Positions 1 through 32,000 of a DNA stretch of 32,000 bases are shown piece by piece. The first letter of the stretch is position 1, and the number at the start of each line of letters is the position of its first letter. The position numbers and the translations under genes were made by a program. Below the pieces are notes generated by a model. That model was not told where the DNA came from, searched no databases, and worked only from the letters and a program-made list of their open reading frames with translations. Source of the DNA: Rhodococcus sacchari (GTDB lineage: Bacteria; Actinomycetota; Actinomycetes; Mycobacteriales; Mycobacteriaceae); assembly GCF_025837095.1 (NCBI RefSeq), contig NZ_CP107551.1:2504668-2536667 (forward strand), given 5' to 3'.

Positions 1-294
1 GGCGACGACGACGAGGTCGCCCTCGGCGAAGTTGCGGGCACCGCACACGATGCCGCGCGGCTCGGCCTCACCGACGTCGACCTTGCAGAAGCGGATGGGC
101 TTCTTGAACTCGGTGAGTTCGGTGATCTCCACGACCCGGCCGACGACGAGGTTGTCGATGCGGGCGAGGGTCTCGATGTCCTCGACCTCGAGTCCGACCC
201 GGACGAATCCCGCGTCGAGTTCCTCGGCGGTGACGCTCCACTCCGGGGTGGTGCGCTGCAGGATCTCGGTCAGCCAGGACTGCGCTACTCGCAC
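1..294 (-). CDS. pheT: phenylalanine--tRNA ligase beta subunit, N-terminal part (3' end lies beyond the left window edge)
   Basis: Minus-strand frame from GTG at 294 reads VRVAQSWLTEILQRTTPEWSVTAEELDAGFVRVGLEVEDIETLARIDNLVVGRVVEITELTEFKKPIRFCKVDVGEAEPRGIVCGARNFAEGDLVVVA, a typical PheT N-terminus with tRNA-binding domain. Lies directly downstream of pheS. Absent from the ORF track because no stop lies inside the window. Confidence 0.9.
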   Translation of the reverse strand, partial: MRVAQSWLTEILQRTTPEWSVTAEELDAGFVRVGLEVEDIETLARIDNLVVGRVVEITELTEFKKPIRFCKVDVGEAEPRGIVCGARNFAEGDLVVVA

Positions 295-343
295 TTGTGC
301 TCAGCTCTTTCGTTCGGTCGTCGGTCGGTGGGGTCGGTGTCGG

Positions 344-382
344 GAGGCGGTGCCGTGAGGCGGTGCCGTGAGGCGGTGCCGG
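344..382. repeat. 13-bp tandem repeat x3 (gaggcggtgccgt) in the pheS-pheT spacer
   Basis: Direct reading: gaggcggtgccgt at 344-356 and 357-369, gaggcggtgccgg at 370-382. Preceded by a (tcgg)-rich low-complexity stretch at 311-343. Confidence 0.9.
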
Positions 383-396
383 AACGGTGGGCGCGG

Positions 397-2365
<1,969 letters not shown>

Positions 2366-2403
2366 GGGTCGTTCCTGGGTGTTGTCGTCGCTCAGGGCAG
2401 CAC

Positions 2404-2784
2404 TCAGGCAGCCGGGGCGTTGACGTCGGCCGGCAGCGCGGCCTTGGCGACGGCCACCAGGCCGGCGAAGGCCTGCGGGTCGGTCACGGCCAGGTCGGCG
2501 AGGTTCTTGCGGTCGACCTCGACACCGGCGGCCTTCAGGCCCTGGATGAAGCGGTTGTAGGTGATGTCGTTGGCGCGGGCCGCGGCGTTGATGCGGCTGA
2601 TCCACAGCTTGCGGAAATCACCCTTGCGGGCGCGACGGTCGCGGTAGGCGTAGGTCAGCGAGTGAAGCTGCTGCTCCTTGGCCTTGCGGTACAGGCGCGA
2701 GCGCTGCCCGCGGTAGCCCTTCGAGGCCTCGAGAATCGAACGACGCTTCTTCTGGGCGTTGACGGCCCTCTTCACGCGTGCCAC
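2404..2784 (-). CDS. rplT: 50S ribosomal protein L20
   Basis: [71 protein letters not shown] is unmistakably L20. GTG start. Confidence 0.97.
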
Positions 2785-2853
2785 TGGTTATGTCCTGTCA
2801 GAGTTCGGGGGACGACGTGTGCTGTGTCCCCGGGGCGGATCGGTCGGGAAGGC

Positions 2854-3048
2854 TCAGAGCCCGAGCAGGCGCTTGACGCGGGGGGCGTCGACGTCGGCGA
2901 CGACGGCCTTGCCGTCCAGGCGACGCGTCACGCGGGAGGACTTGTGCTCGAGCAGGTGGCGGCGACCCGCCTTCTGGCGCAGGATCTTCCCGCTGCCGGA
3001 CACCTTGAATCGCTTCGCGGTGCCGCTGTGGGTCTTCGACTTGGGCAT
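2854..3048 (-). CDS. rpmI: 50S ribosomal protein L35
   Basis: [44 protein letters not shown] is L35. Sits in the infC-rpmI-rplT operon order. Confidence 0.97.
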
Positions 3049-3119
3049 GGAGTCCTCAGTTCTTGTCGTGGGCGTACATCGGTGCTCGCATGCAGCACCG
3101 GGTGTGCTGCCGGAGCGGG

Positions 3120-3749
<630 letters not shown>

Positions 3750-3766
3750 GGGGCCTCCTAGGTAGA

Positions 3767-3793
3767 GCGGTGCGGTCGTTCTGACCGCACCGC
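3767..3793 (-). promoter_or_regulatory. GC-rich hairpin (11-bp perfect stem, 5-nt loop) in the infC 5' leader
   Basis: gcggtgcggtc (3767-3777) / gttct / gaccgcaccgc (3783-3793). On the infC strand it ends about 13 nt upstream of the AGGAGG. Function unknown. Confidence 0.4.
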
Positions 3794-4118
3794 AGCACGT
3801 GGCCCGATTCCTCGACAAGAAGACCCCGCCGTGGTACTCCACGCGGGGTCCGATACCGACCGGTCGACGGTGCACAGCCGGAACTGCACGACCCGTTCCA
3901 CCACCGTCGAGGTGGCGGACCCCGGACGCTCCCGTCCGGAGGACCGGACCCCTGAGCTGCATCGATGTGCCGCCAGAGGTGGGAGTCGGACTCCACTTGC
4001 TGCCCGCGACGGGTCGTCGCAGGCGGTCGTGAAGATCAGTCTAGCAAAAGGGCACGTCGACCACGAATCGGTGCACGTACACCCCACCCCGGCAGCCGGG
4101 CGACGCGGTGGTGATGGG

Positions 4119-4493
4119 ATGCTCGGAACCATGACGGACGCTCCCGAGACCCCCGATCAGGACGCTGCGCAGCCGGTGCGCGAACTCGCCGAGATCCCGG
4201 CGGTCGAGGTGATCAGCCGCGCCGCCGTGATGCTCATGAGCTCGGCCGCGGAGAAGCTCGGCCTCGCCGACGAGAATCCCGACGAGAGCCGGCACCGGGA
4301 TCTCGACGAGGCCCGCCGGGTGATCACCGCGCTCGCCGGCCTGATCACCTCGTCGGTGGAGTACCTCGGCCCGCACGCCGGTCCGTTGCGCGAGGGCCTG
4401 CAGGCGCTGCAGCGCGCCTTCCGTGAGGCCTCGGCGGTGCCGGACGAGCCGGGCAAGGGCCCGGGCGAGAAGTACACCGGCCCCGTCTACTGA
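4119..4493 (+). CDS. DUF1844-like conserved actinobacterial protein
   Basis: MLGTMTDAPETPDQDAAQPVRELAEIPAVEVISRAAVMLMSSAAEKLGLADENPDESRHRDLDEARRVITALAGLI...GEKYTGPVY. Family name is from memory of similar ~120-aa proteins near infC. The start could be ATG 4119 or ATG 4131. The track start at 3831 is over-extended into the infC leader. Confidence 0.7.
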   Translation: MLGTMTDAPETPDQDAAQPVRELAEIPAVEVISRAAVMLMSSAAEKLGLADENPDESRHRDLDEARRVITALAGLITSSVEYLGPHAGPLREGLQALQRAFREASAVPDEPGKGPGEKYTGPVY

Positions 4494-4497
4494 TCCC

Positions 4498-5397
4498 CTA
4501 CCGGCCGGGGTCGAGCATCGCCGCCGCGGTGGCACGATCGACCTCGGCACCGGTGGCCAGCGCGAACAGGCCGTAGCCGATCGGCGCGGCCTCCCACAGG
4601 TGTTGCGTCTGCGCCACCAGCCCCGGCCGGACCCGTCCCCCGGCGTCCACGTAGGCGTCGAGGGTGACCTGCAGCATCTCCGGTCCGGCCGCGCCGAACT
4701 GGATGACGAAATCGCGGGCCGGGTCGTCCACGCGTGCCGTCGTCCAGTCCAGCACCCCGGTGATCGCACCGTCCTCACCGAGCAGGACGTGCGCGGGATA
4801 GATCTCGCCGTGCGTCATCACGGTGCGGTCGGGCCAGCAGTCCTCGTCGGCGAGCCACGCGTCCCACGCCTCGACGAGCGCCGGGGCGACGGCGAAGGCG
4901 TCGCACACCCGGGCGATGTCCTCGGCCCAGGCCCGCCGCACCCGTTCGGGGTCGCGGACCTCCACTCCCCCGGCCGCGGCCTGCTCGGCGGTGATCGAGT
5001 GCAACCGCGCCAGCAGCCGACCCAGCCGGACCGCGTAGTCCGGGTCGGCCGGGTCCATACGCCAGTCTGGTTCACCGGCATCGGTGAGGACCAGACCGGG
5101 CGCGCCGGGCAGGGCCGGATAGGCGACGAGGTCGGCCGCGCGGACCTGCCAGTCCGGCACCGCGATCCCGTCGGCGGCGAGTACCGGGGCGACCAGGTCG
5201 AGGATGCGGATCTCGGCGGCCATGCCGTCGGTGACGTCGGGGCGGCGCGGCACCCGCAGCACCCACCGGCGACCCTCCCAGTCCGGGACCAGGATCACCC
5301 GGTAGTCCAGCCCGGCCTCGTTCACCACCGCGTGCTCGGCGGACAGGCGCAGCCCGTGCGCCGCGGCCAGGGCGAGGACATCGTCGATCGCGGTCAT
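4498..5397 (-). CDS. APH-fold phosphotransferase, macrolide 2'-phosphotransferase (Mph)-like
   Basis: 299 aa. Kinase catalytic-loop region THGEIYPAHVLLGEDGAITGVLDWTTARVDDPARDF matches the HGDxxxxH...DW...DP..D pattern of Mph/APH enzymes, with E in place of the usual D. ATG at 5397. Confidence 0.75.
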   Translation of the reverse strand: MTAIDDVLALAAAHGLRLSAEHAVVNEAGLDYRVILVPDWEGRRWVLRVPRRPDVTDGMAAEIRILDLVAPVLAADGIAVPDWQVRAADLVAYPALPGAPGLVLTDAGEPDWRMDPADPDYAVRLGRLLARLHSITAEQAAAGGVEVRDPERVRRAWAEDIARVCDAFAVAPALVEAWDAWLADEDCWPDRTVMTHGEIYPAHVLLGEDGAITGVLDWTTARVDDPARDFVIQFGAAGPEMLQVTLDAYVDAGGRVRPGLVAQTQHLWEAAPIGYGLFALATGAEVDRATAAAMLDPGR

Positions 5398-5440
5398 GCG
5401 ATCACCATGTCACCCACCCCGGCCCCGGAGCCACCGAATT

Positions 5441-5583
5441 ACCGGACGCGGTATCTCGGCTCGCGTCACCGACGCGGTGTCTCGGCTCGCGTCACCGACG
5501 CGGTGTCTCGGCTCGCGTCACCGACGCGGTGTCTCGGCTCGCGTCACCGACGCGGTGTCTCGGCTCGCGTCACCGACGCGGTG
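5441..5583. repeat. 26-bp tandem repeat array, about 5.5 copies (unit accgacgcggtgtctcggctcgcgtc)
   Basis: Variant copy at 5441-5467 (27 bp). Identical copies at 5468-5493, 5494-5519, 5520-5545 and 5546-5571. Half copy at 5572-5583. Each unit contains the mini-palindrome caccg-acg-cggtg. The array starts 3 nt from the uvrA stop codon (5587-5589). Confidence 0.95.
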
Positions 5584-5586
5584 CCG

Positions 5587-8523
5587 TCAGCTCGCGGCGG
5601 CGACCTTCTTCTTCGTCGTGCGGGTGGCCCGCTTGCGCGCCGGGGCACGCTTCGGTGCGGGGGTCTCCCGGCTGAGGATCTCGGCGAGGAAGCGGCCGGT
5701 GTAGCTCTCCTCCACCTCGACGACCTGCTCCGGGGTGCCCTGCGCGACCACCGTGCCACCACCGGAGCCACCCTCCGGACCCATGTCGATGATCCAGTCG
5801 GCGGTCTTGATCACGTCGAGGTTGTGCTCGATGACGATGACGGTGTTGCCCTTGTCGACCAGACCGTTGATCACGCCGAGCAGCTTGCGGATGTCGTCGA
5901 AGTGCAGGCCCGTGGTGGGCTCGTCGAGGATGTACGCGGTGCGGCCGTTGGACCGTTTCTGCAGCTCCGCGGCCAGCTTCACGCGCTGCGCCTCACCACC
6001 GGACAGGGTCGTGGCCGGCTGCCCGAGCCGCACGTAACCCAGCCCCACCTCGACGAGCGTGTTGAGGTAGCGGTGGATCGAGGTGACCGGCTGGAAGAAC
6101 TCCGCGGCCTCCTCGATGGACATGTCGAGCACCTCGGCGATGGTCTTGCCCTTGTAGTGGACCTCGAGGGTCTCGCGGTTGTAGCGGGCCCCGTGGCACA
6201 CCTCGCACGGCACGTACACATCGGGCAGGAAGTTCATCTCGATCTTCAGCGTGCCGTCGCCGGAGCATGCCTCGCAGCGACCACCCTTGACGTTGAAGGA
6301 GAACCGGCCCGGCTGGTAGCCGCGCACCTTCGCCTCGGTGGTCGACGCGAACAGGGTGCGGATCTTGTCGAACACACCGGTGTAGGTCGCGGGATTCGAG
6401 CGCGGGGTGCGGCCGATCGGCGACTGGTCGACCTGCACGAGCTTGTCGAGCTGGTCGAGCCCGTTCACGCGGGTGTGCCGGCCGGGCACCTGCCGCGCGC
6501 CGTTGAGCTTGTTCGCCATCACCGTGGCGAGGATGTCGTTGACCAGGGTGGACTTGCCCGAGCCGGACACCCCGGTGACACAGGTGAGTACCCCGAGCGG
6601 GAACGACACGTCGAGCTCGCGCAAGTTGTTCTCCCGGGCACCGACGACGGTGACCTGCCGCTTCGGGTCGATCGGGCGGCGGAGCTCCGGGATCGCGATC
6701 TCCTCGCGGCCGGACAGGTACGCGCCGGTCAGCGAGTCGGGATTGTCGAGCAGCTCCTTGTAGGTGCCGCTGTGCACGACCTGACCGCCGTGCTCCCCGG
6801 CGCGCGGTCCGATGTCGACCACCCAGTCGGAGGCGCGGACGGTGTCCTCGTCGTGTTCGACGACGATGAGGGTGTTGCCGAGATCCCGCAGCCGCGTGAG
6901 GGTGTCGATCAGGCGCCGGTTGTCGCGCTGGTGCAGGCCGATGGACGGCTCGTCGAGCACGTACAGCACGCCGACGAGACCCGACCCGATCTGGGTGGCG
7001 AGGCGGATGCGCTGGGCCTCGCCGCCGGAGAGGGTGCCCGCGGCGCGGGAGAGCGTCAGGTAGTCGAGGCCGACGTCGAGCAGGAAGCCGAGCCGGGCCT
7101 GGATCTCCTTGAGCACCTGGCCGGCGATCGCGGCCTCCCGGTGACCGAGCACGAGGCTGTCGAGGAATCGGGCGCAGTCGGCGATCGACAGCTCGCACAC
7201 CTCGGCGATCGACTTCGGACCGAAGTCGCCGGCGGAGACGGTCACCGACAGGATCTCGGGGCGCAGGCGGGCCCCGTTGCAGGCCGGGCACGGGATCTCC
7301 CGCATGTAGCCCTCGTAGCGTTCCTTCGCCTGGTCGGACTCGGCCTGCTCGAGGCGACGGTGCAGGAAGGGCATCACGCCCTCGAACTCGGCGTAGTACG
7401 AACGGACCCGGCCGTAGCGGTTCTTGTACCGCACGTGCACCTGCTCGGTGCTGCCCTCGAGCACGGCCTTGCGGACCTTCGCGGGCAGCTTCCGCCAGGG
7501 GGTGTCGATGTCGAAGCCCATGACGTCGGCGAGACCGGACAGCAACCGGCCGAAGTACTCGGCGCTCTGTCCCGACGACCACGGGGCGATCGCGCCGTCG
7601 GCCAGGCTCAGGTCAGGGTCGGGGACGACCAGTTCGGGGTCGACCTCCTTGCGGACGCCGAGACCGGTGCACTCGGGGCAGGCACCGTAGGGCGAGTTGA
7701 ACGAGAACGAGCGGGGCTCGAGCTCGTCGATCGATAGCGGGTGGGCGTTCGGGCACGCGAGCTTCTCGGAGAAACGGCGTTCGCGGTCGGGGGCGTCCTC
7801 GTCGCGGTCGACGAAGTCGAGGACCACGACCCCCTCGGCGAGGCGCAGCGCGGTCTCGATCGAGTCGGTGAGGCGCTGCTGCGCGCTGGCCTTGACCGCG
7901 AGGCGGTCGACGACCACCTCGATGTCGTGCTTCTCCTGCTTCTTCAGCTTCGGCGGATCCGTCAGCGGGTGGACGACGCCGTCGACGCGCACGCGGGAGT
8001 AGCCCTGCACGGTGAGCTGCTCGAACAGGTCGACGAACTCGCCCTTGCGGGTGCGCACCACCGGGGCGAGCACCTGGAAGCGGGCGCCCGGTTCCATCTC
8101 GAGCACCTGATCGACGATCTGCTGCGGCGTCTGCCGGGAGATCTTCTCGCCGCAGACCGGGCAGTGCGGGGTGCCGGCGCGGGCGTAGAGCAGGCGGAGG
8201 TAGTCGTAGACCTCGGTGATGGTGCCGACGGTGGACCGCGGGTTGCGGTTGGTCGACTTCTGGTCGATCGACACCGCGGGCGACAGGCCCTCGATGAAGT
8301 CGACGTCGGGCTTGTCCATCTGCCCGAGGAACTGGCGGGCGTAGGCCGACAGCGACTCGACGTAGCGGCGCTGCCCCTCGGCGAAGATCGTGTCGAAGGC
8401 CAGGCTCGACTTGCCGGAACCGGACAGGCCCGTGAAGACGATGAGACTGTCCCGCGGCAGATCCAGGTCGACTCCGCGCAGGTTGTGTTCCCGCGCACCA
8501 CGCACGATCAGGCGGTCTGCCAC
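5587..8523 (-). CDS. uvrA: excinuclease ABC subunit A
   Basis: 978 aa: [65 protein letters not shown]... Contains two ABC ATPase modules, zinc-finger cysteines ([24 protein letters not shown]...CEVCHG) and LSGGEAQR twice. GTG at 8523 is preceded by AAAGGA. Confidence 0.98.
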
Positions 8524-8567
8524 GCGACATCCTTTCTGTAGACGGGGCCGGAGTTCGGCCCTCAGCC

Positions 8568-8589
8568 ATGGTAGGCGCGGGTACCGACA
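8568..8589 (-). promoter_or_regulatory. RecA-NDp / PafBC-type DNA-damage promoter motif upstream of uvrA
   Basis: Minus strand reads gTGTCGGTA-cccgcgcc-TACCAT, matching the mycobacterial RecA-independent promoter consensus tTGTCRgtg-N8-TAnnnT. The -10 element ends 44 nt upstream of the uvrA GTG. Confidence 0.6.
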
Positions 8590-8621
8590 CGTTCCCGGGT
8601 CGAGCGATGCCCCACCTCTCC

Positions 8622-8667
8622 CTCGCGCGCGGGCGCGCGGCCTGCCTCTCGCGCGCGGGCGCGCGGC
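8622..8667. repeat. 20-bp direct repeat x2 (ctcgcgcgcgggcgcgcggc) in the uvrA/MBL divergent region
   Basis: Identical copies at 8622-8641 and 8648-8667, 26 bp start-to-start. They lie just upstream of the putative -10 of the MBL gene. Confidence 0.85.
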
Positions 8668-8669
8668 GG

Positions 8670-8675
8670 TAGGTT
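8670..8675 (+). promoter_or_regulatory. candidate -10 hexamer TAGGTT giving a leaderless transcript for the MBL hydrolase gene
   Basis: TAGGTT (TAnnnT pattern) is followed by 6 nt (ggcggc) and then ATG at 8682. No Shine-Dalgarno is possible in that space. Confidence 0.45.
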
Positions 8676-8681
8676 GGCGGC

Positions 8682-9371
8682 ATGACGCAGCAGCCCGTGA
8701 TCATCGAGGACACCTACACCGGCGACGTCGCTCCCGGCGGCCCCGCGCAACGTCGGAGGATTCCCGGCGCGAGCATCGTCAAACTCGCCGTCGGACAGAT
8801 GAACAACAACGCCTACCTCGTCACCGACGACGCCACCGGCAAGTCCGTGTTCATCGACGCCGCAAACGAACCCGAGCGGCTCGTGCAGTTCCTCCGCGAC
8901 AACGCCCCCGGACTCGAGCTGATCGTGACCACCCACCAGCACTGGGACCACTGGCAGGGACTCGAGCAGGTGGCCGCCGCGACCGGCGTTCCCACCGCCG
9001 CCCATCCCCTCGACACCGACCCGCTGCCGGTGAAGCCGGATCGTCTCCTGAACGAGGGCGACGTCATCGAGATCGGTGAGCTGAATCTCGAGGTGATCCA
9101 CCTCGCAGGGCACACGCCGGGCTCGGTCGCGCTGGTCCTGACTGAGCAGGGCACCGGCCGGCACCACATCTTCACCGGCGACTCACTGTTCCCGGGCGGC
9201 GTCGGCAAGACGGCGGACGACGCGGCGTTCCGCTCACTGCTCGGCGACGTGGAGACCAAGATCTTCGGCCGCTTCGACGACGAGACCGTCTTCTACCCCG
9301 GCCACGGCAAGGACTCGACCCTCGGTGCCGAGCGCCCGCATCTCGGGGAGTGGCGCGAGCGGGGGTGGTGA
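8682..9371 (+). CDS. MBL-fold metallo-hydrolase (glyoxalase II-like; position equivalent to M. tuberculosis Rv1637c)
   Basis: 229 aa with the metal motif [13 protein letters not shown] (HxHxDH), plus later LAGHTPGS and [10 protein letters not shown]. Divergent from uvrA, as in mycobacteria. Confidence 0.9.
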
Positions 9372-9385
9372 CGCAGCCGCGGAGA

Positions 9386-9470
9386 TCGGTGTCGTCGGGG
9401 TCGGTGTCGTCGGGGTCGGCGTCGGCGGGGTGAGCAGGTCGCCGTCGGGGTGCACCGGCCGTCGGGGTGC
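9386..9470. repeat. G-tract repeat region: 15-bp tandem x3 (tcggtgtcgtcgggg) followed by gccgtcggggtgc x2
   Basis: Tandem units at 9386-9400, 9401-9415 and 9416-9430 (third has 2 mismatches). gccgtcggggtgc at 9441-9453 and 9458-9470. This gives five GGGG runs on the + strand between the MBL stop and the PKS start. Confidence 0.85.
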
Positions 9471-9540
9471 GCGCCGGCCCGCGCGCAGGAATCTGCACCA
9501 CCGATGCACGGAACTCCGCTTCCGGAACAGGGGCCGCGGA

Positions 9541-9546
9541 TAGAAT
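9541..9546 (+). promoter_or_regulatory. candidate -10 hexamer TAGAAT upstream of the PKS gene
   Basis: TAGAAT lies in the locally AT-richer stretch ggaTAGAATcgaaatctgcg, 47 nt upstream of ATG 9594. No convincing -35 element was found. Confidence 0.3.
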
Positions 9547-9593
9547 CGAAATCTGCGACGGCTCGGGGGGCTTCCGGTTAGGGGCGATCTCGG

Positions 9594-9692
9594 ATGACCG
9601 ATCAAGCGACACTGCTCGACTACCTGAAGAGAGTGACCGCCGAGCTCTACCAGGTGAAAGAGAAGCTTCGCGAGTCCGAGGCCGTGCGTCAC
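9594..9692 (+). other. PKS N-terminal coiled-coil / docking-like segment
   Basis: [33 protein letters not shown] lies immediately before KS1. This heptad-like pattern is typical of N-termini of non-first PKS subunits. Confidence 0.6.
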
Positions 9693-12600
9693 GAACCGAT
9701 CGCCGTCATCGGGATGGGCTGCCGGTTCCCCGGTGGTGTGCGGTCGCCCGAGGACCTGTGGCGCGTGGTCGAATCCGGTTCGGAGACCGTCACCGGCTTC
9801 CCCGAGGACCGAGGCTGGAATGCGGCCGCTCTCTACGACCCGAAGGCGGATCGGGCCGGCAAGACCTACACACTGCAGGGCAGCTTTCTCGACGACCCGG
9901 CGGGATTCGACCCCGAGGTCTTCGGCATCTCCCCACGCGAGGCGCTGGCCATGGACCCGCAGCAGCGTCTCCTGCTCGAAACCAGCTGGGAGACCTTCGA
10001 ACATGCCGGTCTGGATCCGCGGTCCGTGCACGGTTCCCGGGTCGGGGTGTTCACCGGTCTGTCCGGCATCGACTACGCGGCGCGGGCCGGGGGCCGGCCA
10101 CCCGCGGATCTCGAGGGGTACTTCATCACCGGCAACGCGATGAGTGTCGCCTCCGGGCGGGTGGCGTACAGCTTCGGTCTGTCCGGACCGGCGATCACCG
10201 TCGACACCGCATGCTCGTCGTCGCTGGTGGCCATCCATCTCGCCATGCAGGCACTGCGGGGCGGCGAGTGCGAACTGGCGTTGGCGGGCGGCGCGACCGT
10301 CATGGCGACGCCGGGGGTCTTCGTCGAGTTCAGCCGCCAGCGGGGACTGGCCCCCGACGGGCGCTGCAAGGCGTTCTCGGCCACCGCCGACGGCACCGCG
10401 TGGGGTGAGGGCGCGGCGATGGTCGCGTTGGAACGGCTGTCCGACGCACAGCGCCACGGGCGGCGGATCCTCGCGGTGATCCGGGGCAGCGCGATCAACC
10501 AGGACGGTGCCAGCAACGGCCTGACCGCACCGAACCGGCAGGCCCAGGAACGCGTCATCCGGCAGGCACTGACCGATGCCGGGCTCGGCCCGGGCGACGT
10601 CGACGTGGTCGAGGCGCACGGCACCGGCACCACCCTGGGCGATCCGATCGAGGCATCCGCCCTGCTGGCGACCTACGGCCGCGAGCGTCCCGCCGACCGG
10701 CCGCTGTGGCTCGGCTCGGTGAAGTCGAATCTCGGGCACACCCAGGCCGCCGCCGGGGTGGCCGGGGTGATGAAGACGATCATGGCGATGCGGCACGGCG
10801 TCCTGCCGAAGACCCTGCACGTCGACCGGCCCACCCCGCACGTCGACTGGTCTTCCGGATCCGTGGCCCTGCTGACCGAGCACCGGGAGTGGCCCGAACT
10901 CGACCGGCCCCGCCGGGCGGCGGTCTCCTCGTTCGGCATCAGCGGCACCAACGCGCACGTCGTCCTGGAACAGTCCCCGCCGGCCGAGGCACCGGCCCCC
11001 GACCGGACGGCGCCCACGGGTGAGTTCGTGGCCTGGTGCGTGTCCGGCCACACCGAGTCCGCGCTGCGCGCCCAGGCCGAACGGTTACGCGACCACGTGT
11101 CGGCCCACCCCGACCCGACGCCTGCCGCGGTCGCCGGGGCGCTGCTGGGCTCGCGTGCCACCTTCGACCACCGCGCCGCCGTCATCGGTGCACGGTCCGA
11201 GACCCTGCTCGGCGGTCTCGACGCACTCGCGCGCGGCGCCCCGAGCGCCGACGTCGTCACCGGTGTGGCGGTGGAGGCCGGGGACCGACCGGTGTTCGTC
11301 TTCCCCGGTCAGGGGTCGCAGTGGGTCGGGATGGCCGCGGACCTGCTGGACACCTCACCGGTGTTCGCCGATGTCGTGCGCGACTGCGCCGAGGCACTGG
11401 CGCCGCACACGACGTTCGCGCTGCTCGACGTGCTGCGTGACCGGGATCCGGCGTCGCTGGACCGCGTCGACGTGGTGCAACCGGCACTGTTCGCGATGAT
11501 GGTCGGGCTCGCCGCGTTGTGGCGCTCCCACGGGGTCGAACCCGCGGCGGTGGTCGGGCATTCGCAGGGTGAGATCGCCGCCGCTCATATCGCCGGTGCG
11601 CTGAGCCTGTCCGATGCGGCGCTGGTCGTCGCCGCGCGCAGCCGGGTGATCGCGGCGTCGGCGCGGCGCGGCGGCGGGATGGCGTCGGTGGCGCTTCCCG
11701 AGGACGCGGTGCGGGATGCGATCGCTCCCTGGGCCGGTGCCGTCGAGGTGGCCGCGATCAACGGGCCGTCCACGACGGTGGTGTCCGGTCCCGTCGAGGC
11801 ACTCGACGAACTGGTCGGGCGGTGGCGGGAGGACGGCGTCCAGGCCCGCCGGATCGCGGTGGAGTACGCCTCGCACTGCGCGGACGTGTCGGTGCTGCGC
11901 GAACCGATCCTCGACGTGCTGGCCCCGGTCCGTCCGCGCCGGTCGAGGATTCCGTTCTACTCGGCGGTGACCGGCGGCGAGCTGGACGGTGCCGCGCTCG
12001 ACGCCGAGTACTGGTACCGGAATCTGCGCCACCCGGTCCGTTTCGAGCAGGCGACGAGAATGCTGGTCGCGGACGGGTACCGCCTGTTCGTCGAGTCGTG
12101 CAGCCATCCCGTCCTGACCGTGCCGATGCAGGAAACGCTCGACGCGGAGGGCGTCGCCGGTCGTGTCGTCGGCACTCTCCGGCGCGACCGGGCGGACCTG
12201 CGTCAGTTCACCGCCGCACTCGCGGACGCGTACGTCCACGGTGTGCAGGTCGACTGGGAGCGGGTGCGGTGGGCGCGGCGCCCCGAAGGGCAGCCGTGGG
12301 TGGACCTGCCCACGTACGCATTCCAGCACCGCCGCTACTGGCTGGACGCCCCCGCGCCGGAGGGTGATGTCGCGTCGGCCGGCATGGACACGGGTGGGCA
12401 TCCGATGCTCGCCGCGTCGGTCGACCTCGGTGACGGCCGGGGCGCGGTGTCCACGGGGGTGCTGTCCCTGCGGCGGCTTCCGTGGCTGCACGACCACATG
12501 GTCGGCGACATCGTCGTGCTGCCCGGCACGGCTTTCGTGGAACTCGCGCTGCACGCGGGCAGCCGCGTCGGCTGCGATCGGCTCGACGAGCTCACCCTGG

Positions 12601-15600
12601 AGGCGCCGCTGGTGATCCCCGCCGACGGTGAGGTCGCGGTGCAGGTGAGTGTGCTCGCCGACGCCGGGACCGGCCGATACGCGGTGTCGGTGCACTCGCG
12701 GCCTGCGGACTCCCCGCCGGACACGTCGTGGACCCGGCACGCCACCGGCACGCTCACGACCGCGGTCCTGGGCGGCGCCGATTTCCCGGAACCGCAGTGG
12801 CCACCCACCGGTGCCGCACCGGTCGACGTCCGCGGTCTCTACGACCTGCTCGACGAGGCCGGCTACGGGTACGGTCCGGTCTTCCGGGGTCTGCGGGCGG
12901 CGTGGCGCCGCGGCGACGACATATTCGGTGAGGTGCGCCTGGGCGGTGAGGATCCGGCCGCGGTGGTCGCGGGGTACGGGATCCATCCGGCGGTGCTCGA
13001 TGCCGCTCTGCACCTGATCGCGCTCGGAGCCACCGAGACCGGTGTGCGGATGCCGTTCGCGTGGCGGGACGTGCAGGTGCATGCCGTGGGCGCCTCCGCG
13101 CTGCGGGTGCACGTCGCCGGGACCGGACCGGAGCGCTATCGGGTGTCGGCCTACGACGCGGCCGGCCGGCCGGTGGTGACCGCGGACTCGCTGACGCTGC
13201 GGCCTCTCGGGGAGACGGGTGTTCCGGTCCCGGGGGCCGGCGCCGGCCTCTACCGCGTCGAGTGGGTGCCGGTCGCGCCGCCGGCGGACCCGATGCCGGT
13301 GGACCTGCTGCCGCTGCCGGAGGCGCTCGCCGGGGACGATCCCGCCGGTCGTGTTCTGTGGCTGCCCGCCACACCGGGCATCGAACCCGATACACCGGCC
13401 CGCGCGCACGCCGCAGCCGAGGCGACGCTGCACGCGGTGCAGTCCTGGCTCCGGGACGAACGCCTGGCCGACACCCACCTGCTGGTCACGACGAGGCACG
13501 CGGTGGTGGTCCGGGACGACGAACCGCCGGTCGACGATGTCGCCGCCGCACCCGTCCGGGGCCTGCTCGGTGCCGTGCAGAACGAGCATCCCGATCGCAT
13601 CACCCTGGTGGACCTGGACGGACCGTCCGGCGAACTCCCCGATCCGGCGTTGCTGTCGGCAGCTCTGTCCTGCAACGAATCCCAGCTGGCGGTCCGGGAC
13701 GGGGCGCTGCTGACACCGATGCTCGCCGCGGTGGCACCCGCCGCGGCGACGCCCGACACCGGTGCGCCGCCCTTCGGCCCGGACAGCACGGTTCTGATCA
13801 GCGGGGGCACCGGGACCATCGGCCGGCTGATCGCCCGCCACCTCGCCGGCCGGTACGGGGTGCGCAGGCTCGTGCTCACCGGTCGGCACGGACTCGACGC
13901 CGAGAGCGCGGCCGCGCTGCGCGCCGAGTTCGCCGCCACCGGAACCGACGTCGAGATCGCCGCGTGCGACGTGGCCGACCGCGCGGCGGTGGCCGCGCTG
14001 CTCGACGGCATTCCCGGCCTCACCGGCGTGATCCACGCCGCCGGGGTGCTCGACGATGCCACCGCCGCCACATTGAGCGCGGAGCAGTTGCACGCGGTGC
14101 TGCGGCCCAAGCTCGACGGCGCCTGGCACCTGCACGAGCTCACCCGCGAACGGGACCTGACCGCGTTCGTGCTGTTCTCCTCCGCCGCCGGGGTCCTCGG
14201 CGGCGCCGGACAGTCGAACTATGCGGCGGCCAACGTCTTCCTCGACGCCCTCGCCCAGCACCGCCGCGCCCGCGGGCTCCCGGCGATCTCCCTGGCCTGG
14301 GGGTTGTGGGATCGCCCGAGCGGCATGACGTCCCATCTCGATGCCGGCGACCTGGACCGGTTGCAGCGCAACGGCATCGACACCATCGACGTGGACTCGG
14401 GGCTGACCCTGTTCGATGCCGCACTCGCCGCGAACCGTCCCCTGCTCGTGCCGCTGCGGCTCTCGAGGTGCGCCGCGCACACCGAGGGGGCCACGCTGCC
14501 GCCGATCCTGCGCCGGGTCCTCGGGAGCCGGCGCCGCCGGGTCGCGGCCACCGCATCGTCGACCGGACTCGCCGACGAGCTGCGCGCGTCGGACCCCGGC
14601 GACCGGTACGGCCGGGTGCTGGACATCGTCACCACCCACGTGGCCGCGGCCCTCGGCTACGACGACAGCGAAGCGATCGACCCGGGGCGGGCGTTCAAGC
14701 AGCTCGGCTTCGACTCGCTCACCGCGGTGGAATTGCGCAATCAGCTGGCCACTGCGACCGGCGTCAAGCTGGCCGCGACGGTGGTGTTCGACCATCCCAC
14801 CGCGGACGCACTCGCGCGGGAGCTGCTCGACCGCCTGCTCGGCAGCGAGACCGCTCCGCAACCGGCGACCGCCCCCGTCCGCACCCGCCGGGACGACGAC
14901 CCGATCGCCATCGTCGGGATGGCCTGCCGGTATCCGGGTGAGGTGCACTCCCCCGACGATCTGTGGCGACTCGTGCGCGACGGCCGGTGCGCCGTCGGCG
15001 AGTACCCCCTCAACCGGGGCTGGAATCTCGACGAGGTGTACGACCCCGATCCGGAACGGACCGGCACCACGTACATGAGGGAGGGTGGATTCCTCTACGA
15101 CGCAGACGAATTCGACGCCGCGTTCTTCGGGATCAGCCCGCGCGAGGCGATCGCGATGGATCCGCAGCATCGATTGCTCCTCGAAAGTGCCTGGGAGGCG
15201 CTGGAACACGCGGGGATCCGGCCGGACGCCCCCGGCCTGTCCGATACCGGTGTCTACATCGGACTGATGGGTGGCGACTACGGCTTCCACCTGATGACCC
15301 GGCGCGACGTCGACGCCGAGGGTTACCTGATGACCGGGACCAGCAACAGCGTGGCCTCCGGCCGGATCGCCTACGCGTTCGGGTTCACCGGTCCGGCGGT
15401 CACCGTCGACACGGCCTGCTCGTCGTCGCTGGTGGCCGTGCACCTCGCGGCCCGCGCGCTGCGGGACGGGGAGTGTGCGCTGGCGCTGGCCGGGGGCGCG
15501 ACGGTGATGGCCACTCCGGGTGTGCTGGTCGAGTTCAGCCGGCAGCGCGGGCTCGCGCCGGACGGCCGCTGCAAGCCGTTCTCGGACCGGGCGGACGGCA

Positions 15601-18600
15601 CCGGGCTCGGCGAGGGCGCGGGAATGGTGGTGCTCGAACGGCTCAGCGACGCCGAACGCCACGGCCACCGGGTGCTCGCGCTCGTCCGCGGCTCGGCGGT
15701 CAACCAGGACGGGGCCTCCAACGGCCTGACCGCCCCGAACGGGCCGTCCCAGGAACGCGTGATCCGGCAGGCGCTGGCGTCCGCCGGACTCGGTCCCGCG
15801 GACATCGACGCCGTGGAGGCGCACGGCACCGGCACGCGACTCGGGGATCCGATCGAGGCGCAGGCGCTGCTGGCCACCTACGGGCAGCAGCGGGACGGGC
15901 GGCCGCTGTGGCTCGGATCGATCAAGTCGAACATCGGCCATGCGCAGGCAGCGGCCGGGGTGGCCGGCATGATCAAGATGGTGATGGCGATGCGGCACGG
16001 GGTGCTGCCGCCGAGCCTGCACGGCGACACACCGACCCGGCACGTCGACTGGACCGCGGGAGAGGTTGCGCTGCTCGCCGAACCGGTGCCGTGGCCGGAC
16101 ACCGGACGGCCCCGGCGCGCCGGGGTGTCGTCGTTCGGGATCAGCGGCACGAACGCGCACGTGATCCTCGAGCAGCCGCCCACACCCACGCCGCCGGAGG
16201 TGACGCCGCCGCCGGCGGTCCCACTGGCCTGGGTGCTCTCGGGAAGGACCGAGCAGGCGCTGCGCGCGCAGGCGGCTCGGCTGGCGGAATTCTGTGGGAG
16301 CGCGGATCTCCCGGATCCGGCCGACCTCGCGTACTCGCTGGCCACCACCCGGTCCGGTTTCGCCCACCGCGCCGCGGTGGTCGGCACGACACCGGCCGAG
16401 CTGCTCGACGGCCTGACCCGCCTCGCGGCCGGGCGGTCCGGCGGCACCGTCGTGACCGGAACGAGCACCCGGGGCCGGACGGCGTTCATGTTCACCGGTC
16501 AAGGTGCGCAGCGCATCGGGATGGGGCGCGGCCTGTACGAGACCTACCCGGTGTTCGCCCGCGCCCTGGACGAGGTGTGCGCCGCGCTCGACGAGCACGT
16601 CGAAATCCCGGTGCGGCAGGTGCTCTGGGACGACACCGGCGGTGCGCTCGACCGCACCGAGTACACCCAGCCGGCGCTGTTCGCCGTCGAGGTCGCGCTG
16701 TACCGGTTGCTGCGGGAGTGGGGCCTCGGCCCCGATTGTCTGATCGGCCATTCGATCGGCGAGATCGCCGCCGCCCACGTCGCGGGGGTGTTCGACCTGC
16801 CCGATGCCGCCGCCCTCGTGGGTGCTCGCGGCCGGTTGATGCAGTCGACCGAACCGGGCCTGATGCTCGCCGTGCGGGCCGGTGAGCAGGACATCCTGTC
16901 GCGGATCGACGGCCGTGTCGACCTCGCCGCCGTCAACGGCCCCGACGCGGTCGTGCTGTCGGGCGCCGAACGCGACATCCGCACCGTCGCCGCCGAGCTG
17001 TCCGCCGCCGGGCTGCAGACCACGACCCTGAGGGTGGGCCGAGCCTTCCATTCGGCCTTGATGGAACCCGTCCTCGATCGGTTCACCGCCGTGGTGGCGC
17101 GGCTGAGGCCGCAGCCACCGGAGATCCCGGTGATCTCCGACGTCACCGGACGCGTCGCGACGGCCGAGGAACTCGCGTCCCCGGACTATTGGGCCCGGCA
17201 CCTGCGGCACACCGTGCGTTTCCACGACGGGGTGCGCACACTCGACGGCCTCGGCGTCACCCGCGTGGTCGAGGTCGGTCCCGGTGCGACCCTGACGTCG
17301 CTCGCCTCCGAGCTCGTACCGACCGCGATCGCCACGTTGCCCGGTCGCGGCGACGAGGCACACGAGGTCGTCGAGGCAGTGGCCGCGGCGTTCGTGCACG
17401 GCGTCACGATCGACTGGGATCGGATGCTGCCCGGCCGCCGCCGGGTGGAGCTGCCCACCTATGCGTTCCAGCGGCGGTCCTTCTGGCCGACCGCACCGAC
17501 GCGCGCGAGCGGCGATCCGGTGGAACTGGGGCTGAGCGCAGCCGGTCATCCCCTGCTCGGTGCCGTGGTGCCGCTCGAGGACGACGCGGTGATGTTCACC
17601 GGACAGCTGTCGCTGCACCGGGATTCGTGGCTCGTGCCGTCACCGTCGGACGACGATGCCGAGCCGTCGTCCGATGAGGAGAAGACGGTGCTGCCGACGG
17701 TGCTGGTCGATCTCGTCCTGCACGCGGCGCACCATGTCGGTCTCGGCCACGTCGCCGAACTCACCGTGCACCGTCCGCTCCTGCTCGCGCCGTCGGGGCA
17801 GGCGTCGATCCGTGTGCACGTGTCGGCGCCCGCCAGTGACGGCAGTCGCACGGTCACGATCTCGTCCACCCCGAACGAGACCGAGGGTGCGGACACCTGG
17901 ATGCGGAACGCCTCGGCGACGATCGACGATGTCGCCGCACCCGGTGGGGCACCTCGCGTCGCGGTCGACGCCGACACCGAGGTGCAGCTCGACACCGACA
18001 CCGAGGTGCACCTCGACGACGGCACCGACACGGACGGTTTCGGCATCCATCCGGAGCTCCTGCAGGCGGCGCTCGCACCGCTGCTCGGCGAGGGCGACAC
18101 GCCGCTGGTCTGGTCGGGGATCCGATTGCACAGCGTCGGCGCGGAGGCATTGTCGGTGAGCGTCGACGCCTTCGGGAACGGCCGGTATCGCGTACTCGCC
18201 GTCGATACCGCCGGTGCGCCGGTCCTGACCGTCGACGCACTGCAGGTCGGGACACCGGCCGGCAGGCCGGGGGCAGCACACGCGGCGGCGCGGCGACTGC
18301 ATCGGCTGTCCTGGGTGCCGGTCGAGACCTCCGCGGCGGACGAGCGGACGCGGACGGTGCTCGTCGAGTGCCGTCCGGCCGGTGGGCCCGGGCCCGACGC
18401 CACCCATGAGCTGTGCACCCGGGTGCTGCGCGTGTTGCAGGAGTGGCTCGACGACGAGGACGCGGACGGAACGCTCGTGCTCGTGACCCGCCACGCGACG
18501 GTCACCGGCACCGAGCCGGACGGCGCGACGGACATCGATCCGGCGGCCGCGGCGGTGTGGGGGCTCGTGGGCTCCGCGCAGAGCGAGAATCCGGGCCGAT

Positions 18601-20099
18601 TCGTGCTGGTCGACCTCGACGACGCGGCGGACCCCGAAACCGCGATCGCGGTCGCGCTGGCAAGCGGGGAACCGCAGTCGGCGGTCCGCAACGGCACCGT
18701 GCTCGCGCCGCGGGTGCGGCCGCTGCGGGTCGTCGACGAGTCCGGTTCACCCTTCGATCCCGACGGCACCGTCCTGATCACCGGCGGTACCGGCACGCTG
18801 GGGGCGCTGCTCGCGCGGCACCTGGTGACCGCCCACGGGGCACGGCACCTGCTGTTGACGAGCCGCCGCGGACCGGCCGCCGAGAGATGCGACCGGTTGC
18901 TGCGCGAACTGGACGATCTGGGGGCCGAGGTGCGGGCGGTGGCCTGCGACACGACCGACGAGATCGCGCTCGCCGAGGTACTGAACGGGATACCGCCGGC
19001 GCATCCGCTGACGGCCGTCGTCCACGCGGCCGGCGTGATCGACGACGCCACCCTGACCTCGCTCACCCCCGGACGCCTCGACGCGGTACTGCGGCCGAAG
19101 GTCGACGCGGCCTGGCATCTGCACCGGCTGACCGCGACCTCCGACCTGCGGGCGTTCGTCGTGTTCTCGTCCCTCGCCGGCATTCTCGGGTCGCCCGGGC
19201 AGGCGAACTATGCCGCGGCGAACATGTTCCTCGATGCGCTCGCCCGGCACCGTCGTGCCCTCGGTCTGCCCGCGCTCTCGATCGCGTGGGGCATGTGGGC
19301 GTCGCCGAGCGCGATGACCGGCGAACTCGGCACGATCGATCTTGTCCGGTCCCGCCGTAGCGGCATGGTGCCGCTGACCGCGGACGACGGCCTGGTCCTC
19401 TTCGACCGCGCGGTGGCGGCCGGGGTGCCCACCGTGGTGGCCGCCCGGTTCGACCACGCCGGCGCAGCCGCACCCTTCGTGCCGGCGCCGCTGCGCGGCC
19501 TGATCCGGGAATCCCGTCCGCGGGCCGCGGGCCCCGCGGCGACCGGATCCACCGGTGCCGGGTCGTCGGAGTGGGCGCAGCGTCTTGCCGAGCGGTCGGT
19601 GCCCGCGCAGCGGCATCTGATGCTCGAGCTGGTCCGGGGCGCGGCAGCCACGGTCCTCGGCTACGACAACCCGGACGCGGTCGACCCGGAGCAGGCGTTC
19701 AAGGAACTCGGGTTCGACTCGCTGGCCGCGGTGACACTGCGCAATCAGCTCGGGGCCGCCACCGGGCTGCGGTTGCCGCCGACGCTGGTGTTCGATCACC
19801 CGAATCCGCGGGCGGTCGCCGAGTTCCTGCGCGCGGAACTGGTTCCGGATCCGATGTCGGTCGTCTGTGCCGACATCGACCGGCTCCGGCTGGACCTCGC
19901 CGAGGTCGGGGAGGACAGGCAGGCGCGGTCCGCGATCGCGGAGCGGCTGGAACACCTACTGGCCGAGATCCGGGCCGACGGCAAGGCCGGTGCCGAGGCG
20001 GTCGATCGGATTCGCGCGGCGACCGGCGAGGAGATCCTGAACCTGATCGACCGTGATCTGGGACCCGGCAACGGGCGCGATCCGTCCGGCAACGGGTGA
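9594..20099 (+). CDS. bimodular type I polyketide synthase: Ndock-KS-AT(methylmalonyl-type)-DH-KR-ACP-KS-AT(malonyl-type)-DH(degenerate)-KR-ACP-Cdock; no loader, ER or TE
   Basis: 3501-aa ORF. Module 1: KS1 ([40 protein letters not shown]); AT1 (GHSQGE, RVDVVQP, YASH); DH1 ([33 protein letters not shown]); KR1 (GGTGTIG, LDD, YAAAN); ACP1 ([10 protein letters not shown]). Module 2: KS2 ([40 protein letters not shown]); AT2 ([18 protein letters not shown]); DH2 lacking His and Asp; KR2 (GGTGTLG, IDD, YAAAN); ACP2 ([10 protein letters not shown]). Confidence 0.95.
9693..10973 (+). other. PKS domain KS1 (ketosynthase)
   Basis: Runs from [15 protein letters not shown] to [10 protein letters not shown]. 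The active-site Cys codon is at 10212-10214. Both His motifs are present. Confidence 0.85.
11289..12256 (+). other. PKS domain AT1 (acyltransferase, methylmalonyl-CoA-type signature)
   Basis: [50 protein letters not shown]. Confidence 0.8.
12399..13209 (+). other. PKS domain DH1 (dehydratase, apparently active)
   Basis: HPMLAASV...[25 protein letters not shown] (catalytic His present), GYGPVFRGL, and [13 protein letters not shown] (catalytic Asp present). Confidence 0.75.
13788..14309 (+). other. PKS domain KR1 (ketoreductase catalytic subdomain, B-type LDD)
   Basis: [59 protein letters not shown]. The structural subdomain lies upstream, at about 13250-13787. Confidence 0.75.
14614..14840 (+). 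other. PKS domain ACP1
   Basis: [18 protein letters not shown]. The phosphopantetheine Ser codon is at 14715-14717. Confidence 0.8.
14898..16175 (+). other. PKS domain KS2 (ketosynthase)
   Basis: Runs from [15 protein letters not shown] to [10 protein letters not shown]. The Cys and both His motifs are present. Confidence 0.85.
16479..17417 (+). other. PKS domain AT2 (acyltransferase, malonyl-CoA-type signature)
   Basis: [52 protein letters not shown]. Confidence 0.8.
17547..18255 (+). other. PKS domain DH2 (degenerate, predicted inactive)
   Basis: HPLLGAVV...LSLHRDSWL is followed by [18 protein letters not shown] (17634-17687) where the HxxxGxxxxP motif should be. [12 protein letters not shown] has Gln (18063-18065) where the catalytic Asp should be. 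Confidence 0.7.
18768..19298 (+). other. PKS domain KR2 (ketoreductase catalytic subdomain, IDD variant)
   Basis: [59 protein letters not shown]. Confidence 0.75.
19614..19843 (+). other. PKS domain ACP2
   Basis: [18 protein letters not shown]. The Ser codon is at 19719-19721. Confidence 0.8.
19844..20096 (+). other. PKS C-terminal helical tail / docking-like segment (not a thioesterase)
   Basis: [78 protein letters not shown]. About 85 aa with no GxSxG, ending in the ...E(E/L)xxLIDxxLG pattern typical of C-terminal docking domains. Confidence 0.55.
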
Positions 20100-20152
20100 G
20101 TGCCGAGCACGCTCCGCCGAACCCGGACCCTGTCGATTCGATCGGGGACATC

Positions 20153-20401
20153 TCACTGATCGGCATCGTCCGTGCTCGGCTCCGCCTGTTCGTCCGTGGA
20201 CGCCCGCTCGTCCCTCGTCCGCTCCTCGCCCGAGTCCGCGAACGCCGTCCCGGAGACCATCCCGTTCGTCCCCGGCACGGTTGTGGTCTCCCGCGCGCCG
20301 GGTTCGTACATCCGGTCCATCTCCTCGGCCTTCTCCCGCGCCCGCTGCCTGGTCTCCTCGTCGAGGTCGGCCCATTCGGCGCGGTGGTGGCTCTCGCTCA
20401 T
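20153..20401 (-). CDS. small acidic hypothetical protein (82 aa)
   Basis: MSESHHRAEWADLDEETRQRAREKAEEMDRMYEPGARETTTVPGTNGMVSGTAFADSGEERTRDERASTDEQAEPSTDDADQ. ATG at 20401 lies 7 nt after GGAG. GC3-rich codons. No family recognised. Confidence 0.5.
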   Translation of the reverse strand: MSESHHRAEWADLDEETRQRAREKAEEMDRMYEPGARETTTVPGTNGMVSGTAFADSGEERTRDERASTDEQAEPSTDDADQ

Positions 20402-20610
20402 GATCGGCTCCGTTCCGGTCGCAGATTCCGGCTGCACCCCAGGCACACGGCCGGTCGAGAATTCCCCGTCTCCCAGGGTCCTCCCGAGCGCCGCTCCGGG
20501 TCCTGCGAACCGACGAGGAAGTTCTGCGGAACCGTCCTGGCGAGCGCGTGGGCGAGTACCGTCGGAGCGTATGACATCGTGGCTGCGCCGAGCACGGAAT
20601 CCGTGACGTC

Positions 20611-22260
20611 GTGGTGCAACTCGTGCTCGGTCCCCTGCTCAGGCACGTGGGTACCACGGACGCCACGATCTGGGTCGAGACGTCCGAGCCGTGCACCGTG
20701 CGGGTGCTCGACCGTGCGGAACGGACGTGGACGGTCGCCGGGCATCACTACGCCGTCGTTCCCGTCGAGGATCTGGAACCCGGCACGATCTCGCCCTATC
20801 GCGTCGTTCTGGACGGGGAGGTCGCCTGGCCGGCGGCCGGGGAGGATCCGCCGCTGATCCGGACCCGCGCGACCGGCACGTCCGAGTTCGTCCTGGCGTT
20901 CGGATCGTGCCGGGTGGCGTCGACCTCGGACGACGAGGAACCCACGGAGATCTTCGGAACCGATGCTCTCCTCGCCTACGGCCGGCGTATGCGTTCCCGA
21001 CCTCCCGGCGACTGGCCGGACGCCCTTTTGCTGCTCGGTGACCAGGTGTACGCCGACGAGCTCTCCCCGGAGATGAAGCGGCGGGTCGGCGAACGGCACG
21101 ATCTGTCGGAGCCTCCGGGTGCGCAGGTCCGAAACTTCGAGGAGTACACCTGGCTCTACGCCCGGTCGTGGTCGGAACGCACCGTGCGGTGGCTGCTGTC
21201 GAACGTGCCGACGTCGATGATCTTCGACGACCACGACGTGCACGACGACTGGAACACCTCGTATTCGTGGCGGGCCGAGATGGAGGCCTCCCCGTGGTGG
21301 GAGGAACGCATCGTGGGCGCTCTTATGTCGTACTGGATCTATCAGCATCTCGGGAACCTCTCTCCGGGCGACCTCGCCGGCGACCGGCTCTACCAGCAGG
21401 TGCGGAACAGCACCGGTGACGCCGAGCCGATCCTCCGCGCCTTCGCCTCGGGCGCGGACGAGGAGGCGGACGGCGCCCCGGGCGCACGATGGTCCTATCG
21501 ACGGGACTTCGGGCCGGCGCGAATGCTGGTGATCGATTCGCGGTGCGGGCGTCTGCTCACATCCGACCGGCGGGAGATGGTGACCGATCCCGAGTTCGAC
21601 TGGATCGAGGAGCAGACCGTCGGCGACTACGACCATTTGCTGATCGGGACGTCACTGCCCTGGTTGCTTCCCCGGGCGATGCACGACATCGAAGTCTGGG
21701 ACGAGAAGCTCACTTCCGGTGCCCGCGGGCGGCGGTGGGCACTGTGGTCCGAGAAGCTCCGGCGCGCAGCTGATCTCGAGCACTGGTCGGCCTTCGGGGT
21801 CTCCTTCGAGCGGTTCACGCGGTTGCTGGCCGAGGTGGGTCGTGGTGGCCGTACCGGCCCGTCCGGTCGCGCCCCCGCGACGGTGTGTGTCCTGTCGGGG
21901 GACGTCCACCACGCATATGTGGCGCGGGCCCGGTTCGACGCACCTGTGCGGGCCGCGGTCTACCAGCTGACCTGTTCGCCCCTGCACAATCGTGTTCCTG
22001 CGGCGATCCGGGTGGCGTTCCGGGTCGCGTGGAGCCGGACGGCGGAGCGATGGGCGCGCGCCGTCCTCGGTGTGGTGACGGCGGTTCCACCGGTTTCCGT
22101 GTCGTGGCGCCGGGTCGCCGGTCCCACCTTCGGCAATCAGATCGCGACCCTCCGGATCCTGGGGCGCGCCGCCGACCTGGTGATCGAGCGCACCACACAC
22201 GCCGGCAGCCTCTTCGAAATCGTGGCCGAGCTGAGCCTTTCGGTTCCCGACGAGCCCTGA
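20611..22260 (+). CDS. PhoD-like (alkaline phosphatase D family) metallophosphatase, no signal peptide visible
   Basis: 549 aa. N-terminal beta-sandwich-like LGPLLRHVGTTDATIWVETSEPCTVRV. Metallophosphatase motifs FGSCR, LLLGDQVYADE, MIFDDHDVHDDWN, VLSGDVHHAY. GTG start. Confidence 0.78.
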   Translation: MVQLVLGPLLRHVGTTDATIWVETSEPCTVRVLDRAERTWTVAGHHYAVVPVEDLEPGTISPYRVVLDGEVAWPAAGEDPPLIRTRATGTSEFVLAFGSCRVASTSDDEEPTEIFGTDALLAYGRRMRSRPPGDWPDALLLLGDQVYADELSPEMKRRVGERHDLSEPPGAQVRNFEEYTWLYARSWSERTVRWLLSNVPTSMIFDDHDVHDDWNTSYSWRAEMEASPWWEERIVGALMSYWIYQHLGNLSPGDLAGDRLYQQVRNSTGDAEPILRAFASGADEEADGAPGARWSYRRDFGPARMLVIDSRCGRLLTSDRREMVTDPEFDWIEEQTVGDYDHLLIGTSLPWLLPRAMHDIEVWDEKLTSGARGRRWALWSEKLRRAADLEHWSAFGVSFERFTRLLAEVGRGGRTGPSGRAPATVCVLSGDVHHAYVARARFDAPVRAAVYQLTCSPLHNRVPAAIRVAFRVAWSRTAERWARAVLGVVTAVPPVSVSWRRVAGPTFGNQIATLRILGRAADLVIERTTHAGSLFEIVAELSLSVPDEP

Positions 22261-22422
22261 GTCTCCGGGTGGGGGTGTTGTGGGCACCCGAGCAAGAGGG
22301 GTTTCGGAAATCCTCGTATTCCGTGCGGTCCGTAATCCTTCCGGATCGGCGCATATTCCGGTATCGCCGGGGGTACCTGTGTCAGGGTTCGGAAAACGGA
22401 AGCCGACCACGGGAGGAAGCAC

Positions 22423-23463
22423 ATGCTCGTTCGGAGAATCGCGCGGCCCATGCTCGCGTCCATATTCATCGCCGGGGGCGTCGACGCCCTGCGCAAACCC
22501 GAGCCGAAGGCGGGTGCCGCGCAGCCCGGCCTCGATCAGGCGTTGAGCGCCCTGCCCGCCTCGGTCACCGACCGGCTGCCCAGCAGCCCCGAGACGCTCG
22601 TGCAGATCAACGCCGCGGTGCAGATCGGCGCCGGCGCGCTGCTCGCCCTCGGCAAGGCCCCGCGGCTCTCCGCGCTGGCCCTGGCCGGCACCCTCGTGCC
22701 GACCACCCTCGCCGGCCACGACTTCTGGAACGCCGACGACCCGGCCACCCGCGCGCAGCAACGCACCCAGTTCATCAAGAACGTCAGCCTCCTCGGTGGT
22801 CTGCTCATCGCCTCGGTGGACACCGAGGGCAAACCGTCGCTGGGCTGGCGTGGCCGCCGCGCCGCGCGCCGCGCGCAGCAGTCGGTCGCCGCGGTGCTGC
22901 CGGGCTCGTCGCCGGACCATCGGAGTGAGGCCCTGACGGAGGGTCTGCACACCGTCGCCGAGCGGGTGAAGGTCCTCGCCGACGAAGCCGGTGAGCAGGG
23001 CGGGCATCTGCTCGATGTGGCGAAGGAACGCGGACCCGAGCTGGCCGAGGTGGCCCGCGAGCGTGGCAGCGGTCTGCTGGAGGTCGCGCGGGATCGCGCG
23101 CCGGTCCTCGCCGAGCGGGCGCGGGAACGCGGCTCGGAGATCCTCGAGCTGGCCCGTGATCGCGCGCCGGAGCTCGCCGACGAGGCCCGCGGCCGCGGCA
23201 CCGAGCTGCTCGGTCTCGCCCGCGAACGCACCCCCGAACTCGCCGAGGTGGCCCGCGAGCGCGGCGCGAAGCTGTGGGACACCACCCTCGACCGCAGCGA
23301 GGAGTGGGCGAAGCTGGCCGAGGAGCGGTCCGCGCTCCTGAACGCGAAGGCGCTCGCCGCGGCGGAGAAGGCCCGGGCCCGCGCCGAGGAGGCCCGCAAG
23401 CAGGCCGAGAAGGCGGAGAAGAAGCTCGCCGCCAAGCTGGCGAAGCTGGAGAAGAAGAAGTAG
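22423..23463 (+). CDS. DoxX-family membrane domain fused to an 11-residue-repeat amphipathic region and a Lys/Ala-rich tail
   Basis: N-terminal ~135 aa (IARPMLASIFIAGGVDALRKPEPKA...QFIKNVSLLGGLLIASVD) resemble DoxX. Then come 11-mers such as ELAEVARERGS and GLLEVARDRAP. The C-terminus is AEKARARAEEARKQAEKAEKKLAAKLAKLEKKK. ATG is preceded by GGGAGGAAG. Confidence 0.78.
   Translation: MLVRRIARPMLASIFIAGGVDALRKPEPKAGAAQPGLDQALSALPASVTDRLPSSPETLVQINAAVQIGAGALLALGKAPRLSALALAGTLVPTTLAGHDFWNADDPATRAQQRTQFIKNVSLLGGLLIASVDTEGKPSLGWRGRRAARRAQQSVAAVLPGSSPDHRSEALTEGLHTVAERVKVLADEAGEQGGHLLDVAKERGPELAEVARERGSGLLEVARDRAPVLAERARERGSEILELARDRAPELADEARGRGTELLGLARERTPELAEVARERGAKLWDTTLDRSEEWAKLAEERSALLNAKALAAAEKARARAEEARKQAEKAEKKLAAKLAKLEKKK
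23005..23268 (+). repeat. coding tandem repeat, 8 x 33 nt (11-aa units)
   Basis: Units: HLLDVAKERGP, ELAEVARERGS, GLLEVARDRAP, VLAERARERGS, EILELARDRAP, ELADEARGRGT, ELLGLARERTP, ELAEVARERGA. Two more degenerate units follow. Confidence 0.85.
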
Positions 23464-23474
23464 CCGCCGGGCTC

Positions 23475-23542
23475 GTTCGCTACAAGGATGGCTGTTCGCT
23501 ACAGGAATTTACCTGTTGCGAACAGCCATCGTCGTAGCGGAT
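23475..23542. promoter_or_regulatory. 68-bp nested imperfect palindrome between the DoxX-fusion gene and the helD-like gene
   Basis: Core at 23487-23530: gatggctgttcgctacagg-aattta-cctgttgcgaacagccatc (19-bp arms, 1 mismatch, AT-rich centre). The outer arms extend to 31 nt with 26/31 complementary. The half-site GTTCGCTACA(A)GG also occurs as a direct repeat at 23475 and 23494. Confidence 0.6.
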
Positions 23543-23677
23543 GGGTCGCTGCGATGGTTCCGACCAGCCCTTCTGCGCGCACCCGGCCGGGGCGACTAGA
23601 CTTCTCGGGCACTTTCTCGGACGCACCGCTCGTGCGTCACGACCCCGATCTCGTTCAGCCCTACCCGAGGAGTTCAT

Positions 23678-25978
23678 GTGCCGCTCGATGGCGCGTCCCA
23701 TCCGGAGCTCGACCAGGAACAGGCCTACGTGTCGATGCTCTACACGCACCTCGACGGTCTGCGCGAGTACGCGAAGACCCGGCTGTCCCGCGTGCTGCGC
23801 GAGACCGGAGGGACGCCGCAGGCCCGCAGCGAACGCGAGTCGTACACCCACATGTACACCGAGGACATCGCCAAGTACGACGCCGCCGAGCACGGCCTGT
23901 GCTTCGGGCGCATCGACGTACAGGGCGGTGAGGACGGCAAGCACGCCGACGGTGAGGACGTCCGCTACATCGGCCGGCTCGGAATCCTCGACGAGAAGAA
24001 CGACTACGAGTCGTTGCTGCTGGACTGGCGCGCCCCGCAGGCCCGGCCCTTCTATCTCGCGACCCCCGCAGCCCCGGACGGGGTGGTGCGGCGCAGGCAC
24101 ATCCGCAGCCGCGGCCGGACGGTGACGGCGCTGCACGACGAGTACCTCGATCTCGACGCGGCGCTCGAGCACGGCGACACCCCCTCGGCGGGCGGGGTGG
24201 CCGGGGAGTCGGCGTTGCTGGCCGCGCTCAACGCCGCGCGCACGGGACAGATGCACGACATCGTGGCGACCATCCAGGCCGAGCAGGACGCGGTGATCCG
24301 GTCTGAGCACCGCAGCGTGCTGGTGGTGCAGGGCGGTCCGGGGACGGGCAAGACGGCGGTGGCGCTGCACCGCGCCGCCTACCTGCTCTACACCTACCGC
24401 AAGCAGCTCGCGAAGAGCGGTGTGCTCATCGTCGGCCCGAACTCACGGTTCCTCGACTACATCGGGCAGGTGCTGCCCTCGCTCGGTGAGACCGGTGTGC
24501 TGCTGTCCACCGTCGGCGAGCTGTATCCGGGGGTATCCCCCACCGTCGAGGACTCTCCGGAGGCCGGGGAGATCAAGGGTTCGCTCGACATGGTGAAGGT
24601 ACTGACGAAGGCGGTGCGCGACCGGCAGGAGGTGCCGCGCACCCCGATCCGGTTGAGCTTCGACACCTACGCGCTGAGCCTGGACCGCAAGATCGCGACG
24701 AAGGCGCGGGGGCGGGCACGGTCGTCGCGCCGGCCGCACAATCTGGCGCGGCCGATCTTCGTCAGCGGCGTGATCGAGGCGCTCGCCGATCAGCTGGCGG
24801 AGATCATCGGGTCGAATCCGCTCGGTGGCGCGAACCTGCTGAGCCGCGACGACCTCCACGACATCCGCTCGGAGATGCGCGCGGATCCGGGTATCGTCGC
24901 GGCGATCGACTCGCTGTGGCCGGAGCTGACCCCGCAGCAGGTGCTGTCGGATCTGCTCGCCTCCGAGGAGCGGCTCGCGTCGGCGGGACTGTCGGCGGAG
25001 GAGGTCGCGGCGCTGTACCGGCCCGACGCGTACGGGCAGTTCAGTGCGGCGGACGCTCCCCTGCTCGACGAGCTGGCCGAGCTGCTCGGTGTCGACGACG
25101 CGGCGGAGCGGGAACGCGCGAAGCGGCGGTGGCGCAAGCAGATCGCCGACGCGCAGGGGGCGCTCGACATCCTCACCGGCTCGGCGCCGCAGGATCTCGA
25201 GGACGATCTCGATCCGGAACTGCTCATGGCGTACGACCTGATCGACGCGACGCAGCTGGCCGAGCGGCAGAACCACCGCCGGCACGAGACCACCGCCGAG
25301 CGTGCCGCCGGGGACCGCACCTGGACCTACGGTCACGTGATCGTCGACGAGGCGCAGGAGCTGTCGGCGATGGCCTGGAGGACGATCATGCGGCGCATCC
25401 CGAACCGGTGGATGACCCTGGTGGGCGACACCGCGCAGACCGGGGATCCGGCGGGCACCGAGTCGTGGCAGGAGATCCTCGAGCCGTACGTCGCGAACCG
25501 GTGGCGGCGCACCGAGTTGACGGTGAACTACCGCACCCCCGCGGAGATCATGCGGATCGCGCACGCGGTGCTGGCGGAGATCGATCCCGAGCAGGTGCCG
25601 CCGCAGTCGGTGCGCGAGTCGGGTTTCGAGCCGTGGGCGCGGCAGGTGGACGAGGACGCGGTGCTCGAGGCGGTGCGGACCGCGCTCGAGGACGAGGACG
25701 GGCCGGGCACGACGGCGGTGCTCGCGCCGGCGCGGCTGGTGGCCGAGTGGGAGCATCTGGCGTCGCCGTCGGTGACGGTGGCGACCGTCAAGGACGTCAA
25801 GGGCCTGGAGTTCGACGCGGTGCTGCTCGTCGAACCGGCGGAGATCCTCGCCGATTCGTCCCGCGGCATGAACGACCTGTACGTGGCGTTGACCCGCGCG
25901 ACGCAGCGTCTCGGTGTGGTGCACTCGGCGCCGCTACCGGAGGTGCTGTCGGGCCTGCCCTCGGCGACGCACTGCTAG
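23678..25978 (+). CDS. helD: HelD/HelR-like RNA polymerase-associated UvrD-family ATPase (actinobacterial class II type)
   Basis: 766 aa. N-terminus ELDQEQAYVSMLYTHLDGLREYAKTRL...HGLCFGRID. Walker A LVVQGGPGTGKTAVALHRAAYLLY. Walker B/DExx region HVIVDEAQELS, then VGDTAQ, NYRTPAEI and a C-terminal KGLEFDAVLLVEP...LYVALTRATQRL. GTG is preceded by GAGGAG. Confidence 0.85.
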   Translation: MPLDGASHPELDQEQAYVSMLYTHLDGLREYAKTRLSRVLRETGGTPQARSERESYTHMYTEDIAKYDAAEHGLCFGRIDVQGGEDGKHADGEDVRYIGRLGILDEKNDYESLLLDWRAPQARPFYLATPAAPDGVVRRRHIRSRGRTVTALHDEYLDLDAALEHGDTPSAGGVAGESALLAALNAARTGQMHDIVATIQAEQDAVIRSEHRSVLVVQGGPGTGKTAVALHRAAYLLYTYRKQLAKSGVLIVGPNSRFLDYIGQVLPSLGETGVLLSTVGELYPGVSPTVEDSPEAGEIKGSLDMVKVLTKAVRDRQEVPRTPIRLSFDTYALSLDRKIATKARGRARSSRRPHNLARPIFVSGVIEALADQLAEIIGSNPLGGANLLSRDDLHDIRSEMRADPGIVAAIDSLWPELTPQQVLSDLLASEERLASAGLSAEEVAALYRPDAYGQFSAADAPLLDELAELLGVDDAAERERAKRRWRKQIADAQGALDILTGSAPQDLEDDLDPELLMAYDLIDATQLAERQNHRRHETTAERAAGDRTWTYGHVIVDEAQELSAMAWRTIMRRIPNRWMTLVGDTAQTGDPAGTESWQEILEPYVANRWRRTELTVNYRTPAEIMRIAHAVLAEIDPEQVPPQSVRESGFEPWARQVDEDAVLEAVRTALEDEDGPGTTAVLAPARLVAEWEHLASPSVTVATVKDVKGLEFDAVLLVEPAEILADSSRGMNDLYVALTRATQRLGVVHSAPLPEVLSGLPSATHC

Positions 25979-25999
25979 CCGGGCACCGCGGGAACGACG

Positions 26000-26036
26000 A
26001 CGGCCGCCGCATCGCGGGGTGCGGTGCGGCGGCCGT
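26000..26036. terminator. bidirectional hairpin between convergent helD-like and USP genes
   Basis: acggccgccgca (26000-26011) and tgcggcggccgt (26025-26036) form a 12-bp perfect stem with a 13-nt loop. There is no U-tract, which is common in GC-rich actinobacteria. Confidence 0.5.
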
Positions 26037-26054
26037 GGGTCCGTCGGTGGACGG

Positions 26055-26507
26055 TCAGCGCACGGTGTGCACGACCAGCACGTCGCAGGTGGCCTTGCGG
26101 GCGACATCCGAGGGCACGGAGCCGAGCAGGCGGCCGGTGAGGGTGTTCAGGCCCCGGTTGCCGGTGACGAGCAGGTCGGCGCCGACCTCCTCGACGAGGG
26201 TGAGCAGCGACTCGACGGGGGCACCGACGATGGGTCGTTCGGAGATCTTCTTGGCACCGGCGACGAGAGCCTTCTCCCGCGCGGTGCGCAGGATCTCGTA
26301 GGTGGGGGCGGAACCGGTGACCTGGTACGCCTCGTCCCGCAGCACGTCTGCGGCCTGCGCGGTCTCCTTGGGATCGGCGGGATAGTAGGCGCACGCGATC
26401 ACCAGTTCGGCGCCGGCGTCACCGGCGAGAGCAGCAGCCTTCTCCACGGCCCGATACGACGATTCGGAACCGTCGGTTCCGACGACTATGGTCCGGTAGG
26501 CGCTCAT
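26055..26507 (-). CDS. universal stress protein (UspA family; equivalent to M. tuberculosis Rv1636/TB15.3)
   Basis: MSAYRTIVVGTDGSESSYRAVEKAAALAG...LLVTGNRGLNTLTGRLLGSVPSDVARKATCDVLVVHT, with the USP ATP/cAMP-binding G-x2-G-x9-G(S/T) motif. ATG is preceded by GGAGGA. Confidence 0.93.
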   Translation of the reverse strand: MSAYRTIVVGTDGSESSYRAVEKAAALAGDAGAELVIACAYYPADPKETAQAADVLRDEAYQVTGSAPTYEILRTAREKALVAGAKKISERPIVGAPVESLLTLVEEVGADLLVTGNRGLNTLTGRLLGSVPSDVARKATCDVLVVHTVR

Positions 26508-26663
26508 TCATCCTCCATCGTGTGTGTGGTCCATCGGCGGCGCGTGCCGTCGAGGCTGCGACGGAGGACCTGTACCCTCCCCCGCCCTGCACTGGCGTAG
26601 ACAGTAGCGGCAGGACCGGCCCACGTGGGACGTTTGGGTCTCATCCCACAAACCGGTTGTTTG

Positions 26664-27536
26664 TTACCGTGCGTCACCGTAACGCGAGCCGAAGAGCCCG
26701 GCGGGGAACACCCCGGCATCGACGACGGCGTCCCGCCACGGAACCGCCAGGTCGAGCAGCCGTTCCACCCCATTGTCGCCGAGCGCCCGCCACGGCGCGG
26801 CGGCCAGGTCGTCGGTGAGATCCTCGACGAGTTCGCGGACCTCGAATCCTTCGCCGGTGAGCTCGCCCCGCTTGTTCAGCAGGCCGCGTTCGCGCAGGCC
26901 CTGCTCGGCCGCCGCCCAGTCGTCCCGCGACCAGCCGCGCAGCTTCCGCGCCGGTTCGGCGGCGAAGCCGATGCCGGTGGCGGTGTGGGTGATCAGGGCG
27001 TCGAGGCCGGAGAGCCCGGCGGTCTGCAGGGCGGCGATGTGCCCGTCGCCGCGGTACTCGCGCAGCAGGGTCAGGGCGTGCCACAGCCGCAGGTGGGCCT
27101 CCTCCGGCCAGGGCAGGTCGGCGTAGGCGGCGTAGAGGGGCCGCCCCTCCGGTCCGGGGATCGCGCGGGCGGAGGTGGCGGCGAGATCCGCGGCCTCGCC
27201 CATCTCGGCGGAGTCGACGACCTCCGGGCCGAGCACGCGCCGATAGACGGCGTCGATGCCGCGCAGCCGGGCCGCGGTGATCTCCGCCGGGCCGGCCTGC
27301 TCCCAGACGACCGGGACCGCGGAGGCGATCAGCCGCGGCGCGAAGTTGTAGAAGGTCGCGGTGACGACGCCGGGGCCGACAGGACCGAGCGGCGCCGAGC
27401 GCGCCCCGAAGTACTGGGCGGCCGGGCCGTCCACGCCGATCGCCGCGAGTTCCCGGGGGATCTCGGGTGCGAAGTAGGCCACCGAGTGCAGCAGTTCGAG
27501 TGCGCGGGCGGCACGCCCGGCCGATGAGGGCTCCAT
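26664..27536 (-). CDS. conserved actinobacterial hypothetical protein (290 aa)
   Basis: MEPSSAGRAARALELLHSVAYFAPEIPRELAAIGVDGPAAQYFGARSAPLG...LTLLREYRGDGHIAALQTAGLSGLDALITH...RGELTGEGFEVRELVEDLTD. Coding-like composition with coherent helical sequence. The track ORF (864 aa) is a run-on upstream into antisense uvrB. The family name is not confidently recalled. Confidence 0.7.
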   Translation of the reverse strand: MEPSSAGRAARALELLHSVAYFAPEIPRELAAIGVDGPAAQYFGARSAPLGPVGPGVVTATFYNFAPRLIASAVPVVWEQAGPAEITAARLRGIDAVYRRVLGPEVVDSAEMGEAADLAATSARAIPGPEGRPLYAAYADLPWPEEAHLRLWHALTLLREYRGDGHIAALQTAGLSGLDALITHTATGIGFAAEPARKLRGWSRDDWAAAEQGLRERGLLNKRGELTGEGFEVRELVEDLTDDLAAAPWRALGDNGVERLLDLAVPWRDAVVDAGVFPAGLFGSRYGDAR

Positions 27537-27595
27537 GGGAGGGGACCCTACCGACTTCCCTCGCCCGAGTCTGCGGCGCCGCCCGGGGCGAGCGG

Positions 27596-29755
27596 CTACT
27601 TCAGGCCGGCGGCGTCCATGCCGCGCAGTTCCTTCTTCAGGTCGGAGATCTCGTCGCGCAGGCGGGCGGCGAGCTCGAACTGCAGGTCGCGGGCGGCCTG
27701 CATCATCTGGTCGGTGAGCTGCTGCACCAGATCGGCGAGTTCGGCGCGCGGCATGGTGGAGGTGTCGCGGCCCTCGACGACGCCGGAGCTGACCGCACGT
27801 CCGGATTCGCCCTGGGCGCGGCGCCCGCGCGAGGCGTTGCGCCCGGAGCCGCCGACCTCGACGGTCTCGGTGTCCTCGGCCTCCTGGTAGACCTGGTCGA
27901 GGATGTCGGCGATCTTCTTGCGCAGCGGCTGCGGGTCGATGCCGTGCTCGGTGTTGTAGGCGATCTGCTTCTCGCGGCGCCGCTCGGTCTCCTCGATGGC
28001 CCGCGCCATCGAGTCGGTGATCTTGTCGGCGTACATGTGCACCTCGCCGGAGACGTTGCGGGCCGCGCGGCCGATCGTCTGGATCAGCGAGGTGGTCGAG
28101 CGCAGGAAACCTTCCTTGTCGGCGTCGAGGATCGCCACGAGCGACACCTCGGGCAGGTCGAGGCCCTCGCGGAGCAGGTTGATGCCGATGAGCACGTCGT
28201 ACTCGCCGAGGCGCAGCTGCCGCAGCAGTTCGACGCGGCGCAGGGTGTCGATGTCGGAGTGCAGGTAGCGCACCCGGATGCCGAGTTCGAGCAGGTAGTC
28301 GGTGAGGTCCTCGGCCATCTTCTTGGTGAGGGTGGTGACGAGGACGCGTTCGTCGCGGTCGGCGCGTTCGCGGATCTCGTGCACGAGATCGTCGATCTGC
28401 CCCTTGGTGGGCTTGACGACGACCTTCGGGTCGACGAGGCCGGTGGGGCGGATGACCTGCTCGACGAACTCGCCTCCGGTCCGCCCGAGTTCGTAGGGGC
28501 CGGGGGTGGCCGACAGGTAGACCGTCTGCCCGATGCGGGCGACGAACTCCTCCCAGGTCAGGGGCCGGTTGTCGACGGCCGACGGGAGCCGGAACCCGAA
28601 GTCGACGAGGTTGCGCTTGCGCGACATGTCGCCCTCGTACATCGCGCCGATCTGCGGCACGGTGACGTGCGACTCGTCGATGACGAGGAGGAAGTCCTCG
28701 GGGAAGTAGTCGATGAGCGTCGCGGGCGCGGAGCCGGCGGGGCGTCCGTCGATGTGGCGGGAGTAGTTCTCGATGCCGGAACAGAAGCCGACCTGCCGGA
28801 TCATCTCGATGTCGTACTGGGTGCGCATGCGCAGCCGCTGCGCCTCGAGCAGTTTGCCGCGGTTCTCCAGGTCGGCCAGGCGTTCCTCGAGTTCGGCCTC
28901 GATGCTCGCGACGGCGCGTTCCATGCGTTCGGGACCGGCGACGTAGTGGGTGGCCGGGAAGATGCGCAGGGAGTCGACCTTGCGGACGACGTCGCCGGTG
29001 AGCGGGTGCAGGTAGTACAGGGCGTCGATCTCGTCGCCGAAGAACTCGATGCGCACGGCGAGTTCCTCGTAGGCGGGGATGATGTCGACGGTGTCGCCCT
29101 TGACGCGGAACGATCCGCGGGTGAACGCCGTGTCGTTGCGGGTGTACTGGACGTCGACGAGCAGACGCAGCAGCGCGTCGCGGGGCACCTCCACGCCGAC
29201 CTCGAGCTGGATGGACCGGTCGAGATAGGACTGCGGCGTGCCGAGGCCGTAGATGCACGAGACGGAGGCGACGACCACCACGTCGCGGCGCGAGAGCAGC
29301 GACGAGGTGGCCGAGTGCCGCAGCCGTTCGACGTCGTCGTTGATCGACGAGTCCTTCTCGATGTAGGTGTCGGTCTGCGCGATGTACGCCTCGGGCTGGT
29401 AGTAGTCGTAGTACGAGACGAAGTACTCGACGGCGTTGTGCGGCAACATCTCCCGCAGCTCGTTGGCGAGCTGGGCAGCGAGGGTCTTGTTGGGGGCCAT
29501 CACCAGGGTGGGCCGCTGCATCCGCTCGATGAGCCAGGCGGTGGTCGCGGACTTGCCGGTGCCGGTGGCGCCGAGCAGGACGACGTCCTTCTCCCCCGCC
29601 TTCAGCCGGCGTTCGAGCTCGTCGATCGCGGCGGGCTGGTCGCCGGCCGGCTCGTACTCGCTGACGACCTTGAAGCGACCTTCGGTGCGCTCGATATCGC
29701 CCACCGGGCGGAACTCCGAGTGGGCGACGACTGGATGTTCACTTGCGAACGCCAT
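27596..29755 (-). CDS. uvrB: excinuclease ABC subunit B
   Basis: 719 aa from ATG 29755: [74 protein letters not shown]...[14 protein letters not shown]...DESHVTVPQ...[27 protein letters not shown], with a C-terminal UVR motif [17 protein letters not shown]. The track ORF (1095 aa) is over-extended. Confidence 0.97.
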
Positions 29756-29762
29756 GCACCCC

Positions 29763-29784
29763 AGGGTAGGCGCTCCCACCGACA
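29763..29784 (-). promoter_or_regulatory. RecA-NDp / PafBC-type DNA-damage promoter motif upstream of uvrB (near-leaderless)
   Basis: Minus strand reads gTGTCGGTG-ggagcgcc-TACCCT-ggggtgc-ATG. This is an exact fit to tTGTCRgtg-N8-TAnnnT. Only 7 nt separate the -10 element from the start codon. Confidence 0.65.
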
Positions 29785-29821
29785 CGGACGCGGGCGCCGC
29801 CTCCGGCGCGCTCCGGCCCGC

Positions 29822-29827
29822 TAGCGT
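29822..29827 (+). promoter_or_regulatory. candidate -10 hexamer TAGCGT giving a leaderless transcript for the DUF402 gene
   Basis: TAGCGT (TAnnnT) is followed by 6 nt (gcaggc) and then ATG at 29834. Confidence 0.4.
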
Positions 29828-29833
29828 GCAGGC

Positions 29834-30343
29834 ATGCCTGCCGTCCCGCATCACGTGAAGACCGAGACGTTCGACGTCGCGGCGCGAACCAATACCGACC
29901 CGAAGGGTTTCGTCCGGCCGGTGGACGTCTACCGCGTCGAGCCGTGGGGCCTGTACATGGCGCGACCGTCGGATCATCCGCAGTTCCACTATCTGGAGTC
30001 GTGGCTGCTGCCGGAGCTGGGCCTGCGGGTGTCGATCTTCCACTTCACACCGGGCAACGAACGCGACCAGGACCGCTACGTCGACGTCGGGCGGTTCTGG
30101 CGCGAGGGCGAGCTGTGGCATTCGCGCGACCATTTCCTCGACCTGGTGGTGCGCACCGGGCGCGAGACGCTCGTCGAGGACGTCGACGAGTTGTTCGCGG
30201 CGGTGGGCGCCGGGCTGCTGGACGCGGACGCGGCGGAGGCGGCGGTGCACACCGCGCTGCGCACCGTCGACGGGATCGCCGCCCACGGCTACGACCTCGA
30301 TGCGTGGCTGCACGCGCAGGGTGCGCCGGTCTCCTGGCGGTGA
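29834..30343 (+). CDS. DUF402 domain protein (position equivalent to M. tuberculosis Rv1632c)
   Basis: 169 aa: [81 protein letters not shown]. Divergent from uvrB, as in mycobacteria. Confidence 0.8.
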
Positions 30344-30371
30344 CCCCGCGGGGCCACCGCCGGGTGCGCGG

Positions 30372-31190
30372 TCAGCGTCCGTCCGCCCCACGCGCGCCGG
30401 AGCGACCTGCCGGTGCGGCGATCCGGCGCCCTGGGCGGCGAGGCCGGCGTGCGTGGGCGGATCCGACGGCACGTGCGCGGGGCGTCGTCGCTCGAATTCG
30501 GTGCGCAGCACCGGCACGACCTCGCGGCCGAGGATCTCGATCTGGTCGAGCACCATCTCGAGCGGCAGCCCGGCGTGGTCGACGAGGAACAGTTGCCGCT
30601 GGTAGTCGCCGGCGTAGTCGGCGAACCCGAGGGTACGTTCGATCACCTGCTCGGGGATGCCGACCGTGAGCGGGGTGGTCGCGGAGAACTCCTCGAACGA
30701 CGGGCCGTGGCCGTAGACGGGGGCATTGTCGGCCCTCCCCGTCGGGGTCGCGTTCGCGCCAGAGGCGGCGCAGCAGGTGGTAGTTCTCGAGGGCGAGCGG
30801 GATGCCCTGGCGGATGTCCTTGCCGAACCAGGGGTGGACGGGCCCGGTGTTGCCGCGGCCGAGCATGAGGTCGACACGACCACCCGAGAGATGCTGCAGC
30901 ATCGCGAAGTCCTCGGCGATCTTCACCGGATCGCTGGTGGTGATCAGAGTGGTCGCGGTGGACAGGATCAGCTTCTCGGTGCGGGCGGCGATCCAGCCGA
31001 GCATCGTGGTCGGCGAGGACGGCACGAAGGGCGGGTTGTGGTGCTCGCCGGACGCGAAGACGTCGAGGCCCACCTCCTCGGCCTTCAGCGCGATCTTCGT
31101 CATCGCGAGGATGCGGTCGTGTTCGGTGGGGATCCGGCCCGTGGTGGGATCGCGGGTCATGTCGCCGATGGTGAAGATGCCGAACTGCAC
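30372..31190 (-). pseudogene. luciferase-like (LLM class) flavin-dependent monooxygenase, disrupted by a frameshift and probable internal deletion near 30725-30740
   Basis: From GTG 31190 (GGAGG 6 nt upstream) the sequence reads VQFGIFTIGDMTRDPTTGRIPTEHDRILAMTKIALKAEEVGLDVFASGEHHNPPFVPSSPTTMLGWIAARTEKL...[14 protein letters not shown], then turns into Arg/Pro-rich nonsense. The conserved continuation [78 protein letters not shown] is in another frame (the N-terminal part of track ORF 27596..30883). Confidence 0.6.
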
Positions 31191-31209
31191 GACGAACCTC
31201 CGCCAAATA

Positions 31210-31223
31210 GTTGAAGTATCAAC
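31210..31223. promoter_or_regulatory. 14-bp palindrome GTTGA-AGTA-TCAAC upstream of the LLM pseudogene
   Basis: Perfect 5-bp arms in an AT-richer patch (ccaaatagttgaagtatcaacc), 20 nt upstream of GTG 31190 on the minus strand. Possible operator or promoter remnant. Confidence 0.3.
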
Positions 31224-31249
31224 CACCCTGACCGAGGGGTCCGCCGGAT

Positions 31250-31285
31250 CATTCCCCGGCGCGGTGCCATTCCCCGGTGCGGTGC
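31250..31285. repeat. 18-bp tandem duplication (cattccccggYgcggtgc x2)
   Basis: Copies at 31250-31267 and 31268-31285 differ at one base. The second copy overlaps the left arm of the coaE terminator hairpin. Confidence 0.85.
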
Positions 31286-31306
31286 GCAGCATGCGCACCG
31301 CACCGG
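31274..31306 (-). terminator. hairpin immediately downstream of the coaE stop (15-bp perfect stem, 3-nt loop)
   Basis: ccggtgcggtgcgca-gca-tgcgcaccgcaccgg, beginning 5 nt after the stop codon at 31311-31313. No U-tract. Confidence 0.55.
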
Positions 31307-31310
31307 AACG

Positions 31311-32000
31311 TCAGGCCGACCAGCCGGTCTTCTCGGCCCACTCCCACGCCCGGTGATAGGCGCGGTCGAACCACGGGGCCTTGAGCGCGGCGTAGGCCGC
31401 GGCCGCCTCGGCACCGGCCTGATGCTGCGCCGCCGCCTCGGCCGCGGCGGTGGCCTCGAGCGCCTCTGCCGCGGCGGTGGCCTCGAGCGCCTCTGCCGCG
31501 GCGGTTGCCTTGAGATCGGCGTACTCCTGCCGCGCCTCGGCGTCGGCCGTCAGCCAGTCGCGCAGCAGCAGCGCGAACTGCTGGGCGGGCCAGCCGTCGA
31601 CACGCACGGCCACCCGCGCGGGACGTCCCGGATCGGCGCTGCCGTGCAGCCGCATCGCCCACACCCCGGGATCGGTCTCGCCACCCGCACCGTAGGAGGG
31701 CTTCGGCTCGTCGCTCACCACGTCCTCGATCCGGGGGAAGCCCGCGGCGGCGAGCGCCGGGGCGAGCGCGTCCGCCGCGTCCAGGTCGGCGACGGTGATC
31801 TGCAGATCGAGCACGTCGACCGCATCCAGTCCGGGCACCGCGGTGGAGCCGACGTGGTCGATCCGCACCGCCGCTCCCCCGGCCGCGAGCGCGAGCCGGG
31901 CGACGAGCCGCTGCGCCTGGCGGTGCCAGTCCTCCCGTGCGGGGACCGGCACGGGCTGCGGGTCGACGACCCGGCCCTCCCGCAGGTTCCGCTCGAACGG
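31311..32000 (-). CDS. coaE: GrpB/UPF0157-domain protein, probably the C-terminal half of long-form dephospho-CoA kinase (5' end beyond the right window edge)
   Basis: RIDHVGSTAVPGLDAVDVLDLQITVADL...WAMRLHGSADPGRPARVAVRVDGWPAQQFALLLRDWL...YADLK is a GrpB-type nucleotidyltransferase-fold domain. The frame stays open upstream of the listed start to position 32000 (PFERNLREGRVVDPQP). M. tuberculosis CoaE (Rv1631) has this domain at its C-terminus and sits next to Rv1632c/uvrB. The kinase domain itself is not visible here. Confidence 0.65.
   Translation of the reverse strand, partial: PFERNLREGRVVDPQPVPVPAREDWHRQAQRLVARLALAAGGAAVRIDHVGSTAVPGLDAVDVLDLQITVADLDAADALAPALAAAGFPRIEDVVSDEPKPSYGAGGETDPGVWAMRLHGSADPGRPARVAVRVDGWPAQQFALLLRDWLTADAEARQEYADLKATAAAEALEATAAAEALEATAAAEAAAQHQAGAEAAAAYAALKAPWFDRAYHRAWEWAEKTGWSA
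31441..31514. repeat. 27-bp in-frame tandem repeat inside the coaE GrpB domain (2 perfect copies plus 1 degenerate)
   Basis: gccgcggcggtggcctcgagcgcctct at 31441-31467 and 31468-31494, then gccgcggcggttgccttgag. It encodes ATAAAEALE-ATAAAEALE-ATAAAEAAA. Confidence 0.9.

Follow-up and report, generated by a model that had tools for sequence, protein, structure and literature searches.

How does a PKS gene that stands alone, and whose product carries docking-type elements at both ends, make anything? The window analysed here (the whole 32,000-nucleotide stretch of the Rhodococcus sacchari chromosome) holds one such gene, an unbroken 10.5-kb ORF with an ATG start that encodes a 3501-aa type I PKS (UYP17334.1 / WP_264151023.1, deposited for Rhodococcus sp. 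Z13, which is R. sacchari). An ORF of this length, with a GC3 of 0.89 and full domain matches, far exceeds what could arise by chance.

A lone two-module synthase gene

Pfam ranges confirm the single ORF and the domain order KS-AT-DH-KR-ACP-KS-AT-DH*-KR-ACP given in a preliminary description of this DNA. Together with motifs, they yield the layout Ndock-KS-AT(methylmalonyl)-DH-KR-ACP-KS-AT(malonyl)-DH(dead)-KR-ACP-Cdock:

9594..20099, + strand: type I PKS gene, 3501 aa
9597..9683, + strand: N-terminal docking helix (aa 2-30), coiled-coil type, class 1a / T1, PF08990
9693..10823, + strand: KS1 (aa 34-410), active-site Cys/His/His
11292..12248, + strand: AT1 (aa 567-885), RVDVVQP/GHSQG/YASH, same in all orthologues
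12399..13217, + strand: DH1 (aa 936-1208), both halves detected by Pfam
13371..14312, + strand: psiKR1 and KR1 (aa 1260-1573), B-type (LDD), catalytic Tyr
14628..14822, + strand: ACP1 (aa 1679-1743), GFDSL
14898..16025, + strand: KS2 (aa 1769-2144), Cys/His/His
16485..17303, + strand: AT2 (aa 2298-2570), YTQPALF/GHSIG/RAFHS
17547..18263, + strand: DH2 remnant (aa about 2652-2890), only the N half, PF21089, detected (2652-2758)
18357..19301, + strand: psiKR2 and KR2 (aa 2922-3236), B-type (IDD), catalytic Tyr
19629..19829, + strand: ACP2 (aa 3346-3412), GFDSL
19830..20096, + strand: C-terminal docking region (aa 3413-3501, the 89 aa after ACP2), three predicted helices, class 1a / H1

The AT and DH2 motifs, re-read in the protein, agree with the earlier calls: judged by motifs alone, AT1 is predicted to be methylmalonyl-type and AT2, whose YTQPALF/GHSIG/RAFH motifs are kept in orthologues, malonyl-type. 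DH1 retains its catalytic His/Pro motif and GYGYGP. The His motif of DH2 is gone, HPELLQAAL carries Gln at the position of the catalytic Asp, and there is an acidic insertion; by alignment, DH2 is dead in the same way across all five orthologues. The KR1 motif reads LDD here versus LED in orthologues. The Pfam check of the domain borders turned up no missed TE, R or ER: ER (ADH_zinc_N/ADH_N), thioesterase, reductase (NAD_binding_4), AMP-binding and condensation domains all gave no hit in the 3501-aa protein.

The neighbours are housekeeping genes of the uvrA-uvrB region: pheT, pheS, a SpoU methyltransferase, rplT, infC, DUF1844, an APH kinase, uvrA and an MBL hydrolase upstream, in that order, and a small acidic ORF, a PhoD-like phosphatase, DoxX, a HelD-type helicase, Usp, an HTH_67 protein, uvrB, DUF402 and GrpB downstream. 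No loader, FAAL, TE, R, PPTase, second PKS or tailoring gene lies within the 32-kb window, as the preliminary description had said, and its view of the gene as solitary is further strengthened by the insertion site and by the orthologues described below. Three features mark the flanks:

9374..20205, + strand: segment inserted relative to the R. rhodochrous-group empty site (220 bp upstream, the PKS gene and ~106 bp downstream)
9386..9431, no strand assigned: 15-bp tandem repeat TCGGTGTCGTCGGGG, 3.1 copies, at the left edge of the inserted segment
9536..9557, + strand: upstream motif GCGGATAGAATCGAAATCTGCG, kept ahead of all five orthologues in the alignment of upstream regions

When the window was compared by blastn with a locus of the R. 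rhodochrous group (L088), homology stopped at 9373, the MBL stop codon, and restarted at 20206; at loci L088-L091, the site without the PKS consists of the MBL gene, 84 bp and a small minus-strand gene. The R. sacchari PKS is a clean one-gene insertion between the MBL hydrolase gene and the small gene in the uvrA-uvrB housekeeping block. The motif GCGGATAGAATCGAAATCTGCG, which occurs once in the window, holds a -10-like TAGAAT/TACAAT 37 bp 5' of the ATG; it is a probable promoter or 5' leader belonging to this gene. A scan with the E. coli sigma-70 consensus gave no match there. The repeat TCGGTGTCGTCGGGG is absent from the orthologues' upstream regions in the alignment.

Full-length orthologues (3524-3536 aa, 75-77% identical, collinear over residues 1-3489) occur, among the matches listed, in the R. 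opacus/jostii/koreensis group and R. tibetensis, and the 90%-identity cluster has 74 members in R. opacus, R. jostii RHA1 and R. koreensis. They stand alone throughout, in two further contexts unrelated to this one, making the PKS a lone gene in three unrelated Rhodococcus chromosomal contexts (again among the matches listed). No PKS (2-10 kb inspected), FAAL or TE was found beside the orthologues, and no conserved neighbour that could supply priming or release recurs across the three contexts among these matches. In R. tibetensis, the stop codon of the PKS is followed at once by a WS/DGAT acyltransferase ORF (HHAMADG).

The orthologues keep all catalytic motifs, the two docking ends and the dead DH2. 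The gene is under purifying selection, with dN/dS of 0.17-0.25 over its entire length, about 0.1 for KS and ACP, 0.07-0.19 in the N-terminal and 0.16-0.39 in the C-terminal docking region, while the DH2 remnant (0.45-0.59) is under relaxed constraint. Given the intact gene, the conserved catalytic motifs (except DH2) and this selection, we read it from its sequence as a real, functional, horizontally mobile, self-contained single-gene cis-AT modular PKS.

Docking elements at both termini

The N-terminal docking helix proposed in the preliminary description is borne out by PF08990 at aa 2-30 (24.5-25.6 bits against a cut-off of 20.9) and by a top PDB match to the N-terminus of Lsd14 (7s6b_A, E 8e-6). 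At the other end, the best PDB match is 7s6b_E (E 2.7e-8), which in the Lsd14 complex entry is the ACP-docking chain; the DEBS2 C-terminus matches as well, and the helices are seen in the AF2 model. The tail was rightly called a docking region, but the motif quoted as its end has 11 further residues after it; the last 11 aa of the window protein are missing from orthologues. Helix 3 (EEIL[ND]LIDR) does not vary among the four other species, and the window protein agrees with it at 11/14 positions.

By sequence, the two ends share one docking class (H1-T1/1a), a necessary condition for self-docking, although class membership is necessary and not sufficient for docking (PMC1994986). Across 49 natural adjacent PKS subunit pairs, '...LFxxIDxELG' heads pair only with '...YLKRxxxxL...' tails, the types to which the window protein's own head and tail belong, and the natural tails closest to its C-terminal docking region have IDRELG partner heads, like its N-terminus. 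A co-occurrence of Arg and Val in head-tail pairs gave a Fisher p of 0.03 (n=33, post hoc). An interolog test of the window's N/C pair reached an AUC of 0.74, with 77% of non-cognate pairs scoring at least as high as the window pair, and AlphaFold2 on the fused termini returned low confidence (pLDDT 67 and 53). Because dimerisation, too, is served by the N-terminal coiled coil and by helices 1-2 of the C-terminus (PMC1994986, PMC2443190), their conservation alone is no proof of docking.

Relation to Pks12 and other systems

Among PDB sequences, DEBS and Lsd14 give the top scores. DEBS2 (EryAII) and the Lsd13/Lsd14 interface (PDB 7s6b) share with the window PKS a cis-AT organisation, a class-1a N-terminal coiled coil and a three-helix C-terminal docking region, and DEBS2 is likewise bimodular. 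Such canonical subunits, however, work once per chain between cognate neighbours of the same cluster, whereas the window PKS is without such neighbours in all three contexts among the matches listed. Mas, Pks2 and Pks5 resemble it as Mycobacteriales lipid-type PKSs with no loading module (Mas-type enzymes take acyl starters), but they are single, fully reducing modules that iterate intramolecularly, and their C-terminal tails are 11-13 aa without helices.

To our knowledge, head-to-tail self-reuse of a bimodular PKS has been demonstrated so far for M. tuberculosis Pks12 alone. Pks12 (Rv2048c, mycoketide synthase) also places two complete modules on one polypeptide, methylmalonyl then malonyl, with no loading module or releasing domain, and is likewise a lone PKS gene outside any multi-PKS cluster. 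Both N-terminal linkers are coiled-coil, and its C-terminal linker, with three helices in 81 aa, compares with 77-89 aa in the window PKS and orthologues. Pks12 is described as 'modularly iterative', and an N-linker swap abolishes its iteration (Chopra et al. 2008, PMC2443190); the earlier parallel in AT order, missing TE and loader, and helical docking-type termini matches that account. Pks12 differs in being fully reducing (4151 aa, one ER per module), while the window PKS has no ER and a dead DH2; it has candidate downstream genes nearby (lipT, Rv2047c, ppm1) where the window PKS has no conserved neighbour; and its self-docking is demonstrated experimentally, while that of the window PKS is a prediction.

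The phrase 'Pks12 layout stripped of both ERs', if read as descent, did not hold up: the sequence is that of an ordinary cis-AT PKS of the assembly-line kind. Generic giant modular PKSs share 50-59% identity with module 1, Pks12 shows no more than about 41% (Holder et al. 2011, PMC3169528), and bit scores are about 1000-1370 against DEBS and Lsd14 modules versus 655-808 against mycobacterial MAS-type PKSs. On this greater nearness to assembly-line PKSs, and with no ER, we reject membership in the Pks12 family.

The Pks12 analogy is not a new idea, having been published in 2011 for an R. opacus orthologue: OPAG_06239 of strain PD630 (3527 aa) was described as a 'type 1b synthase' and PKS12 homologue, with tail-to-head oligomerisation proposed (Holder et al. 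2011, PMC3169528). That protein was uncharacterised, and our literature search found no experimental characterisation of the OPAG_06239 / ABG96022.1 (R. jostii RHA1) orthologues. By length and host, OPAG_06239 fits the opacus/jostii cluster (ABG96022.1 and R. opacus entries). Orthologues L001-L004 from the R. opacus 1CP group, which align with the window PKS at 75-77% identity, are alike in motifs, dead DH2 and termini; the opacus/jostii orthologues differ in chromosomal context. The 12 domains, PKS12-like, credited to OPAG_06239 in 2011 are a wrong count, since collinear alignment to a protein without ER by Pfam leaves no space for two ER domains.

Possible modes of action

Each module's chemistry can be predicted from its domains. 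Module 1 would add methylmalonate, reduce and dehydrate it to an (E)-2-methyl-enoyl unit, and module 2 would add malonate and reduce it to a 3-hydroxy unit, so that one pass would add C5H8O (84.058 Da) and leave R-CH=C(CH3)-CH(OH)-CH2-CO-S-ACP2.

An orphan relic of a once larger cluster, moved by horizontal transfer and now without a product, would suit the dead DH2, the absent accessory genes and the patchy occurrence across the genus among the matches listed. We consider this very improbable, as the 10.5-kb ORF has been kept open in at least five species at a dN/dS of 0.17-0.25 (about 0.1 in KS and ACP domains), all catalytic residues other than those of DH2 are intact, the loss in DH2 is itself conserved and identical in all orthologues, and GCGGATAGAATCGAAATCTGCG moves with the gene. 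Class-1a elements at both ends also give the protein the look of an internal subunit such as DEBS2, and R. jostii RHA1 reportedly has seven PKSs (PMC2947987), which would suit a middle subunit of a split assembly line whose upstream and downstream subunits, loader and TE are encoded elsewhere. This is unlikely: the gene arrived or stays as a single-gene indel in R. sacchari, and with no PKS within 2-10 kb in three unrelated contexts (among the matches listed), every host would have to inherit the partners together with the gene from unlinked loci. The pks13 of Rhodococcus presumably has no class-1a docking ends. Most Rhodococcus genomes hold only one or two T1PKS clusters, one being pks13 (PMC5550956), and that of R. 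sacchari is small (4.53 Mb).

A real possibility is that the enzyme works alone in a single pass, extending an acyl starter (e.g. a FAS I fatty acyl-CoA) once per module to a 3-hydroxy-4-methyl-alk-4-enoyl chain that an unlinked enzyme hydrolyses or transfers; its termini would then derive from an assembly-line ancestor and be kept mainly for dimer stability. This is the simplest account of a collinear modular PKS with a typical assembly-line sequence, it accords with the dimerising role of the coiled coil and helices 1-2 and with the lack of positive support for self-docking from AF2 or the interolog test, and the WS/DGAT gene of R. tibetensis suggests that a lipid-like product is transferred. 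Against it, helix 3, which has no known dimerisation role, is nearly invariant despite 23-25% overall divergence, the C-terminal docking region is under purifying selection, and its 77-89 aa contrast with the tails of <25 aa that Chopra et al. 2008 (PMC2443190) give for iterative or stand-alone PKSs that do not dock.

Iteration by self-docking, as in Pks12, is plausible by analogy, and it is the reading we tentatively prefer: both ends resemble inter-subunit connectors, so that copies may chain head-to-tail and reuse themselves, and conserved class-1a elements at both termini, with no partner subunit travelling with the gene, point to docking between homodimers. As in Pks12, ACP2 of one dimer would hand the chain to KS1 of the next. 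An acyl-CoA or acyl thioester would probably acylate KS1 directly to prime it, as happens with Pks12 in vitro, or else the start could come from self-priming through decarboxylation of methylmalonyl-ACP1, and release would fall to an unlinked hydrolase or acyltransferase, the R. tibetensis WS/DGAT being one possible release enzyme. Under such self-docking iteration, these rhodococci would make a lipid in which a five-carbon 2-methyl-enoyl/3-hydroxy unit repeats.

Domain layout and chromosomal setting of the PKS

The window is actinomycete chromosome (GC about 71%) from the 4.53-Mb chromosome of R. sacchari Z13, and two metagenome assemblies contain the same locus. Frame-specific GC (GC3 0.89, GC1 0.76) supports the PKS ORF as a real reading frame.

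Features of the window discussed here
4498-5397 (-): APH-family phosphotransferase gene
9386-9431: 15-bp tandem repeat, 3.1 copies, TCGGTGTCGTCGGGG
9536-9557: 22-bp motif upstream of the PKS, GCGGATA[GC]A[AC]TCGA..TC[TC]GCG
9594-20099 (+): PKS gene, 3501 aa, UYP17334.1 = WP_264151023.1 (Rhodococcus sp. Z13, now R. sacchari)
22423-23463 (+): DoxX-family protein gene, UYP17337
25979-26054: HelD-Usp gap, 77 bp

What the preliminary description reported for this gene, a solitary bimodular PKS with docking-like ends, was confirmed in full by Pfam, motif inspection and the neighboring ORFs. Pfam orders the protein as docking (2-30)-KS-AT-DH-psiKR/KR-ACP-KS-AT-DH (N half only)-psiKR/KR-ACP followed by an 89-aa tail, with no ER, TE, reductase, AMP-binding or condensation domain. 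Pfam and conserved motifs identify it as a cis-AT modular PKS, with the KS Cys-His-His set, one AT per module and the serine of the ACP DSL motif, and within the PDB it scores best against modules of DEBS and Lsd14. AT1 carries RVDVVQP, GHSQG and YASH, and AT2 carries YTQPALF, GHSIG and RAFH, suggesting a methylmalonyl-specific AT followed by a malonyl-specific one. DH1 is intact and DH2 is dead, having lost its His motif and carrying Gln in place of the catalytic Asp; both KRs belong to the B type and retain their catalytic Tyr, and the DH-to-KR spacing is only 185-165 aa (psiKR).

As previously proposed, the PKS is solitary within the 32 kb, the other genes being housekeeping or unrelated: pheST, a SpoU methyltransferase, rplT (UYP17328), infC, DUF1844, an APH kinase, uvrA, an MBL hydrolase (UYP17333), a small acidic ORF, a PhoD-like phosphatase (UYP17336), DoxX, a HelD helicase, Usp (UYP17338), HTH_67, uvrB, DUF402 and GrpB, in an order that presumably resembles the M. 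tuberculosis Rv1633-Rv1650 region. No second PKS, loader or TE was found in the window or beside the orthologues, and neither the window nor the orthologue loci hold a collinear multi-subunit cluster with loader and release domain. The window contains no tRNA genes, and no integrase or transposase was detected among the window ORFs scanned.

Loci of the R. rhodochrous group share this gene order with the PKS absent (pheT...uvrA, MBL, 83-aa gene, PhoD, DoxX, HelD...Usp, HTH_67, uvrB), with an MBL protein falling in the same 90%-identity cluster as that of the window and only 84 bp separating MBL from the small gene. Nucleotide homology between the window and R. rhodochrous breaks off at the MBL stop codon (9373) and restarts at 20206, delimiting a 10.8-kb indel in which the PKS gene is flanked by 220 bp upstream and about 106 bp downstream. 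The PKS is thus a single-gene indel, representing either a gain in R. sacchari or a loss in R. rhodochrous. The upstream MBL hydrolase was considered as a release enzyme and ruled out, as it is part of the synteny conserved in relatives lacking the PKS.

Several further differences were seen along this region. The tandem repeat lies just past the MBL stop codon, at the left edge of the indel segment, and is missing upstream of the orthologues. The APH-family gene represents a second strain-specific single-gene insertion (window 4497-5610), the DUF1844-uvrA gap at its position being only about 190 bp in R. rhodochrous. Conversely, R. rhodochrous carries a 139-aa gene between HelD and Usp (16758-17177 of L088, one of the R. 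rhodochrous-group loci) that the window lacks. The DoxX-family protein has a long Ala/Glu/Arg-rich repeat C-terminal extension (...ELAEVARERG..., ending KLAKLEKKK), which is unusual for DoxX, and its extended size of 346-358 aa is retained in the R. rhodochrous group.

Orthologues and selection

A scan of one genome per species gave at least four orthologues of full length, in R. opacus 1CP, Rhodococcus sp. T7, Rhodococcus sp. NPDC057529 and R. tibetensis, the remaining matches listed being generic PKSs about 40% identical. These four proteins (3524-3536 aa, 75-77% identity) are collinear with residues 1-3489 of the window PKS. Clustering at 90% identity brings R. opacus, R. jostii RHA1 (ABG96022.1) and R. 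koreensis together in one group of 74 members, and a homologue search with the DH2-psiKR2 segment returned fragments only, of at most 720 aa. PKS fragments labelled 'Streptomyces sp. NPDC058171' (P0001, P0269) were considered as cross-genus spread; this was ruled out because P0269 clusters with proteins of R. koreensis at 90% identity, and that assembly is probably contaminated or mislabelled.

The orthologue neighborhoods have nothing in common with that of the window, and none of them contains a second PKS, FAAL or TE. In the R. opacus group (locus L001), the PKS is flanked upstream by an HTH regulator and a methyltransferase and downstream by DUF732, pirin, leuA and ctaD; in R. tibetensis (locus L004), it begins 190 bp downstream of a tRNA-Met gene.

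Features beside the orthologous PKS genes
L001, 210-926 (+): HTH_20 regulator gene, directly upstream of the PKS
L001, 955-1851 (-): class I methyltransferase gene, divergent from the PKS and directly upstream
L004, 1812-1887: tRNA-Met gene
L004, 12686-14023: WS/DGAT acyltransferase ORF, adjoining the PKS stop codon with zero gap

The methyltransferase and regulator genes, which are absent from the window, could have a role in tailoring or regulation. A tRNA-Met gene is a typical island integration site. The R. tibetensis WS/DGAT ORF has an intact HHxxxDG motif (HHAMADG) and is followed by a 4HBT thioesterase gene and then by paa genes, making the WS/DGAT and 4HBT proteins candidate release enzymes in R. 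tibetensis alone among the contexts examined. A plasmid as transfer vehicle found no support, since PLSDB holds no plasmid-borne orthologue and all matches there are below 60% identity. The 22-bp motif, which contains a -10-like TAGAAT/TACAAT, lies 37-60 bp 5' of the PKS start codon in each of the five species and is kept although the flanking genes are unrelated; the gene thus seems to travel with its own putative expression signal.

We compared the window PKS with its orthologues by Nei-Gojobori dN/dS.

dN/dS of the window PKS against its orthologues
Whole gene: 0.17-0.25
KS domains: 0.04-0.14
ACP domains: 0.02-0.23
N-terminal docking region: 0.07-0.19
C-terminal docking region: 0.16-0.39
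DH2 remnant: 0.45-0.59

Across the five proteins, every active-site motif is either unchanged or altered only conservatively, and DH2 is inactivated alike in each of them. This conservation shows that the family has a fixed predicted reduction pattern, with an enoyl after module 1 and a hydroxyl after module 2.

Docking termini

Both ends of the protein had been read as docking elements, and both readings hold. The N-terminus scores above the Pfam cut-off for PF08990 and has the N-helix of Lsd14 (7s6b_A, E 8e-6) as its best PDB match, while the last 104 aa best match the ACP-docking chain of the Lsd14 complex (7s6b_E, E 2.7e-8) as well as the DEBS2 C-terminus. Two features are those of docking class 1a: an N-terminal coiled-coil tail of about 27 aa directly before KS1, in the same register as 38 natural tails, and a C-terminal three-helix region with a ..[DE]E[ILV][FL]..[IL]D.[ED]LG head helix.

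Heads (C-terminal docking helices) and tails (N-terminal docking coiled coils) of 49 natural adjacent subunit pairs, taken from PKS loci, follow the division of actinobacterial docking pairs into two classes by Thattai et al. 2007 (PMC1994986): '...DELFDFIDxELG' heads pair with one tail type, and '...IDEMDxxxLIxMAL' heads pair with '...VEALRASLKE...' tails. The head and tail of the window PKS both belong to the first class (H1-T1), and self-docking would require such a shared class. We claim the match at class level only, the signal below that level being thin. The closest natural tails, from Micromonospora, have DEVFDFIDRELG heads as partners, and heads with the rare Arg in 'IDR' went with tails having Val in the 'QV[KR]' position in 2/4 vs 1/29 cases (Fisher p 0.03, post hoc). 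A leave-one-out interolog score over 33 non-redundant natural pairs had modest power, reaching an AUC of 0.74, with the window pair indistinguishable from non-cognate ones. AlphaFold2 run without an alignment on a fusion of the C- and N-terminal docking regions produced the expected helices at low confidence (pLDDT 67, pTM 0.52) with no contact read-out, Foldseek on this fused-termini model returned only generic helical bundles (E > 0.5), and a tandem (C-N)x2 construct with natural linkers gave pLDDT 53 and pTM 0.24. The four other species share a single sequence for the docking helix proper (helix 3), which matches the window at 11/14 positions, a conservation exceeding the protein average that argues that this helix still binds something.

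Relation to Pks12 and proposed mode of action

Chopra et al. 2008 (PMC2443190) described Pks12 as a bimodular PKS without a releasing domain that takes acyl-NAC starters directly, with an 81-aa three-helix C-terminal linker, a coiled-coil N-terminus and higher oligomers, whose iteration is lost on N-linker swap or E20 mutation. Its module order, as summarised from that work in PMC3169528, is methylmalonyl-specific first and malonyl-specific second. The Pks12-style layout put forward in the preliminary description stands as far as functional layout is concerned: the window PKS likewise has two modules on one polypeptide, methylmalonyl- and then malonyl-type ATs as judged from motifs, no loader or releasing domain, a long helical C-terminal linker and a coiled-coil N-terminal linker. 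It probably does not extend to family membership, as there is no ER and the sequence seems to lie nearer to ordinary PKSs. Whereas the modules of Pks12 are DH-ER-KR and yield a saturated chain, neither module here has an ER and DH2 is inactive. The protein likewise differs from MAS-like intramolecular iterative PKSs, which have a single fully reducing module and a short unstructured C-terminus, in having two modules and a helical C-terminus of 89 aa and in lacking an ER. To our knowledge, intermolecular 'modularly iterative' hand-over has a single experimental system, Pks12 in 2008, and has never been generalised.

Module 1 shares 50-59% identity with many giant modular PKSs of the ordinary kind, an identity level rather than a phylogeny, obtained with residues 1-1200 under a summed-score ranking that favors giant multi-module PKSs. 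PDB match scores were about 1000-1370 bits for DEBS/Lsd14, compared with 808 for mycobacterial MAS, 655 for a MAS-like PKS and 546 for Pks13. The Rfam model RF01782 (ASpks, a pks12 antisense sRNA) matches the antisense strand at KS1 (10650-10724, (-), 58 bits) and KS2 (15855-15926, (-), 81 bits); it matches unrelated PKS loci from Micromonospora and Saccharopolyspora just as well, ruling out these matches as a Pks12 link or sRNA evidence and indicating that they reflect conserved KS coding sequence.

The Pks12 analogy for a Rhodococcus PKS was already published in 2011, in the same genus, as an uncharacterised precedent. In Holder et al. 2011 (PMC3169528), the 3527-aa protein OPAG_06239 from R. 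opacus PD630 is called a 'type 1b synthase' and noted to occur once each in PD630, B4 and RHA1; a Rhodococcus orthologue is given there as 41% identical to the Pks12-type protein, below the 50-59% seen here between module 1 and ordinary modular PKSs. By length and host, OPAG_06239 fits our orthologue cluster. The orthologues (L001-L004) align collinearly with the window PKS, which has ten domains and no ER, so the 2011 description of a 12-domain PKS12 equivalent does not fit these sequences and is corrected here. No experimental study of this PKS family was found in the literature.

Taken together, our data indicate that the window PKS is very probably a functional, self-contained, mobile single-gene PKS. 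A decaying relic is ruled out by the purifying dN/dS values, the conserved active-site motifs and the identical loss of DH2 in five of five proteins, and we regard this explanation as very improbable. A split assembly line, with partner subunits encoded elsewhere, is unlikely: there is no other PKS in the window or beside the orthologues, the gene is a single-gene indel, and few docking-partner candidates are left (Ceniceros et al.).

A lone synthase could work in two ways. A single pass, in which a chain goes once through both modules, is a real possibility. We tentatively and slightly favor Pks12-like intermolecular iteration, since the protein keeps a conserved, class-matched docking helix and N-terminal tail and there is no other plausible partner for a gene that moves alone; judged from sequence, iteration is plausible for an ER-less solitary bimodular PKS with class-matched docking ends. 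Priming would occur by direct KS1 acylation or decarboxylative self-priming; in either mode, module 1 would use methylmalonate to add a 2-methyl-enoyl unit and module 2 would use malonate to add a 3-hydroxy unit, as predicted from motifs, with a gain per pass of C5H8O (+84.058 Da). Release would fall to an unlinked hydrolase or acyltransferase, such as the WS/DGAT protein in R. tibetensis. More speculatively, this mobile, one-gene, ER-less PKS may work head to tail through its own matched docking ends, passing the chain from dimer to dimer to build a lipid of repeating 2-methyl-enoyl/3-hydroxy C5 units, and so possibly represent a second modularly iterative case after Pks12, the first outside fully reducing chemistry, with an independent origin from an assembly-line subunit.

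This PKS family offers an unusually clean natural second test case for modular iteration, apparently closer in evolution to standard assembly-line PKSs than to Pks12: it consists of one gene without accessory genes, present in R. sacchari and absent from R. rhodochrous at an otherwise identical locus, with orthologues in R. jostii RHA1 and R. opacus PD630, both of which are genetically tractable. If the PKS iterates, matched docking ends alone could make an assembly-line subunit iterative, a point relevant to PKS engineering, and Rhodococcus may make an undescribed class of methyl-branched hydroxy-polyene lipids. If it does not, it would still be a minimal, mobile, two-module lipid-modifying PKS.
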